A DNA stretch of 64,000 nt from Chloroflexota bacterium (GCA_965261345.1 OZ253449.1:1024001-1088000), one strand, 5' to 3'; shown: positions 1-64,000, counted from the stretch's first letter. Notes: generated by a model from the letters alone, not told the origin. Numbers and translations are program-made.

Positions 1-443
1 ATCAGGTAGGTAATCACCAACAGGGTGATCATCTGCCCCAATCCGATATAGCGGATCAACGGTCGGCGGATCCTGGAAAGCAATTCAGCGTCGGGCACCG
101 GTTGCCGGGCGAGTGCCTCACCGATGGATCGAAAGTGCGGGTATACGACGAATGCGTTCAGCGCGATCAGGACGATGGCGGCGATCAGTGAAAGGTAGAG
201 CCACGCTTCGCTAAAGACCTGCCAGCGCCCAGATTCGGCGGCAGCGTAACCAAAAACGACGGTGAGTATCCCCGACGGGATCGCGACGATTTTCAGGTTG
301 CGTTCAATCGCACCAATAACCGGAGCCAAGTGACCGCTGTTAACCAGATTTCTAACTAACGGAGCCAGGGCCATCGAGGCCCCCAACCCGGCGAACAGGC
401 TCAGGGCGAAAAGCAGGTGTAGGAAGCGCATCGATTCGAGCAC
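1..443 (-). CDS. Integral membrane protein, DUF2269-like (runs off window start)
   Basis: Manual translation: (V)LESMRFLHLLFALSLFAGLGAS...AIPSGILTVVFGY...FSEAWLYLSLIAAIV, with several TM helices. Start may be 443 (GTG) or 431 (ATG). Confidence 0.55.
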   Translation of the reverse strand, partial: MLESMRFLHLLFALSLFAGLGASMALAPLVRNLVNSGHLAPVIGAIERNLKIVAIPSGILTVVFGYAAAESGRWQVFSEAWLYLSLIAAIVLIALNAFVVYPHFRSIGEALARQPVPDAELLSRIRRPLIRYIGLGQMITLLVITYL

Positions 444-538
444 GGCAGTGAGCCTCTCATTGAGCACCGAGGCGAAATTGCGTCAAACACCCGGATAGAC
501 TATTTTCCGTCGCTGCTCCGTGGATATGTGAGGGATAG

Positions 539-1405
539 TTGGGAATGTTGACGGCAGGTGAAATAGAACGGTACCGCGAACGTGGATTCATTTCGGTCTC
601 CAACGTACTCGCCCCGGCGACCATAAGCGAATTGCTCGCCGAGGTCGACCGGTTTATTGAAAAATCGCGTGAGATAACTGAAAACGATTCGGTCTTTGAC
701 CTCGAACCGACCCACAGCCGCGAGGTTCCAAGGCTGCGTCGGCTCAAGACCCCGATCCAGGTATCGCCGGTATTTGACCGGGTGATGCGCTCTAACGAAC
801 TGCTCGACCTGGTCGAACCGCTCTTGGGCAACCGGGGAATCCGTTACCGCAATGACAAACTCAATCTCAAGATCGCCGAGGTTGGAAGCCCGGTCGAATG
901 GCATCAAGACTATGCGTTCTACCCTCATTCCAATGACGATGTGCTCGCGATCGGGGTGTGTCTTGACGACTGCACCCTGGAGAACGGGTGCCTGCAGTGC
1001 ATCCCCGGCACCCATCGCCTGCCGGTGCTCGACCACCACAGCGATGGCGCCTTTGCCGGAGCGGTGAGCCCCACGGACGCCAATCTCGATCTCTCGCAGG
1101 CCGAACCGCTGGTCCTGAGCGCAGGCAGCATTTCGATTCACCACGCCCGCACCCTGCACGGGTCCGAGCCCAACACGTCGAATATGCCGCGCCGCTTGTG
1201 GCTGATCGAACTGACCGCGGCTGACGCCTGGCCGCTGATGGGCATGCCCGATATCGAAAAATACAAGACTTGGCTACTGCGTGGGCAAGAGCCCGAACAG
1301 ATGCGCTGCTCAGATCATCCGGTACGCATTCCGCTGCCGCAGCCGGCCACTGTGGGCTCGATCTATGAAGTACAGCGGCAGGCCCGCGAAACGATTTATC
1401 GCTGA
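539..1405 (+). CDS. Phytanoyl-CoA dioxygenase (PhyH) family Fe(II)/2OG dioxygenase
   Basis: WHQD (HxD) and distal H in TLHGSEPN; NGCLQCIPGTH motif. Confidence 0.9.
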   Translation: MGMLTAGEIERYRERGFISVSNVLAPATISELLAEVDRFIEKSREITENDSVFDLEPTHSREVPRLRRLKTPIQVSPVFDRVMRSNELLDLVEPLLGNRGIRYRNDKLNLKIAEVGSPVEWHQDYAFYPHSNDDVLAIGVCLDDCTLENGCLQCIPGTHRLPVLDHHSDGAFAGAVSPTDANLDLSQAEPLVLSAGSISIHHARTLHGSEPNTSNMPRRLWLIELTAADAWPLMGMPDIEKYKTWLLRGQEPEQMRCSDHPVRIPLPQPATVGSIYEVQRQARETIYR

Positions 1406-1435
1406 ACCGCTTGCCGCCCAGCTTGCAACCGGCCG

Positions 1436-2248
1436 GTGATGCCTAATCCCGGACGCGAGGGGTTCATCCGCAAAACGGAGGCCGAACTGGCATCCTTGCG
1501 GAGTTCCGGAAAAATCCTATCCAGCGCCCTTGAGGCCGTCCAAGCGGCGATCGCGCCGGGGGTAACCGGCTGTGACCTGAACGCATTGGTCACTGGAGTG
1601 ATCACCGCCGCTGGGGCTACGCCGAGCTTTCTGGGCTACGCGCCCTATGAGCAGGACAACCCCTTCCCGGGGGCGATCTGCTACTCAGTCAACGAAGTGG
1701 TCGTACACGGAATTCCCGACGGTCGCGCACTCAAGATCGGCGACATAGTAACGATCGATGTCGGAGTCGATTACCAGGGAATGAAATCGGACGCGGCCTG
1801 GACCTGGGGAGTGGGAGAAATATCGAGTCAGGCCCGGGCGCTGCTGGCCACCACCCGGGCGGCCCTGGGCGATGCAATCGGCATCTGCCGGGCCGGAACG
1901 CGGGTCGAGCAAATTTCCCGCCGTATAGAAAAGCGCGTAAACCGCGCCGGATTCTCTCCGGTGGCGGCGCTCGGCGGACACGGCGTCGGCCACATGATCT
2001 GGGAACCACCACATATCCCCAACCGCGCCGTCGGGGCTCCGCGCACGCCAATCGTTGCCAACTCCACCTTTTGCATCGAGCCGATCGTCTCGGCCGGTTC
2101 CGACCAGGTCCTTACCGCCGCCGACGGGTGGAGCGTCTACACCAGCGACGGGAGCTTGGCCGCCCATTTCGAACACACGCTCGCCTGGACCAATGGGCAA
2201 CTGGAAGTGCTTACCCGGTTCAATGCCGCCCCGACCTCGGAGGATTGA
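1436..2248 (+). CDS. map: Type I methionine aminopeptidase
   Basis: SVNEVVVHGIP, DIVTIDVG, GHGVG, CIEP and AAHFEHT metal-binding motifs. Confidence 0.92.
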   Translation: MMPNPGREGFIRKTEAELASLRSSGKILSSALEAVQAAIAPGVTGCDLNALVTGVITAAGATPSFLGYAPYEQDNPFPGAICYSVNEVVVHGIPDGRALKIGDIVTIDVGVDYQGMKSDAAWTWGVGEISSQARALLATTRAALGDAIGICRAGTRVEQISRRIEKRVNRAGFSPVAALGGHGVGHMIWEPPHIPNRAVGAPRTPIVANSTFCIEPIVSAGSDQVLTAADGWSVYTSDGSLAAHFEHTLAWTNGQLEVLTRFNAAPTSED

Positions 2249-2251
2249 CTG

Positions 2252-3580
2252 ATGGCGGTAACCGTCGCATTCATTGGGGCGGGCAGCCTGGGCTTTACGC
2301 GACGGCTGATTGCCGACTTGTTGAGCGTGCCCGAACTGGCCGACACACGATTCGTCCTCCACGACATCGATCCGGTCGGGCTATCGATGGTTGCCGAGCT
2401 CTGCCGGCGCGAGATCGAACTCTCGGGCCTCAAAGCCCAGGTGGTTAGCGAGGGCGACCGCCGGGCAGCTCTAAAAGACGCAGATTACGTAGTCAACTGC
2501 GCCCGCATAGGCGGACTCGAGGCTTTTGCCCTCGATATCGAAATTCCGCTCCGCTACGGGGTCGACCAGTGTGTCGGAGATACGATTTGCGCCGGCGGAA
2601 TTATGTACGGGCAGCGCTCGATCCCCAAAATCCTGGATTTTTGCGCCGATATCGCAACCTGCGCCAAGCCGGGAGCGCTCCTGCTCAACTACGCCAATCC
2701 GATGGTCATGAACACTTGGGCAGCGCTCGACTATGGCAATGTCGAAGTCGTCGGGCTCTGCCACGGTGTACAGGGTGGACAACGACTGATTGCGCGCGCC
2801 CTGGGGGCCGAACGCAAGGATGATGTCGAAATCATCTGCGCCGGAATCAATCATCAGACCTGGTATCTGAGCATCATCTGGCAGGGACGGCAAATCGCCG
2901 GCGAAGAGCTGTTGGCGGCCATGCGGGTCGATCCCGAGATAGCTCTTCGCGAACCGGTGCGACTCGATGTGCTGGAGCGTTTCGGCTATTTCTCCACGGA
3001 ATCCAACGGGCATCTCTCGGAGTATTTACCCTGGTACCGCAAACGGCCGGGCGACATGCCCAAATGGATCGGCAGCGATCACTGGATTGACGGCCGGACC
3101 GGAGGCTATCTCGATCACTGCCGCAAACGCAACCAGACATTTGCCGCCGATTACCAGAAACTACTTTCGGATGCGCGACCGATCGATACCCGGGAACGTT
3201 CCGACGAACACGGCTCCTTCATCATCGAGGCGCTGGAGACCGGACGACCCTACCGCGGCCATTTCAACGTGCGCAACGCCGGGACAATCTCCAACCTACC
3301 CCACGATTGCGTCGTCGAGGTCCCAGGCTACGTTGACCGCCACGGGATAGCAATCGGCCAATTGGGCGACCTGCCGTTGGCTTGCGCGGCCACCTGTCAG
3401 GCCTCCATCGACGTGCAGCGGATGGCCAAAGAAGCAGCCGTTACCGGCGACCGCGAGCTGCTGCGGTTGGCGATGCTGCATGACCCGCTGGTAGGCAGCG
3501 TCTGCACGCCAGACCAGGTTTGGGCAATGACCGACGAGTTGCTCACGGCCCAGGCCGCCTGGCTGCCGCAATACGGCTAG
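2252..3580 (+). CDS. melA: NAD-dependent glycoside hydrolase family 4 (alpha-galactosidase MelA-like)
   Basis: FIGAGS, QCVGDT, NYANP, GLCHG, AGINH and TESNGHLSEY motifs. Confidence 0.85.
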   Translation: MAVTVAFIGAGSLGFTRRLIADLLSVPELADTRFVLHDIDPVGLSMVAELCRREIELSGLKAQVVSEGDRRAALKDADYVVNCARIGGLEAFALDIEIPLRYGVDQCVGDTICAGGIMYGQRSIPKILDFCADIATCAKPGALLLNYANPMVMNTWAALDYGNVEVVGLCHGVQGGQRLIARALGAERKDDVEIICAGINHQTWYLSIIWQGRQIAGEELLAAMRVDPEIALREPVRLDVLERFGYFSTESNGHLSEYLPWYRKRPGDMPKWIGSDHWIDGRTGGYLDHCRKRNQTFAADYQKLLSDARPIDTRERSDEHGSFIIEALETGRPYRGHFNVRNAGTISNLPHDCVVEVPGYVDRHGIAIGQLGDLPLACAATCQASIDVQRMAKEAAVTGDRELLRLAMLHDPLVGSVCTPDQVWAMTDELLTAQAAWLPQYG

Positions 3581-3685
3581 CCGCCGCATCGGCGGCGGCA
3601 CCCGGGCACGGGGTTAGCGGCGGGTCAACCCGCCCAACTGGGGTTCGCCGGAGTGCGGCGGTGATATTGCCCGGTCATGACCGCC

Positions 3686-4486
3686 TCAGCACCCCAGGCG
3701 CTCGACCAGGAATTGCCGCGACGAAGCCAAGCAGTCAAAGGGGTCACGCCGACACTGATCCTGCTCGATGATGTAGAACTCGGTCCCGGCGGTTTTGGCC
3801 GCCGCCAAGATCGTCTCCCAATTGAGCAGGCCCTCGCCCACCGGAGCCCAGATCGGACCCGGCCGGCCACCCGGATCCTCGGGCGGAAAGACCTGGGCGT
3901 CCTTGCAGTGCAGGTAGCGGGCGCGCTTGCCCAAACGCTCGATGATCGCCGCCGGATCGGCACCGGTAACCGCGGCCCAATAGACGTCCAGTTCGATGAA
4001 CAAATCGCTGTTGGCGATGAGATAGTCCATGCCGTTGGTTCCGGCAAAGTAGACAAACTCGTGCGAATGATTGTGATAGCACAGATCCAGGCCGGCGGCG
4101 GACAGTTTTTCACGCACGGCCTGCGAATCCTGCAAGTAGCGCCGATAACCATCGAAGTCACGATATTCGTATTCGTCAAAGATGATTGGCGTCGAAACCA
4201 TCTGGCAACCCAGGGTCAGGAGGAAATCAATCTCAGCCTGGGTGTCGTCGCGCAGGCCCCCAAACCGTCGGTGCGCACCAATCGCAGAGAGGCCGTGGTC
4301 ATCGAGCATCGCTCGCGCAACCGCCGGGGTGGTGTCGGCATCGGGTCCCTCAACTGCTGCTACGGCCGAAAACTGGACGTGCTCAAATCCGATTCCGGCC
4401 ACTTTGTGCACGGTCGCGTGCAGGTCGGACTGGTTGGTTGTGTGGTCGGAGACCGTATATAGCTGGGCGGCGATTTTGTTCATCAT
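3686..4486 (-). CDS. Sugar phosphate isomerase/epimerase (xylose isomerase-like TIM barrel)
   Basis: QLYTV, YHNHSHEF, ELDVYW, HCKD, VGEG and IIEQD motifs. Confidence 0.88.
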   Translation of the reverse strand: MMNKIAAQLYTVSDHTTNQSDLHATVHKVAGIGFEHVQFSAVAAVEGPDADTTPAVARAMLDDHGLSAIGAHRRFGGLRDDTQAEIDFLLTLGCQMVSTPIIFDEYEYRDFDGYRRYLQDSQAVREKLSAAGLDLCYHNHSHEFVYFAGTNGMDYLIANSDLFIELDVYWAAVTGADPAAIIERLGKRARYLHCKDAQVFPPEDPGGRPGPIWAPVGEGLLNWETILAAAKTAGTEFYIIEQDQCRRDPFDCLASSRQFLVERLGC

Positions 4487-4566
4487 TTAGTCTCAAAAGC
4501 TCAATATGCGGTAGAAGCCGACGGGTTGCGAGGTGATTGAATGAATTCGTACGGTCGGCAATCGCA

Positions 4567-4983
4567 TCAAACCCACAAGACAACGATCAGCGTAACGGCG
4601 GTCAGGGCAACTAACCAGCGCCCGCAATTGAGGATATATAGACCTACCGGCCGGCGTTCCCAAAGTGCTTCGTCCGACAGGGACGTAACGAATAGTCCGA
4701 CCCAGATTACGAGTAACAATACCAGGCCGTCGACGAAGGATCCGGCCGCGGCGTAACCGGCAATGAGCGCAACCGCAGTGGCCAGCACCAGCGAACCGAC
4801 CAGAGCGCCCAGGTAGCTAACCCACATATTCGGAGCGCTTTCAATCGCTTCACGGGTTAGCCCGGTGTAGCGCATCCACCTATCGCCAAACAAGGCCGGC
4901 ATGTACCAGAGCGCCCCGATGACCATGTTGGCCACAGCGGCGGCTACCACCGCCAGCCAATTTATCGAATTTGCAAGTTCCAT
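4567..4983 (-). CDS. DUF1761 family membrane protein
   Basis: INWLAVVAAAVANMVIGALWY.P.LFG..W signature and 4 TM helices. Confidence 0.8.
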   Translation of the reverse strand: MELANSINWLAVVAAAVANMVIGALWYMPALFGDRWMRYTGLTREAIESAPNMWVSYLGALVGSLVLATAVALIAGYAAAGSFVDGLVLLLVIWVGLFVTSLSDEALWERRPVGLYILNCGRWLVALTAVTLIVVLWV

Positions 4984-5077
4984 CTAGATGCTCCAGCCGC
5001 TTTCGAACTGTGTCTTTGCCGACAAGATTTTCGACCGGCCCCGGTCGGATCAAACCGCAGCCACCGCGATCGGATTG

Positions 5078-6103
5078 TCAATGGTGGTGGTGCGATTCGT
5101 GGTCGCGGTAGTGGGCGGCCAGCAGATCTCCACCCCAGTCGTTGCGGAAATCACGCCAAACCGAGTGGATGTGATTGGAATTGTTCTGGGTGTTGTCGTA
5201 CTCGATGACAAATCCGGGAGATGCGATCGAATAGTAATGCCCAAACCCTTTGCGCTCTGGTCCGGCCCAAGCAAAAGCGGTCCCGGCGAGTTCGTTTCGC
5301 TCGATCCGCCGCCATTGCGTTTGGGCAACCGGATCGCTGGATCGATCCACGTAGTGCTTAGTGAGCCTAGCCAGACGGGCGCGTTGTTCGCCATCGAGTT
5401 GATCGTAGCCGATGCCGTGCGGGGTCATTCCGGGTTTGACCGTACGGTAATTGAGGGTGAGGATGTCGGTCGGCGCCACCGGGTCGACGATCGCTATTTT
5501 TTTCTGGTCGTTGCTAAGCGATCCGAGCAGCGCTCGGGCCAAGTCTTCTTCCAAGTCAAGGATGCGATGGCCGATTTTTGGGCCATGCTTGACCTCGGCT
5601 GGATTCGCGCCCAGAAAAAGCGGAACCGGGGCGATGAAGTCACCATCGATCACATTGACGTTCACGCCGATGTGGTGGCCGCCAATTTTTATTCCCCAGG
5701 GCTGGCGACCGCCGGGTTGACCGAAAACCGAGAAATAATAGTACTCGGCGTTGCGGGCCAAAAACACGCTCGTGTCGAGATGGAGGCCGGCGATTTTTTC
5801 CCACTCTCGCAGGATCGTTTCGTGCTCGATTATTTCGCGAGCTTGCCGCGCCGCCCGAATCGAAAGACTCGCGTCCAGCAGCGCCTTGGCCAGCGCCTGC
5901 TGTTTATTGTCCATTGCGTCCAAGCGCAATCCGGAACGATGGGTGGGAGTGTAGTACCACTCGTAACGCAACCCGTCATCGAAATCATGTTGTGCTAACT
6001 CGAGCTGCTCCTCGGTAAGCGAATCAAGAAATTTCTGGGCTGCCGCGGCGATCCATGTCGCAGCCTCCGGAGTCCGATCGATCGTGCTCGTCTCTATTGC
6101 CAT
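5078..6103 (-). CDS. DUF3500 domain protein
   Basis: W.YTP..R.G, GHH, FLGANP and IEYDNTQNNSNHIHSVWRD..ND.G motifs; GGAGG RBS upstream. Confidence 0.88.
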   Translation of the reverse strand: MAIETSTIDRTPEAATWIAAAAQKFLDSLTEEQLELAQHDFDDGLRYEWYYTPTHRSGLRLDAMDNKQQALAKALLDASLSIRAARQAREIIEHETILREWEKIAGLHLDTSVFLARNAEYYYFSVFGQPGGRQPWGIKIGGHHIGVNVNVIDGDFIAPVPLFLGANPAEVKHGPKIGHRILDLEEDLARALLGSLSNDQKKIAIVDPVAPTDILTLNYRTVKPGMTPHGIGYDQLDGEQRARLARLTKHYVDRSSDPVAQTQWRRIERNELAGTAFAWAGPERKGFGHYYSIASPGFVIEYDNTQNNSNHIHSVWRDFRNDWGGDLLAAHYRDHESHHHH

Positions 6104-6685
6104 ACCCCGCCTCCTTGCCTATGGCTCATGATATTGCGCAATGGCTCGTACGGCGGCGGCGAGGCGCTGACTGGTTTTCGATCGATTGCCGCAGCCGCCG
6201 GTGAGTGGAATTGACCGATCTCGCAACAGGACCACCCAATCGAGAACTTGGCGCTGCAAATCCGGTTGCGGCGATTTTTTCCGTCCGCCAATGCGCTCGG
6301 CCGTCAATCTAGCACCGATTCCATTTCCGGTCCCAAAAACATCCGCGCCAGCACCGCCCTCCCCGGGGTGATGGAAGCGGCGCTCGCCCGTCGATTGCGG
6401 CTATTCCGCCGCTGATGAATTCGTGCCAAGGAACAGGACATTTAGCCAAATCGATCAGGGTCGGAAAGCCGACGTTGGGAGGCGGCAGTCATGCCGGTTG
6501 CAGTCGGCGGCCGCTGCCACCCGAGGGCTTCTGCGAAGAACCGTGCACGTTCGGGGAGCAGCTACTCCGTACAACGCAACGTAACCGGAAATCATGCCGA
6601 TCCTAAAAGGTCGTCGGCGCTTGGGCGCACCCACGCCGACACCGGTCCGTGCCCAGACGCATTGCGTGGGCGCAATTTCGATCGA

Positions 6686-7405
6686 TTAGGCAGCGCCGAG
6701 TTTTCCCAGGAATACCTTGGCGAGGATCCCTGTTGCGCGAACCGATTGCGGCGTGCCGTCGTGAACGACTCGGCCCCGGTCCAAAACGTAGGCGCGATCC
6801 ACTATGTCCAACACCCCTTTTATGTTGTGCTCGACAATCATGATGCTCGTCTGCAGGCGTTCGCGAATCTCGGCCACCTTTTGAAAAACTTCCCTAACGA
6901 CGATGGGGGCCAAACCGAGGGTGGGTTCGTCCAGTAGCAGCATGTCCGGCGCCGCCATCAATCCGCGGCCCAGGGCCAGCATCTGTTGCTGTCCACCCGA
7001 CATTTGACTGGCTAAATCGCCGCGTCTCTGCCCAAGAATCGGGAATAGCCCCATTACCGATTCAAGGCGGCGCTTTTTTTCAGCGCGATCGCCTAAATAT
7101 ATGCAGCCCATTTCCAAGTTCTCGGCAATCGACAAGTGAGTAAAAATCCGCCGCCCCTGCGGTACGAAGGCTATACCATCTTTAACGATCAGATGGGTCG
7201 CTTTCGCCAGCGGTTGGCCGCGCCATCGCACCGTTCCGCCAACTACCGGCGCCATCCCGATAACGGATTTGAGAACGGTCGATTTGCCGGCTCCGTTGGG
7301 CCCCAACACGGCGACAATTTCGCCTTTTCCGGCCCCGATCGATACCTTATCCAAGGCGTTGGTCGCGTGGTAACGGACCGAAACCTGATCTAACTCTAAT
7401 AGCAT
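6686..7405 (-). CDS. livF: Branched-chain amino acid-type ABC transporter ATP-binding protein
   Basis: GPNGAGKST, MSGGQQQMLA and LLLDEP motifs. Confidence 0.9.
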   Translation of the reverse strand: MLLELDQVSVRYHATNALDKVSIGAGKGEIVAVLGPNGAGKSTVLKSVIGMAPVVGGTVRWRGQPLAKATHLIVKDGIAFVPQGRRIFTHLSIAENLEMGCIYLGDRAEKKRRLESVMGLFPILGQRRGDLASQMSGGQQQMLALGRGLMAAPDMLLLDEPTLGLAPIVVREVFQKVAEIRERLQTSIMIVEHNIKGVLDIVDRAYVLDRGRVVHDGTPQSVRATGILAKVFLGKLGAA

Positions 7406-7418
7406 GCCGGCGGTGCCT

Positions 7419-8171
7419 TCAATACCCAAGGTAGGCCTCGATTACGGCCCGACTGTCCAGGACCGGGCCAACTTCGCCGGACGCGAGCAGAGCCCCGCTC
7501 TCGAGAACGATCAATTGGTCGGATAACTCGCGGACGATTTCCATGTTGTGGGATATCAGCACGATCGTGCGGCCCTCGGCGCGCATTTGCTTCAATATCG
7601 ACTTGACCTGCTCCATCATGTGTGGGAAAAGGCCAGCGAACGGTTCATCGAGCAGCACAATTTCGGCGCCCAGCGCCATGACGCGGCCGATTTCTAGGAG
7701 TTTTCGCTGCCCGTAGGAAAGCTCGAGCGCCAACTCGTCACGTTTATCCCATATACCGAGCGTTTCCAGGATGCCCTGACATCTCTCCCGGTGGCGTTTG
7801 CCGGTTCGCTCGAAAAGGGAGTGCGGGAGGCGGCGTTCCGTTAATACAACCAGGATGTTGTCCAAGACGCTGATTTGATCAAACAGGCGAACTTCTTGGA
7901 AGGTACGCGTGAGTCCGCGCTCGACGATCTCGTGAGCATTTACGACCCTGAGCCCGGACCCATCGATGATCACGATCCCGCCATCAAGCGGAAGCACCCC
8001 GCTCAACAGGTTCACCAGGGTGGATTTGCCCGATCCGTTGGGCCCAATAATGCTCGTTGTTCTGGCGCGCTGAATAGACAGGCTCAATTGGTCGATCGCC
8101 GTCAGTGCGCCAAATTTCTTGGTTATGGAATCCGTTTCGAGGGAATTTCCGCCAGATTGAGCCATTCTCAA
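7419..8171 (-). CDS. livG: Branched-chain amino acid-type ABC transporter ATP-binding protein
   Basis: GPNGSGKST, RTFQ, LSYGQRKLLE and VIEAYLG motifs. Confidence 0.9.
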   Translation of the reverse strand: MRMAQSGGNSLETDSITKKFGALTAIDQLSLSIQRARTTSIIGPNGSGKSTLVNLLSGVLPLDGGIVIIDGSGLRVVNAHEIVERGLTRTFQEVRLFDQISVLDNILVVLTERRLPHSLFERTGKRHRERCQGILETLGIWDKRDELALELSYGQRKLLEIGRVMALGAEIVLLDEPFAGLFPHMMEQVKSILKQMRAEGRTIVLISHNMEIVRELSDQLIVLESGALLASGEVGPVLDSRAVIEAYLGY

Positions 8172-9226
8172 AGCCGATACCTACCCACCAGCCCCTGCGG
8201 CCGATAAAGCATCAGCAACACCAGCAGAATTCCCAGCACGACTTGCCGGCCCTGGCCGACGTATTCAGTTGGCAGGAAGGGCAGGAATCGCATCCCTTCT
8301 TCCAGCAGCACAAAGACCATGGCACCGAGCAGGCAGCCCCTAATCGACGCCAGCCCGCCCAGGATCACGATCGAGACCAGAAGTATTGATTCGATCAGCA
8401 GGAATGAATTCGGATCGATAAAGCTGGTCCAACTGGCGAATAGGCCGCCCGCCAGTCCCGCCATCATGGCCGAAATTACCCAGATGGCCAGTTTGTAATG
8501 CGTCGCGCGGTACCCAAAAACCGCTATCGCCCGTTCGTCCTCGCGGATTGCCGTAAGTACCCGGCCGAACGACGAAGTCACGATCAGTTGGGCGGCCAGG
8601 ACAACCAATCCGAGGAAAACAAGAATCAGAATCAGGATTTGCAGTTCGCCCTCGATTACCCAATTGCCAATTGCCGGCTTGGCGATTTCGTGGATGCCGA
8701 AGGCCCCACGGGTGAGGCCGCGGGCATTTAGAAACACGTTGAACGCGATGATGGCAAAACCGAACGAAACCAGCACGTAGATGTCATCGCGGAAACGATT
8801 AAATGCCGCCCCGACCACCACAGCAACGATTCCTGCCGCAATCACGCTGATTGGAAGGGCGGCAAAGAACGGCCAGCCGTAGGTGGCGATGGATTCGGTT
8901 CGCAGTTGTTCGTAAGCTGGCTGCGCGGTAAGGATTGCCACCGCATAGGCGCCAATTCCAAAAAAGCCGATGTGGCCCACCGACAAGAGTCCAGTAAACC
9001 CGACCACCAGGTTCAAACTGACGGCCAGGATCGCCCAGATGCCAAAGACGGTTCCCACCGAAATCGCAAATCCGGCGCCCTGCCAGACCATGAAGGTCAG
9101 CGCCCAAACTACCACCAGCAATGTGGCCCAAAGATCTATATTTCCCGATTGCGATCGAATGAAGGCGCGCGGATCGGTGGTCAATTTGGTCCAACTCCGG
9201 ATTGTCCACGACCGCTTCGGCACCAT
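8168..9226 (-). CDS. livM: Branched-chain amino acid ABC permease
   Basis: SLNLVVGFTGLLSVGH, FGRVLTAIREDE and VILGG motifs. Confidence 0.9.
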   Translation of the reverse strand: MVPKRSWTIRSWTKLTTDPRAFIRSQSGNIDLWATLLVVVWALTFMVWQGAGFAISVGTVFGIWAILAVSLNLVVGFTGLLSVGHIGFFGIGAYAVAILTAQPAYEQLRTESIATYGWPFFAALPISVIAAGIVAVVVGAAFNRFRDDIYVLVSFGFAIIAFNVFLNARGLTRGAFGIHEIAKPAIGNWVIEGELQILILILVFLGLVVLAAQLIVTSSFGRVLTAIREDERAIAVFGYRATHYKLAIWVISAMMAGLAGGLFASWTSFIDPNSFLLIESILLVSIVILGGLASIRGCLLGAMVFVLLEEGMRFLPFLPTEYVGQGRQVVLGILLVLLMLYRPQGLVGRYRL

Positions 9227-9229
9227 CGG

Positions 9230-10585
9230 TTACCTCCTGGGCAGCAGGCCGTTGGGCCAGAAAGAGAGGAACATGATCAGCAATCCGAACGAGATCGCGT
9301 CGCGCCACTCACCGCTCAGATCCCAAATGCCGAATTGTTCGACTAAGCCCAATGCGAACCCTCCAACAATTGCGCCGTAGATATTGCCGATGCCCCCGAC
9401 CACCGATGCGATCCAACCTTTGAGGAGGAGGAGGAGGCCCATTTTTGGTTGTATCGCAGTGTCGTGGCCGCTAATCAGGCCGGCCAAAGCGGCGTAGGCG
9501 GCGGCGATAAAAAACACCAGCGCGATGACCACGGTGGTGTTGATTCCCACCACCGTGGCGACCTGTTCATCGTCCCCGATCGCGCGCACGGCCCGACCGA
9601 AGGCGGTTTTTTTAAGCAGCAGCCACATTCCGGCAAACCCGAGCAGGGCAACCACGATTGCAAAGACGTTGAACCCCTTGATGAATGCCCCGCCGAGGGT
9701 CCAGGAGTCGCCGCCAAAGGTTGCCGGCAGGGGGCGCGGGGCGCTCTCGAAGGCGATCGAGATGAGGGCGGTTACAGCCAGCAGAACGCCCAGTGATGCG
9801 ACCAGCATGATCAGCGGTGATTTGGCCCGTTCGCGTATGTAGACGTATAAGCCGCGATAGAGCGCTAGACCCACCGTCGCCGCCAGCAGGCAGGATACGA
9901 CCCAACTCAGGTACAGATTGGCCGCCGGGGTGTTGGCGAAATACACGCCGCAGCCGGCGCCCACGGCCGCCCCCAGCAAAACGCTAACCGGAACCGCCCT
10001 GGCGACGGTCTGCGGCGCGACCTTTCCGATACCCCACCAGACGGCCCGGCCAGCCGCAACTGCCGCAACCGCTCCCAAGATAGGACTGAGCCAGATATTG
10101 AGATCGGTGGGAAAGGACAACACCAGCGCCGTATAGGCCCCGCAAGCGATCGCCAACAGGCCGATAACCAGTCGCACCGTGACCGGTTTGAGGTGCGCTT
10201 CCAATCGGGGGGCCAGCACCAGATGCAGGGCCCAGGCCGCAACTCCGGCGACGGCGGCGGCCAAGGCGATATTGATGACCACGTTGTTGACGTCGTAGCG
10301 GGAGTACAAGGCATCTGAGGACCGGAGGTAGAAGACGCCGTAAGCACCGATCGTGGCGGCCGCACCGTAATAGAGATCAAAGAACCAGACGGTGCTATAC
10401 GCAAACGTGAACCCCATCGCCAGCAGCGCGTAGATCGCCCCCACCGCGAGGCCGTTGAACGTGAACTGCAACGCCTGCACCGGCGATTGGCCGATCTTCC
10501 AGGCAATGTAGGCGAGCACCAGCAGGCCAAAGCCGATCGCCAGGAACCTGCCGTGGCTAGGCAGGGTCCTGGTCAGAAACGTCAA
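9230..10585 (-). CDS. livH: Branched-chain amino acid ABC permease, unusually long
   Basis: NGLAVGAIYALLAMGF, FGRAVRA and VVGGIGN motifs. Start placed at TTG 10585 because the ORF-track start (10630) lies inside the IS end. Confidence 0.82.
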   Translation of the reverse strand: MTFLTRTLPSHGRFLAIGFGLLVLAYIAWKIGQSPVQALQFTFNGLAVGAIYALLAMGFTFAYSTVWFFDLYYGAAATIGAYGVFYLRSSDALYSRYDVNNVVINIALAAAVAGVAAWALHLVLAPRLEAHLKPVTVRLVIGLLAIACGAYTALVLSFPTDLNIWLSPILGAVAAVAAGRAVWWGIGKVAPQTVARAVPVSVLLGAAVGAGCGVYFANTPAANLYLSWVVSCLLAATVGLALYRGLYVYIRERAKSPLIMLVASLGVLLAVTALISIAFESAPRPLPATFGGDSWTLGGAFIKGFNVFAIVVALLGFAGMWLLLKKTAFGRAVRAIGDDEQVATVVGINTTVVIALVFFIAAAYAALAGLISGHDTAIQPKMGLLLLLKGWIASVVGGIGNIYGAIVGGFALGLVEQFGIWDLSGEWRDAISFGLLIMFLSFWPNGLLPRR

Positions 10586-11166
10586 CGCGCCGCTTGGTCC
10601 TAGAAGCCCGGCCGAAAAGCCCCTGTACAAAGGGCTAATCCGTCATCAAACATATAAAATATCAACAGGCATCTTGCGGAGCCTTTCCATTGATAAAAAC
10701 ATAGCATTGCCGGGTGGTGGAGACATGCTGGGGACCCATGCCCAAAAGGGCTTCTTCCAGACCGACGGCCTGCACCTTGACTACGTAGGACGCGATACCT
10801 TCTACGGCCGCCTGGCGGGCATGCGGGGAGAGCTGTTCAAAGACGAAGATTTCGCCGATCTCTACTGCGCCGACAACGGCCGCCCCAGCGTGGCGCCCTC
10901 GCTGCTGGCCACCGTTCTCCTGCTGCAGGCCCACGATAAGGTCTCTGACAACGAGGCCAAGCAGCGGGCCGACTACGACCTGCGCTGGAAGGTGGCGCTG
11001 GGGACCGAGCTGGAAGAACGCGCGTTCGCCAAGTCCACATTGCAGCTGTTTCGCTCGCAGCTGATCGTTCACGGCAGGGCGCGGGGGATATTTCGCCGCT
11101 CCCTGCAGCACGCCTGAACAGCGACAGTTATTCTGGCCGGGTGTGTGTCACTTATTTTGGCCGGTT

Positions 11167-11416
11167 TCAATCCGACTTTAACTCCTCCTTTTCAAGCCCG
11201 GTCCGGTAACTGGGCACGTCAAATTCAAGTACTACGGCGTGATGGACGATTCGGTCGGCCGCCGCCGCGGTCGCCATCGGATTGGGAAAGATCTTGCCCC
11301 ATTCGGAGAAGACCAGGTTTGATGAGATCCCGATCGAGCGCCGCTCGTAGCGCTCGGCGATCAGGGTAAAGAGCACCTCGGCCTCATCTGTCCCCTGCGG
11401 CAGGTAACCCAAATCG
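11167..11416 (-). pseudogene. istB: IS21 helper ATPase IstB, C-terminal fragment
   Basis: DLGYLPQ...EAEVLFTLIAERYERRSIGISSNL.FSEW...AAADRIVHHA...SYR. Confidence 0.88.
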
Positions 11417-11418
11417 CG

Positions 11419-13096
11419 CATTGACTCACTGTTTTTGTAACCCAAACAGGGCCGTTGCCTCACTAGATTTGTAACCCAAATCCACAGGGAGGCAACCGAT
11501 GCGAGGAAAGAAGCTGAGCCGGGCGGTGCGGAAGGAGCTGCTAGCGGCCTTAAGGGGCCGCTATGCGAGGGCGTCCAAGATCGACAAGGGCGGAATCCTT
11601 AACGAGTTCGTGGCTCTATCTGGCCACAACCGCAAATACGCAACCCGATTGCTGGGCAATGCTGCAAGCCCTGCTCCGGCACCGCCCACCAAGTCCTCAT
11701 ACCGCATCTACGACGAGGCCGTCAGGGAGTCTTTGATCATCCTTAAGGGAAGCGGCCGATCGGATCTGCGGCAAACGGTTGCAAGCGATATTGCCCAGCC
11801 TGATCGAATCGCTGGAAGGGCATGGCCACCTGCAGCTTGATCTGGACCTTAAAAGCAAGCTCTTCGCGATCAGCCCGGCATCGATCGATCGCCTCCTCAA
11901 ACCAGTCCGCAAGACCGCCGGCAGCAGTCGACGGCGTCACCCCCGCCGCCGCAACCGTCATCACGCCAAGGTCCCGATCCGGACGTTTGCCGATTGGCAT
12001 GGCCCCGACCCCGGCTACCTGGAAATAGATCTGGTGGCCCACTGTGGTGGCAACATGGCCGGGAGCTTCATCCAGTCCCTGTCGGTTACCGATGTGTGCT
12101 CGGGCTGGGTGGAGGCAGTCCCGCTGCTGGCAAGGGAGCAGACGCTTGTGACCGAGGCGCTTGAGGTTATAGGCGGGCGGGTACCGGTGCCAATACTTGG
12201 AATCGATACTGACAACGACAGCGCCTTTATCTCCCAGACCCTTATCGATTACTGCCAAGAGCGTGAAATCGAGTTCACCCGCTCACGCGCCTACCGCTCC
12301 AACGATCAGGCCTACATCGAACAGAAGAACGGCGCCGTAATCAGACGCTTTGCCGGTTACGAGCGCTTTGCCGGCCTCATCGCCGGACAGACCCTGGCCC
12401 GACTCTTTGCCTTAGTTGGTCTCTACACCAATTTCTTCCAACCGTCTTTCAAACTGATCTCCAAGCAGCGCTATGGAGCCAGAACCCAAAAGCGCTACGA
12501 CCGTCCGCTAACTCCCTGCCAGCGCCTGCTCGATCACCCCGCCGTTGCCGAAAAGGTCAAGGAGGGGTTGCGCGCTACGCGCTTGCAACTGGATCCGCTC
12601 TTGCTCCTTAGCGAGATCCGCCAGGCCCAGTCGGCCCTGGCCACATTGGCATCGCCCGAGGAAAGAAGCAAGGTGCAAAAGGATGATCTGTCGCAGTTCC
12701 TGGCCAAGCTCTCTCATCTGTGGCGCGAGGGCGATGCAAATCCGACCCGCCGTCCAAAACGAAAGCGCCGCAGGTGGTGGCGGACTTGCCCCGACCCCCT
12801 AGAGCACGTCTGGCCCGCGGCGCTTACCTACCTGCAGGATCATCCCGACGCCAGCGGCATGCAGATCCTGAAAGTGCTCATGCGTGATCACCCCGACGCC
12901 GTCGGGCCCAAGCAGCTGCGGACGTTGCAGCGAAGGCTCAAGCAATGGCGGTCGGTGATGGCCAAAGAGCTTGTATACGGAGTCGTAAACGGTGCTGATG
13001 GTGCGGTTGAGAACGCCGAAATCGTAAGTGAAATCGCGCCAATCGGAGTCAAATAAACGGTCCCAAATTTCGGTTACATTTTTTGGTGAGGCAACG
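11419..13096 (+). mobile_element. ISNCY-type element (integrase-core DDE transposase)
   Basis: Left CGTTGCCTCACTAGATTTGTAACC (11453, with a degenerate copy at 11419); right end rc CGTTGCCTCACCAAAAAATGTAACC ending 13096. Confidence 0.7.
11499..13056 (+). pseudogene. ISNCY-type transposase with frameshift near 11745
   Basis: Frame 1 reads RKELL..LRGRY..ASK..KG.ILNEFV...YDEAVRESLIIL; the next frame continues EAADRICGKRL...PGYLEIDLVAHCG...DTDNDSAF...TRSRAYRSNDQAYIEQKN. Confidence 0.8.
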
Positions 13097-14814
13097 GGAA
13101 CCGGACAAAGTAACTGTCGCGGATCACACGCCCGCAAAAAGGGCTTCTTCAAGGGCCAGAGCATGAAGCTGGCGATCGATACCACCGCCATCCTGGGCAG
13201 GGGCGCGGTGCGGGACGCCTACAACCTGATCGGGGACGGCTGCCGCCTGCTGGTCGGCGCCCTGGCCGAACAGGATGGCCAAGACCCCAAAGAGTGGGCC
13301 CGCCAACACGGCTACAACCTGCATGCCGGCAAGAGCCTGAAGGGCGCTGTCGCCATCGACTGGTCGGACCGTAAACAGCGCCGCCGGTTCCTGGGGCGGA
13401 TCGTCAGAGACGCCGACTCGCTGCTGGCAAGGGCCCGCAGCGCGCTTGAATCCCCTGCTCCCGACAATAAGCGCGCCGATAAGATCCTGGCCTGCTCGCA
13501 GCTGCTGTCGCAGATCCTGCTCCAGGACGTAAAACGCGTCCCCGCGGAACCGGCAAAACCGGTTCCCGACGACCGCGATCGGCTGCTGCTGCCGGCGGGA
13601 ACCGACGCCGGCGAGGTCGATCCCGCCCCGGTGGCGGTCAGAGACAGGGGTGTCGCGGCCAGGGATTCGGCCGACGGCGCAGATGGCGAGGAAGTGGAGA
13701 TCGTCCGGGGCGGACGCGACCGGATCATATCGGCGCACGATCCGCAGATGCGCCATGGACGCAAGAGCTCGACCAACCGCTTTGCCGGCCACAAGGCCGC
13801 CATCGCCGTAGATTTGTCAACCGGCCTGGTAACCGCGGTGGACGTGATCCCGGGCAACGCCCCCGACAACTGCGGCGCCCTGGCGCTGGTGCGGGAGGCC
13901 GAAGAGAACGCCGCCGCCAAAGTCGAGATCGTCATCGGCGACTGCGCCTACGGGGCTGGCGACACCCGCAAGGACTTCGCCGACGCCGGGTACGACCTCT
14001 TCGCCAGGGCGCCGGGTAAACCAGCCAGCCGCTACTTTGTAAAGCAGGACTTTGCCATCGATCTGGAAAAGGGAACCTGCATCTGCCCGGCCGGGCAGAT
14101 AACTTCCGATTACCGCCGCTCGCGCTCCCGGCGCAGCGCCAAGACACGCGCCGGCCTCTTCCACTTCGCTAAAGAGCAGTGCTCGGCCTGTCCGCTCAAG
14201 AGATCCTGCATACGCTCTGCGACCAAACCCAACCGCCGCATCAGCGTCCATCCCCAGGAACGCCTGCTGCAGCAGGCCCGCATCCGCCAGCGCAGTAAGG
14301 AAGGCTTAAAGATCGCGCGCCTTAGAACCCGCGTCGAGCACCGCCTGGCCAGGCTCTGCCAGCTGGGCGTGCGCCAGTCGCGGTTCTTTGGCAGGCAACT
14401 TGCCGGGTTCCAGCTGCTGATGGCGGCCACGGTGGCCAACCTAACGCTTGCCGAAGGGGAGTCGTGGAAAAGGAAACCCTCGGGAACCGACCCGGGCCGG
14501 GAAGCCGGGCTGACCGCGGCCGCCGCAAACGGCCGGGAGGCGGCGCAGATGGCGATGGAGGGCAATCGGAACGGGGTCGCCGAAGGCCGGGAAGTAGCTT
14601 CTGCGCCGGTAATGGAAGGACCTGCGAATCGGGATTTGGCGCGGGGTCTTAAAAATGCGGTTGCCGCCGGCGCGATCGTTGCATGGGCCCAGAATTCCCA
14701 CGAAATATCGATCCAGAGTGTCCTAAATCGGTTTGGCGGCCTCAGGGAGGTCTTCGAGGTCATTGCTAATCTGTTTGAGCCCCGACGCGCGTTTTGGGCT
14801 TTTCGGCCTGGTTT

Positions 14815-16089
14815 CTAGGGAGCGATCGGGGCTGGGCCGAGCACCCTGTAGCCGTTGTTTTCCTCGGTCCGCTCAGCCAGCGGCAGGATCTCAACGACGA
14901 CATTGGACAACCCGACAACTTCGCCATCGGCGTCAAAGCTGTAATCGATCCCAATGCTTCCGCTCCAGGTGATCCCGTAGAGGCAATCCCTGAACCCGTC
15001 AGCGTCCTGGTCATCGCCGGTTTGACCCAGACATTCGGCGGTTATGTACACATCGTCGTAAGCCGATCCAATGTACCAGGGCAAGGTCACGTAGTCGTAG
15101 CGGTCGCGGAAGCTGGATAGGACGCTCTGCCCCTTAACGTTGCCCGGGTCTATATCGGTGGAGATTACCTTTAGTCCGGTCGCCGCGTCGCCGGCAATCT
15201 CCAGGGCGGTGGCGCCGGCCGCTACGATTTCCCCGTAAAGCGGGCCATCATAGCCCAGCTCGCGCAATTGCTTGACTATCGTTCCGCCGGCGAATTCGCT
15301 CTGCGCGGCGATGTGAATGGCCCCAGGATCTGCGCCCAGTAATTTCGTCAGTTGACTGCGGAAATCGGTCACATCAGAGGCGTAGCGTTCCTCGGCGAGA
15401 AGCTCCCCACCAAGTTCGAGGAACTGATCTACGGTCGTCCGTCGCACGCCCTCGGCATAGTCGGTCGACTCGGAAATGGTGGCCAGGCTGCGGACGCCGT
15501 CGGCCCAGAGAACATTGCCGGTGTCGATTCCCAATTGCAGATCGCTTAGGGCGGTCCGGAAAATGTAATCGCCGGCTTGGGCTATGTCCGGATTGGTGGC
15601 CAGCCCCGAAAACATTACCACCTGGTCTTCTTCAGCCAGCGGCGCGGCTCCCAACATCGCTCCGCTGCAGGATGTGCCCAGGATGATCCTGACCCCGTCG
15701 ACGTCGGTTAGTTTGCGATATGCGGTAATTGAGTCCTGCGCGTTGCATTTGGAGTCCTCAACCACCAGTTCCAGCATCCGCCCACCAACCCCGCCGGCGG
15801 CATTGATCTCATCAACCGCCATCTGTTTGGCCTGCAGCGACACGGTACCATAGGTTTCCCCGGGGCCGGTGAGCGACTCCATCACGCCGATGCGAAATGG
15901 GGCGAGCGGCTCCGGGGTGGGCTCGGCGGCGGCCGGGACGATGGTGGCGACCGTGGCCGGTTCCGGTTGCGGCGGCGGGGAATCGCCGTTGCAGGCTGCA
16001 ATCGCGACCGCCAGACCGGCCAAAGTCAGGCTGAGCGCTAAGGCTTTTAAACGTTTTTTGAATTTCCGCACTTGGACTCTCTCACACAC
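14815..16089 (-). CDS. LivK/LivJ-like ABC substrate-binding lipoprotein
   Basis: Lipobox IAAC; IGVMESLTG, VDEINAAGGVGGR and VEDSKC motifs. Start uncertain. Confidence 0.88.
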   Translation of the reverse strand: MCERVQVRKFKKRLKALALSLTLAGLAVAIAACNGDSPPPQPEPATVATIVPAAAEPTPEPLAPFRIGVMESLTGPGETYGTVSLQAKQMAVDEINAAGGVGGRMLELVVEDSKCNAQDSITAYRKLTDVDGVRIILGTSCSGAMLGAAPLAEEDQVVMFSGLATNPDIAQAGDYIFRTALSDLQLGIDTGNVLWADGVRSLATISESTDYAEGVRRTTVDQFLELGGELLAEERYASDVTDFRSQLTKLLGADPGAIHIAAQSEFAGGTIVKQLRELGYDGPLYGEIVAAGATALEIAGDAATGLKVISTDIDPGNVKGQSVLSSFRDRYDYVTLPWYIGSAYDDVYITAECLGQTGDDQDADGFRDCLYGITWSGSIGIDYSFDADGEVVGLSNVVVEILPLAERTEENNGYRVLGPAPIAP

Positions 16090-16270
16090 TGCGCACCGCG
16101 CCCGCGGGCCATGTCAACCGGTATGTTGAATCTAAACAGTAGGGGGCCGATTCGTCAATTGCCGATAAGGGCGGAATCGACCTGCAATCACTGCCCGAGC
16201 GCACGCCGGAGCGTGCCTACACGCCGGCTGGAAACCGGGCGGGCCACCGCGGCGAGTGGACCGCTGGAGG

Positions 16271-16807
16271 CTACTCGCTCAACAGGGCGAGGTGATCTTT
16301 GCGGAATTTGACAACCTTGGGTTCAATAAGAAACTGGCAGTATGCCTGACCCCGGTTGCGCCGAAAGTACTCGCGGTGGTAGTTCTCGGCCGGGTAGAAA
16401 TCGGACAGCGGTTCAATCTCGGTCACGATCGGCGCCGACCAGATCCGCTTAGCGGAAATTTCGGCCACAACCTGCCCGGCCTCCCGACGCTGATCTTCGG
16501 AGTGGAAATAAATTGCAGATCGGTATTGTGTACCTACGTCGGGCCCCTGGCGATTCAGCGTCGTGGGATCGTGAATCCCGAAAAAAACCTCGACCAGCTC
16601 TGTAAACGAGACAACGTCGGAATCAAAGGTCAGCTGGACCGCCTCGGCGTGGCCGGTCATGCCACCGCAGACCTGTTCGTAAGTGGGATTTATGACCGAT
16701 CCGCCAATGTATCCTGATTCAGCCTTCTCGACGCCGCGGACCAGCTCATAAACCGCCTCCAGACACCAAAAACAGCCTCCCGCCAGCGTCGCCTTCTCCC
16801 GTGCCAT
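16271..16807 (-). CDS. msrA: Peptide-methionine (S)-S-oxide reductase
   Basis: GGCFWC, HDPTTLNRQG.D.GTQYRS and AENYH motifs. Confidence 0.95.
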   Translation of the reverse strand: MAREKATLAGGCFWCLEAVYELVRGVEKAESGYIGGSVINPTYEQVCGGMTGHAEAVQLTFDSDVVSFTELVEVFFGIHDPTTLNRQGPDVGTQYRSAIYFHSEDQRREAGQVVAEISAKRIWSAPIVTEIEPLSDFYPAENYHREYFRRNRGQAYCQFLIEPKVVKFRKDHLALLSE

Positions 16808-17072
16808 AAGACCTAATCCTTGAAATAGTCGTGAAGCGGAGTTCCGGTTGCCTCTCCGCCCCGCGATCTTAAGAATCACATAACGCCTCGCCAAATGCCG
16901 CCCCGGTCAATTCCGGCGGCTCGTTTAGCACCTAACCCTGCCTGCCTTAAGGGCATTTCCGCGACGGTCGGCCGCAACCCGCCAGAGAAGTCTGGTGGTC
17001 AAATTCATCCTGAGGTTTGGATACAGTAACTCATACGTTAGAAAAAGTCAGCGACGGGATTGCGGAGCGGCG

Positions 17073-18125
17073 ATGCGAGTTAAGCGGGTGTTGGTACCTG
17101 ATAAAAACCAAGTTTTTTTGCAAGAAATTGAAATACCCGACCAACCGGAGGCCAACCAGGTCACGATCGAAACCGAGGCGACTTTCATATCCGCCGGAAC
17201 CGAGCTGGCAAACTACACGGCGCTATCCGCCGCGGTATACGAGAAAGGGTCCTGGTGCGAATACCCTTGGCCTTCGGGTTACTCCAACGTGGGCCACATC
17301 ATCGACCGCGGCGCCGCGGTCGAACAATTCGCGGTCGGAGACCGGGTATTTACCTTTGGCAATCACCAACAGATCCACCATGCCACGGTCTTTGATCCTG
17401 ACGCCAAAGAGAACGACTCGGGATCGCTGATGGTCAAGGTCCCGGACGCGCTTGATTCGGTGACCGCCGCGGCCTGCCGAATGCCGCTGGTGGCGATGAG
17501 CTCGCTCTCAAACACCCGCAAGCGCTTAAACGATACGGTCGGAGTGTGGGGCCTTGGCATGGTCGGCAACATGGCGGCGCAACTGTTTCAGCTGGCTGGC
17601 TGCAAGGTGATCGGGATCGACCCGGCCGGTTTTCGCCGGCATCTAGCTCAATCGATCGGCCTCGATAACGTGGTCGGTCCCGAACCCGGCGAAATTCACT
17701 CCCAAATGGCGGCCATCGGCGCCGATTCGAACGGTCTGGATATTGCCGTCGACGCGGTCGGTGAATCGGCAATCCTGGCCCAAATCCACCGGTACGTCCG
17801 CAAGTTCGGCCAGGTGACTCTGCTCGGTTCGCCGCGCCGCGAGCATGTGGGCGACATGAACCCGTTGCTCTCAGATGTGCACATGCGCGGGCTCAAACTG
17901 CGGGGTTCGCTTGAGTGGCTCATCCCGATGACCCCGCAAACCGCCATCGACGTGTCCACCCTGCACAACCTAAAAACCGTCCACGATCTGGCCGCCCGCG
18001 GCCGCCTCATTCTGGATCCGCTAATCTCGCACCGCCTGCCTCCCCAGGAGATTGAACGCGCCTACAAGGGGCTTCTCAATGACAAAGAGAACTACCTGGG
18101 GGTCGCGCTGATATGGAGCAACTGA
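17073..18125 (+). CDS. Medium-chain (zinc-binding-type) dehydrogenase/oxidoreductase
   Basis: ISAGTE, GYSNVG and GxGxxG (GLGMVG) motifs. Confidence 0.85.
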   Translation: MRVKRVLVPDKNQVFLQEIEIPDQPEANQVTIETEATFISAGTELANYTALSAAVYEKGSWCEYPWPSGYSNVGHIIDRGAAVEQFAVGDRVFTFGNHQQIHHATVFDPDAKENDSGSLMVKVPDALDSVTAAACRMPLVAMSSLSNTRKRLNDTVGVWGLGMVGNMAAQLFQLAGCKVIGIDPAGFRRHLAQSIGLDNVVGPEPGEIHSQMAAIGADSNGLDIAVDAVGESAILAQIHRYVRKFGQVTLLGSPRREHVGDMNPLLSDVHMRGLKLRGSLEWLIPMTPQTAIDVSTLHNLKTVHDLAARGRLILDPLISHRLPPQEIERAYKGLLNDKENYLGVALIWSN

Positions 18126-18364
18126 GCGAGGTGGACCTGAGTACGTCCTCCACGGGCTTGCAAACGCGCTGCTGCTGGTAACATTTCGATGTTGTCGCGC
18201 AAGCTGCCGCGGCCTTGATAAAGCAGGCAGCATGCCGGCGTTTGGGGTTGGCGTTTCCGGGTCCCTCGTTGGGTTTGCGGAGAAGCCGACTTTTTATTTG
18301 CGAGCCGCCTAGGAATGCCACGCGCTTGGAGATAGCCCAATTAACCCAACAGGATTGGGTCCAC

Positions 18365-18622
18365 ATGTCGGCAATCGCCGCCCATGCCTGGGTATTTGCG
18401 CTCTGCATGCTGTTGGCGGCCGCATCATACCTGTTGGCGCACTCGATGGCGCCCTCGCTGGTTTACACCGGCGACTTGGATCCGCGCGTCGGCGCCGTGT
18501 TGCGCCTGCTCGTATATCCGGCGGTAGTTACCTTCGGATTGCTGGCGATTGTGGTGCTGGTAAAGGGCGCAATGCTGGGCCTTGAAGTCCTGCCGGATCT
18601 CTACCCGCGCGTATTCGTATGA
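18365..18622 (+). CDS. Small 2-TM hypothetical protein coupled to actA
   Basis: Two hydrophobic stretches; ATGA overlap with the actA start. Confidence 0.55.
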   Translation: MSAIAAHAWVFALCMLLAAASYLLAHSMAPSLVYTGDLDPRVGAVLRLLVYPAVVTFGLLAIVVLVKGAMLGLEVLPDLYPRVFV

Positions 18623-19242
18623 AGATCAACCTGATCTCGGTCATTACCGCTTTTCTACCGAAGCTGAGCCTGCGCCAGATGCTGATGCTGGCCGTGCCCG
18701 GAACCGTGCTCGGTGGCGGCGCGGTGACCGGGGTGTTCCTGCTCGTCTTCCTGGGTGCCTCGGGTGGGACTTTGCGCCCCGCGCCGGACCAGCCGATTCC
18801 CTTCGACCACTCAATCCATGCTGGTGAATTGGCAATCGCCTGTGAGTTCTGTCACCGCGGCGTAGTCGAACAGGCTGCCGCCACCATCCCCTCGCTGGAG
18901 CAGTGCATGTTCTGCCATTCGGTTGTCGCCACGGACCGTCCGGCGATCCAGCAGCTGCGCGTAGCATTCGAAAGTGGCGAAGGGATCGCCTGGGCGCGGG
19001 TCCACCGGTTGCCCGACCACGTCCGATTCGTGCACTCCCCACACATTGATGCCGGAATCGAATGTTCGACCTGCCACGGAGACGTTGCCAATATGAGCAC
19101 GGTCAAACAGGTTGTCAACCTGAACATGGGCACTTGCATGGGTTGTCACCGCAACACCAACGACAAGTCGATCGGCGCAAACAACCCGCATCCGATAAAT
19201 CCCGATTTCGCCTCGCTCGACTGCGCGATCTGTCACAAGTGA
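18619..19242 (+). CDS. actA: Alternative complex III pentaheme cytochrome c
   Basis: Five CxxCH motifs; QPIPFDH..H and W.RVHRLPDHV.F.H..H signatures. Confidence 0.88.
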   Translation: MKINLISVITAFLPKLSLRQMLMLAVPGTVLGGGAVTGVFLLVFLGASGGTLRPAPDQPIPFDHSIHAGELAIACEFCHRGVVEQAAATIPSLEQCMFCHSVVATDRPAIQQLRVAFESGEGIAWARVHRLPDHVRFVHSPHIDAGIECSTCHGDVANMSTVKQVVNLNMGTCMGCHRNTNDKSIGANNPHPINPDFASLDCAICHK

Positions 19243-19246
19243 TTTC

Positions 19247-21481
19247 ATGAACCGCAAGATCCGAAGGCGTAACTTCCTGCTCGGCACCGCTGGTGCGGTC
19301 CTCGGCAGCGGCCTAGTCGTCGGCTGCGCGGCACCGGAGCGCGAATCCCAAGTTCAGAGCTTTGCCCTTTCGCCGGAGCAGACTCTGCCGGGGCAGAATC
19401 TCTGGTTCGCCACGGTTGACGCCCACGACCAGGTGGCCGGCAACGGCGTGGTGGTGCGCACGGTTGACGGGCGCGCCAAGAAGGTTGAGGGCAACCCCGA
19501 CTTCCCGGTAAACCTGGGCAAAAGTTCAGCTCGCTCGCAAGCCGGCGTGCAGTCGCTGTACCACCCTGACCGCATCGCCACGCCGCTGCTGCGTACCGGT
19601 GAGCGCGGGTCGGGACAATTCCGCCCGGTCAGTTGGGATCGCGCGCTTGAATTTATTGCCGAGCGCATCGGCCCCAAATCCTCGGCAATGTTCATAACGC
19701 CGCGCCTGAATCCGGTCAAGCAGCGCCTGCTTAACACCTTCGCGCTCTGGTCGCGGGCCGATCAGATGGCCCTGGCGCCCGACGACCAGGCCAATCTCCG
19801 CTACGGCTTGCGGTCCGTTTATGGAACCGACCGGATCCCATTCTTTGATATAGCCAACACGCGGGCTATCTTCTCCTTCGGATCCGACTTCCTCGGAACC
19901 GAGATCTCGCCGATCTCCTATTCCGGCGCCTATGCCAGCTTCCGCAACTCGGGGTCGGGGTCGGGCCGGGGCAGGCTCACTCAATTCGAACCGCATATGT
20001 CCCTGACCGGCGCCAACGCCGACCGCTGGCTACCGGTGCGACCGGGGTTTGAGGGGCATCTGGCCCTGGCCCTGGCCAACGAGCTGGTCAACGGCGGATT
20101 GGTCAATTCGGAGATTGCCGGCAACCTGCTGGCCGCTTCCGGTGGGATCGGCGCGCTGGACGAGTTCACGCCCGAACGGGTCGCCCAGATCGCTGGCGTG
20201 GACGCCGCTCAGATCAAGCAATTGGCGCACGAATTTATCGAGCAGCAACCGGCCCTGGCGCTCGTCGGCGGGTCGGCGTTAGGCCACCAGTACGGCGACC
20301 AGACCGCGGCGGCGGTCCTGCTGCTAAATCGCCTCGCGGGCAATGACGGCGTTGCGGGTGGCGTAATCGCCAACCCCACCCCGCCGCTGCAACATCTTCA
20401 GGGCCCGGCGGTTGCTGCCAGCGCGCGGCAGCTGCTCGATTTGGCCGCCGGGTGGCGCGCCGGCCGGGCCCCCGATCTAGTATTTGTATACGAGGCCGAC
20501 CCCATCCACGAACTGCCGTCCGCCCGATTTGGCGAGGCGCTGGATGGCGTTGCCGCGGTGGTGGGCATGGGGGTCTTTATGAACGAAACCCTCGCCCAAG
20601 CCGATCTGGTCCTGCCCGGAGCACATCCCTTCGAGGAATGGGGAGCCTTTGTCCCGGACCCTCTGCCCGGGCGGGCGGTGCTTGGCCTGCAACAACCAGT
20701 GGTCACGCCGCTGACCCAGGCACGTTCGTTCGGCGACCTGTTAATCGCGCTATCTTCGCTGCTTTATGGCGAAGAGAGCATCGAGTTTGATTCCCAGCAA
20801 AGCGCGGTCAGGGGAATGGTGCTCTCAGCCCTGGGCCTTAACGCCGGCGATCCCACCGCCGAGGAGGGTTGGATCGACATGCTCCGGCGTGGTGGCGTTT
20901 GGGACCTCGACCCGGTTCCAGGCGAGCAGTTTGTAGCCGCCCCGCAGTGGAAAATCGGCCGACTTGGCATACCTGCCTCGGCCGGCGAGCCAGACGCATT
21001 TGAATTCGGACTCATTCCGTTCCAGACAATTGGTATTGGGCCCGACGCCCATACCGCCGCCCAACCCTGGCTGCAGGCAACTCCAGACCCGCTGACCACG
21101 ATGACCTGGCAGAGTTGGGTGGAGATGAATCCGGCCCAGGCCCGCGAGTTGAAGATCCAGCGCGGCGATGTCGTGCGGGTTGAAACCGTTTCCGGGTCGG
21201 CTGAGGTTCCGGTCTATCCCGCTCCCACCATCGGCCCCGGGCTAATCGCCATCCCGGAAGGTCAGGGCCGCAGCTTTAGCGGTCGCTGGAATGAAGACCG
21301 CGGCGTAAACGTGCGCGCACTGCTCTCGCGCCAGACCAGCGCCGCCGGCGGCCACGCGCATTCGGCAACTCGCGCCCGCGTGGAGCGTCTCAACCGCACC
21401 GCCCGAATGCCGACGTTCGAGCTGACCGAAGATCCCCGCAACGACGCTGAAGCCCCTCCAGTAAAGATTGTCAATGGCTAG
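19247..21481 (+). CDS. actB1: ACIII ActB1, molybdopterin-oxidoreductase-like subunit
   Basis: Tat motif RRRNFL; KVEGNPDFP.N.G, QA..QSLYHPDR and WLQ.TPDP motifs; N-terminal Fe-S cysteines absent. Confidence 0.8.
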   Translation: MNRKIRRRNFLLGTAGAVLGSGLVVGCAAPERESQVQSFALSPEQTLPGQNLWFATVDAHDQVAGNGVVVRTVDGRAKKVEGNPDFPVNLGKSSARSQAGVQSLYHPDRIATPLLRTGERGSGQFRPVSWDRALEFIAERIGPKSSAMFITPRLNPVKQRLLNTFALWSRADQMALAPDDQANLRYGLRSVYGTDRIPFFDIANTRAIFSFGSDFLGTEISPISYSGAYASFRNSGSGSGRGRLTQFEPHMSLTGANADRWLPVRPGFEGHLALALANELVNGGLVNSEIAGNLLAASGGIGALDEFTPERVAQIAGVDAAQIKQLAHEFIEQQPALALVGGSALGHQYGDQTAAAVLLLNRLAGNDGVAGGVIANPTPPLQHLQGPAVAASARQLLDLAAGWRAGRAPDLVFVYEADPIHELPSARFGEALDGVAAVVGMGVFMNETLAQADLVLPGAHPFEEWGAFVPDPLPGRAVLGLQQPVVTPLTQARSFGDLLIALSSLLYGEESIEFDSQQSAVRGMVLSALGLNAGDPTAEEGWIDMLRRGGVWDLDPVPGEQFVAAPQWKIGRLGIPASAGEPDAFEFGLIPFQTIGIGPDAHTAAQPWLQATPDPLTTMTWQSWVEMNPAQARELKIQRGDVVRVETVSGSAEVPVYPAPTIGPGLIAIPEGQGRSFSGRWNEDRGVNVRALLSRQTSAAGGHAHSATRARVERLNRTARMPTFELTEDPRNDAEAPPVKIVNG

Positions 21482-22292
21482 CATCCCAACCGTCGCCAAC
21501 AACGAAGCGGCCGCCCGCGCGGCCGCCAATACTGGCGCCCAAACGATCACCGCCCAGGAACGGGCCGCCCAAGCCACCGGGCACCGCTGGGGGATGGTCG
21601 TTGACGCCGATCTGTGCACCGGTTGCCAGGCCTGTGTCGTTGCCTGCCAGGCTGAAAACAACGTTGCGATCAACGAGGAGCAGCGCGTAAACGAGAAGCG
21701 GGCCAAGGCCTGGATCCGCATCGAGCGCTACTGGGAAGGCGAATATCCAAACGCCCGCGCCCGGTTCCTGCCGGTCATGTGCCAGCACTGCGCGACCGCC
21801 CCCTGCGAACCGGTTTGTCCGGCCTGGGCTACCTATCACAACGAAGAGGGTCTAAACGTCCAGGTCTACAACCGGTGCATCGGTACCCGCTTTTGCGCCA
21901 ATGGCTGCCCATATTCGGTGCGGCACTTCAATTTCTGGAATCCGGAATGGCCGTCGCAGCTGGAAAACCAGCTCAATCCCGATGTAACCGTTCGGACCAA
22001 GGGGATCATCGAAAAATGCACCTTCTGCGTCCAGCGCATCAACCGCGCCCGGATTGACGCCAAGGGGCAAGGCCGCGAAATCGCCGACGGGGCGGTTTCG
22101 CCCGCGTGCGTACAAGCCTGCCCAACCCACGCCCTGGTGTTTGGCGATCTCAATGACCCGTTTTCGCAAGTCTCGGAACGGGCCGATGACGAGCGCGCCT
22201 ACATCCTGCTGGAAGAGCGTGGAACCGAACCGGGAGTGGTCTACCTGGCAAAGGTTGACCCGTTTGCGCAGAATGCCAATGGAGAGCACTAG
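21474..22292 (+). CDS. actB2: ACIII ActB2 Fe-S subunit
   Basis: CTGCQACVVAC, CQHCATAPCEPVCP, YNRCIGTRFCANGCPY and EKCTFC motifs. Confidence 0.9.
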   Translation: MASIPTVANNEAAARAAANTGAQTITAQERAAQATGHRWGMVVDADLCTGCQACVVACQAENNVAINEEQRVNEKRAKAWIRIERYWEGEYPNARARFLPVMCQHCATAPCEPVCPAWATYHNEEGLNVQVYNRCIGTRFCANGCPYSVRHFNFWNPEWPSQLENQLNPDVTVRTKGIIEKCTFCVQRINRARIDAKGQGREIADGAVSPACVQACPTHALVFGDLNDPFSQVSERADDERAYILLEERGTEPGVVYLAKVDPFAQNANGEH

Positions 22293-22298
22293 CTACTG

Positions 22299-23624
22299 AT
22301 GTCGGGCCCAGAACCTGCCGCACTCAGCATCGGTCCGGCCAGCGGATTTCGTCCGCGCGGTCTGGCCCTAAATTGGGGCAACACGGCCTACCTGGTCCTG
22401 GGTGGATTGGCGATTTTGGGGGTGGTCATGTACGTCCTGCGCCTCTCCGACTGGGGCGACCGCCCCGAATGGGCATATCCAACGGCGCTCATGATGTGGA
22501 TGCTCGCCACCTTCGCCACCGCTCCCCTCTTGGCTTTCGCCACGCGCATGACCCGCGGCTATTGGAGCTATCCGGTTCGCCGCATCGCCACCCTGTTCAT
22601 AGTCCCTTCAACTCTTGGTTATGCCCTGCTTATCCCGGTGCTGGCCAGTCTGCCGCCACTAGACGACCGGGCCAGCTTATGGTTTCATTTCCGATTTGGG
22701 GCACCTGTAATTACCGATGCCCTGGCGGTTGCGGCAATGGGCCTGGCGGGCCTGGGAATGCTTTGGGCGACCAGCATTCCCGATCTGGCCGCCAATCGCG
22801 TATGTTCGGGGTTGACCCTGGGCTGGCGCGGCACCCCCAAACAATGGAGGGCGCTTAAGATGTTTGCCAAGCTGCTCGGCGTCTTCTACCTGATGACGCT
22901 CGTATACGCGAGCATATTGCTCACAACCGATCTGGGGCAAAGCCTCATACCCGGCTGGCGCTCGGGGATTTTTCCCGCGTACCACGTAGTTACCGGGTTT
23001 CAGACCGCCACCGCGCTGGTTATCGTGGCCAGCTATCTTGCCTGGCGTTTTTCACCGCGCATACGACCGTATATCGGCAGCGAACAGGCAATTAATTTGG
23101 GGCGGATCTTTCTGGCGTTCACGCTGCTGGTCTTCTACTTCTTCTGGGCCGATTTCGTGCTTGTCTGGTACGCTCGTCTCCCCGGCGAAATCGCGGCGAT
23201 GCAGGTCAACGTCGCTCAGGTTTACGGGGCAGCCTTTGCGATCGCGGCCACCTGCCACTTCGGCATTCCATTTCTCTGCCTGATATTTAATCCCCTGCGG
23301 CGGCGCTTCCATCTGCTGGCGCTGGTGGCCGTGGTCGCCCTGATCGGGTCGATGGCGGATCGGATCCGCCTCTTCGTTCCGGCCATCTCAAATCTTGAAG
23401 TGACCGGGCACGGCCCCTTGGACCCATTGCCGGCAGCGGTCTGGCCGAATGTTGAAGACATCCTGTTTTACATCGGATGGCTTGGTTTGCTCGTCTTTGC
23501 CTATCTGTTTGCCGCACGCTGGATTCCCTTGCTATCGTCCTGGGAGATGCGTGAAGGGTCACTGTACCGCGGTGAAGTCGAGTACGGCCGGTCCAAGTAC
23601 CTGCTGATGGCCAAGCCCGATTAG
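22299..23624 (+). CDS. actF: NrfD-paralog membrane subunit (ActF-like)
   Basis: About 10 TM helices; PGWRS.IF and WY..LP.E motifs; lacks the H.GRP quinol-site motif found in the next gene. Confidence 0.6.
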   Translation: MSGPEPAALSIGPASGFRPRGLALNWGNTAYLVLGGLAILGVVMYVLRLSDWGDRPEWAYPTALMMWMLATFATAPLLAFATRMTRGYWSYPVRRIATLFIVPSTLGYALLIPVLASLPPLDDRASLWFHFRFGAPVITDALAVAAMGLAGLGMLWATSIPDLAANRVCSGLTLGWRGTPKQWRALKMFAKLLGVFYLMTLVYASILLTTDLGQSLIPGWRSGIFPAYHVVTGFQTATALVIVASYLAWRFSPRIRPYIGSEQAINLGRIFLAFTLLVFYFFWADFVLVWYARLPGEIAAMQVNVAQVYGAAFAIAATCHFGIPFLCLIFNPLRRRFHLLALVAVVALIGSMADRIRLFVPAISNLEVTGHGPLDPLPAAVWPNVEDILFYIGWLGLLVFAYLFAARWIPLLSSWEMREGSLYRGEVEYGRSKYLLMAKPD

Positions 23625-23646
23625 CTGGAGATAGGAAGAACACACC

Positions 23647-25020
23647 TTGCAAGAACCGGTAGCAGTCAGTCAGAGGGCCGCCGATGCGCGCCTGCTTGAC
23701 TTTGTCATGCGGACCCCGCGCTGGTTCTTTACCTGGTCCGGCGGGCTGGGGCTGGTCTTCATGCTTGGCGCGGTGGTGTTCCTCACCATGCTCTATTGGG
23801 GACTGGAATTTCTGGGCTACGCGCACCCGGTTTACTGGGGATTTCTCATCGTCAACTTCGTGTTCTGGATCGGGATCTCGCACGCCGGAGTATTCGTTTC
23901 GGCAATCTTGCGGCTCACTCAAGCCGAATTTCGCCGACCGGTCACCCGGGCGGCCGAAGTTTTAACTATCTTCTCGCTGCAGGCGGCGGTACTTTTTCCA
24001 CTGATTCACTCGGGTCGTCCTTGGCGCACGGCCTATTGGGCCTTCCCCTACGACTTCATCCGCGGGATGTGGCCAAATCCACGTTCGCCGCTGGTCTGGG
24101 ACCCCTCGGCGATATTTACCTACCTGATCTCAACCATCCTCTTTGTCTACGTGGCATTGCTGCCCGACTTAGCCTTGGCCCGCGACCGCTCACAGGATCC
24201 GATCCGGCGATTCCTGTTTTCGGTTTTGGCCCTGGGCTTTAAGGGCTCCACCAGACAGTGGCGTATCCAAGCGATCGCCGGAATCCTGCTCTCGGCCATC
24301 ATCCTGCCGATTTTTGTATCGGTCCACTCCATCGTCTCCTGGGACTTTGCCGTCACCACCGTTCCCGGCTGGCACAACACCGTATTTGCCCCCTATTTCG
24401 TCATTGGGGCAGTCCACTCCGGGGTATCGGCGGTGGTGACCACCATGATCGTGATGAAGTGGGCATTCAAACTCGGGGACTTTATCACCCGGGACCACCT
24501 GGACGCCCTTGCCCGACTGTTGATTGCGGTGGCCACCGGGTGGGTCTTTTTTCTCTTCCTTGACTTTGGCTTCGGCCTCTACGGGCTTGAGCCCACTGAG
24601 GTCGACACCTGGCAGCGACGCGTATTTGAGTGGCCCTTCCCGATCGTGATCATCACGTTGCTGCTTACCGCATACGTGATTCCGGTGCCGCTCTGGCTGT
24701 TTCGCGCGGTCCGCCGTTCCTACGGTTGGATGTTCTTTACGACCATCCTGGTCAATGTCGGCATGTGGCTGGAGCGCTACATCCTGATCGTCCCGGCGCT
24801 GGAGCGGAAATCATCGCTCACCTTTTCATATTCGACCTATATTCCGTCGATTTCAGAGGTGATCCTGGTGATCGCTTCGTTTGCCTTCGTGATGGTTGGC
24901 GTGCTGGTATTTGCCAAGGTCGTACCGATCATGCCAGCGGTCGACATCAAGGAGGGAATGATCTTGACCCGAAAAATGCAAATCGGCCGGGTGCAGGTAC
25001 CCGCCACAGTCCGCGAATAA
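23647..25020 (+). CDS. actC: ACIII quinol-binding NrfD-family subunit
   Basis: NFVFWIGISHAG, IHSGRPW, RSPLVWD, VHSIVSWDFA and GMWLERY motifs. Confidence 0.9.
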   Translation: MQEPVAVSQRAADARLLDFVMRTPRWFFTWSGGLGLVFMLGAVVFLTMLYWGLEFLGYAHPVYWGFLIVNFVFWIGISHAGVFVSAILRLTQAEFRRPVTRAAEVLTIFSLQAAVLFPLIHSGRPWRTAYWAFPYDFIRGMWPNPRSPLVWDPSAIFTYLISTILFVYVALLPDLALARDRSQDPIRRFLFSVLALGFKGSTRQWRIQAIAGILLSAIILPIFVSVHSIVSWDFAVTTVPGWHNTVFAPYFVIGAVHSGVSAVVTTMIVMKWAFKLGDFITRDHLDALARLLIAVATGWVFFLFLDFGFGLYGLEPTEVDTWQRRVFEWPFPIVIITLLLTAYVIPVPLWLFRAVRRSYGWMFFTTILVNVGMWLERYILIVPALERKSSLTFSYSTYIPSISEVILVIASFAFVMVGVLVFAKVVPIMPAVDIKEGMILTRKMQIGRVQVPATVRE

Positions 25021-25031
25021 GGCAGGCGCAC

Positions 25032-25571
25032 ATGGCCAAGAGCGAATTACTGGGAATCTACGACAGTGTCGAGCGAGCCGCCGACGCGGTGGAGGGGCTG
25101 CGCGATGCCGGCTTCCCCGATACCGCGGTGGAGGTCCTCTCAGGGGTCCCCTACCCCGAGGGCGCGTTCGGCGAACCGCACACCAAACATCGGCTCTATA
25201 CCTTCCCCTTCGCCGGGGCCGCCTGCGGGTTCGCCCTGGGTGTAGCCTGGCTGGTCGGAGCGCAGGTTACCCTTCCGCTGATTACCGGCGGCAAACCGAT
25301 CGTCGCCATCCCGGCCGTATTCCAAATCCTCTATGAGGGAACGATGATCGGCGCGGTCCTCTTTACGGTCTTCGGCGTGTTGTTTGAGTCGCGCCTACCG
25401 GACGGAATCTCGCTCTACGACGATCGTCTCGCCGACGGATATGTGGGTGTCTCGCTAAATACCGACGGCGACGAAATTACCCGCGGGAGCGACATTCTGG
25501 CCGCCACCGGCGCGGTCGACATCATTGACGCACAGGGCAGCATCCTTACCGCTGCGGCCAACCCGGCCTAG
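25032..25571 (+). CDS. actD: ACIII subunit ActD (DUF3341)
   Basis: Two TM helices with L.TGGKP...PA....YE.T motif; cluster context. Confidence 0.8.
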   Translation: MAKSELLGIYDSVERAADAVEGLRDAGFPDTAVEVLSGVPYPEGAFGEPHTKHRLYTFPFAGAACGFALGVAWLVGAQVTLPLITGGKPIVAIPAVFQILYEGTMIGAVLFTVFGVLFESRLPDGISLYDDRLADGYVGVSLNTDGDEITRGSDILAATGAVDIIDAQGSILTAAANPA

Positions 25572-25590
25572 CGTGAGGGGGCGCTGGGCG

Positions 25591-26115
25591 ATGCGTTTTA
25601 AGGTCCGCCTGACGTTAATCGTCGCGGCCCTGGCCGCGGCCGCGCTCACCGGCTGCGAAGCCGGCGCATATCCGCTGGACATATTCCCCGAGATGCACTA
25701 CCAAGAGTCATATCGCGTCCAGGAACCGCCGTTCGTCCAGATCCCGGCCGGAAGCGTTTCGACCGAAGGGGCCGAATACGTGATTGCCCAGGCGGAGATG
25801 ACCAATCTCGACAATCCGATACCGATCAGCGCAGCGTCCCTGGCCGCGGGTTCGGAAATTTTCCGAGTCAACTGCTCAATGTGTCACGGCATCGGCGCCA
25901 ACGGCCAGAGTTCCGTGATCGGGCAGTTTTCAGCTGCAGGCGTGCGTCCACCGCCCTCGCTGCTGATCGGGACCGCAGCCGTGGTAAGCGATGGATACCT
26001 TTATGGAATCCTCACTCACGGGCAAGTCAACATGCCCTCATTCCAAAGACTGCTCACACCCCAGGAACGCTGGGTGGTGATCAATTTCCTGCGATCGCTG
26101 CAGGAGCCCGCGTAA
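25591..26115 (+). CDS. actE: ACIII monoheme cytochrome c lipoprotein
   Basis: Lipobox LTGC; MHYQ, CSMCHG, MPSF and ERW motifs. Confidence 0.82.
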   Translation: MRFKVRLTLIVAALAAAALTGCEAGAYPLDIFPEMHYQESYRVQEPPFVQIPAGSVSTEGAEYVIAQAEMTNLDNPIPISAASLAAGSEIFRVNCSMCHGIGANGQSSVIGQFSAAGVRPPPSLLIGTAAVVSDGYLYGILTHGQVNMPSFQRLLTPQERWVVINFLRSLQEPA

Positions 26116-26183
26116 CCTGATCCGGGCCGCTGGCGGCTCGTATCCTAGATCCAATACCTAAATCGCCCCCGGATTGAGCGCCA

Positions 26184-27137
26184 TTGCCGACCTGTGACAT
26201 CGCGATCATCGGTTCGGGTACCGCCGGCCTCTCGGCGGCCATCTACGCGGCCCGGGCCAACATGAAGACCATCGTGTTCACCGGCGAGGAATTCGGCGGC
26301 CAGATAGCCACCACCCACGATGTGGAAAACTACCCGGGTTTTGAGCAGGGGATCACCGGCCCCGAACTGACCGAGCGAATGCGCGCCCAAGCCGAGCGTT
26401 TCGGCGCCGAGGTTGTTTTCGATTTCATCGAAGAGTTAGATCTCGACGGACCGCCGTTCACCCTAACCGGCAGAGCCGACTCCTATCGGGCCGGTGCCAT
26501 CGTGGCCGCCAGCGGGGCGCGCGCCAAGCGCCTCGGGATTCCCGGCGAGGAAAAGTTCTGGGGGCGCGGAGTTTCCACCTGCGCCACCTGCGACGCGGCG
26601 TTCTTCCGTGATGCGCCGACCGCTTTGGTGGGTGGTGGTGACAGCGCGATGCAGGAGGGGCTTTTTCTGGCCCGCTTTTCTTCCAAGGTCTACGTGATCC
26701 ACCGGCGCGATCAGCTTCGCGCCGGGCCGACCCTGGCCGAGCGCGCCGCCGCCGAACCCAGGCTGGAATTCATCTGGAATTCAGTCGCCGAGGAGGTGGA
26801 AGGCGCTTCGGTGGTAGAGCGGGTCCGAGTGCGCAACCTGCTTACCGGCGAGATATCGCATCTGCCGATCGAGGGATTCTTCGTCTTTATCGGGCACGAC
26901 CCAAACACCGAGCTCTACAGCGGAAAACTGGCGCTGAAGCCGGGCGGCTACCTGCAGGCCGACGCCTACACGCATACTTCGGTCCCCGGTGTCTTTGCCG
27001 CCGGTGAGGTCCAAGACGATCACTTTCGGCAGGCTGCCACTTCATCGGGCGAGGGCGTTAAAGCCGCAATGGAAGCGATCCACTTTGTCGAAAACCTGCA
27101 TCCAGCCGCCGCCCAGCTCCAGCAACAATCGGTTTAA
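26184..27137 (+). CDS. trxB: Thioredoxin-disulfide reductase
   Basis: VENYPGF, GVSTCATCD, GGGDSA and RQAATS motifs. Confidence 0.95.
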   Translation: MPTCDIAIIGSGTAGLSAAIYAARANMKTIVFTGEEFGGQIATTHDVENYPGFEQGITGPELTERMRAQAERFGAEVVFDFIEELDLDGPPFTLTGRADSYRAGAIVAASGARAKRLGIPGEEKFWGRGVSTCATCDAAFFRDAPTALVGGGDSAMQEGLFLARFSSKVYVIHRRDQLRAGPTLAERAAAEPRLEFIWNSVAEEVEGASVVERVRVRNLLTGEISHLPIEGFFVFIGHDPNTELYSGKLALKPGGYLQADAYTHTSVPGVFAAGEVQDDHFRQAATSSGEGVKAAMEAIHFVENLHPAAAQLQQQSV

Positions 27138-27177
27138 GGATTGCATCGGTCAACTGGCCTAGCCGCCTCGGCCCCCG

Positions 27178-28407
27178 GTGAATAGGCCGCAGCCGCTCGG
27201 GCTGGAACCCTCATTTGGCTACGGCGACCGGTTGGGACTGGCCACGCCCGGCCACATCGACGCCCACAATCTCAGCGGCGGCGGCATCAAGGCGATATTT
27301 GCCCAGCAGTCGGTGCGCGAAATCGTACGGACAAAGCGATCGGCCGGCGAGGTGAGGGCCGCCGCTCAGCGCGCGGTGGATGAAGCCGGGTTCTCCCGAG
27401 GCTGGGGCGCGGATGCCGACCATATCAAGAATCGCGAAGACATCGCCGCGTTCGTTGAATGCGGGTACAGCTTCTACACGATCGATCCGTCCGACTATGT
27501 TTCAGCTGAGGCCGACGGGCTCGCCGCCGACGAATTGCTCAGCGCCTACAGCGCGATCCGTGAGCAGGTTGATTGGATCGATCAATACGCGGGCCTGAAA
27601 TCGGATTTGGATGGGGCGACATCGCTGGCGATCGACCCTGCCCAACTGCAGCGTTGCGCGGTCAAGTACGGTTTGGCGATCAACTACACCGTCGAATTGG
27701 CCGGGATGATCGCCGCCGCTTGCGAGCTGGCCGGAATTGACTTTGAAATCGAGATGAGCGTTGATGAAACCGAGCGTCCAACCACCCTGGCCGAGCACTA
27801 CATCATCGCCAGCCGCCTCCTAGATTGCGGGGTAAACCTGGTTTCGCTGGCCCCGCGCTATATCGGCGGATTCGAAAAAGGGATCGATTACCTAGGCGAT
27901 CCGGTGGTGTTCGAGGCCAATGTGGCCGCCCACGCGGCGATTGCCAAAAACCTTGGACCATACAAGTTGAGCCTGCATTCCGGTTCGGACAAGCTGTCGA
28001 TTTACCCGGGATTCGCCCGCGCCACCGAAGGGCGATTTCACGTCAAGACGGCGGGGACGAGCTACCTGGAAGCCCTGCGAGTGGTAGCCGACACAGACCG
28101 AGGCCTGTTCGCCCGGGTCGTTGATATTTCGCGCGCCAATTTTGCCTCCGCCCGCGCCACCTACCACATGTCGATCGAGCTTTCCGATGCCCCGGTCGCC
28201 GGACAGGTTTCGGCCGCCGAGCTGGCCGATGCCTACCTAGACCACGACGCCGGTCGCCAGATCGCCCACGTCGCCTTCGGTTCGGTGCTCACCGACCCTG
28301 AACTGGGCCGAGACGTCGCCCAGTTGCTGGAAGGCGAGGCCGACCTGTACGCGCGGTACCTGTGCAGGCATTTTGCCCGACACCTCGATGCGCTAAACCA
28401 GCGATGA
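27178..28407 (+). CDS. uxaE: Tagaturonate/fructuronate epimerase UxaE family
   Basis: G.GDRLG.ATPGH, FAQQSVRE, GADADH, KLSLHSGSDK and HVKTAGTSYLEALR motifs. Confidence 0.88.
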   Translation: MNRPQPLGLEPSFGYGDRLGLATPGHIDAHNLSGGGIKAIFAQQSVREIVRTKRSAGEVRAAAQRAVDEAGFSRGWGADADHIKNREDIAAFVECGYSFYTIDPSDYVSAEADGLAADELLSAYSAIREQVDWIDQYAGLKSDLDGATSLAIDPAQLQRCAVKYGLAINYTVELAGMIAAACELAGIDFEIEMSVDETERPTTLAEHYIIASRLLDCGVNLVSLAPRYIGGFEKGIDYLGDPVVFEANVAAHAAIAKNLGPYKLSLHSGSDKLSIYPGFARATEGRFHVKTAGTSYLEALRVVADTDRGLFARVVDISRANFASARATYHMSIELSDAPVAGQVSAAELADAYLDHDAGRQIAHVAFGSVLTDPELGRDVAQLLEGEADLYARYLCRHFARHLDALNQR

Positions 28408-28464
28408 GCGTTCGGCCGGTCCAATCCGGCAACTACAAAACAGCAAGCAGGCGCGGGAGGATTG

Positions 28465-29448
28465 ATGCGCACCGTCATTTTGAGTGAACCGGGGCATTTT
28501 ACGATCGGTTCCGAAGGGCATCCGATTCCGGGGCCGGGGCAGGCACTGGTGCGGGTGCACAGCATCGGGGTCTGCGGTACCGACATTAAGGCCTACGCCG
28601 GTGCTCAGCCATTTTTTACCTACCCGCGAATCCTGGGGCATGAACTGGGGGTTGAGGTGCTGGAGGCCCCTTCAGGTCAGACCCGGATCCGCAACGGAGA
28701 GCACTGCGCGGTTGAGCCCTACCAGGCATGTGGACACTGCCACCCGTGCCGGAATGGGCGGGCCAATTGCTGTGAAGACCTGCGGGTGCTCGGAGTCCAC
28801 CGCGACGGCGGGATGCGCCCACTGATGTGTGTGCCGGCGGAGATGCTATTCCCTTCTTCCAAGCTCTCGCCGGACCAGCTGGCGCTGGTGGAAACCTTGG
28901 GGATTGGGGCCCACGCGGTCGAACGCTCCGGAGTTGGCGCCAACCAATCGGTCCTAATAGTCGGTGGCGGACCGATCGGACTGACCGTGTTGCAATTTGC
29001 GGTCTCCGCTGGCGCCGATGTCACTCTGCTCGAACTTTCCAAACGGCGGCGGCAATTCGCCCGGCAGTTTCCGGTCCGGGTATTGGGGCAACCCGACGGG
29101 GCCAGATACGAAGTGGTTTTTGACGCCACCGGCTCGCGAATGGCCATGGAGTCTTCCTTTGACCACGTCGCCTCCGCCGGCACGCTGGTACTGGTCGGGC
29201 TGGTACAGGATCGCGTCAGCTTCGACGATCCAGAATTTCACCGCCGCGAACTCACAATCCTCTCCAGCCGCAACAGTTACGGCTTGTTCCCCAAGATCAT
29301 CGCGGCGATCGAGGACGGCCGGATCAATACCGCGCCCTGGATCACCGCGCGGATGGAACTGTCCAAGGTGCCCGAGCAATTTGTGAGGGTCACCGAGGAC
29401 CCCGATCTGGTCAAGTCAATCGTTACAACCGACGATGCCGATCTCTAG
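28465..29448 (+). CDS. Zinc-dependent sugar-acid dehydrogenase (L-galactonate dehydrogenase-like)
   Basis: CGTD, QPFF.YPRILGHE, structural Zn cysteines and FH.RE.T...SRN. Confidence 0.8.
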   Translation: MRTVILSEPGHFTIGSEGHPIPGPGQALVRVHSIGVCGTDIKAYAGAQPFFTYPRILGHELGVEVLEAPSGQTRIRNGEHCAVEPYQACGHCHPCRNGRANCCEDLRVLGVHRDGGMRPLMCVPAEMLFPSSKLSPDQLALVETLGIGAHAVERSGVGANQSVLIVGGGPIGLTVLQFAVSAGADVTLLELSKRRRQFARQFPVRVLGQPDGARYEVVFDATGSRMAMESSFDHVASAGTLVLVGLVQDRVSFDDPEFHRRELTILSSRNSYGLFPKIIAAIEDGRINTAPWITARMELSKVPEQFVRVTEDPDLVKSIVTTDDADL

Positions 29449-30355
29449 GCGATTCATCTCCGCCGACCGGGTAACAACCAGTTTCGGCCCGGACAATTCC
29501 GTCGTCGCGGTCGTATCGCCGGGCGAGCGATTGCGGGTCCAGGTGCGCGATGCTTACGACGGTTTTTTTGATGGCGAATCGGATATCTCGAGCTTCCTGC
29601 AGGCCCGCAGCCCGGCGAAGATGAATCCGGCCACCGGCCCGCTACGAGTTGAGGGCGCCAATCCCGGCGACGCCCTGGCGGTGACCATCGAGGCCATCAA
29701 ACTGGGGCCGGTCGGATGGGTCGCAGCCACCCCGGATACCGGGATCGCCGGCGCGGTCGCGGTAGAGCCGGCGGTGTCGCGGTTTTTGGTACGGGGCGAC
29801 GGCCTCTACCTGGACGGGAAACTGCGCTTGCCATTGCGACCGATGTTGGGAACGATTGGGGTGGCGCCGGCCGATCGCACCGAGATTGCCCTGCAGCTTG
29901 GCGAGTACGGCGGCAATCTGGACATTAACGAGGTCGCTCCAGGGGCCACGATCCATCTGCCGGTCCAGGTGGCGGGGGCCCTGCTGGCCCTAGGCGACGT
30001 TCATGCGGCGATGGGTTACGGAGAGGCCCACTCGGGGGTCAATACCCCCGCAACGGTCGACCTTACAGTCGAATTGATCAGCCCCAACCCGCACCGCGGC
30101 ATCTGGATCGAATCCCCGACCGACCTGGTAACGGTAGGGGTAGCGGCCAGTCTGGACCGCGCGCTCGCCCAGGCCGCCGAGGAGATGGAAGAGCAATTGC
30201 AGGCGCGGTTGGGGATCTCGCCGGTGGCCGCCCGGATGCTTTCGGGGTCGACCGTTGATATGCGGCTGGGGCAGGCCGGCGGCTACGGCGTCAACGTTTC
30301 CGCCCAGGCGGTATTCCCGCGGCGAATCCTAGAAACTGGAAACGCGGGCAGCTAG
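29435..30355 (+). CDS. Acetamidase/formamidase family protein
   Basis: NPATGP..V.GA.PGD.L.V.I, GGNLD and GDVHA.MG.GE motifs. Confidence 0.88.
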   Translation: MPISRRFISADRVTTSFGPDNSVVAVVSPGERLRVQVRDAYDGFFDGESDISSFLQARSPAKMNPATGPLRVEGANPGDALAVTIEAIKLGPVGWVAATPDTGIAGAVAVEPAVSRFLVRGDGLYLDGKLRLPLRPMLGTIGVAPADRTEIALQLGEYGGNLDINEVAPGATIHLPVQVAGALLALGDVHAAMGYGEAHSGVNTPATVDLTVELISPNPHRGIWIESPTDLVTVGVAASLDRALAQAAEEMEEQLQARLGISPVAARMLSGSTVDMRLGQAGGYGVNVSAQAVFPRRILETGNAGS

Positions 30356-30951
30356 CCCACACTTTGCACGGACCCGTTCAACCGGCCGCTATCGGCCGCC
30401 AATTTCGGTTATCGGTTGCAGCCTGACCGACTGACGCTCGCCTGACCGGCTCCCCCGCCCCCGCTGTAAGCCGTTTGTAGGGTGATGGCCGGGCATTGGG
30501 CCCGGCTTCGCCGGGGATCTGAGCGCTTTACGCTGATCGCTGCGGGGCCGGCGCCGGCCCCGCGCTCAGGCTCCCGGGGCGCGCGCCTTTATCGGGGTCC
30601 GGCGCATGAGCCGGGCCAGTATTTGCGCGAACTCGTCCTGGTACGGATAGGCGGAAGAGAACTCCAGCAGGATCCGGCGGGTGCTCTGCCTTACCCGCAC
30701 CGCCACCTTCAGGTAGCGCCGGCGGATGGTTCCCGCCAGCGGCCGCGGCGACGGGGTCGGTCGATCGGGCTCGCGATCCTGCCCGGCCGCGGCGGGATCG
30801 TCTATTCCCAGTCGCCGCAGGGCGGAGCAGAGCACGTAGGCAAGACCGGAGAAGTAAAGCCTGATCTGGTTGGCCATGAACCTCGAGGCGCTGGCGCGGT
30901 CGGCATGGAGCTGCAACTGCTCGTAGATCCGGTTTTCGCAATCGCCGCGGG

Positions 30952-31260
30952 TCCACCCCGTCAACTGCGGGTGATATACGTCCCGCCACAGTCAGCATCC
31001 GCGTAATCCACCCCTACCACCCCTTGTACGGCAGGCGCTACCGGGTCATTAACGTCGCCGCCGGCTGGGGCCGGGAGAGGATCTTCTGCCACGACGGGGA
31101 CCGCCGCGTCGTCACCTTCCCGGTCGGATTTACCGACTACCTGCCCCGGGACCCGTTCGTTGTCGCCGCCGGGGGCCGATCGCCGTTCCGGGCCCGGGAT
31201 CTGCTGGAGCTTGCCGAGTTTGTCGAGAGCCTTGCCAAAGATGCTGGAGACGTAAAGTGA
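30952..31260 (+). CDS. DUF5372/Y4bD-like small protein lacking a standard start codon upstream of its conserved motif in the integrated state
   Basis: IHPYHPLYGRR...P..FTD....DPFVVAAGGRSPFR..DLL.LA; the frame is open back to the left junction with no ATG. Family assignment is from motif recall. Confidence 0.7.
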   Translation, partial: STPSTAGDIRPATVSIRVIHPYHPLYGRRYRVINVAAGWGRERIFCHDGDRRVVTFPVGFTDYLPRDPFVVAAGGRSPFRARDLLELAEFVESLAKDAGDVK

Positions 31261-31389
31261 TTGGAGCCGCCGCTGTAAACGTAATTACGACCGTAGCCTA
31301 CATCCTGACTGCGATTAACAGGATGTTGCTACAGATGGTAGTACGCATTGCGGAGGCCGAACGGTGCCGACCAAAGGGCCGTCAGGGCG

Positions 31390-31418
31390 TTGACAGATCC
31401 GATGGATGGGGCAACAAT
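31390..31418 (+). promoter_or_regulatory. Putative sigma70 promoter for the HTH-recombinase operon
   Basis: TTGACA - 17 nt - AACAAT, followed by GGAGGA RBS and ATG at 31451. Confidence 0.5.
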
Positions 31419-31450
31419 GGATTTGCATATTGCCCGCATGGAGGACTGCG

Positions 31451-31903
31451 ATGGCGACCGATGGCGAGAGCAAGCAGGAGGTCCTGCGGCGCAGCGGGGC
31501 GCTCAACCCCCACCCGGAACGGGTGCGCGACGATCTCTTCTGCGAGCATCCCTTCTTCGACCCCTGTGACCTGGTGCAGGTGCGCTACGAGATGCTTAGC
31601 CGGGTCTGCCGCGACGGGATGTCGATCGCCCAGAGCGCCAGGACCTTCGGGTTCACCCGCCCCACCTGGTACAAGGCCAGGCGGGCGTTCGCCGAGCGCG
31701 GCCTGGCCGGCCTTGTATCCGAGCGCCCCGGTCCGCGCCATGCCCGCAAGCTGGGGCCCGAGATCATGGAGTACCTGTTGGCGGTGCGGGCCGAGCGGCC
31801 CGGGATCGGGTCGCGGCGCCTGGTCGGGATGGTCGAGGAGCGCTTCGGCCTGTCGGTGCATAGGCGCAGCATCGAGCGGGCGCTGCGGCGGGCAAAAAAT
31901 TAA
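31451..31903 (+). CDS. Helix-turn-helix protein of the recombinase element
   Basis: G.LNPHPE.V.D.LF....FFDP.DLVQV.YEML, FGF.RPT.Y and GL.GL...RPGPR..RKL. Confidence 0.82.
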   Translation: MATDGESKQEVLRRSGALNPHPERVRDDLFCEHPFFDPCDLVQVRYEMLSRVCRDGMSIAQSARTFGFTRPTWYKARRAFAERGLAGLVSERPGPRHARKLGPEIMEYLLAVRAERPGIGSRRLVGMVEERFGLSVHRRSIERALRRAKN

Positions 31904-32170
31904 CCCGCCCGGATCTGGATCCGGGCGCTGCCCCAACCACCGCGACCGCGACCTACGAGCGCCTGCGGCGCCAGGCGCTATGGCCCGACGGGGCCGCCGA
32001 CTGGCGCCGGATGGAGCAGGTGGGCCGGGGCGGACTGGCGGCCCTGCTTGCCAACGACGGCTGCGAACCGACCCTCCGCCGGGACCCGGTGGCAGCGCCG
32101 CCGGGCGCTGCGGCGGAGATCGTGGACGTCCTGCTGGAACTGGTGACCGCGCCCCGGTCGGGGCGGTCCG

Positions 32171-34237
32171 ATGACCGATCAGACCCGCGGCAAGGTGACC
32201 GCCGACCACCTCGACCGCATGGCGTACCTGTACGTGCGCCAGTCCAGCCTGCGGCAGGTGGTAGAGCATGGCGAGAGCACCCGCCGCCAGTACGACCTGC
32301 GGGGTCGGGCCATCTCCCTGGGCTGGGATGCCGACCGGATATGCGTGATTGACTCCGACCTTGGGCGTTCGGGGGCCGACTCGGACCGCGAAGGCTTCCG
32401 ACGCCTGGTTACCGAGGTGTCCCTGGGCAACGTCGGGATGGTGCTGGGGCTGGAAGTCTCGCGCCTGGCGCGCAATAACGCCGACTGGCAGCGCCTGCTG
32501 GAGCTGTGCGCGCAGTCGGACACCCTGATCCTGGACGAGGATGGGATATATGATCCGTCCAGCTTCAACGACCGCCTGCTGCTGGGCCTGAAGGGCACGA
32601 TGTCGGAAGCCGAGCTGCACGTTATGAAGTCCCGTCTGCGGGGTGGACTTCTGGCCAAGGCGCGGCGCGGCGAGCTCAAGATCGCGCTGCCGGTGGGATA
32701 CTGCTACGACCCTCTCGACCGCTGGGTGCCGGACCCCGACGCCCAGGTGCAGGAGACCCTGCGCACGTTCTTTGACGTCTTCCAGCGCAGCGGCTCGGCG
32801 CGGGCTGTGGTGGCGTACTTTAATGCGAACGGTCTGCTGATCCCGCTGCGGTCCCGCAAGGGCCCGGGCAAGGGCGAACTCTTCTGGAACAATCTCGATC
32901 ACGGCCGTGCGCTGTCGATCCTGCACAACCCCGGTTACGCCGGGGTTTACGCCTACGGACGCACCCAGCGGCGGCGGCGCGGCGGCAGCCGCCGGTCAGC
33001 CAAGGCGCCGCGCAGCGAGTGGATCGCCCTGATCAAGGACCACCATCCCGGCTACATTTCCTGGGAGCGATTCGAGGCCAACCAGGCCCAGCTGGCGCGC
33101 TCGGCCAGGGCCCATGGCGCCGACCGCCGCCAGGGACCGGCGCGCGAGGGGACGGCCCTTCTGCAGGGGGTGGCCATCTGCGGGAAATGCGGGAACCACC
33201 TGCAGACGCGCTACGACGGCTCCCGCACCAGGCCCCGCTACGTATGTCACCGCGACGGGATCGCCAACGCCAGACCGATCTGCCTCTCGATTGCCGGCGC
33301 GGGGATCGACCGGGCCGTAGCCGATCTGGCTCTCGAACTGATGACTCCGCAGGTACTGCAACTGGCGCTTGGCGTACAGGACGAACTGGAGCGCCGCCTC
33401 AGGGAGGCCGACGGCCTGCGGTCCCGGGCCGTGCAGCGCGTCCGCGAGGCGGCCGATCTGGCCGGCCGCCGCTACCGATTGGCCGATCCGCACAACCGCA
33501 TGGTCGCCGACGTGCTGGAGGCCGAGTGGAACGCCTGCCTGCAGCGCCTCGAGCAGGCGGGCGCTGAGTACGAGCGCCGGCGCGAGCAGGATCGGCAACG
33601 GTTCGACAGTCAGCAGCAGCGGCGGATCGCCGAACTTGCGACCAACTTCCCCAGGGTGTGGAACGATCCCGGGACCCCGGCCCGGGAGCGCAAGCGCATG
33701 CTGCGGCTGCTGGTCGAGGACGTTACGGTGTCAAGGGGCCAGGAGGAGATCAGGCTGGGAGTGCGTCTGCGCGGCGGGGTCGCCCGCGAGCTGACCGCGC
33801 CCCTGCCGATGTCGGGCGCCCAGCTGTACCGCACCCCGGTCGAGACCGTCGCCCTGGTCGACGAAGCGCTTGAAGGCCACACGATCGGCGCGATCGTGGA
33901 GATCCTGCGGCAGCGCGATCACCGCCCGCCGCGGGGCGCGCGCTACACCCGCACCGCCGTGCAGGCCATGATCTACGCCCACGGGCTGCGCACGCGCTAC
34001 CAGCGTTTGCGCGATCGGGGCCTGCTTAGCGTGTACGAGGTCGCCGGGCGGCTTGGGATATCTGAGAGCGGAGTCCGCGACCGGCGGCGGCGCGGGCTGC
34101 TGGTGGGCCATCTGGCCGACGACAAGGGCGTGCGTCTTTACGAATGGCCGCCGGGCGGGGCCGGTTCATCTCATGCCGCCGGGGGGACCGCCGACGAACT
34201 GTCGCAAGTTAGCAATGAGGCGCAGTATGCAACCTGA
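32171..34237 (+). CDS. Large serine recombinase (resolvase + recombinase + Zn ribbon domains)
   Basis: AYLYVRQSS, D.DLG.SG, EVSRLARN, LHNPGYAG.Y.YG, HPGYISWE and CGKCG motifs. Confidence 0.93.
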   Translation: MTDQTRGKVTADHLDRMAYLYVRQSSLRQVVEHGESTRRQYDLRGRAISLGWDADRICVIDSDLGRSGADSDREGFRRLVTEVSLGNVGMVLGLEVSRLARNNADWQRLLELCAQSDTLILDEDGIYDPSSFNDRLLLGLKGTMSEAELHVMKSRLRGGLLAKARRGELKIALPVGYCYDPLDRWVPDPDAQVQETLRTFFDVFQRSGSARAVVAYFNANGLLIPLRSRKGPGKGELFWNNLDHGRALSILHNPGYAGVYAYGRTQRRRRGGSRRSAKAPRSEWIALIKDHHPGYISWERFEANQAQLARSARAHGADRRQGPAREGTALLQGVAICGKCGNHLQTRYDGSRTRPRYVCHRDGIANARPICLSIAGAGIDRAVADLALELMTPQVLQLALGVQDELERRLREADGLRSRAVQRVREAADLAGRRYRLADPHNRMVADVLEAEWNACLQRLEQAGAEYERRREQDRQRFDSQQQRRIAELATNFPRVWNDPGTPARERKRMLRLLVEDVTVSRGQEEIRLGVRLRGGVARELTAPLPMSGAQLYRTPVETVALVDEALEGHTIGAIVEILRQRDHRPPRGARYTRTAVQAMIYAHGLRTRYQRLRDRGLLSVYEVAGRLGISESGVRDRRRRGLLVGHLADDKGVRLYEWPPGGAGSSHAAGGTADELSQVSNEAQYAT

Positions 34238-35594
34238 TCCCGCGGACAGTATTCCAGTTCGTACAGGTCGCGTCCCGCTACCTGCTCGGTCGGCAGGCTG
34301 GTTACGACGAAGCGGGCGTTGGGCCGCGGCGGCCGGGGCGCGCCGTCCCGGCCGGTATGCCCGGGCAGGTACTCGGCCTTGCCCACCACCCGTCGGGTCC
34401 TGGACCAGGTCCCGGCAAGGGTCTGGTGGGTAAAGCCGCGGAAGCGCCGCGAGGGCTCCCCGCTTGCAAGGCAGCGCCGCCGCGAGCGCTCGAGCGGGCG
34501 GGCGATCTTTTTCTCCAGGCGCGGGTTGCGCGCCAGGCCGAAGAGGTAGTCGATCCCCTCCCGTTCGCACCAGGTCATGATCGGATCGCGGCCAAAGCCC
34601 GAGTCGCCGCGCAATACGATCTGCGTTTCGGGCCAGGCGGAGCGGATCTTCTCTACCAGCGGCGCGATCTCGGACACCGCATCCGACCCCGGGGCGCTAT
34701 CGGAGGGGCGCAGGCGGCAAAGCAGCAGATGCTCGCCGCAAAACACGTACAGCGGTAGATAGCAATAGGAGTCGTAATACCCGTGGAAGAACCGTCCTTC
34801 TTGCTTGCCGTGCAGCTTCACGTCGGTGGCGTCCACGTCCAGGACGATGCGCGCCGGGGGAGCGGGATGAGATTCCAGGAAGACTTCGACCAGTAGGTCG
34901 TCCAGCTGAGCGAAGTTGGCCGCGATCCGGCGGTAGCGGTCCTTGGACGCTTCATCGGGACGCGAGTTCTCCAGGCGGCACAGCGTCGCCGCCGATCCGA
35001 GTGCCGAACCGTCGCTGCGCTCCAGCAGCATTCCCAGCAGCGGATCGCTGCGCAGGCGGTTGTGATCTACAAGGTCCTCGTAACCGCCGCAGATCCCGTA
35101 CACACGCTGGCGCACCAGGTCCAGGACGGAGTGGACTACGTAGGCCGGGTTGCGGTGGTCGACAAAGCAGGCCGCCGCGCGCGCGAGCAGGTCGATGAGG
35201 TTATCTGCCTCGCGCAGCAGGGCAAGCCCGCCGTCGGCGGAGATATCGCCGCCATTGAAGTTGCCCACCATTCGGCGGCGGCCGAGCCGTGAGAACTCGA
35301 GCTGGACCGGGTTAGACTCTGCCATCAGAAACGCCCTGCGATGGTTTGTGTGTTGTAACCCAATTATCGTCGGGCGTCTCTGTTTTTAAGGAGTGGGGTG
35401 GTACCGAAGACCCGTCCGGCAGCGCCCTCAAGCGGTGGTGTCGGAGCCTGAATCGGCGCTCCCCGAGCCCGGGACCGCAATAGCACTCTGCGAACCGGCA
35501 AACGCCGCCGGATTGGGCTCGAACCAGCCCTGTCAGTCCCTGGGAGCGGTTGACTCCGGGGCAGCGTGGCGGCAAGGCTCGTGCAATATCCGGG

Positions 35595-37031
35595 CTAGCG
35601 CCAGGCCGCCCCCCAGGAACTGGCCTCGTAGTTGGAGCGGATGAGCCATTCGGTCATCACCTGGATCAGCTCCGATCGTTTTGCGCCGTGTTCAGGGTCG
35701 TGCCAGAGGTTTTCGAGCTCATCGGGGTCTTTGGTCAGGTCAAATAGCTGGCCGTGCGGTTGGTCGATAAAGTGCACCAGCTTCCATTGGCGCGATCGCA
35801 CCATCGTCATGTAGTCGGTGGTTAGGCCGACCCTGTCCCAGCGACCCATTTCCGAGAAAACGTATTCGCGACCGGCAAATTCACGGCCCTCCAGGGCCGG
35901 TACCAACGTCTGGGCCTCGAATGGATCGGGGAATTCGGCCCCGGCCAGGTCCAGGATCGTTCCCGCAAGATCGAACCATTCAATCTGCTCAGCCACCCGG
36001 CGCCCGCCCGCGAAGCGATCGGGCGCCCATACCAGCGCCGGAACGCGCGTGACCGAATCGTACATCGTCCATTTCTGCGAACTGAAATGGTCGGTTAGGG
36101 TATCGCCATGGTCGGAGGTGAAGATGATCACCGAGTTGTCCAGCAGCCCCCGATCGGCCAAAGCCTGCCGAATTCGTCCGATCTGGGCGTCGATGAGCGA
36201 GACATTGGCCATGTAGTAACGCCGCTGGTGCTGGCGTTGGGCCTCGGTGGGATTGGGCAACAGTTTGGTCGAATCGCCCGGCGTCCGGTTTTGGTGAGAA
36301 GCCATATCCCTAAACACCGGCGGTTGTGAACCTCGCTCACTTTCGTTTAGCGGAACCAGCGGGAATTTCGTATCGGCATAGCGGTCAATCCAGTCCGGTG
36401 TCGGGTCATAGGGCGGATGGGGTCCCGGAAATCCGATTTCGAGGAACAGCGGTTGATCGGAATCATAGCGGCCGATCCAATCGACGGCCATCCGGCCGAG
36501 GAAATTGTCGGGGTGCCAATCGGGGTCCTTCTCCCAGGGAAAAGCGCCCAGCGAAGTTTCAAAGTCTTCGCGTGCGTGCAGGTCGGTCTCGTGATATTTG
36601 TCTATTCCATGGGCTGCCATGGCCTTTTCCCACTCGTCGCGGTAACCGCCGGCAACTCGTCCCCGCTGCTTGTTTTCAACGTTGTAACGGTAGTCGAACT
36701 GCCCCTGCACGTCGAACGGGGTAAAGTGCATCTTCCCGATGCTGGCGGTGAAATAGCCGGCCCGGGCCAGATTCGGCACCCAGGTCTGCGACCATGGTTG
36801 CTCGTTGCGCAGCATCCCGGTGGTGTGCGGATAGCAACCGGTGAAGAAGGCACAGCGCGCCGGTCCGCAGGAGGGCGCATTGACGTGGCAATCATCAAAC
36901 GAGATTCCCTCGCGGACGAGGCGATCAAGGTGGGGGGTTTTGAGGTGATCAAAGCCCAGCGCGGCGATCGTGTCGTAGCGCTGCTGGTCGGTGATGATCA
37001 GGATGATATTGGGGCGGTCAACCGTAGGCAC
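35595..37031 (-). CDS. Sulfatase (Cys-type)
   Basis: PNI.LI.TDQQR, CGPAR (CxPxR), GKMH, PHPPYDP and TSDHG motifs. Confidence 0.92.
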   Translation of the reverse strand: MPTVDRPNIILIITDQQRYDTIAALGFDHLKTPHLDRLVREGISFDDCHVNAPSCGPARCAFFTGCYPHTTGMLRNEQPWSQTWVPNLARAGYFTASIGKMHFTPFDVQGQFDYRYNVENKQRGRVAGGYRDEWEKAMAAHGIDKYHETDLHAREDFETSLGAFPWEKDPDWHPDNFLGRMAVDWIGRYDSDQPLFLEIGFPGPHPPYDPTPDWIDRYADTKFPLVPLNESERGSQPPVFRDMASHQNRTPGDSTKLLPNPTEAQRQHQRRYYMANVSLIDAQIGRIRQALADRGLLDNSVIIFTSDHGDTLTDHFSSQKWTMYDSVTRVPALVWAPDRFAGGRRVAEQIEWFDLAGTILDLAGAEFPDPFEAQTLVPALEGREFAGREYVFSEMGRWDRVGLTTDYMTMVRSRQWKLVHFIDQPHGQLFDLTKDPDELENLWHDPEHGAKRSELIQVMTEWLIRSNYEASSWGAAWR

Positions 37032-37341
37032 GGCGGAAATATCCAGTTTTGCTGGGCGTTCGCGTCGCCGCTATTGTCCGGTTAGCAACCACGCCGCCAG
37101 CCCGGGATCGCGCGGGGCTCGGATCGCAAAATCCACATTTGGTCGAGAGCGGCAATTGCCCTGGCGAATTAAACGCGCGCGCAGCCAATTTTTGGCGCAA
37201 CTTTTGGCGCAATGATCCGAAATGGTCAACCGGGGGACTGGAATATTTAAATTGCTAGTTTCCGGATCGGATCGATCCGCTAATTGGCTGCGGTGGTTTG
37301 ACCGATCTGAGTTAGCGGCGACCTCGGCAGGCGAACCCCGT

Positions 37342-38772
37342 CTACCGCCTGCCATCGGCGCAATGGCTGGTCCAATATATTGACTCGACAAGGAAAGTGC
37401 CTAGCGCCTCCATCAATTCGGCGCGGATCGAGCGGTGGTCCGGATCGGCCCACAGATTTATCAATTCCTCCGGGTCGTTTCGCAGATCAAACAACTGTCC
37501 ATCAGGCGGGCCCAAAAGGTGGACCAGCTTCCAGTCCCGCGACCGCACCATAGAAACGAAGTCGCACCCGAGTCCCACCACTTCCTCGCGGCCATGCTCG
37601 GAAAACACATAGTCGCGGCCCGCAAAATCCTCTCCTTGCAGCGCCGCGATCAAGGAGTCGGCCTCAAAGGCCTCCGGAAAATCGGCGCCGGCGATTTCGA
37701 GGATCGTTGCCCCTAGATCGAACCATTGGGTCAGGGCCTCGACCTTGCGCCCGCCGGAAAATCGCCCGGGCGCCCAGACAATCGCCGGGACCCGCGTGAC
37801 CGAGTCGTACATCGTCCACTTCTGCGAACAGAAGTGATCGGTGAGGGTGTCGCCGTGGTCGGAGGTAAAGATGATCACCGTGTCTTCAAGCAAGCCGCGA
37901 TCGGCAAGCGAGCGGCGGATCGCGCCAATTTGGGCGTCGATTAGCGAGATATTGGCCATGTAGAAACGGCGCTGGCGCTGGCGGTGGGCTTCGGCCGGGA
38001 AGGGCACGAACTTGATTGAGTCGTGGGCGACCTCGGCGTTGTGCTGGGCCATATCGCGCAGCAACTGCGGATGTTGGTCGCGTTCGGAGAATCGCAACGG
38101 GGTCAGCGCGAACTCGGTGTCCTCGTAGAGCTCCAACCAGTCCGGGGTTGGGTCATACGGCGGGTGCGGCCCAGGGAAACCGACGGTGAGAAAAAACGGT
38201 TTTTCCTGCTCGTAGTTTGCGACCCACTCGCACGCCGCCCGACCCAGGAAGTTGTCGGGGTGCATGTCGGGGTCCTTTTCCCAGGCGAAAGCTCCCAGCG
38301 CAATCCAGAAATCCGGGCGCTTTTCAAGGTCTTCGCGCTGGTACTTGGTCATCCCGCGATCGGCCAGCGCCTTGTCCCATTCATCCCGGTAGGCGCGCCA
38401 TTGACGAAAACGCTGTTTGTTCTCGACGTTGAAACGGTAATCAAACTGACCGGAAGCGTCAAACGGCGTAAAGTGCATCTTGCCTACGTTGGCGGTGTGA
38501 TAGCCGGCCCGGGCGATATTGGGAACCCAGGTCTCCTGCCAAGGGTCGCCGTTACGCAGCATTCCGGATGTATGCGGCCACCTTCCGCTAAAGAGGCTGC
38601 AGCGGGCCGGCCCGCATGCTGGGGCATTGACGAAACAGTTGGAAAGCGTAACGCCCTCGGCGACCAGCTGGTCCAGGTGCGGTGTTTGGGCGTAGTCGTA
38701 GCCGAGCGCGGCAATCGTATCGAAGCGCTGCTGATCGGTAATGATTAGGACGATGTTGGGGCGATCTTGCAT
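37342..38772 (-). CDS. Sulfatase (Cys-type), paralog of the adjacent gene
   Basis: Same motifs; start set at MQDRPNIV by alignment with the paralog. Confidence 0.9.
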   Translation of the reverse strand: MQDRPNIVLIITDQQRFDTIAALGYDYAQTPHLDQLVAEGVTLSNCFVNAPACGPARCSLFSGRWPHTSGMLRNGDPWQETWVPNIARAGYHTANVGKMHFTPFDASGQFDYRFNVENKQRFRQWRAYRDEWDKALADRGMTKYQREDLEKRPDFWIALGAFAWEKDPDMHPDNFLGRAACEWVANYEQEKPFFLTVGFPGPHPPYDPTPDWLELYEDTEFALTPLRFSERDQHPQLLRDMAQHNAEVAHDSIKFVPFPAEAHRQRQRRFYMANISLIDAQIGAIRRSLADRGLLEDTVIIFTSDHGDTLTDHFCSQKWTMYDSVTRVPAIVWAPGRFSGGRKVEALTQWFDLGATILEIAGADFPEAFEADSLIAALQGEDFAGRDYVFSEHGREEVVGLGCDFVSMVRSRDWKLVHLLGPPDGQLFDLRNDPEELINLWADPDHRSIRAELMEALGTFLVESIYWTSHCADGRR

Positions 38773-39110
38773 AGAACCGAGTTGCGGAATGCGGGGGAAC
38801 CGTGTTTGAACGATTTTGTCCTTGCGGGTCGGCGGAGTCGGCGCGCAGGCGGCCGGGCTAAATTCCCTCCCGCCGGTCGACCAACTTGTCCGATCGGCGC
38901 GCCCAACCCGTCTGTATTGGCCTGTCCGCGAGATTCCGGTCGGCGCCGGATTTCGACCGCTCCAGCCCACCACCATCCCGACGGCCAACTGCTGCCAAAA
39001 TCAACAAGGGGCAATCGCCCGGCGGGCCGTTCGTTAGCCGCGGTCGACACCCGCACCGGCTGCCCGTCTAACTTGAATTTGCCGCGAACAAACAGAAAGC
39101 GTTAACTGCC

Positions 39111-39545
39111 GTGCCTTGGTGGGGATGGATCGCCCTCGGGGGCGGGTTGATATTGACCGAATTGCTAGTCGGCGGGCAGCTGTATCTCTTGTTTGCGGCG
39201 ATTGCCGCCCTGGCCGTCGGAGTCGTGGTGGCAATATTCGGGGGCACTCCGCTCTGGCTGCAGTGGACGATCTTTGGTATTACCGCCCCGGTCCTGGTTT
39301 TGGGGTTGCGCAGGCAGGCCTACGCCAAATTCAACCGCTTCGGCGGTTACCAAAACATAGCCGGCGAATACGCGATCGTGGATGCGGAAATCGCCCCTGG
39401 CGAGCATGGCCTGGCCGAATTGCACGGGGCCCAATGGGCAGCCCGGAACATTGGCGCAACCCCACTTGCGGCCGGCCAACGGGTTAGGGTTGCCGGCGTG
39501 GATCAATTAACCCTTAACCTTGTTGAGGAAGCAGGCGACGATTGA
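39111..39545 (+). CDS. NfeD family membrane protein
   Basis: TM helices then a short OB fold (G..ELHGAQWAA); sits upstream of an SPFH gene. Confidence 0.85.
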   Translation: MPWWGWIALGGGLILTELLVGGQLYLLFAAIAALAVGVVVAIFGGTPLWLQWTIFGITAPVLVLGLRRQAYAKFNRFGGYQNIAGEYAIVDAEIAPGEHGLAELHGAQWAARNIGATPLAAGQRVRVAGVDQLTLNLVEEAGDD

Positions 39546-40501
39546 CGCCAGGAGTGGGTAACGTGGATATTTCGGTTCTAGTCCTTTTGGTATTTCTGGC
39601 GATCGTGGGAATCGTGGTGCTGGCCAAAACCGCGATCATCGTGCCGCAGCAGTCGGCCTACGTAATGGAAATGCTCGGACGCTACCAAGCCACCTACCAA
39701 GCCGGGTTCCATATCGTCGTTCCGTTCATTCAACGGGTGGCCTACAAACTATCGCTAAAAGAAGAAGCAATTGACATCCCCGAGCAGGTCTGCATTACCC
39801 GCGACAACGTCCAGGTTGGGGTTGACGGGGTCATCTACATGCAGGTCCTCGATGCGCGGGCTGCTTCCTACGGGATCGCCAACTTCCGCTTTGCCATCAC
39901 CCAGTTGGCCCAGACCACACTCCGTAGCGAGGTCGGCAAGCTCGACCTGGACCGAACGTTTGAGGAACGCTCATCGATCAACCTGTCGGTCGTAGCCGAA
40001 CTTGACAAAGCCTCCGCGGCCTGGGGGGTCAAGGTGCTCCGCTACGAAATTCGCAATATCACCCCACCCTCTGACGTGCTTTCGGCAATGGAAAAACAAA
40101 TGCGCGCCGAACGCGAAAAACGGGCGGTGGTCCTTACCTCGGAGGGCGAACGCGACGCCGTAATCAACGCCGCCGAAGGCGCCAAGCAGCGGGTTGTACT
40201 GGAGTCGGAAGCTGCCCGGCAACAGCAGATCAACGAAGCCGAGGGGGAGGCCGAGGCGATATTGGCCATCGCCAACGCGACCGCCGACGGACTGCGGGCC
40301 ATTGCCACGGCGGTGTCCAACGACGGTGGCCAGGACGCCCTGCGGCTTAGGATCGCCGAACAGTACGTATCCGAATTTGGGAAGCTGGCGCAAGCGGGCA
40401 ACACCTTTGTTGTGCCCGCCAATATGACCGATCTGGCCTCTATGATCGCCCTGGCCACGTCAATGGTCCGCGGCAGCGGCGATACCGATTCCGCAGCGTA
40501 A
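39542..40501 (+). CDS. SPFH/stomatin-like (paraslipin, QmcA-like) protein
   Basis: ITRDNV, QLAQTTLRS..G, WGVKVLRYEI and MEKQMRAEREKRA motifs. Confidence 0.92.
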   Translation: MTPGVGNVDISVLVLLVFLAIVGIVVLAKTAIIVPQQSAYVMEMLGRYQATYQAGFHIVVPFIQRVAYKLSLKEEAIDIPEQVCITRDNVQVGVDGVIYMQVLDARAASYGIANFRFAITQLAQTTLRSEVGKLDLDRTFEERSSINLSVVAELDKASAAWGVKVLRYEIRNITPPSDVLSAMEKQMRAEREKRAVVLTSEGERDAVINAAEGAKQRVVLESEAARQQQINEAEGEAEAILAIANATADGLRAIATAVSNDGGQDALRLRIAEQYVSEFGKLAQAGNTFVVPANMTDLASMIALATSMVRGSGDTDSAA

Positions 40502-40822
40502 AGGCCGATGCTGATCGCAAGTCCGGCTCCGGGAAAAGGTCGGGCCGGCCGGTAGTTGACACAACCCGTTGAGCAGGCAACCGGCAATCTGCAAGGCCGC
40601 GGGAATCTCGGCCGCTACCGGTTGCGTGTACGCCGGCGACCTTCGCCCCGAGCTCAAATGGACTCCGCGCATCTAGTGCCAAGCCGCCGCCGATCCGCCT
40701 TCGCGCCTTGCTGCAACCTTCAGCCGCTAGCGCGCGTACCATACGACGACGCGATCGGGCGATTCAGCCTCAGAGTAAAGTTAACCGGCAGGCTGTAGAA
40801 CTTATAAAGAAGGTCCGCTCAA

Positions 40823-41887
40823 ATGAGCCTATTTAAACGAATCATTACCGGGCTCCTGATGGTCCTAGTGCTTGCCGCGATCGCCGCCTGCGACGAGCAG
40901 GAAGATGCGCGCGAAAGCACTCTTGATGACATCCTCGAGAGGGGCAATCTGGTCTGCGGAATCAAGGCCGACACGCCCGGATTCGGCGTGCTCAATCCGG
41001 ACGGAACGGCCGAAGGCAACGACGTCGACTACTGTCGAGCTCTGGCCGCAGCCATTTTTGGCGACCAATCCAAAGTCGAGTTCCAGGAAGCTACCTCGGG
41101 TAACCGTTTCGAATTGCTGGCCGCCAAGGAAATTGACGTCTTAATCCGCACCACCACCTGGACCGCCAGCCGGGACGCGGACCTCAAAGTCGCTTTTGCC
41201 CCGACCACGTTCTACGACGGCGCCGGAATCATGGTTAAAGCCGATGCGGGCCTATCCAGCGTTAACCAGCTTGGCGGCGCGACAATCTGCATCCTGGACG
41301 GAACCAGCACTCAGGGTGCGGTTTCCGACTACTTCGCCGAGCAGGAGCTCACCTACGAAGAGCTCACGTTCCAGGCGAATCCGGAGTTGCGGGCCTCATT
41401 CATCAGCGATCAATGCGATGCCTGGTCGTCTGACAAATCCCAGCTCGGTGGACACCAGTTCACCCTCACCGCAGACGGTGTCAACGCGGTAGTTCTACCG
41501 GAAACCCTCTCCAAGGAACCTCTCGGACCGAGCGTCCGTGACTACGACTCGGAATGGGAAGACGTGGTTCGCTGGGTGGTCAACGGGATGATCATCGCCG
41601 AGGAGCAGGGCGTAACATCGGCCAACGTCGGCCAGATGGCTGCCAACCCGCCGAATAACACCGTCGCCCGCCTGCTGGGAGTCGGTTTCTCAGGTGGCGC
41701 CCCCAGCAACCTTGGCATAGGCCACGGCAAGATCCCCGGCACGTTCATGCAGAGCGTAATCGCCCAGGTTGGAAATTACGGGGAAACCTATGATCGGACC
41801 CTAGAGCGGGTCGGCCTCACCCGCGCCGGATCCCCGAACGCCTCGTACCAGGACGGCGGGCTACTCTACGCACCGCCAATGCGGTAG
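40823..41887 (+). CDS. General L-amino acid ABC substrate-binding lipoprotein (AapJ/BztA-like)
   Basis: Lipobox IAAC; DVDYCRALAAAIFGD, SKEPLGP, VGNYGE and GGLLYAPP motifs. Confidence 0.9.
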   Translation: MSLFKRIITGLLMVLVLAAIAACDEQEDARESTLDDILERGNLVCGIKADTPGFGVLNPDGTAEGNDVDYCRALAAAIFGDQSKVEFQEATSGNRFELLAAKEIDVLIRTTTWTASRDADLKVAFAPTTFYDGAGIMVKADAGLSSVNQLGGATICILDGTSTQGAVSDYFAEQELTYEELTFQANPELRASFISDQCDAWSSDKSQLGGHQFTLTADGVNAVVLPETLSKEPLGPSVRDYDSEWEDVVRWVVNGMIIAEEQGVTSANVGQMAANPPNNTVARLLGVGFSGGAPSNLGIGHGKIPGTFMQSVIAQVGNYGETYDRTLERVGLTRAGSPNASYQDGGLLYAPPMR

Positions 41888-41908
41888 AACTGGCAATTCA
41901 ATAACCGA

Positions 41909-41946
41909 ACCAACGAGCGGGGTTAACCCCGCTCGTTGGTCTTTTC
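41909..41946 (+). terminator. Hairpin after the substrate-binding gene (terminator or mRNA stabiliser)
   Basis: Perfect palindrome ACCAACGAGCGGGGTTAACCCCGCTCGTTGGT followed by CTTTTC. Confidence 0.65.
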
Positions 41947-41953
41947 GGCACCG

Positions 41954-43135
41954 ATGACCGCGATGAAGCTCAAGGAAAGCCTGAGCAACATCTGGTTCCG
42001 AGAACGTTCGCGCTCGCGGTTGATAAACGTGGTGGTGGGAACTACCGCCGGAATAGTCGCCATTTACGTTGCGGTTTCGATCGCGACTAATTTCTTTGAT
42101 TTTGATTTTCTGTTCGGTCCCTACGGCAGCCCTGATCGCAGTTCGATCATCGCGCAACTGGACGTGGAGGCCAGCGATCCCAGATGGCTGGGAATGCTCA
42201 AGGGCGCGGGCAACACCCTTTCGGTGGTGATCTTTGCAATTGCTCTCGCCTCGCTGCTGGGGTTGGCAGTGGGAGTGGCCAGGCTCTCAAGTAACCCGAT
42301 CGTTAGCCGGCTGGGCAAGGTTTACGTCGAGCTTTTTCGAAACCTTCCGCTGCTCCTGATCATGTTTTTCTTTGCCTTTGCAGTATTCCGCCAGCTCCCG
42401 CTAATTGAGGGCGGATCAGGACTGGGAAGAGCGTTCTATATCAGCAATCGCGGACTGGCCATCCTCTGGCCCGAGGCGGCCAATTCGTTCTGGTGGATTT
42501 GGCTGGGCGCCGTCGTGGCGGCCGGCGCGGCCGGCTGGCTGCTGCGGAAACAGCGCCTCCGAATCGAGGACGAAACCGGACGGGTGACCCGTCCCAACAC
42601 CTGGGGATTGGTGCTATTTGTGATCATCGCGGCGCTCGCCTATCTGGCTTTGGGATTGCCGATTCGCCCGAGTTTCCCCGAGGTTGTCCAATCCGAATCG
42701 GGGTTCTTTACCTACACCGGTGGCAACTTGCTCGGCCTTGGCTACATAAGTGCGCTGGTGTCGCTGTCACTGTACTTTAGCGGCTTCATCGCCGAAATTG
42801 TCCGTGGTTCGATACAGGCGGTTCCGCACGGGCAGACCGAGGCCTCGGCCTCATTGGGTCTAACCGCCTACCAGCGTTTCACCCTGGTCGTCCTTCCGCA
42901 GGCGCTGCGAATCATGCTCCCTTCGCTTAACAACGAGTTCCAGAATGCCAACAAGGATTCGACCCTGGCCCACGCGATCGCCTATGGCGAGATCGTCCTG
43001 ATATCCAATCGGATCATTAACAACTCCGGCAATCTGCTGCAGACCTACGCGTTCATTTTCCTGGTGTTTGTCATCACCAACCTGATTATTTCCTTCGTGA
43101 TGAACACGATTAATCGCAACGTGCAGATCAAATGA
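41954..43135 (+). CDS. Amino acid ABC permease (AapQ-like)
   Basis: YVELFRNLPLLL and AEIVRGSIQAV..GQTEA motifs. Confidence 0.9.
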   Translation: MTAMKLKESLSNIWFRERSRSRLINVVVGTTAGIVAIYVAVSIATNFFDFDFLFGPYGSPDRSSIIAQLDVEASDPRWLGMLKGAGNTLSVVIFAIALASLLGLAVGVARLSSNPIVSRLGKVYVELFRNLPLLLIMFFFAFAVFRQLPLIEGGSGLGRAFYISNRGLAILWPEAANSFWWIWLGAVVAAGAAGWLLRKQRLRIEDETGRVTRPNTWGLVLFVIIAALAYLALGLPIRPSFPEVVQSESGFFTYTGGNLLGLGYISALVSLSLYFSGFIAEIVRGSIQAVPHGQTEASASLGLTAYQRFTLVVLPQALRIMLPSLNNEFQNANKDSTLAHAIAYGEIVLISNRIINNSGNLLQTYAFIFLVFVITNLIISFVMNTINRNVQIK

Positions 43136-44475
43136 CGGCCCTGGCCAATCACCGGCATTCGCTCGGTCGCAGCTTGGTCTGGGCGCGCGAAAACCTTTTT
43201 GATTCGCGTGGCAATGCCGCCCTGAGCATTGTTTCGGTGCTGGTCGGGGCGCTGCTGGCTTTCCTCGTGCTCAAATTCGTGCTCTTTGAGGCCAATTGGG
43301 GCCTGGTCGCAATCAACCGCAAGCTGTTCTTCATCGGCAGCTACCCCGCCGACGAGGAATACCGAATCTGGATTGCGGTTTTCTTGGCCGCCGCACTGGC
43401 GGCGGTTACCTACGGCATTTGGGTCGGGCGGATGAAACCGCTGGTGGTAACCGTTGCCGTCCTGGCCGCGGTCATCCTAACCCTCGGCCTGGGTACCCAG
43501 TTTCAAATTGTGGAAAGCCAGTACAGCGAGGAGTTTGTCTCCGCCGGGCAGACAACCGTGGTCACCGGAGTGGAACGGCAACTGGTGCAGGAGGACGGTT
43601 GGGCTCCACGCTGGCTGTACTCGATATCACTCGGCCTGGCGGTGCCATTCGGCCCGACCTGGATCCTCGTGGCGATCCTATTTGCGGCACTAATTGCCGC
43701 CGCCCAGGCGGGGCACTATCTGGCGCGCTGGAAGCAGAATCCCATTCTGCGCCAATCCATCGGGGCCGGATGGGTCCTGCTGGTGCCGATCACGCTGGTG
43801 CTCCAGATCGGGGTGTCGATCGGGCATTGGGAAAGCGTATTTCTCGACATCCTGGTGTTTGCGGTCGGCGGGGTCTTCTCGTTTCTGATCGGCCTAATCC
43901 TAGCGTTGGCGCGATCCTCCCGTTACACGGCGATCCGACTTTCGGCGGTCGGCTACATCGAGACGGTGCGGGCCGCTCCGTTGCTGGTCTGGTTGCTTTT
44001 TGCAACCTTCCTACAGGATGAACTCGGTCCGATCGGCCAGGCGTTCAGCGGCATCGATCTGGTCTTTCGGGTAATGGTGGTATTCGCCTTTTTCGGCGGT
44101 GCCTACATCGCCGAGGTCATCCGTGGCGGTCTGCAATCCATAACGAAAGGCCAATTCGAGGCCTCCGAAGCAATCGGCCTCAGCCCGCTGCAGATGTACG
44201 TGTTCATCATCCTGCCGCAGGCGATAAAGGCGGTAATTCCCGCAATCATTGGCCGGTTCATCGCGCTGTGGAAAGACACCGCCCTGCTGGCGGCGATATC
44301 GTTGGTGAACACCCTTGAAAAGGCCAAAAAAGTCCTCGGTGGGCAAGCCGACATCGCCGAAGGGGCATTTTTCGAGGTTTACATCATCGTCGGCCTAATT
44401 TACTGGACCGTGTCCTACGTACTCTCCCGGCTCGGCGCCGCCGCCGAAGACCGATTGGGTCAAAGCCCGAGGTAA
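43132..44475 (+). CDS. Amino acid ABC permease (AapM-like)
   Basis: [23 protein letters not shown] and FIALWKDT motifs. Confidence 0.9.
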
Positions 44476-44498
44476 TTGCCACCAGAAATGGACCACAT

Positions 44499-45251
44499 AT
44501 GACAGTTCAAAGCGACTATGAGATCGTCCAACTCCGGGGGGTGGTCAAGCGTTTCGGCGATTTTGTCGCTCTTAAGAACATCGATATCTCGATCAAAGAG
44601 GGCGAGGTCGTAATCATCATCGGGCCATCCGGCTCAGGCAAGTCCACGCTTTTGCGGACAATCAACCAGCTAGAGAAGCACGATGCCGGGACCGTCACCG
44701 TAGACGGAATTGAATTGACCGACGATGCCCGGAGCCTTGCCAAGATCCGGACTGAGACCGGCATGGTCTTTCAGCAATTTAATCTGTTCCCGCATCTGAC
44801 GGTTCTGCGCAACATCACCCTGGCGCCCCAGAAAGTGCGGCACATGCCGCAAAAGGAAGCCGATCAGCTGGGTCTTCGACTGCTCAACCGGGTAGGGATT
44901 CCCGAGCAGGCGGACAAGTTTCCGGGGCAGCTTTCGGGCGGACAGCAACAGCGGGTGGCAATTGCGCGCGCGCTGGCCATGAACCCCAAGGTAATGATGT
45001 TTGACGAACCGACTTCAGCCCTCGACCCGGAAATGATCAATGAGGTCCTCAAGGTGATGGGCGAGCTGGCCGAAACCGGGATGACCATGATCTGCGTGAC
45101 CCATGAGATGGGTTTTGCACGAAATGCCGCCGATCGGGTGATCTTTATGGACGAGGGTGAAATCGTCGAAAAGGCAACTGCCGAGGATTTCTTCAACAGC
45201 CCGCGCGAAGAGCGCACCAAGCGATTCCTAGATCAGATCCTCACGCACTGA
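44499..45251 (+). CDS. Amino acid ABC ATP-binding protein (AapP/GlnQ-like)
   Basis: [22 protein letters not shown] and [11 protein letters not shown] motifs. Confidence 0.93.
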
Positions 45252-45618
45252 CCATGCGAAATTAAGTTGCGCCGCACAAGCTAGCCGTTGGGGCCGGCTG
45301 GCTTCAGCTTTTATGGTAGGTCGGGAGGTGTATTGAGTTCTCAACGCAGCCGGGCACTTCGGCTGCGACGATGCAATGTGGGCCACTGCGGGCATTCTCA
45401 AGCACGGCCTCCAATTGCCGATCGCGTCGATCCTAATGCAATCACCGCCGATGACCGGACTTTCCGCATTGCCCGCGGTGCAACACGCTCGGGTCCACCG
45501 GACCGGACAATTTCAAGAACCTCGTACTAAGGCTTCCGCTGACAATCTTATGGGAGACTGCCCGAACGGCTCGGTTGCCCACCTGTGAGCGAGGTGCCGA
45601 GAGGGAATCACCGTACTC

Positions 45619-47820
45619 GTGACACTTTACGCGCATTCGACGAATAGCAGAGGGAAGCGCCAACCGCTGGCCGACCACCTGCGCAACGTTGCCGAACTCG
45701 CACGTGAGCGGGCTCAGCCCTTCGGCGGAGGCGACCTTGCCTTTCTCGCTGGCATTTGGCACGACGCGGGCAAGGCGGACCCCGAATGGCAGCGTTACCT
45801 TCGCGAGAGCGAGGCTGGCACGCGCGGACGCGGCACCGGTCCGGATCACAAGTGCGCGGGCGTGCTGCAGGCAGAGGAGAGCGACCATCCCTGGTATGTA
45901 GGGCACCTGATCCATGCGCACCACGGCGGTCTCGCCGACCCTCAGACTGACTTTCGTGCCTGGTTGAGTGAGAAGCGGAACCTCCCCGGCCCAAGACGCG
46001 CTCTTGAAGCCCTCCTCGCTGAACTGCCCAACTTCTTTGATCAGCTAACCCTGGCGATCCCGCTACACATTAAGAAAAATAATCTTGCCGCGGAGTTCTT
46101 CTTGCGCATGACCTACTCTGCGCTCGTCGACGCGGACAGCCTCGACACTGAGGCGCACAATTTGAGCGGCGTGCTTTCCGGCCGTGGAGGCACCACCACG
46201 CTCCCGGAACTCTGGCGTCGCTACGAGGCCTTTCTGGCGAGCGAGCCTTCCGCGCCGGGCGGTGACGTCAACCGCGTCCGGCGCGAGGTGCACGAGGCGT
46301 GTCTGTCGGCGGCGTCCAACCCATCCGGCATCTTCCGGTTGACGGTCCCTACCGGCGGCGGCAAGACGCGCTCCGCGATGGCATTCGCCCTCCGCCACGG
46401 GATCGAGCACGATATGCGGCGCGTTGTCGTGGCCGTTCCCTTCACGACCATCACCCAGCAGACCGCCGAGGTGTACCGGCGCATCTTCGAACAAGATCAC
46501 GAGGAAGCCAGCCGAGTGGTGCTCGAGCACCACTCGGCTGGAGTGGAGGGCGCCAGGGCAAGTGCGAGTGATGATGAAGGCCCCGCCCCTGATGTCGTCT
46601 GGCAGCGCCTCGCCGCCGAGAACTGGGATGCGCCCCTCGTCGTTACCACGACCGTGCAGTTGTTCGAGAGCCTCTTCTCCAATCGGCGCGGCAAAACCCA
46701 GAAGATCCACAACCTCGCCGGTAGCGTGATCATCCTCGACGAGGCGCAGGCGCTGCCGGCTGGCTTGCTCGCCCCCATTCTCGATGGCTTGCGCCAGCTC
46801 ACCGAGCACTACGGCGCCAGCGTAGTGCTTTCGACGGCGACGCAGCCTGCATTCGACCTCGTTGACGGGTTCAGAGACATCACGGCCAGCGAGATCGTGC
46901 CCGACCACGCCCGGCACTTTGAGATGCTCAAGCGCGTCGAGTATGACTTTTCGAGAATCGACGAGCCGAACGAGTGGTCGGACGTCGCTGAGCAGATGCG
47001 CAAGGGGCGAAGCGTGCTTGCGATCGTGAACACAAAGCGCCACGCGATGGAACTGCTTGACGCGCTCGGCGATCCAGATGCCTTGCACCTCTCGACCCTC
47101 CTCTGTAGGGCGCACCGCGACGAGGTGCTCGATGAGATCCGGCAGCGGCTCTCCGTGGGCGAGCCGTGTCGTGTCGTAAGCACACAGGTGGTGGAGGCGG
47201 GTGTCGATCTCGACTTCGCGATTGTGTTTCGCGCCGAGGCTCCGCTCGACTCCATCATCCAGGCGGCCGGACGCTGCAACCGCGAGGGGCTGCTCAAGAT
47301 CCCGGGACGTGTGGTAGTGTTCAGGCCGCCGAATGAGACGTCGCCGCCAGGCGTCTACCGGTCCGGACGAGACATCGCGCGAGTCGTCCGTGAACTTCCG
47401 GGTTTCGATCCACACGACCCCGAGGCCATGCGGCGGTACTTCGAGTTGCTGTTCGGAACGGCTGTGGACACCGACGCGAAAAAGGTGCAACAGGCCCGCA
47501 AGAACCTCGACTTCCCAGCCGTGGCTGACAGATTCCGCATGATCGACGATGACGCCTGCGACGTCATCGTCGACTACCCTGAGAGCGATGCGACGAACAT
47601 CGATCGCCTTGTCGAGCAATTGCGTGCCCGCGAACGTCCCGCCCGCGCGATTCTGCGCGACCTTCAACCCCACATGGTCTCAATCTACCAGAGCGAATAC
47701 GAACGGCGGCTTAGGGATGGGTTCATTGAAGAACTGTTGCCCGGCGTTGGGCGCTGGCCGCGGGGGTATTATCACTCCGTGCGGGGCATCACCGACGCGG
47801 ACCCCGACACGATCTTCTGA
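45619..47820 (+). CDS. cas3: Type I-C Cas3 HD-nuclease/helicase
   Basis: YAHS, WHDAGK, HHGGL, VPTGGGKT, DEAQ, STAT and QAAGRCNR motifs. Confidence 0.95.
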   Translation: MTLYAHSTNSRGKRQPLADHLRNVAELARERAQPFGGGDLAFLAGIWHDAGKADPEWQRYLRESEAGTRGRGTGPDHKCAGVLQAEESDHPWYVGHLIHAHHGGLADPQTDFRAWLSEKRNLPGPRRALEALLAELPNFFDQLTLAIPLHIKKNNLAAEFFLRMTYSALVDADSLDTEAHNLSGVLSGRGGTTTLPELWRRYEAFLASEPSAPGGDVNRVRREVHEACLSAASNPSGIFRLTVPTGGGKTRSAMAFALRHGIEHDMRRVVVAVPFTTITQQTAEVYRRIFEQDHEEASRVVLEHHSAGVEGARASASDDEGPAPDVVWQRLAAENWDAPLVVTTTVQLFESLFSNRRGKTQKIHNLAGSVIILDEAQALPAGLLAPILDGLRQLTEHYGASVVLSTATQPAFDLVDGFRDITASEIVPDHARHFEMLKRVEYDFSRIDEPNEWSDVAEQMRKGRSVLAIVNTKRHAMELLDALGDPDALHLSTLLCRAHRDEVLDEIRQRLSVGEPCRVVSTQVVEAGVDLDFAIVFRAEAPLDSIIQAAGRCNREGLLKIPGRVVVFRPPNETSPPGVYRSGRDIARVVRELPGFDPHDPEAMRRYFELLFGTAVDTDAKKVQQARKNLDFPAVADRFRMIDDDACDVIVDYPESDATNIDRLVEQLRARERPARAILRDLQPHMVSIYQSEYERRLRDGFIEELLPGVGRWPRGYYHSVRGITDADPDTIF

Positions 47821-47923
47821 GGCCACCGCGTCTGACGTTGATTTGGACGCGCCCCCTCTCGCCTATTTAGAGGCTTGTCAGGCGGTGGATACCGCGGGCG
47901 GATGCCCAGTCGAGGAGTGAGTC

Positions 47924-48583
47924 ATGGTTTGGTCACGTAGTCTGCCACCGTTGGAGACTAAGCTGTGGGGTGACTTCGCGTGCTTCACTCGCCCCGAGAT
48001 GAAGGTTGAGCGCGTGACCTATCCGGTCATGACGCCATCCGCCGCGCGGGGCGCGCTTGAGGCGATCTTCTGGAAGCCGCAGGTCGCCTGGCACGTTGAG
48101 GAGATTCACGTTCTCAAGCCGATCGCCTACACGTCGATCCTGCGGAACGAGATCAACGACCGGCAGAGCGACCGCTCCGCGCGGCGCTGGGCGCAAGCTG
48201 GCGGCGGCTACGATGCATCCGCTAATCGCGCCCAGCGGCACACGCTCGCGCTGCGCGATGTGACGTACGTCGTGCGTGCGCAACTCGTGCTCCAGGATGG
48301 CGTAGACGACCACATCGCCAAGTACCGCGACCAGTTCCGCCGCCGAGTTGCCTCGGGCCGCTGCTTCGCTACGCCCTATCTCGGCTGCCGAGAGTTCAGC
48401 GCATCGTTTGGCGAGCCGGAGCCCGGCGATGCGCCGATCGAACGCAGCGAGGATATCGGTCTCATGCTGCTCGACATCGACTACGACCCCGATGGCGGCG
48501 GTCGGGGTACGCCGCGGTTCTTCCGCGCATCGCTCGATCACGGTGTGCTGCGCGTCCCGGATCGCTTCGCGGAGGTTTCGTGA
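47924..48583 (+). CDS. cas5: Type I-C Cas5 (Cas5c/Cas5d)
   Basis: ACFTRPEMKVERVTY.V.TPSAARG.LEAIFWKP and PYLGCREF motifs. Confidence 0.95.
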   Translation: MVWSRSLPPLETKLWGDFACFTRPEMKVERVTYPVMTPSAARGALEAIFWKPQVAWHVEEIHVLKPIAYTSILRNEINDRQSDRSARRWAQAGGGYDASANRAQRHTLALRDVTYVVRAQLVLQDGVDDHIAKYRDQFRRRVASGRCFATPYLGCREFSASFGEPEPGDAPIERSEDIGLMLLDIDYDPDGGGRGTPRFFRASLDHGVLRVPDRFAEVS

Positions 48584-50346
48584 TGCTTCTGAGCAAGTTG
48601 AGGGAGTACGCGGACGAGCGACTTGAGGATCAACTCCCCCCGCTCTACGCGAACACGCCCGTCGCCTGGATCGTTATGCTCGACTCCGATGGCCACGCGA
48701 TCTCGCCGCAGCCTATCTCGCGTACCGACCCGAGCACCACGCGCGGGAGGCGCGGCCTCGATATGACTGCGCCCGAAGTGCAGCGTGCGGCTGGCATCAA
48801 GCCGCTGCTGCTTGCCGACAACGGCGAGTACACGTTCGGGCGGGCACGCGATCCCGCGAAGCAGGCACGCGTCGATCAGGCACACGCCGAATACCGCGAA
48901 CTCCTCGATCGCTGCGCGATCGAGACGGAGGAGCCGGCGGTGCTTGCCGTGAAGCGATTCTACGAACGCGGCGGCGCCGACCAGCTGACCCTCGGCGAGG
49001 ACTGGGACTACGGACTCAAGGTCACCTTCGAGGTGACACTGGAGGACGGCGCGCTTCAGCGTCCGATCGACTTGCCCGCAGTGCAGGGGTTTTGGCTCGC
49101 GTCGAACACACCCGACGCCGGCGCCGACAATCAATGTCTCGTGTGCGGCGAGTCGAAGCCAGTGCTCGATCGCCTCCAGGCGAAGATCAAGGGGATCCGC
49201 GGCGGCCAGTCCTCGGGCACGTCGATCATCTCCGCCAACTCCTCGGCGTTCGAGTCGTACGGGCTGAAGGCATCAAGGGTCGCGCCCACGTGCCGGGAGT
49301 GCGGGGAGTCGTTCACGCGCGCACTGAACAGCCTGCTCGCCGATGAGCGCACCAGCTTCGGCGCCGCGGACGCGACGTTCGCCTTCTGGACGCGCGAGCA
49401 TGTTGGATTCGACTTTGCAGCCCACATGCGGCAACCCGACTCCGCGCAAGTACAGGCGCTCATCGAGTCTCCGCGAAGGGGGCGTCAGACGACGCTCGGA
49501 GACGAGACGGCGTTCTACGCCGCCTCGCTCTCGGCGAGCGGCGGGCGGGCTGTGGTCCGGGACTGGATCGATACGACCGTGGAGAGCATGGAGGACAGCG
49601 TTGCGCGGTGGTTCAGACTACAGCGGATCGCCGACCCACGGGACGAGGACCCGGAGGACATGCACCCACGTCCGCTGAGTCTCTTTCAGCTTGCGGCATC
49701 GACGGTGCGGGACGCGCGCCGCGACCTTCCCGTCACGGCGCCGCGCTCGCTGTTCCGGGCCGCTCTGTCGGCTACACCGATACCGCTGGAAGTCGCCTTC
49801 CAGGCCGTTCGGCGCTGTCGCGCGGAGCAGGGCGTCACCCGCCCCCGCGCCGCGCTCATCAAGCTTGTCCTGCTGAGCCGGGAGACAACCCCGCCAAAGG
49901 AGAACTACATGGTTGCCCTTGAGACCGAACACCCGTCGCCCGCCTACCACTGCGGCCGCCTGCTCGCGGTCATCGAGGATGTGCAGCGGGCGGCGCTTCC
50001 GCGTGTGAACGCTACCATCGTCAACCGCTACTACGGCGCGGCGTCGTCCACGCCCGCGGTTGTGTTCGGCGCGCTGCTGCGGGGCGCGCAGCCCCATCTC
50101 GCGAGGCTGAAGCGCGACCGTCCGGGCACCTACGTCAATCTTCAGCGCCGCCTCGAAGAGGTCATGGCGCAGATCGGCGACTGGCCAACGACACTTCCGC
50201 TTAGGGAACAAGCCCTGTTCTCGCTCGGTTACTACCACCAGCGGGCGCATGGCAGAGCAGAGATGGCGAGCCGCCGGGCGGCGCGTAATGCCGATCCAGG
50301 CGCCGAAGGCCCGAAGACCGATACCGAACAGGAGCACCAATCATGA
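48580..50346 (+). CDS. cas8c: Type I-C Cas8c (Csd1)
   Basis: CLVCG, S.N..AFESYG, AY.CGRL.A and F.LGYYHQ motifs. Confidence 0.93.
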   Translation: MMLLSKLREYADERLEDQLPPLYANTPVAWIVMLDSDGHAISPQPISRTDPSTTRGRRGLDMTAPEVQRAAGIKPLLLADNGEYTFGRARDPAKQARVDQAHAEYRELLDRCAIETEEPAVLAVKRFYERGGADQLTLGEDWDYGLKVTFEVTLEDGALQRPIDLPAVQGFWLASNTPDAGADNQCLVCGESKPVLDRLQAKIKGIRGGQSSGTSIISANSSAFESYGLKASRVAPTCRECGESFTRALNSLLADERTSFGAADATFAFWTREHVGFDFAAHMRQPDSAQVQALIESPRRGRQTTLGDETAFYAASLSASGGRAVVRDWIDTTVESMEDSVARWFRLQRIADPRDEDPEDMHPRPLSLFQLAASTVRDARRDLPVTAPRSLFRAALSATPIPLEVAFQAVRRCRAEQGVTRPRAALIKLVLLSRETTPPKENYMVALETEHPSPAYHCGRLLAVIEDVQRAALPRVNATIVNRYYGAASSTPAVVFGALLRGAQPHLARLKRDRPGTYVNLQRRLEEVMAQIGDWPTTLPLREQALFSLGYYHQRAHGRAEMASRRAARNADPGAEGPKTDTEQEHQS

Positions 50347-51248
50347 CCACCGCCACGACTTCGACCAGCGAAGTCAGCCGCCGCCACGACTTCGTCCTGT
50401 TGTTCGATGTGCGCGACGGCAATCCCAACGGCGACCCCGACGCCGGCAACCTGCCACGTGTCGATCCCGAGACGATGCAGGGCCTCGTGACGGACGTTGC
50501 GATCAAGCGCAAGGTGCGCGACTATGTTGACATGGCCCACGGCGACGAGAGTGACGGGCGCTTTAAGGTGTACGTGCAGCACGGCCAGTTCCTCGGGAAG
50601 CGGCGGGAGAGGGTCTTCAACCGTCGCGCGAGTGGCGAGGGGACGCCGGATCCGAGTGACGCCCAGACGTGGATGTGCGCTGAGTTTTATGACGTACGCA
50701 TGTTCGGTGCCGTGATGTCCATGAGGGAGCACAACGCCGGGCAGGTGCGAGGCCCGATGCAGCTGACATTCGCGCGGTCGATCGACCCCATTGTGCCCCT
50801 CGACTTCAGCATCGTCGGCCCGGCCCAGAACCGGCAGGACGTGAATCGCGAGGATGCCGACGGGCAGGCTACCAACTACGGGACGATGGGCCGCAAGTCC
50901 ACGGTCCCCTATGGGCTGTACCGCGCGCACGGCTTCTTCAATCCTCACTTCGCCAAGAAGACGGGCGTGGACGGCGAGGACCTCGCGCTCTTCTGGAATG
51001 CCCTCGAGATGATGTGGGACGTCGACCGCTCCGCTGCGCGGGGGGAGATGGCCTGCCGGGGGCTCTACGTCTTCAGTCACGATAGCAAGCTCGGTAACGC
51101 CGCCGCGCATCGCCTGTTCGACCTCATCCGTACGCTGCCGAGCACATCGGACGCGCCGCGATCGTTCTCCGACTACACCGTCGAGCACCCGCCCGACGGA
51201 CCCATCGAGGGGGCCTCCGGTGTGACGCTCACAACGCTGGTGAGCTGA
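50343..51248 (+). CDS. cas7: Type I-C Cas7 (Csd2)
   Basis: GNPNGDPDAGNLPR.DPET, FYDVRMFGAVM and TMGRK..VPYGLY motifs. Confidence 0.95.
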   Translation: MTTATTSTSEVSRRHDFVLLFDVRDGNPNGDPDAGNLPRVDPETMQGLVTDVAIKRKVRDYVDMAHGDESDGRFKVYVQHGQFLGKRRERVFNRRASGEGTPDPSDAQTWMCAEFYDVRMFGAVMSMREHNAGQVRGPMQLTFARSIDPIVPLDFSIVGPAQNRQDVNREDADGQATNYGTMGRKSTVPYGLYRAHGFFNPHFAKKTGVDGEDLALFWNALEMMWDVDRSAARGEMACRGLYVFSHDSKLGNAAAHRLFDLIRTLPSTSDAPRSFSDYTVEHPPDGPIEGASGVTLTTLVS

Positions 51249-51265
51249 GCCGCGGGGCCGCCGCC

Positions 51266-51928
51266 GTGCAAGGAGCCGTCACGCCATGGGACGAGAATGA
51301 GTTGTTCGACGTACCGATCTCGGCCATCGAGCACTTCTCCTACTGCCCGCGGCAGTGCGCCCTCATCCACGTCGAGCAGACCTTCGAGGAGAACGCCTAC
51401 ACCATTCGCGGACGCATCTCCCATGAGCGCGTCGATAGCGGCGAGACCGAGAACCGGCCCGGCATTCGCGTGCTGCGCGGCCTTCCGCTCTGGTCGGAGC
51501 GTCTCGGCCTCCGTGGCAAGGCGGACGTTGTCGAACTGCGGGCGGGCGAGCCTCCCTTCCCGGTCGAGTACAAGGTAGGCCGCAGGCGCCCTCCGCACGC
51601 CGACCTGCAACTCTGCGCACAAGCCCTGTGTCTCGAGGAGATGCTCGGGACTGACGTGCCCGAAGGCGCAATCTACTCCCACGCCGAACGGCGGCGCTAT
51701 CGGATCCCGCTCCACGGTGCATTGCGGCAGCAAACGGTCAGGCTGGTAGGGGAAATCCGGGAGCAACTGCGCCGGCAAGTATTGCCACCGGCGGTCGACG
51801 ATGCCCGCTGTCCGCCATGTTCTCTCGTCAACGCGTGTCTACCCCAAGTAGCTGCGCAGCCGCATCGCTTACGCGGCATGCAGGGCGCGCTCTTCCGACC
51901 GCTGGAGCCAGTAAGCGAAGATGCATGA
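51266..51928 (+). CDS. cas4: Cas4
   Basis: YCPRQ, G.ADVVE, PVEYK, QLCAQALCLEEM and C-terminal CxxCxxxxxC motifs. Confidence 0.93.
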   Translation: MQGAVTPWDENELFDVPISAIEHFSYCPRQCALIHVEQTFEENAYTIRGRISHERVDSGETENRPGIRVLRGLPLWSERLGLRGKADVVELRAGEPPFPVEYKVGRRRPPHADLQLCAQALCLEEMLGTDVPEGAIYSHAERRRYRIPLHGALRQQTVRLVGEIREQLRRQVLPPAVDDARCPPCSLVNACLPQVAAQPHRLRGMQGALFRPLEPVSEDA

Positions 51929-52952
51929 ATTGCTCAATACGCTCTACGTCACGACGCAGGGAGCGATGCTTCGCCTCGATCACGACACCGTGCGCGTCAT
52001 CATCGAAGATGAGACCCGCGCCCGACTGCCCCTCGTGCGATTGCAGGCGATCGTAGTCTTCGGCCGCGTCACGATTACAACGCCGCTGATTCACCGCTGC
52101 GCCGAAGATGGGCGCGGCGTTGTGTGGCTCACTAGGCATGGTCGATTCCGCGCCCGCCTCACCGGCCGTACGCTCGGCAACGTCATGCTCCGCAGAGCGC
52201 AGCATGAGGCACTCGGCGACCCTGATCGGACGCTGGCCCTCGCGAGACAGTACGTCGCGGGCAAGGTGCAGAACGCGCGTACCCTCGCCCTCCGCTCAGC
52301 TCGCGACAGCGCGGGAGCGGACGACGAAGCCGAGCTTCGCGCAGTCGCGGACAACCTCGCCTCGCTCCTCGGTGACATTCGCGATGCGCCCGATCTCGAT
52401 GTGTTGCGAGGGATCGAGGGCTTCGCGGCGCGAGCCTATTTTGGGGTATTTGGGAGGATGGTCCGCGCGGACCGGGCTGCGTTCACGCCGGACGGCCGTA
52501 CTCGGCGCCCCCCGCGTGACCGCGCGAACGCGCTGTTGTCGTTCTGCTACGCACTGCTCCGCGGCGAGTGCGAAGCGGCGCTCGAAGGCGTCGGCCTCGA
52601 TCCGCAAGTTGGCTACCTCCACGCGCTCCGCCCAGGGCGGCCCGCCCTGGCGCTCGACCTGATGGAGGAGCTCCGGCCCGCTATCGCGGACCGGCTCGTG
52701 TTGCGCATGATCAACCGCCGTCAGATCCGCGTCGACCACTTCGAGGAGATGCCCGGGGGTGCCGTCAGCCTTAACGAACAGGGGCTTCGCACGATCCTGG
52801 CCGAGTACTCGCGTCGCAAGGAGAGCGCCGTGCAGCACCGTCTCCTCAAGGAGCGCATCCCCGTGGGTCTCATACCCCACGTGCAGGCGCGACTCTTGGC
52901 CCGCCACCTACGGGGGGATTTGCGGCACTATCTCCCATACCGGGCACGTTGA
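51921..52952 (+). CDS. cas1: Cas1 (I-C)
   Basis: LNTLYVTTQG, LRGIEG, R.RRPPRD..NALLSF and LALDLMEE motifs. Confidence 0.95.
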   Translation: MHELLNTLYVTTQGAMLRLDHDTVRVIIEDETRARLPLVRLQAIVVFGRVTITTPLIHRCAEDGRGVVWLTRHGRFRARLTGRTLGNVMLRRAQHEALGDPDRTLALARQYVAGKVQNARTLALRSARDSAGADDEAELRAVADNLASLLGDIRDAPDLDVLRGIEGFAARAYFGVFGRMVRADRAAFTPDGRTRRPPRDRANALLSFCYALLRGECEAALEGVGLDPQVGYLHALRPGRPALALDLMEELRPAIADRLVLRMINRRQIRVDHFEEMPGGAVSLNEQGLRTILAEYSRRKESAVQHRLLKERIPVGLIPHVQARLLARHLRGDLRHYLPYRAR

Positions 52953-52974
52953 GGCGAGGCCAGAGGAGTGGACG

Positions 52975-53268
52975 ATGATGGAAATCCTCGTTGCGTACGA
53001 CGTGGCCACCAATGACACTGCGGGCCGGAGACGGCTGCGCCGTGTGGCGCAGGCTTGCGAGGCGTACGGCCAGCGCGTTCAGAATTCGGTGTTCGAGTGC
53101 GTGTTGAGCGACGCCGACATGGAGATGCTCGTCGCCAGGCTGCGCGCGGAGATGGATGAGACTGATGACAGCATCCGCATCTACCGCCTCCGGGAGCCGC
53201 TGTCCCGGCACCTTCTGACGTTCGGTGCGCGGCCTCCGTTCGACCAGCGAGGCACGCTGGTCTTTTGA
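52975..53268 (+). CDS. cas2: Cas2
   Basis: LVAYDV, RRLRRVA..C..YGQRVQNSVFEC and DSIRIY motifs. Confidence 0.93.
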   Translation: MMEILVAYDVATNDTAGRRRLRRVAQACEAYGQRVQNSVFECVLSDADMEMLVARLRAEMDETDDSIRIYRLREPLSRHLLTFGARPPFDQRGTLVF

Positions 53269-53448
53269 GTCACGCAACCGCGCGAACCTCCGGCAATCAC
53301 TATCAGGCCGGGTGCCCGCACACTTTTTTGCCCTTAAAGAAGGCAATTCGGCGGGAAGCAAGGGTGTTGAACGCCTCGCGAGGAATTAAAACCGACCGTG
53401 AGTTGACAATAATCGAGCATACGAGCCCCGCAACAGGGGTTTCGAAGC
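53269..53448 (+). promoter_or_regulatory. CRISPR leader
   Basis: AT-richer non-coding segment between cas2 and the first repeat; starts with GCGAACC; TTGACA at 53403. Confidence 0.7.
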
Positions 53449-56400
53449 GTAGCGCCCGGCTTTCGGGCCGGGCGGGGATTGAAACGCGTTGCCAGCGGCG
53501 GTCAGGGAGTAGATGCCCCTGTAGCGCCCGGCTTTCGGGCCGGGCGGGGATTGAAACGTGTACATATATGTTGGTAGACGCAAGCGTTACGATCGTAGCG
53601 CCCGGCTTTCGGGCCGGGCGGGGATTGAAACATGCCCGGCCTGCTCGTCCACGCCCCGGACGGCGAGGGTAGCGCCCGGCTTTCGGGCCGGGCGGGGATT
53701 GAAACAAGTTGGACGACGGCGGCGCGTCCACTGGCTCCAACAGGCGCGACCTACCGGGTAGCGCCCGGCTTTCGGGCCGGGCGGGGATTGAAACTACAAC
53801 TCGGCGACGCGGAAATTTCGACACCGTAGCGCCCGGCTTTCGGGCCGGGCGGGGATTGAAACTCCTCCACTGGCTTTCCCGTCAGCCAATGATCAAACCG
53901 GGTAGCGCCCGGCTTTCGGGCCGGGCGGGGATTGAAACGATAAGTAGCCCGTGGGCGTCCTGATCGAGGCGATCAGCGTAGCGCCCGGCTTTCGGGCCGG
54001 GCGGGGATTGAAACAAGTGCGCAAGCTCGAGGGTCGCCGGGGCGGACTGCGCCAGGTAGCGCCCGGCTTTCGGGCCGGGCGGGGATTGAAACACCGTCAA
54101 CGACGCTGATCGGTCATCGGACAGTCCCTAGCCCGTAGCGCCCGGCTTTCGGGCCGGGCGGGGATTGAAACGGGAGTGGCTAGTAGCGCCCCTTTCGCGA
54201 CCGACGCCGGATCATCCCCGGCCGAGTGGCTAGTAGCGCCCGGCTTTCGGGCCGGGCGGGGATTGAAACGGTATTGGCCTGACCGAGCCCGCCGATATCA
54301 TCGTTGACACCAGTAGCGCCCGGCTTTCGGGCCGGGCGGGGATTGAAACTCCTTACAGGATGTAGCGCCTTTCCGCCGGCAAGCTCGCGACTCACCGTAG
54401 CGCCCGGCTTTCGGGCCGGGCGGGGATTGAAACAACGTGCCGGCCTTATACCGCGAACGCGATGCTCGTGAAGTAGCGCCCGGCTTTCGGGCCGGGCGGG
54501 GATTGAAACCTTACTGGCCGCGCCGGCGCGACAGTTACGTCCCGTGTAGCGCCCGGCTTTCGGGCCGGGCGGGGATTGAAACGCTCGTTCTGGCTATGCT
54601 CGGGATCTGCCGGATCAAAAATTGGTAGCGCCCGGCTTTCGGGCCGGGCGGGGATTGAAACGATTTCAACAGGTGTTCGGCCTCTCGAGCGCTACAACGG
54701 CGTAGCGCCCGGCTTTCGGGCCGGGCGGGGATTGAAACCGTTGATTGGATGCGGCGAATCGCCGGCATCGACTCAACGGGTAGCGCCCGGCTTTCGGGCC
54801 GGGCGGGGATTGAAACTCTTACCGCCTCTTGCCGCGCCAGCTGACGCGTTGCCTGACCGTAGCGCCCGGCTTTCGGGCCGGGCGGGGATTGAAACTTCGT
54901 ATGCAGGACAACAGCGGGGATTGAAATTCCAGCGATTGCCCATGTAGCGCCCGGCTTTCGGGCCGGGCGGGGATTGAAACAAGTGGCTACTTTCGGGACC
55001 CTGGCGCTGGCCGGGGTCAGGTAGCGCCCGGCTTTCGGGCCGGGCGGGGATTGAAACATATACATCCGTAGCAACGCTTTGCCCATTGAAACAAGATTTG
55101 GCATCGTAGCGCCCGGCTTTCGGGCCGGGCGGGGATTGAAACTGAACATCCTTTCGGCCGGCGATCTGATAGCGCTGAGCACGTAGCGCCCGGCTTTCGG
55201 GCCGGGCGGGGATTGAAACATTGCTCCAGCGACTCCGCGACCGGGCGGGGATTGAATCGCGAGCGTGAATGACGTAGCGCCCGGCTTTCGGGCCGGGCGG
55301 GGATTGAAACCATCCTGATCGGCCACGCGCGGGTTCGGGCGTGGACGCAACGATTTCCAAGTAGCGCCCGGCTTTCGGGCCGGGCGGGGATTGAAACGGT
55401 GTGCCCATGACCGTCGATCAAGTTGCGACAACCACTGTAGCGCCCGGCTTTCGGGCCGGGCGGGGATTGAAACGTGAGCATGATCGCTGACCGAGCGGTC
55501 CTGCGCCTGCTGGTAGCGCCCGGCTTTCGGGCCGGGCGGGGATTGAAACGGTAAGTGCCCGGCGTCGATCAAGTTGCGCAACCACTGTAGCGCCCGGCTT
55601 TCGGGCCGGGCGGGGATTGAAACGTGAGCATGATGCTGACTGAGCGATTCCTGCGCCTGCTGGTAGCGCCCGGCTTTCGGGCCGGGCGGGGATTGAAACC
55701 TAAGGTACCCGTTCATCCCGGCTCCCTCTGGTAGCGCCCGGCTTTCGGGCCGGGCGGGGATTGAAACTTGCGATAAAGCTAATAGCGAGCGCGCGCAAGC
55801 CGAGTAGCGCCCGGCTTTCGGGCCGGGCGGGGATTGAAACATATCGGTAAGCTTTAGCTTGTAAATAAGCAGTGCGTAGTAGCGCCCGGCTTTCGGGCCG
55901 GGCGGGGATTGAAACTCTACGAACCAAAAGCGAGCGTGGTAGCGCCCGGCTTTCGGGCCGGGCAAAGCGACTCGCCCACCAAAAGACGCGTAGCGCCCGG
56001 CTTTCGGGCCGGGCGGGGATTGAAACTGGATCAACGGCACCGCTCTCTCTATCCACAACGGCGTAGCGCCCGGCTTTCGGGCCGGGCGGGGGTTGAAACA
56101 TCCAAAATCAAACCTGTATCGCAGCTTCGTTCGTGTAGCGCCCGGCTTTCGGGCCGGGCGGGGATTGAAACGTTGAAGGGGTCGCAGACTAAGCCATTGG
56201 TCAAGCGGTAGCGCCCGGCTTTCGGGCCGGGCGGGGATTGAAACCAGCTTCTCGCTGAGCAGGCGCTCCAGCACGTCTGGTAGCGCCCGGCTTTCGGGCC
56301 GGGCGGGGATTGAAACTTGTCCGACTCCACGTTCTCGCGCACCAGATCAGCCAGTAGCGCCCGCCTTTCGGGCCGGGCGGGGATTGAAACGGGGAGTTCC

Positions 56401-56534
56401 GGCCCGCCATGCTGGTCCCGTTCAAGTAGCGCCCGCCTTTCGGGCCGGGCGGGGATTGAAACCAGATCACTGCGGCGTGGCGGCCGAATACTTTCAAGTA
56501 GCGCCCGGCTTTCGGGCCGGGCGGGGATTGAAAC
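53449..56534 (+). CRISPR. CRISPR array: 41 repeats (one truncated) of GTAGCGCCCGGCTTTCGGGCCGGGCGGGGATTGAAAC (37 nt)
   Basis: Repeats counted by eye; internal GCCCGGC/GCCGGGC palindrome and ATTGAAAC end; spacers 23-61 nt. Confidence 0.97.
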
Positions 56535-56722
56535 ACGATCGCTGCCTTGGCGACTTCGCCTGATCTACAGGATCCCGGTGCCGCTGGCACCGGGATCCTG
56601 AAAGTGCTAATGCGCGATCATCCCGACAGCATCGGTCCAAAGCAGCTGCGCACGCTACAACAAAGGCTCAGGCAATGGCGCTCGGTGATGGCTAAAGAGC
56701 TCGTTTACGGGGTCGTAAACAG

Positions 56723-58473
56723 GACGTGTCCCACGGTGTGGTGTAACTAAGCCGTCCTCTACGTTTAGGGGTTCGGCAGCTGCAACTCTGTAGAGTTGCA
56801 GCTGCCGGCAGGGCCGGCAGATGGTTGCTGGGGCTTGCTGGGGGAGTTTCGAGTCCTTGGCTGTGACGGCGACTGCCGGTAAGGCGTCCATCATTTTGCC
56901 AGTTGCGACCATGGCGCGGTCGTGGTCATATGGGCTTCCATGGGTCCGAAGGCCGGCCCCGGCCCGTAACGGCTCGCATTCGGGCTCACCGGGCCGGGTT
57001 TGTTGGGAAAGTCGGCCCAATTCGACGCTAGTGATCCTTATTTAGGCCCAGCTAGCGCCAAGCCGGGCGCACGACCTTCCATTTCCCTGGAGGGCGCTAC
57101 GGCCCCCGGCGGCGGTTGCTACCCCGCCGGCAATGCCAGCGGGGACTGCCTCTCTCCCGGAGATGGGGGTTGGCCGATTAAGGCCATCGAGTGCCTGGAC
57201 ATATAGCGGCGCTCGGATGCGAGCCATTCGTCGTTCTGCTCAATTAGGACCGCTCCGATAAGGCGCAGGACCGAGTCATCGTCGGGGAAGAGCTGCACTA
57301 CCCGGGTGCGGCGCTTTAGCTCGCCCATAACGCGCTCCAGGGGATTGGTGGACCAGATCTTGCGCCAGTGCGAAGGCGGGAAGGCGGTGTAGGCAGTCAG
57401 GGCGATCTCGGAGTCCTCGAGGATCGTGGACAGTTCCGGATACTTGCGCTCTAAGCGATCGGCGAAATCTCCGAAGGCGTCCATGGTGCTCTGCTTGTCA
57501 GCCTGCCCAAACACCGACGCCAGTCCGGCTGCCACCAGCCCGCGGTCGCCGCTTCTGACCCTTGGCAGAAGATTGCGCCCAAAGTGTGTCCTGCACGTCT
57601 GCCAGGCGGCCTCGGGAATAAGCTTTGTCACCGCGTTGCCGATGGCTTGGTTCCCATCGGAGATCACCAGCCGCACGCCGGATAGACCGCGCGTTACCAG
57701 GGAGGCGATCAAGTCCTCCCCGAAGCCCTGCGCTTCGCTGTGGCCGATTGCAAGCCCCAGCAGCTCGCGATGGCCGTTCTCGTTTATGGCCATTGCTATG
57801 CCCACCGCCCGCGACCTTACCGCATGCGCGTTTCGGGCTTTTACGTAGGTGGCGTCGAGATAGAGGTACGGGAAGGTCGTATGCGCGAGATCGCGTTCGC
57901 GGAAGGCATTGACCATCTCGTCGATGCCTTTGCAGATCCTTGACACCTCGGACCTGGAGATCCCGGCGTTTACTCCCATCGCCTCCACCAGCTTGTCGAC
58001 CTTGCGGGTGGAGACGCCCTTGCTGTAGGCGGTCATGATGACGCCGTAGAGGGCCTGGTCGATGCGGCGCCGCCGCTCCAAGAACTCGGGGTAGTAGCTG
58101 CCTTGGCGCAGCTTGGGCAGGGCAATCTCGATGTCGCCCGCCCGGGTGGAGAGGGTGCGCTTGCGCGAGCCATCAAAGCCGATTGCGACGCTCGCCGTTG
58201 CGCTCGTGCGGTTGGGCGCCGATGTTTTCGGCCAGGCCGGCGTCAATAAGTTCCTGGTAGGCGTGCCGTACGGCGCTGCGGACGAATTCGCTGCTGTCAA
58301 ACCCTTGCTTGGCGATAAGGGCAAGCAAGGTCTGATAATCAAGTTGGGCCATCGATGGTTCCTCGACGAAGTAAGTGAATTGACTCCGTAGAGGTTTACA
58401 CGATGGCCCTTTGTCATCGCGTTGGCTTAGTTGATCAAGCGGGTGCTCTTACACCACTCCAGGGGACGTGATC
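56723..58473 (-). mobile_element. IS256-family IS
   Basis: IRs GACGTGTCCCACGGTGTGGTGTAA / rc GATCACGTCCCCTGGAGTGGTGTAA; 9-bp TSD CGTAAACAG at 56714-56722 and 58474-58482. Confidence 0.88.
57119..58352 (-). pseudogene. IS256 transposase with frameshift near 58180
   Basis: True N-terminus MAQLDYQ...YQELIDA...IGAQPHER is in a different frame from RTLSTRAG.I...PKLR.GS, YLYLDAT.VK, ISDG and STNPLER. Confidence 0.82.
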
Positions 58474-58920
58474 CGTAAACAGCCGCGATGGTGCGGTCGA
58501 CGATGCCGAAATCGTACGTGTAAACGCACCAATTGGGGCCGAATAAATGCGCAGAAACTTCGGTCACATATTTAGATGAGGCAACGGAAACCGGACAAAG
58601 TAACTGTCGCGGATCAGGGGGTTGTGCCGGGCGGCTCGGATCGGCATCTTCACGCCGAAGTACGTTAGCTACGGTCGCAAACCGGGATAGTGAGTATGAG
58701 AGCGGATGGCCGACGCCCACCCGGAAATTTTCTCGGAAAACATCCTCCGCCGGACAAAGTCCGCCTGGCCTAAACGGCGGCTACTCAGTGATTGAGGCGA
58801 CTTGGACTGCCAATGCGGCCGTCGGTGGAGGGCGGGCTGCCCATGGGTCTTTCAGGGAACCTGAACGTGTCCACGCGAACTTACTTCCCAGCGGAAGATT
58901 CGCGATTAAGTCCCTCAGGG

Positions 58921-58992
58921 TCCCCCCAGCAGGACTCGAACCTGCGCGCATGGTTTAGGAAACCACTGCTCTTTCCTCTGAGCTATGGGGGG
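58921..58992 (-). tRNA. tRNA-Arg(CCT)
   Basis: Acceptor stem CCCCCCA/TGGGGGG, D-arm TAGCTCAG, anticodon arm GTGGT-TTCCTAA-ACCAT and T-loop GGTTCGAGTCC; CCA not encoded. Confidence 0.95.
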
Positions 58993-59028
58993 CATGCTCG
59001 CAAAGGCATTTGGCAACTACCAAACAGG

Positions 59029-59772
59029 CTAGGACATCATGTTGCGGGGGATGGTTAGGGTGTCAAATTTAGCCAGGGCCGCATCGATGTGGGCTTGGCC
59101 GTAGCGGAGCGAGATTCCGTGGTGCCCAGGAAAAAGCCCGGTCAGGCCAAAATCGCGAAACTGGCCAATGCTTTGGCCCAATTGCCACGGCGAGGTTTCG
59201 GGGGCCCAATTGAGCACCACGTCGCCGTTGCTAAAAACCAGATCGCCGGAAAACAAAAAAGTGGTCGGGCCGTCGCGGAGCAGGTAGGCATTGTGGGGAT
59301 TGGCGTGGCCCGAAGTAGCAAAAACCTCCAACCGCAGTGACCCGACCGCAATTTCGTCGCCGGCGTCTACCTCACGCTCGACCGGGAAGGTCTGGAATCG
59401 GTAGTCCGGTGGATAGCGTCCGGCCGCGCGGGCGCGCGTCAGATTTATCGCGTCCTCGTCACCTTCTTCAAGCCAGCGGCGGGTTCCGGTAGGGACGATC
59501 GCCTTCAGGCCGAGATTGTCAACGAGCCAGGCTGCACCGCCCGAATGATCGCCGTGGCAGTGGGTAAGGATCAATTGGTCGATTGAGCCCGGATCGATCC
59601 CGTCGCCGGCGATGTTTTTCACGATCAGGTCGGGGTCAACTCCCCCGCCGGCATCAATTAGCGCTCCCCGGACCCCGTCATGGACTAGGTAGATGTGGCA
59701 ATCTCCACGATTGGAGATTCCCATTCCCATTTGCCCACCGCCGACCAGGTATACGTTTTCACGCAGCTTCAA
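59029..59772 (-). CDS. MBL-fold metallo-hydrolase
   Basis: LTHCHGDHSGG, GH, FSGD and PGH motifs. Confidence 0.9.
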   Translation of the reverse strand: MKLRENVYLVGGGQMGMGISNRGDCHIYLVHDGVRGALIDAGGGVDPDLIVKNIAGDGIDPGSIDQLILTHCHGDHSGGAAWLVDNLGLKAIVPTGTRRWLEEGDEDAINLTRARAAGRYPPDYRFQTFPVEREVDAGDEIAVGSLRLEVFATSGHANPHNAYLLRDGPTTFLFSGDLVFSNGDVVLNWAPETSPWQLGQSIGQFRDFGLTGLFPGHHGISLRYGQAHIDAALAKFDTLTIPRNMMS

Positions 59773-59819
59773 TGCAAATTCCTTTTGATGCTGGAGCGCA
59801 GATTCAGCCGCGCTCGCGC

Positions 59820-61310
59820 TCAGAACCAGCGCGAGACGACCACCTTGTCCTCGGTAAAGAATCGGACCGAATCTTCGGCCTGGGCGTGCAAATCGCCAAA
59901 GAACGAATCCTTCATCCCACCGAAGTGAAAGAACGCCATCGGCGCCGCCACGCCGATATTGATCCCGATATTGCCGGCACGGACCTCCGATGAAAACTGG
60001 CGGGCCGATTTGCCCGAGCTGGTAAAGATACAGGCCATGTTGCCGTAAGGCACGCGGTCGATGATTGCGATCGCCTCGTCCAGGTCACTGGCCTTCATAA
60101 GGCAGAGCACCGGCCCGAATATTTCATCGTTGGCAACGCTCATTTCCGGGTCAACGCCGGCAAAGAGAGTTGGGCCCAGGAAATGCCCGCCGTCGCGCCC
60201 GGCCACCGCCTGTCCGCGGCCGTCGACTAGCAATTTGGCACCCTCGGTCACGCCGGTTTCAATGTAATCGATTATTCGCGCCCGGCTCTTGGCCGAAATG
60301 ACCGGACCCATTGCCGTCTGCGGATCAAATCCGTCACCGACTACGAGTTGGGAGGCCTTGGACGCCAGTTCCTCGCGAGCGGCCTCGTAGGCGTCGCCGA
60401 CCGCCAGCACCACCGAGCCGGCCAGGCAGCGCTGCCCGGCGCACCCGTAGGCCGATTCCAGGATGTTGTCGATTGAGGGATCCAAATTGGCGTCGGGCAT
60501 TAGGACTATGTAGTTCTTGGCCCCGCCCTGGGCCTGGACCCGTTTGCCATTGGCGGTCCCCTGCTGGTAGACCGAACGGGCCACCGGCGTGGATCCGACG
60601 AAGGAGATGCCCTGCACGTCGGGGTGGTCGAGCAACGCCTGGGCGGTCTGGCGGCCGCCGTGCAGGAGGCTGAGTATCCCGGCCGGCAGACCGGCCCGTT
60701 CGGCCAATTCCACCATGATCACCTGCGAGAGCGGAGTCTGCTCGGACGGCTTGATGATGAACGTGTTTCCGGTGGCAATCGCGTAGGGAATAAACCAGAA
60801 GGGCACCATCGCCGGGAAGTTGAACGGTGCGATCGCGGCGAATACGCCCAGCGGTTGGCGTACCGCATATTCGTCAATCCCCTTGGCGACATCCTCCAGG
60901 TTGCGGCCCTGCATCAGGGTCGGAACACCGACCGCCACGTCGACATTCTCGATCGCCCGCCGCACTTCGCCGCGCGCTTCGGCCAAGGTCTTGCCGTGCT
61001 CGAGGGTCACGATGCGGGCGATTTCCTCAAAGTCCTCTTCAAGCAGGTGCTTGTAGCGGAAAAGATGCTGTGCCCGATCGACCGGCGGAACCTTGCGCCA
61101 ACCGGCAAAGGCTTGCAGCGCCGCCGCCACGCAGGCGTCAACATCGGCTTGGCTCGAGTCAGGAATTGCCGCGATTGCGGCCCCGGTGGCCGGGTTTTCC
61201 ACCCGGATCAGATCCTGGCTCGAAGCCGGCAGCCACTGCCCCCCAATGAAATTGGGAAGCGGGGCGTCGGGTTCGGCCTCCGCGAGGATTCGGGAGCTGG
61301 TTTTCATCAT
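59820..61310 (-). CDS. mmsA: CoA-acylating methylmalonate-semialdehyde dehydrogenase
   Basis: PFNFPAMVP.W, SFVGST, GGAKN, GCAGQRC and EIFGP motifs. Confidence 0.9.
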   Translation of the reverse strand: MMKTSSRILAEAEPDAPLPNFIGGQWLPASSQDLIRVENPATGAAIAAIPDSSQADVDACVAAALQAFAGWRKVPPVDRAQHLFRYKHLLEEDFEEIARIVTLEHGKTLAEARGEVRRAIENVDVAVGVPTLMQGRNLEDVAKGIDEYAVRQPLGVFAAIAPFNFPAMVPFWFIPYAIATGNTFIIKPSEQTPLSQVIMVELAERAGLPAGILSLLHGGRQTAQALLDHPDVQGISFVGSTPVARSVYQQGTANGKRVQAQGGAKNYIVLMPDANLDPSIDNILESAYGCAGQRCLAGSVVLAVGDAYEAAREELASKASQLVVGDGFDPQTAMGPVISAKSRARIIDYIETGVTEGAKLLVDGRGQAVAGRDGGHFLGPTLFAGVDPEMSVANDEIFGPVLCLMKASDLDEAIAIIDRVPYGNMACIFTSSGKSARQFSSEVRAGNIGINIGVAAPMAFFHFGGMKDSFFGDLHAQAEDSVRFFTEDKVVVSRWF

Positions 61311-61373
61311 TGCCTTACCACTCCTTGTGTTCAAAAGCAGGTTGGAATTATCTATCGCCGCGCGAAATCGATT

Positions 61374-62366
61374 TTATGGATTCGGCAGGCCCTGCCCGCG
61401 GCGGGCGTGGATTTGTTCGCAGATGACCCCGCCGATCAGAAATACAAGCGCTGCCAGGTAGATCCAGATCAACACCGCTAGAAAAGAGGCAATCGAGCCG
61501 TAGATCCAGTCGAATTGATCGAAAAGTGAAAAATAGGCCCAGAATCCGATCTTTAGGATCGGAATCGCGATTGCGCTAAATGCCGCGCCAGGGATGGAGT
61601 TGCGGATGGTAGATCTTCTTCCCGCCAATATCTGATACAGCGCCCAGGACGCGGCAAAGCCCATCGCCACCGAGAGCAATTCGAAGAGTCCCCGGTAGAC
61701 CCAGTTGTCAAAAAAGGCAATCAGTTCGTCCCAGCCCAGCAACCCGGCCAAGACGATTCGCGGGAACTCAATTACCGAGATCATCAATCCGGCCAACGCG
61801 GCCACTCCCAACAGCGCCAGTACGCCTCCTAGGGCGGTGCCGATGCCGACCACCCAAGGGGTGTCCTCCAGCTGCCAGGCCGCTGCCAGGCCGCGGCGGG
61901 CGGCGCTTACGATTTGCAAAGCCGACCACAACAAGGCCATCGCCGCCAGTAGCAGGGCAGGCCCGCCGCCCGGTGGCGGCTGCAAGACTCCATCGGGCAG
62001 GATCGACCGGTCCAGCGCCAGATTGGCTTCGGCCAGGATCAACCAGCGCTGGTAGAGCACATTGCCCCATTCGGTCGATGAGAGCAGGACCGCCGAGGCC
62101 AGCAGCAGCGGAAAAAGCGCGAAACTGGCGTGAAAAGCCATCGCCGCGGCATGAGTATGGCAGCCGCGGCCGAAAAACTCCCGGCCAACCGCCAGCAACA
62201 GCCGCAAATTTTGGCGCGGCTCCGCCCGGATTCCAATCAAATCTTTAATTTGTCGGTCAATCGACAAGTCGACAAGTGGTTGGCAGCGCCCGCCTGGCCC
62301 CGTTCGCGGCGACCTCGCGTTCGTAGGTTGCCTAACGTGGTGGCCCTCGGAGATCGGTGTGGCCAA
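61374..62366 (-). CDS. YihY/BrkB family membrane protein
   Basis: AAAMAF....ALFP and IYGSIA....VLIWIY motifs. Start uncertain. Confidence 0.8.
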   Translation of the reverse strand: MATPISEGHHVRQPTNARSPRTGPGGRCQPLVDLSIDRQIKDLIGIRAEPRQNLRLLLAVGREFFGRGCHTHAAAMAFHASFALFPLLLASAVLLSSTEWGNVLYQRWLILAEANLALDRSILPDGVLQPPPGGGPALLLAAMALLWSALQIVSAARRGLAAAWQLEDTPWVVGIGTALGGVLALLGVAALAGLMISVIEFPRIVLAGLLGWDELIAFFDNWVYRGLFELLSVAMGFAASWALYQILAGRRSTIRNSIPGAAFSAIAIPILKIGFWAYFSLFDQFDWIYGSIASFLAVLIWIYLAALVFLIGGVICEQIHARRGQGLPNP

Positions 62367-62375
62367 TGGCTTGGT

Positions 62376-63227
62376 TTAGGCAAAACTCTGTTTCCCCAGG
62401 CGATCGAGCAGGCCTTCGCCCTCCCCGCGATTTGTGGTCCAATCATGGAGCCGCAGCCCCACGCTCTCCTGTAGTTGGGCGGTCAACCCGCCATCGGCAA
62501 CGACCACTGACCCGGTCATATACGACGCATCCGCGCTCGCCAGAAACGAGATCACCGCGGCCATTTCGGCGGGTTGGCCAGCTCGCCGCAGCGGATATAT
62601 TTGCGACCACGTTTCCATAATGTCGGGGTTGGCATCCAGCCCCTTCTGCATTCGATCAGTAATGATCAACCCTGGGCATAAGGCATTGACCCGGATCCCG
62701 AGCCGGCCCAGGTCAACCGCGGCCACCCGGGTGAGCCCGATCACCGCGTGCTTGCACGCATCGTAGACGGTGCGGTCCGCCTCCGAGAGCAGACCGTGCA
62801 CCGAGGCGATGTTGATGATGGCCCCGTCGCTCTGTCTGGCAAGGGCCGGAGTTGCATGGCGGATCAGCAGCTGGGTGGCCACCACCATCACCCTGAACTG
62901 GTCCTGCCAATCGTCGGCTTCGACCTGGTCGATTCGCAGCTTCGGCCGCGGCGGAGCGGCGTTGTTGACCAGAATGTCCAACCGCCCGAAGCGATCCAGG
63001 GCGTGCTCGATGACCGCTTGCGGTGCCTCGGGATCGCCAAGATCGGCGGTCAAATAGCCTGCTTCAAATCCAGCATCGCGCAGCTCGCGGGCCGCGTGTT
63101 CACCCTTTTCGGCCTGAACGTCGACCAGTAATACCGCCGCCCCCTCGCCGGCCAGCCTTGCAGCGGCGGCCAACCCGATGTTCTGGGCGGCGCCGGTTAC
63201 GATCGCCGCCCGCCCCTGGTGTCGCAT
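62376..63227 (-). CDS. SDR family oxidoreductase
   Basis: VTGAAQNIG, LVNNA, YDACK and RVNALCPG motifs. Confidence 0.92.
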   Translation of the reverse strand: MRHQGRAAIVTGAAQNIGLAAAARLAGEGAAVLLVDVQAEKGEHAARELRDAGFEAGYLTADLGDPEAPQAVIEHALDRFGRLDILVNNAAPPRPKLRIDQVEADDWQDQFRVMVVATQLLIRHATPALARQSDGAIINIASVHGLLSEADRTVYDACKHAVIGLTRVAAVDLGRLGIRVNALCPGLIITDRMQKGLDANPDIMETWSQIYPLRRAGQPAEMAAVISFLASADASYMTGSVVVADGGLTAQLQESVGLRLHDWTTNRGEGEGLLDRLGKQSFA

Positions 63228-63352
63228 GTTCGCGGTAACTCCGGAATTGGACCGTTTATTTGGCGGTCAGATTTATAAATGAACAACGTCGGCTGCACGA
63301 TTCATTTTGCCGGCGTCCTTTATCGCTCACGGCTATCGCGAAGCAGGTTCCA

Positions 63353-64000
63353 ATGTCAATCCTTGCAGGCCACTGCGCCATCGTCACCGGTGCGGGTACC
63401 GGCATCGGGGTGGGAATCGCCCGTCACCTGGCCGCCGCCGGCGCCTCATTAGTGCTATCGGCCTACAACAGCTTCGAGGGCTGCCAGGCACTGGCCGATG
63501 AGCTAAATGCTGGCGGCAGCGAGGCACTGGCGATAAAGGTGGACCTGCGCGGCTCCTCTGATGCCGGCCAGCTAGTTGATGCCGCGATCGCGCGTTGGGG
63601 ACACCTGGACGTTTTGGTTAACAATGCCGGTTACACCCTGGCGCGGCCATTTATCGAATGCAGCGAGGGCGATTGGGATGATCTCTTTTCGATCAATTTG
63701 CGTTCGATGTTTATCACCTGTCGGGCGGCCGCCCCGCACATGATCGAGCGCGGCTATGGGCGAATAATCAACATTTCCTCAGTCCACGGCCTCCAGCATC
63801 TTTCAAACCTGGTCATTTACGGGGCCACCAAAGGCGGGATAAATGAATTCACGCGCGGCCTGGCAGTCGAACTGGGCCCCTCGGGCATCACCGCCAACGT
63901 GATCGCTCCCGGGGCCATCTACGTGCCGCGCTACGACCGGGTCGGGGCCGACAAGGCAACAATGGCGGCGGCGGTGCCCAATGGCAAGCTGGGCGACGTC
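63353..64000 (+). CDS. SDR family oxidoreductase (runs off window end)
   Basis: Manual translation: MSILAGHCAIVTGAGTGIG...LVNNAG...YGATKGG...ANVIAPG. Confidence 0.88.
   Translation, partial: MSILAGHCAIVTGAGTGIGVGIARHLAAAGASLVLSAYNSFEGCQALADELNAGGSEALAIKVDLRGSSDAGQLVDAAIARWGHLDVLVNNAGYTLARPFIECSEGDWDDLFSINLRSMFITCRAAAPHMIERGYGRIINISSVHGLQHLSNLVIYGATKGGINEFTRGLAVELGPSGITANVIAPGAIYVPRYDRVGADKATMAAAVPNGKLGDV

Follow-up and report, generated by a model that had tools for sequence, protein, structure and literature searches.

The attachment site of a compact serine-recombinase element probably lies within its own DUF5372 gene, whose product can probably be made only after excision

A 3.3-kb element moved by a large serine recombinase (LSR) in a Chloroflexota genome carries the body of its DUF5372 gene at its left end and an outward-facing translation start, in frame with that body across the crossover core, at its right end. 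We propose, at a probability of about two in three, that attP lies inside this gene, that excision joins the start to the DUF5372 body, and that the product binds the LSR and reports the excised state. On the sequence evidence, DUF5372 can probably be made only once the element is excised and circular.

All coordinates are positions in the window, the whole stretch of 64,000 nt that was analysed (Chloroflexota bacterium GCA_965261345.1 OZ253449.1:1024001-1088000). The element occupies 30950-34240, with genes in the order DUF5372, HTH, small ORF, LSR; a copy of the CG core borders it on either side, and the gene that it interrupts codes for an IS1380-type transposase. The interrupted gene is antisense to the element. 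The features are as follows.

30566-30947, minus strand: 3' part of the interrupted IS1380-type transposase (target) gene; PF13701 DDE_Tnp_1_4, profile positions 328-432 of 435, E 2.3e-23
30948-30949, no strand: left 2-bp crossover core CG; sole attL/attR identity in the target-restoring register, also based on the empty site and the start of the X1 contig
30949-31260, plus strand: DUF5372 gene body, startless when integrated, stop at 31258-31260; from ORF scan, Pfam and AF2 model
30950-30971, plus strand: left (P') arm of attP; 14 nt followed by ACTGC at 30964-30968, mirroring the right arm
31390-31418, plus strand: sigma-70-like promoter match 5' of the HTH gene; TTGACA, 17 nt, AACAAT
31406-31903, plus strand: HTH protein gene, start approximate; HTH_32/HTH_29/HTH_23
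31903-32174, plus strand: third small ORF, no Pfam family; 3' end overlaps the LSR start (ATGA)
32171-34237, plus strand: large serine recombinase, 688 aa; Resolvase, Recombinase and Zn_ribbon_recom domains
34213-34240, plus strand: right (P) arm of attP; GCAGT at 34222-34226 followed by 14 nt
34217-34229, plus strand: outward-facing translation start; GAGG at 34217-34220, 6 nt, ATG at 34227-34229
34241-34242, no strand: right crossover core CG; same register, X1 contig and empty-site basis
34243-35325, minus strand: 5' part of the interrupted transposase gene; PF13701, profile positions 2-331 of 435, E 2.1e-100

The LSR has a catalytic domain (PF00239, E 1.1e-18), a recombinase domain (PF07508, E 6e-19) and a zinc ribbon (PF13408, E 2.2e-5) that at 25.2 bits falls just below the cut-off of 25.3. 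The HTH protein resembles the N-terminal region of IS481/IS630 transposases, with scores below the NCBIfam cut-offs, and the third ORF has relatives with 54% identity over residues 1-50 in two other loci (L009 and L044). The consensus-based promoter match is the only one in the element, against 0.3 expected.

The ends, the core and the joining register were established in silico. The left junction, attL, reads ..cgccg[CG]GGTCC.. and attR reads ..GATCC[CG]cggac.., where the bracketed core is at 30948-30949 and 34241-34242 respectively. Two different IS types in this genome contain the element, and in both of them joining at CG recovers the motif Y-C-P-R-G-x-x-E-N; the register is fixed by a congener without the element (G047), in which the uninterrupted site is ..ctcgCCG-CG-CGGacag... 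A 6-nt CCGCGG junction was rejected, as it would frameshift both target IS types and conflict with the G047 site. Crossover therefore occurs at the 2-bp core without target duplication, as seen in the window element, the G047 empty site and the relatives. One assembled contig, from run X1, spans exactly 30948-34242 at a depth about 2.7 times that of its flanks, which fits the three element copies found in the genome; there is also one decayed copy. The presence of near-identical copies inside two different IS types argues for past mobility of the element.

In the integrated state the DUF5372 frame is open from 30880 to its stop at 31258-31260, and the left arm of attP is read as Ser-Thr-Ala leader codons. 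The PF17342 (DUF5372) match (67.9 bits, cut-off 25; E 7.9e-19) starts at the codon at 31003, residue 18 of the translation from 30952, and covers positions 1-77 of the 78-position profile. The first ATG, GTG or TTG of the frame is the TTG at 31024, and all canonical starts therefore fall inside the domain. The window sequence thus bears out the initial annotation, which had found no such codon in the leftmost ORF before the IHPYHPL motif and had placed this TTG at the final residue of that motif. It had also described GAGG-7nt-ATG at the right end: the GAGG, the ATG at 34227 and its overlap with the last LSR codons (stop TGA at 34235-34237) stand, and the spacer is corrected to 6 nt. Its proposal that joining the ends through CG puts ATG 34227 in frame with DUF5372 is upheld by the G047 site and by the restored target motif; this agreement of frame follows from the CG-core register. 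The core lies five codons downstream of the start in the joined gene. Judged from sequence, the split arrangement of start and body is more than chance, since it recurs in 45 of 48 related elements.

These relatives come from the window's phylum, a Chlamydiae MAG, Mesorhizobium and Rhodococcus plasmids, and metagenomes. The 80 metagenome loci, which form one clade, were chosen by the peptide pattern [VF]RVTHPFH, so that conservation of the corresponding codons is by construction. Wherever their sequence extends far enough, the order DUF5372, HTH, LSR is kept. The ends follow the rule GCAGT, N14, 2-bp core, N14, ACTGC, with imperfect inverted-repeat arms, and a symmetric attP was recognised by eye in 11 loci. 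Under an automatic rule 42 of 47 loci had the same core on both sides, and the count became 45 of 48 elements after three loci (L037, L044 and L142) were resolved by hand; the cores are mostly TT, with CA in two and TG in one, as against CG in the window. Two loci, L050 and L046, represent a type with DUF5372 and LSR and without HTH; L050 has no recognisable right arm, and L046 has a GTG in frame, yet unequal cores (GG and AG). More widely, at E up to 0.001 the DUF5372 family has about 800 representative proteins; it also has hits in 130 plasmid records, with no match in phage records. A scan of genome contigs with the single DUF5372 protein gave one locus (L011), and a word-index protein search gave nothing beyond the window's own 78-aa ORF.

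When the ends of homologous elements are joined in silico, as the initial annotation had suggested, the in-frame start proves to be conserved in 40 of 42 distinct right arms: 29 have ATG and 11 have GTG right behind GCAGT, and the other two arms have TTG or ATG one codon later, still in frame. The junction frame is not random among homologs; a random frame would have counted against the initial annotation. We note that the start directly follows the motif within a 30-nt site geometry; the in-frame relation results from this, and frame alone is not independent evidence. At the mirror position in the left arm no start codon occurs (TGA in 39, CGA in 19, others in 14), and a Shine-Dalgarno word precedes the start in all 43 distinct right arms. 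The word GGTGCAGT is also the symmetric recognition word of the recombinase, so that part of the Shine-Dalgarno-like sequence may serve binding.

The left side of the split is conserved as an open leader: over 83 distinct leaders, 1402 codons in all, stops number 0 in the gene's own frame and 7 and 73 in the two alternative frames. The frame with 7, the +1 frame, is itself almost stop-free. A scan that allowed all offsets placed the HP.HP codons 45 nt from the left motif in 78 loci, 42 nt in nine and 51 nt in one, each distance being a multiple of 3. The variable part of the leader lacks codon periodicity (entropy 1.39/1.35/1.38 at the three positions); this part stays open yet is not selected as protein. 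A periodicity test on the conserved motif was discarded as circular, the metagenome loci having been selected by the same peptide. Between the upstream stop and the conserved Arg-Val codons, 52 of 79 integrated loci have no ATG, GTG or TTG, and 75 of 79 have no ATG. The flank provides an in-frame start-like codon in 12 of the 79. A GTG or TTG occurs within the leader in 15 of the 79 loci, and could allow some translation.

The AF2 model of DUF5372 (mean pLDDT 85.7) is a predicted small SH3/KOW-like barrel with a C-terminal helix. In a Foldseek comparison with the PDB nothing matched at E up to 0.001, and the top-ranked entries were the KOW/SH3-like barrels OapB, NdhS and PsaE, at E 0.03 or weaker. 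NCBIfam and PHROGs yielded nothing usable, and across Foldseek/PDB, NCBIfam and PHROGs no sequence or fold relation to known recombination directionality factors (RDFs) was found. The predicted LSR-DUF5372 complex scored 0.76 in three runs, and the best of three controls scored 0.00. Of 80 solved complexes, 58 attained this mark, as did 2 of 110 mismatched pairs; these counts hold just roughly here because the complex was modelled from alignments made for this analysis. The runs share at least 74% of contacts, with a partner pLDDT of at least 71. The modelled interface comprises LSR residues 336-341, 390-410, 476-514 and 519-539, and DUF5372 residues 20-25 and 67-98. In this prediction DUF5372 sits where the zinc domain of the LSR meets its coiled coil, the region to which directionality factors bind; PMC11795197 places all modelled RDFs at this meeting point of zinc domain (DBD2) and coiled coil. 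The suggestion in the initial annotation that the protein may be a directionality or integration factor draws support from the predicted placement.

A different account of these data would have DUF5372 made whether the element is integrated or excised, by way of an internal or non-canonical start, the right-arm GAGG-ATG being simply recombinase site and LSR codons. Such a start could be the Val codon ahead of the motif where this reads GTG, an occasional GTG or TTG within the leader or, for the window, ATA or ATC. The Val codon is GTG in 46 of 88 loci and annotators use this GTG, as in one locus (L052) whose CDS begins at 6040, within the match. Many database DUF5372 homologs start right at the motif, which may reflect either the gene callers or a subfamily that has a start of its own; GGTGCAGT is symmetric in both arms, and the leader lacks codon periodicity. 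Against this, the Val codon is no start in the other 42 loci (GTA 20, GTC 14, ATC 6, ATT 1, GTT 1), the window itself having GTA, and a Shine-Dalgarno word precedes the Val GTG in only 2 of 44 distinct GTG leaders. Nor do the leaders supply a conserved internal start before HP.HPL, which the initial annotation had named as contrary evidence: among the 83 distinct leaders an in-frame ATG occurs in none, and GTG or TTG in 14. The right arm keeps ATG or GTG where its left-arm mirror never does, and the two arms without a start at +1 have one in frame at +4. Where the right-arm motif starts at or after the LSR stop, and the codons are therefore outside the LSR gene, the ATG with (G/A)AGGTG persists in 11 of 11 loci; leader length, moreover, varies in 3-nt steps only. 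We consider an internal start distinctly unlikely. Still less credible, and in our judgement very improbable, is an outward start that serves the integrated state, for example by translation into the flank, with the open leader a by-product of G+C-rich sequence. ATG 34227 does open a 68-codon frame into the flank (part of the ORF 34053-34433), and the near absence of stops in the +1 leader frame would suit it. However, in 45 of 48 elements the phase between this start and the left-end gene is constant, and the flanks are antisense strands of unrelated transposase families, so that no conserved flank product is possible.

The split might also be real and DUF5372 a classical excision factor, supplied in trans by a rare circle or by leaky flank starts and causing burst excision of other copies. 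The predicted interface coincides with the RDF hotspot, genomes hold several copies (three plus the decayed one here, and four PF17342 matches in the genome G339), and the start-like codons that 12 of 79 flanks provide could act in this way. On the other hand, an RDF made by the circle would inhibit the circle's own reinsertion, and 52 of 79 integrated copies lack any canonical start. We regard this as an improbable explanation, if a less improbable one than an internal start.

We therefore return to the reading in which excision assembles the gene. The element would be a compact cut-and-paste unit, moved by its LSR and inserting at a 2-bp core within transposase genes, whose attP sits within its own gene, DUF5372. 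The first part of the gene, from the Shine-Dalgarno word through the start codon and a further four and a half codons, would be in the right arm, and the remainder would start in the left arm. Since the halves of an integrated copy are 3.3 kb apart and face away from each other, the DUF5372 frame has nothing to start from. Excision would join the arms, so that the LSR gene leads directly into an intact DUF5372 gene, the stop of the one often overlapping the start of the other; in the circle, translation from the right-arm codon would yield DUF5372, which would bind the LSR and signal to the recombinase that the element is excised. If a classical excision factor arose only in the excised state, integrated copies would be locked in place and reinsertion hindered, and our guess, which we hold only slightly more readily than its opposite, is that DUF5372 favours integration or blocks re-excision.

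Assembled contigs of four runs (X1, X5, X7 and X8) contained neither a circle junction nor a precise empty site. X5 shows an odd skip from 30940 to 34603. The attP form was found in 0 of 84 related loci, with no terminal overlaps in element-sized contigs, and in 0 of 401 genomes of the phylum and 0 viral contigs. Contigs drop rare forms, and the missing circle junction therefore tells little either way.

At somewhat below even odds, we suggest more broadly that the element represents a widespread 3.3-kb family in which directionality is set by topology only, through a cofactor assembled by excision and acting at the LSR hotspot, with no regulator. On this reading the family lives almost exclusively inside transposase genes and would be a parasite of insertion sequences. 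The split architecture offers a testable answer to the question of what lets transposon-type serine recombinases decide, when no host-linked signal guides them, whether to excise or to insert: if it is true, the cofactor gene is a translatable unit solely in the excised state. It would also provide an initial functional lead for DUF5372, and may explain why annotation pipelines give this family arbitrary or absent starts. Genome engineering could make use of so compact an LSR, given its small cognate cofactor and defined 2-bp core, and the split gene by itself keeps a simple record of the recombination state.

A full-text literature search found no paper under the name DUF5372, and no relevant report on serine-recombinase junctions or IS targeting, though the family may already be included in the LSR catalogue (PMC10083194) or in the RDF 'virtual pulldown' work. 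The closest comparison is with Tn4451/Tn4453, for which Lyras and Rood are said to have described, in 2000, a promoter that arises where the ends meet in the circle; the recombinase there is TnpX. Both systems are LSR-moved and have a circular intermediate that creates an expression signal missing from the integrated form. In Tn4451/Tn4453, however, two promoter halves are joined for the recombinase gene itself, whereas the window element would join a ribosome-binding site and start codon to the body of another gene, that of a predicted recombinase cofactor; the former is thus a switch of transcription, and the latter one of translation and coding sequence. In mycobacteriophage BPs and its relatives, integration-dependent immunity reportedly exchanges the 3' end of the repressor gene, and both forms are translated. 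Here too attP is inside a protein-coding gene and the free and integrated forms encode different products. The window element does not, however, have its attP in the 3' part of a repressor gene with both forms translated: it is the 5' end with the start that is removed, so that the gene would be switched on or off, and the predicted target of its product is a serine recombinase.

State-dependent promoter use is known in integrative elements, including ICEKp1, the Pcirc promoter of ICEclc and read-through in Tn916 (PMC13023037). According to that source, joining of the ends alters expression and biases towards reintegration; these ICEs differ in that they use tyrosine integrases and transcriptional control of int or transfer genes, with no split coding sequence described there. 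Finally, DUF5372 resembles the RDFs gp3 of phiC31, Bxb1 gp47 and SprB in being a small element-encoded protein, predicted to bind at the same LSR junction, but its expression would depend on DNA topology and not on a regulatory circuit, and its effect may be the opposite. Within circularisation-dependent gene control, what is new here, as far as the sequences reveal it, is the placing of start codon and gene body on opposite ends of the element.

The element at window 30950-34240 splits an IS1380-type transposase gene on the minus strand, whose PF13701 match is divided into positions 2-331 at 34171-35325 and positions 328-432 at 30566-30964. The genes carried by the element are as follows.

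Within 30950-34240, plus strand: DUF5372 frame (PF17342, E 7.9e-19)
31406-31903, plus strand: gene for an HTH protein (HTH_32/29/23)
Between the HTH and recombinase genes, plus strand: ORF of roughly 90 codons without a family (third ORF)
Rightmost gene, plus strand: large serine recombinase (LSR) of 688 aa (Resolvase, Recombinase, Zn ribbon)

The two ends share a CG core, at 30948-30949 on the left and 34241-34242 on the right. The initial annotation joined the ends across this single CG, a register that restores the sequence Y-C-P-R-G-x-x-E-N in both target IS types and is therefore retained; a 6-nt CCGCGG overlap was rejected because it puts both target genes out of frame. The congener G047, which has zero DUF5372 matches, carries an uninterrupted site consisting of left flank, CG and right flank, and one contig of sequencing run X1 starts exactly at 30948 and stops exactly at 34242, with a depth about 2.7-fold that of the flanks. 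In run X5, from a related organism, a 315-nt contig joins 30940 to 34603 and lacks the element together with 369 nt of the transposase gene, which is an in-frame loss within that gene and not a precise empty site. The core is CG in the window, where the attB core word forms an 8-nt palindrome, and TT in most relatives. Work on phiC31 and Bxb1 indicates that serine integrases join their sites without polarity when the central dinucleotide is palindromic.

The open frame of DUF5372 reaches back to 30880. As the initial annotation had observed, its earliest ATG, GTG or TTG is the TTG at 31024; this lies inside the Pfam domain, which begins with the codon at 31003. At the right end, GAGG, a spacer and ATG 34227 are arranged as annotated, except that the spacer is 6 nt and not 7 nt. 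This ATG lies eight bases upstream of the LSR stop and, as proposed, comes into frame with DUF5372 once the ends join in the single-CG register.

Relatives were collected from a PF17342 search of 401 genomes of the window's phylum (18 matched, 12 above cut-off), one Chlamydiae MAG, two plasmids (Mesorhizobium and Rhodococcus), and 80 metagenome contigs plus one viral contig. The metagenome loci were picked by the peptide [VF]RVTHPFH and represent one clade, so that conservation of these residues is by construction. The gene order DUF5372-HTH-LSR is kept wherever the sequence reaches, with the HTH gene downstream in 74 of 82 loci (L051-L132) and the remaining 8 contigs stopping within about 420 nt. 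Truncated or interrupted copies occur at loci L056, L064, L081, L092, L095, L126 and L130. The ends follow a common rule: GAGGTGCAGT in the right arm, 14 nt, a 2-bp core, 14 nt, and ACTGC (or ACTAC, AATGC) in the left arm. The rule is self-checking, because the cores read at both ends have to match. They are equal in 42 of 47 loci by the automatic rule, in L037 and L044 after hand-corrected motif picks, and in L142 by hand, making 45 of 48. The exceptions are L038 (TT vs CG), probably a rearrangement between copies; L046 (GG vs AG); and L050, which has no recognisable right arm.

The initial annotation proposed joining homologous ends in silico to see whether the start codon is conserved, and we find that it is: directly after GCAGT there is ATG in 29 and GTG in 11 of 42 distinct right arms, and the other two have TTG or ATG one codon later, in frame. 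All 43 distinct right arms counted have a Shine-Dalgarno (SD) word ahead of the start, and no stop codons occur in the joined leaders among those listed from the automatic rule. GGTGCAGT is symmetric, and is thus probably a recombinase recognition word. The arms diverge exactly at the positions relevant to a start: the left arm's mirror codon is TGA in 39 cases, CGA in 19 and never a start codon, and the GAGG positions are far less conserved there than in the right arm. Nor does LSR coding account for the right-arm ATG and SD word, since ATG and (G/A)AGGTG are retained in the 11 loci whose motif begins no earlier than the LSR stop (as far as 79 nt beyond it).

Homologs were also predicted to lack an internal start. 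This holds for ATG, which is in frame in 0 of 83 distinct leaders (88 loci); GTG or TTG is in frame in 14 of the 83. In the integrated state, the stretch from the upstream in-frame stop to the conserved Arg-Val codons is free of ATG, GTG and TTG in 52 of 79 loci and of ATG in 75 of 79. The Val codon, often the annotators' start, is GTG in 46, GTA in 20, GTC in 14 and ATC, ATT or GTT in 8, and an SD word precedes the GTG Val codon in only 2 of 44 distinct leaders. Many database homologs, judged by their protein sequences, begin at the motif. We note that the gene is annotated erratically: for many plasmid matches no CDS is listed (PLSDB leaves out pseudogenes), and called CDSs (plasmid matches, and loci L051 and L052) use an internal GTG start and are named “DUF5372 family protein” or “Y4bD/Y4pK family protein”.

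Over 1402 leader codons there are 0 in-frame stops, whereas the two alternative frames contain 7 and 73. In a scan open to all offsets, leader length varied by 3 nt only (45 nt in 78 loci, 42 nt in 9, 51 nt in 1); frame alone is not independent evidence, because the 30-nt geometry sets the phase once the start directly follows the motif. Codon periodicity is absent from the variable part, which, to judge from its sequence, behaves as a linker needing merely to stay open. The joined (attP) form was not found in any assembly searched (run contigs, related loci, phylum genomes and viral contigs).

The AlphaFold2 model of DUF5372, from a 42-row alignment, has a mean pLDDT of 85.7 with low confidence for the first ten residues, and consists of four strands forming a small barrel, followed by helices. 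A Foldseek search of the PDB gave zero matches with E of 0.001 or lower, and its top-ranked entries were KOW/SH3-like barrels. All three runs of the DUF5372-LSR complex model scored 0.76, compared with 0.00 for the highest-scoring of 3 controls. Of solved complexes, 58 of 80 reach the 0.76 mark, as do 2 of 110 mismatched pairs, rates that are approximate here because custom alignments were used. At least 74% of contacts are common to the runs, with partner pLDDT at least 71. The predicted interface comprises the HP.HP motif and C-terminal helix of DUF5372, and LSR residues 336-341, 390-410, 476-514 and 519-539, which correspond to the zinc ribbon and both coiled-coil feet. The predicted absence of the leader from this interface fits its lack of constraint. 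According to PMC11795197, all modelled recombination directionality factors (RDFs) bind the junction of the zinc domain and coiled coil.

The genome (2.39 Mb, one contig) has 3 copies of the element with 2 differing positions among them, two in the same IS type and one at the same codons of a 70%-identical IS. Outside the window, two of these copies form a head-to-head pair, the DUF5372 ends turned towards each other, in different IS types and only 1145 bp apart (G000:C1:33101-36393, minus strand, and 37539-40831, plus strand). A fourth copy (L009 about 979-4259; G000:C1 about 139,020-142,300) is 71% identical, has core TT, and sits in another transposase-like gene, IS110-type by eye; its ends still follow the split-gene rule. 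Its LSR gene aligns in two frames, indicating a probable frameshift. A truncated element in the same genus (L043, genome G098) has a 92%-identical DUF5372, an HTH protein that breaks off after residue 98, and no downstream LSR.

The element family sits in transposase genes, antisense to them (IS1380-type in the window), as observed in the window and at L041, L057, L059, L113, L118 and L045. The right flank of L038 (G187:C3) contains a wrongly oriented fragment of an IS21-like gene and adjoins the apparent inverted right end of a second element. Of ten right flanks tested, 5 have an rve integrase-core domain whose end coincides exactly with the junction, and the others gave an ISL3 transposase (1), HTH domains only (3) or nothing (1). 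The family resembles an insertion-sequence parasite that takes a conserved catalytic-motif codon block as its attB.

The HTH protein (31406-31903) resembles the N-terminal DNA-binding part of IS481/IS630 transposases (E 4e-13, far under family cut-offs), and IS481/IS630-like transposase genes are of the kind that the family targets. The window (31889-31927), L009 and L044 share CAAAAAAT-TAA as the end of the HTH gene. Next comes a hairpin that shows compensatory changes across loci, and the conserved part of the third ORF then continues in the -1 frame and lacks a start codon; at this border, ATGA or GTGA overlaps are seen instead in most other relatives. A programmed -1 frameshift may fuse the two proteins in this sub-clade.

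The sole promoter-like site found is at 31390-31418, ahead of the HTH gene, and the third ORF stop and LSR start overlap. In the chromosomal state, transcripts would run past the LSR gene and out of the element, and the outward start would have nothing but a junk frame to open. Once the element is circular, that transcript, and ribosomes ending the LSR, would proceed into a complete DUF5372 gene; some relatives, such as L041, have an ATGA overlap at this joint. The predicted cofactor would then be made alongside the recombinase solely while the element is free. By reasoning rather than data, such wiring best fits a factor absent for excision and present for insertion, and a classical RDF fits it poorly.

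A full-text literature search found no occurrence of “DUF5372”, and a literature search covering the articles themselves found no description of the split-start arrangement. PMC13023037 describes circularisation-dependent expression from a junction promoter in Tn4451, by promoter switching in ICEKp1 and ICEclc, and by read-through in Tn916, and in phage BPs attP lies within a repressor gene (PMC4557955). What is new relative to these known forms is that the translation start is split from the body of a predicted recombinase-cofactor gene.
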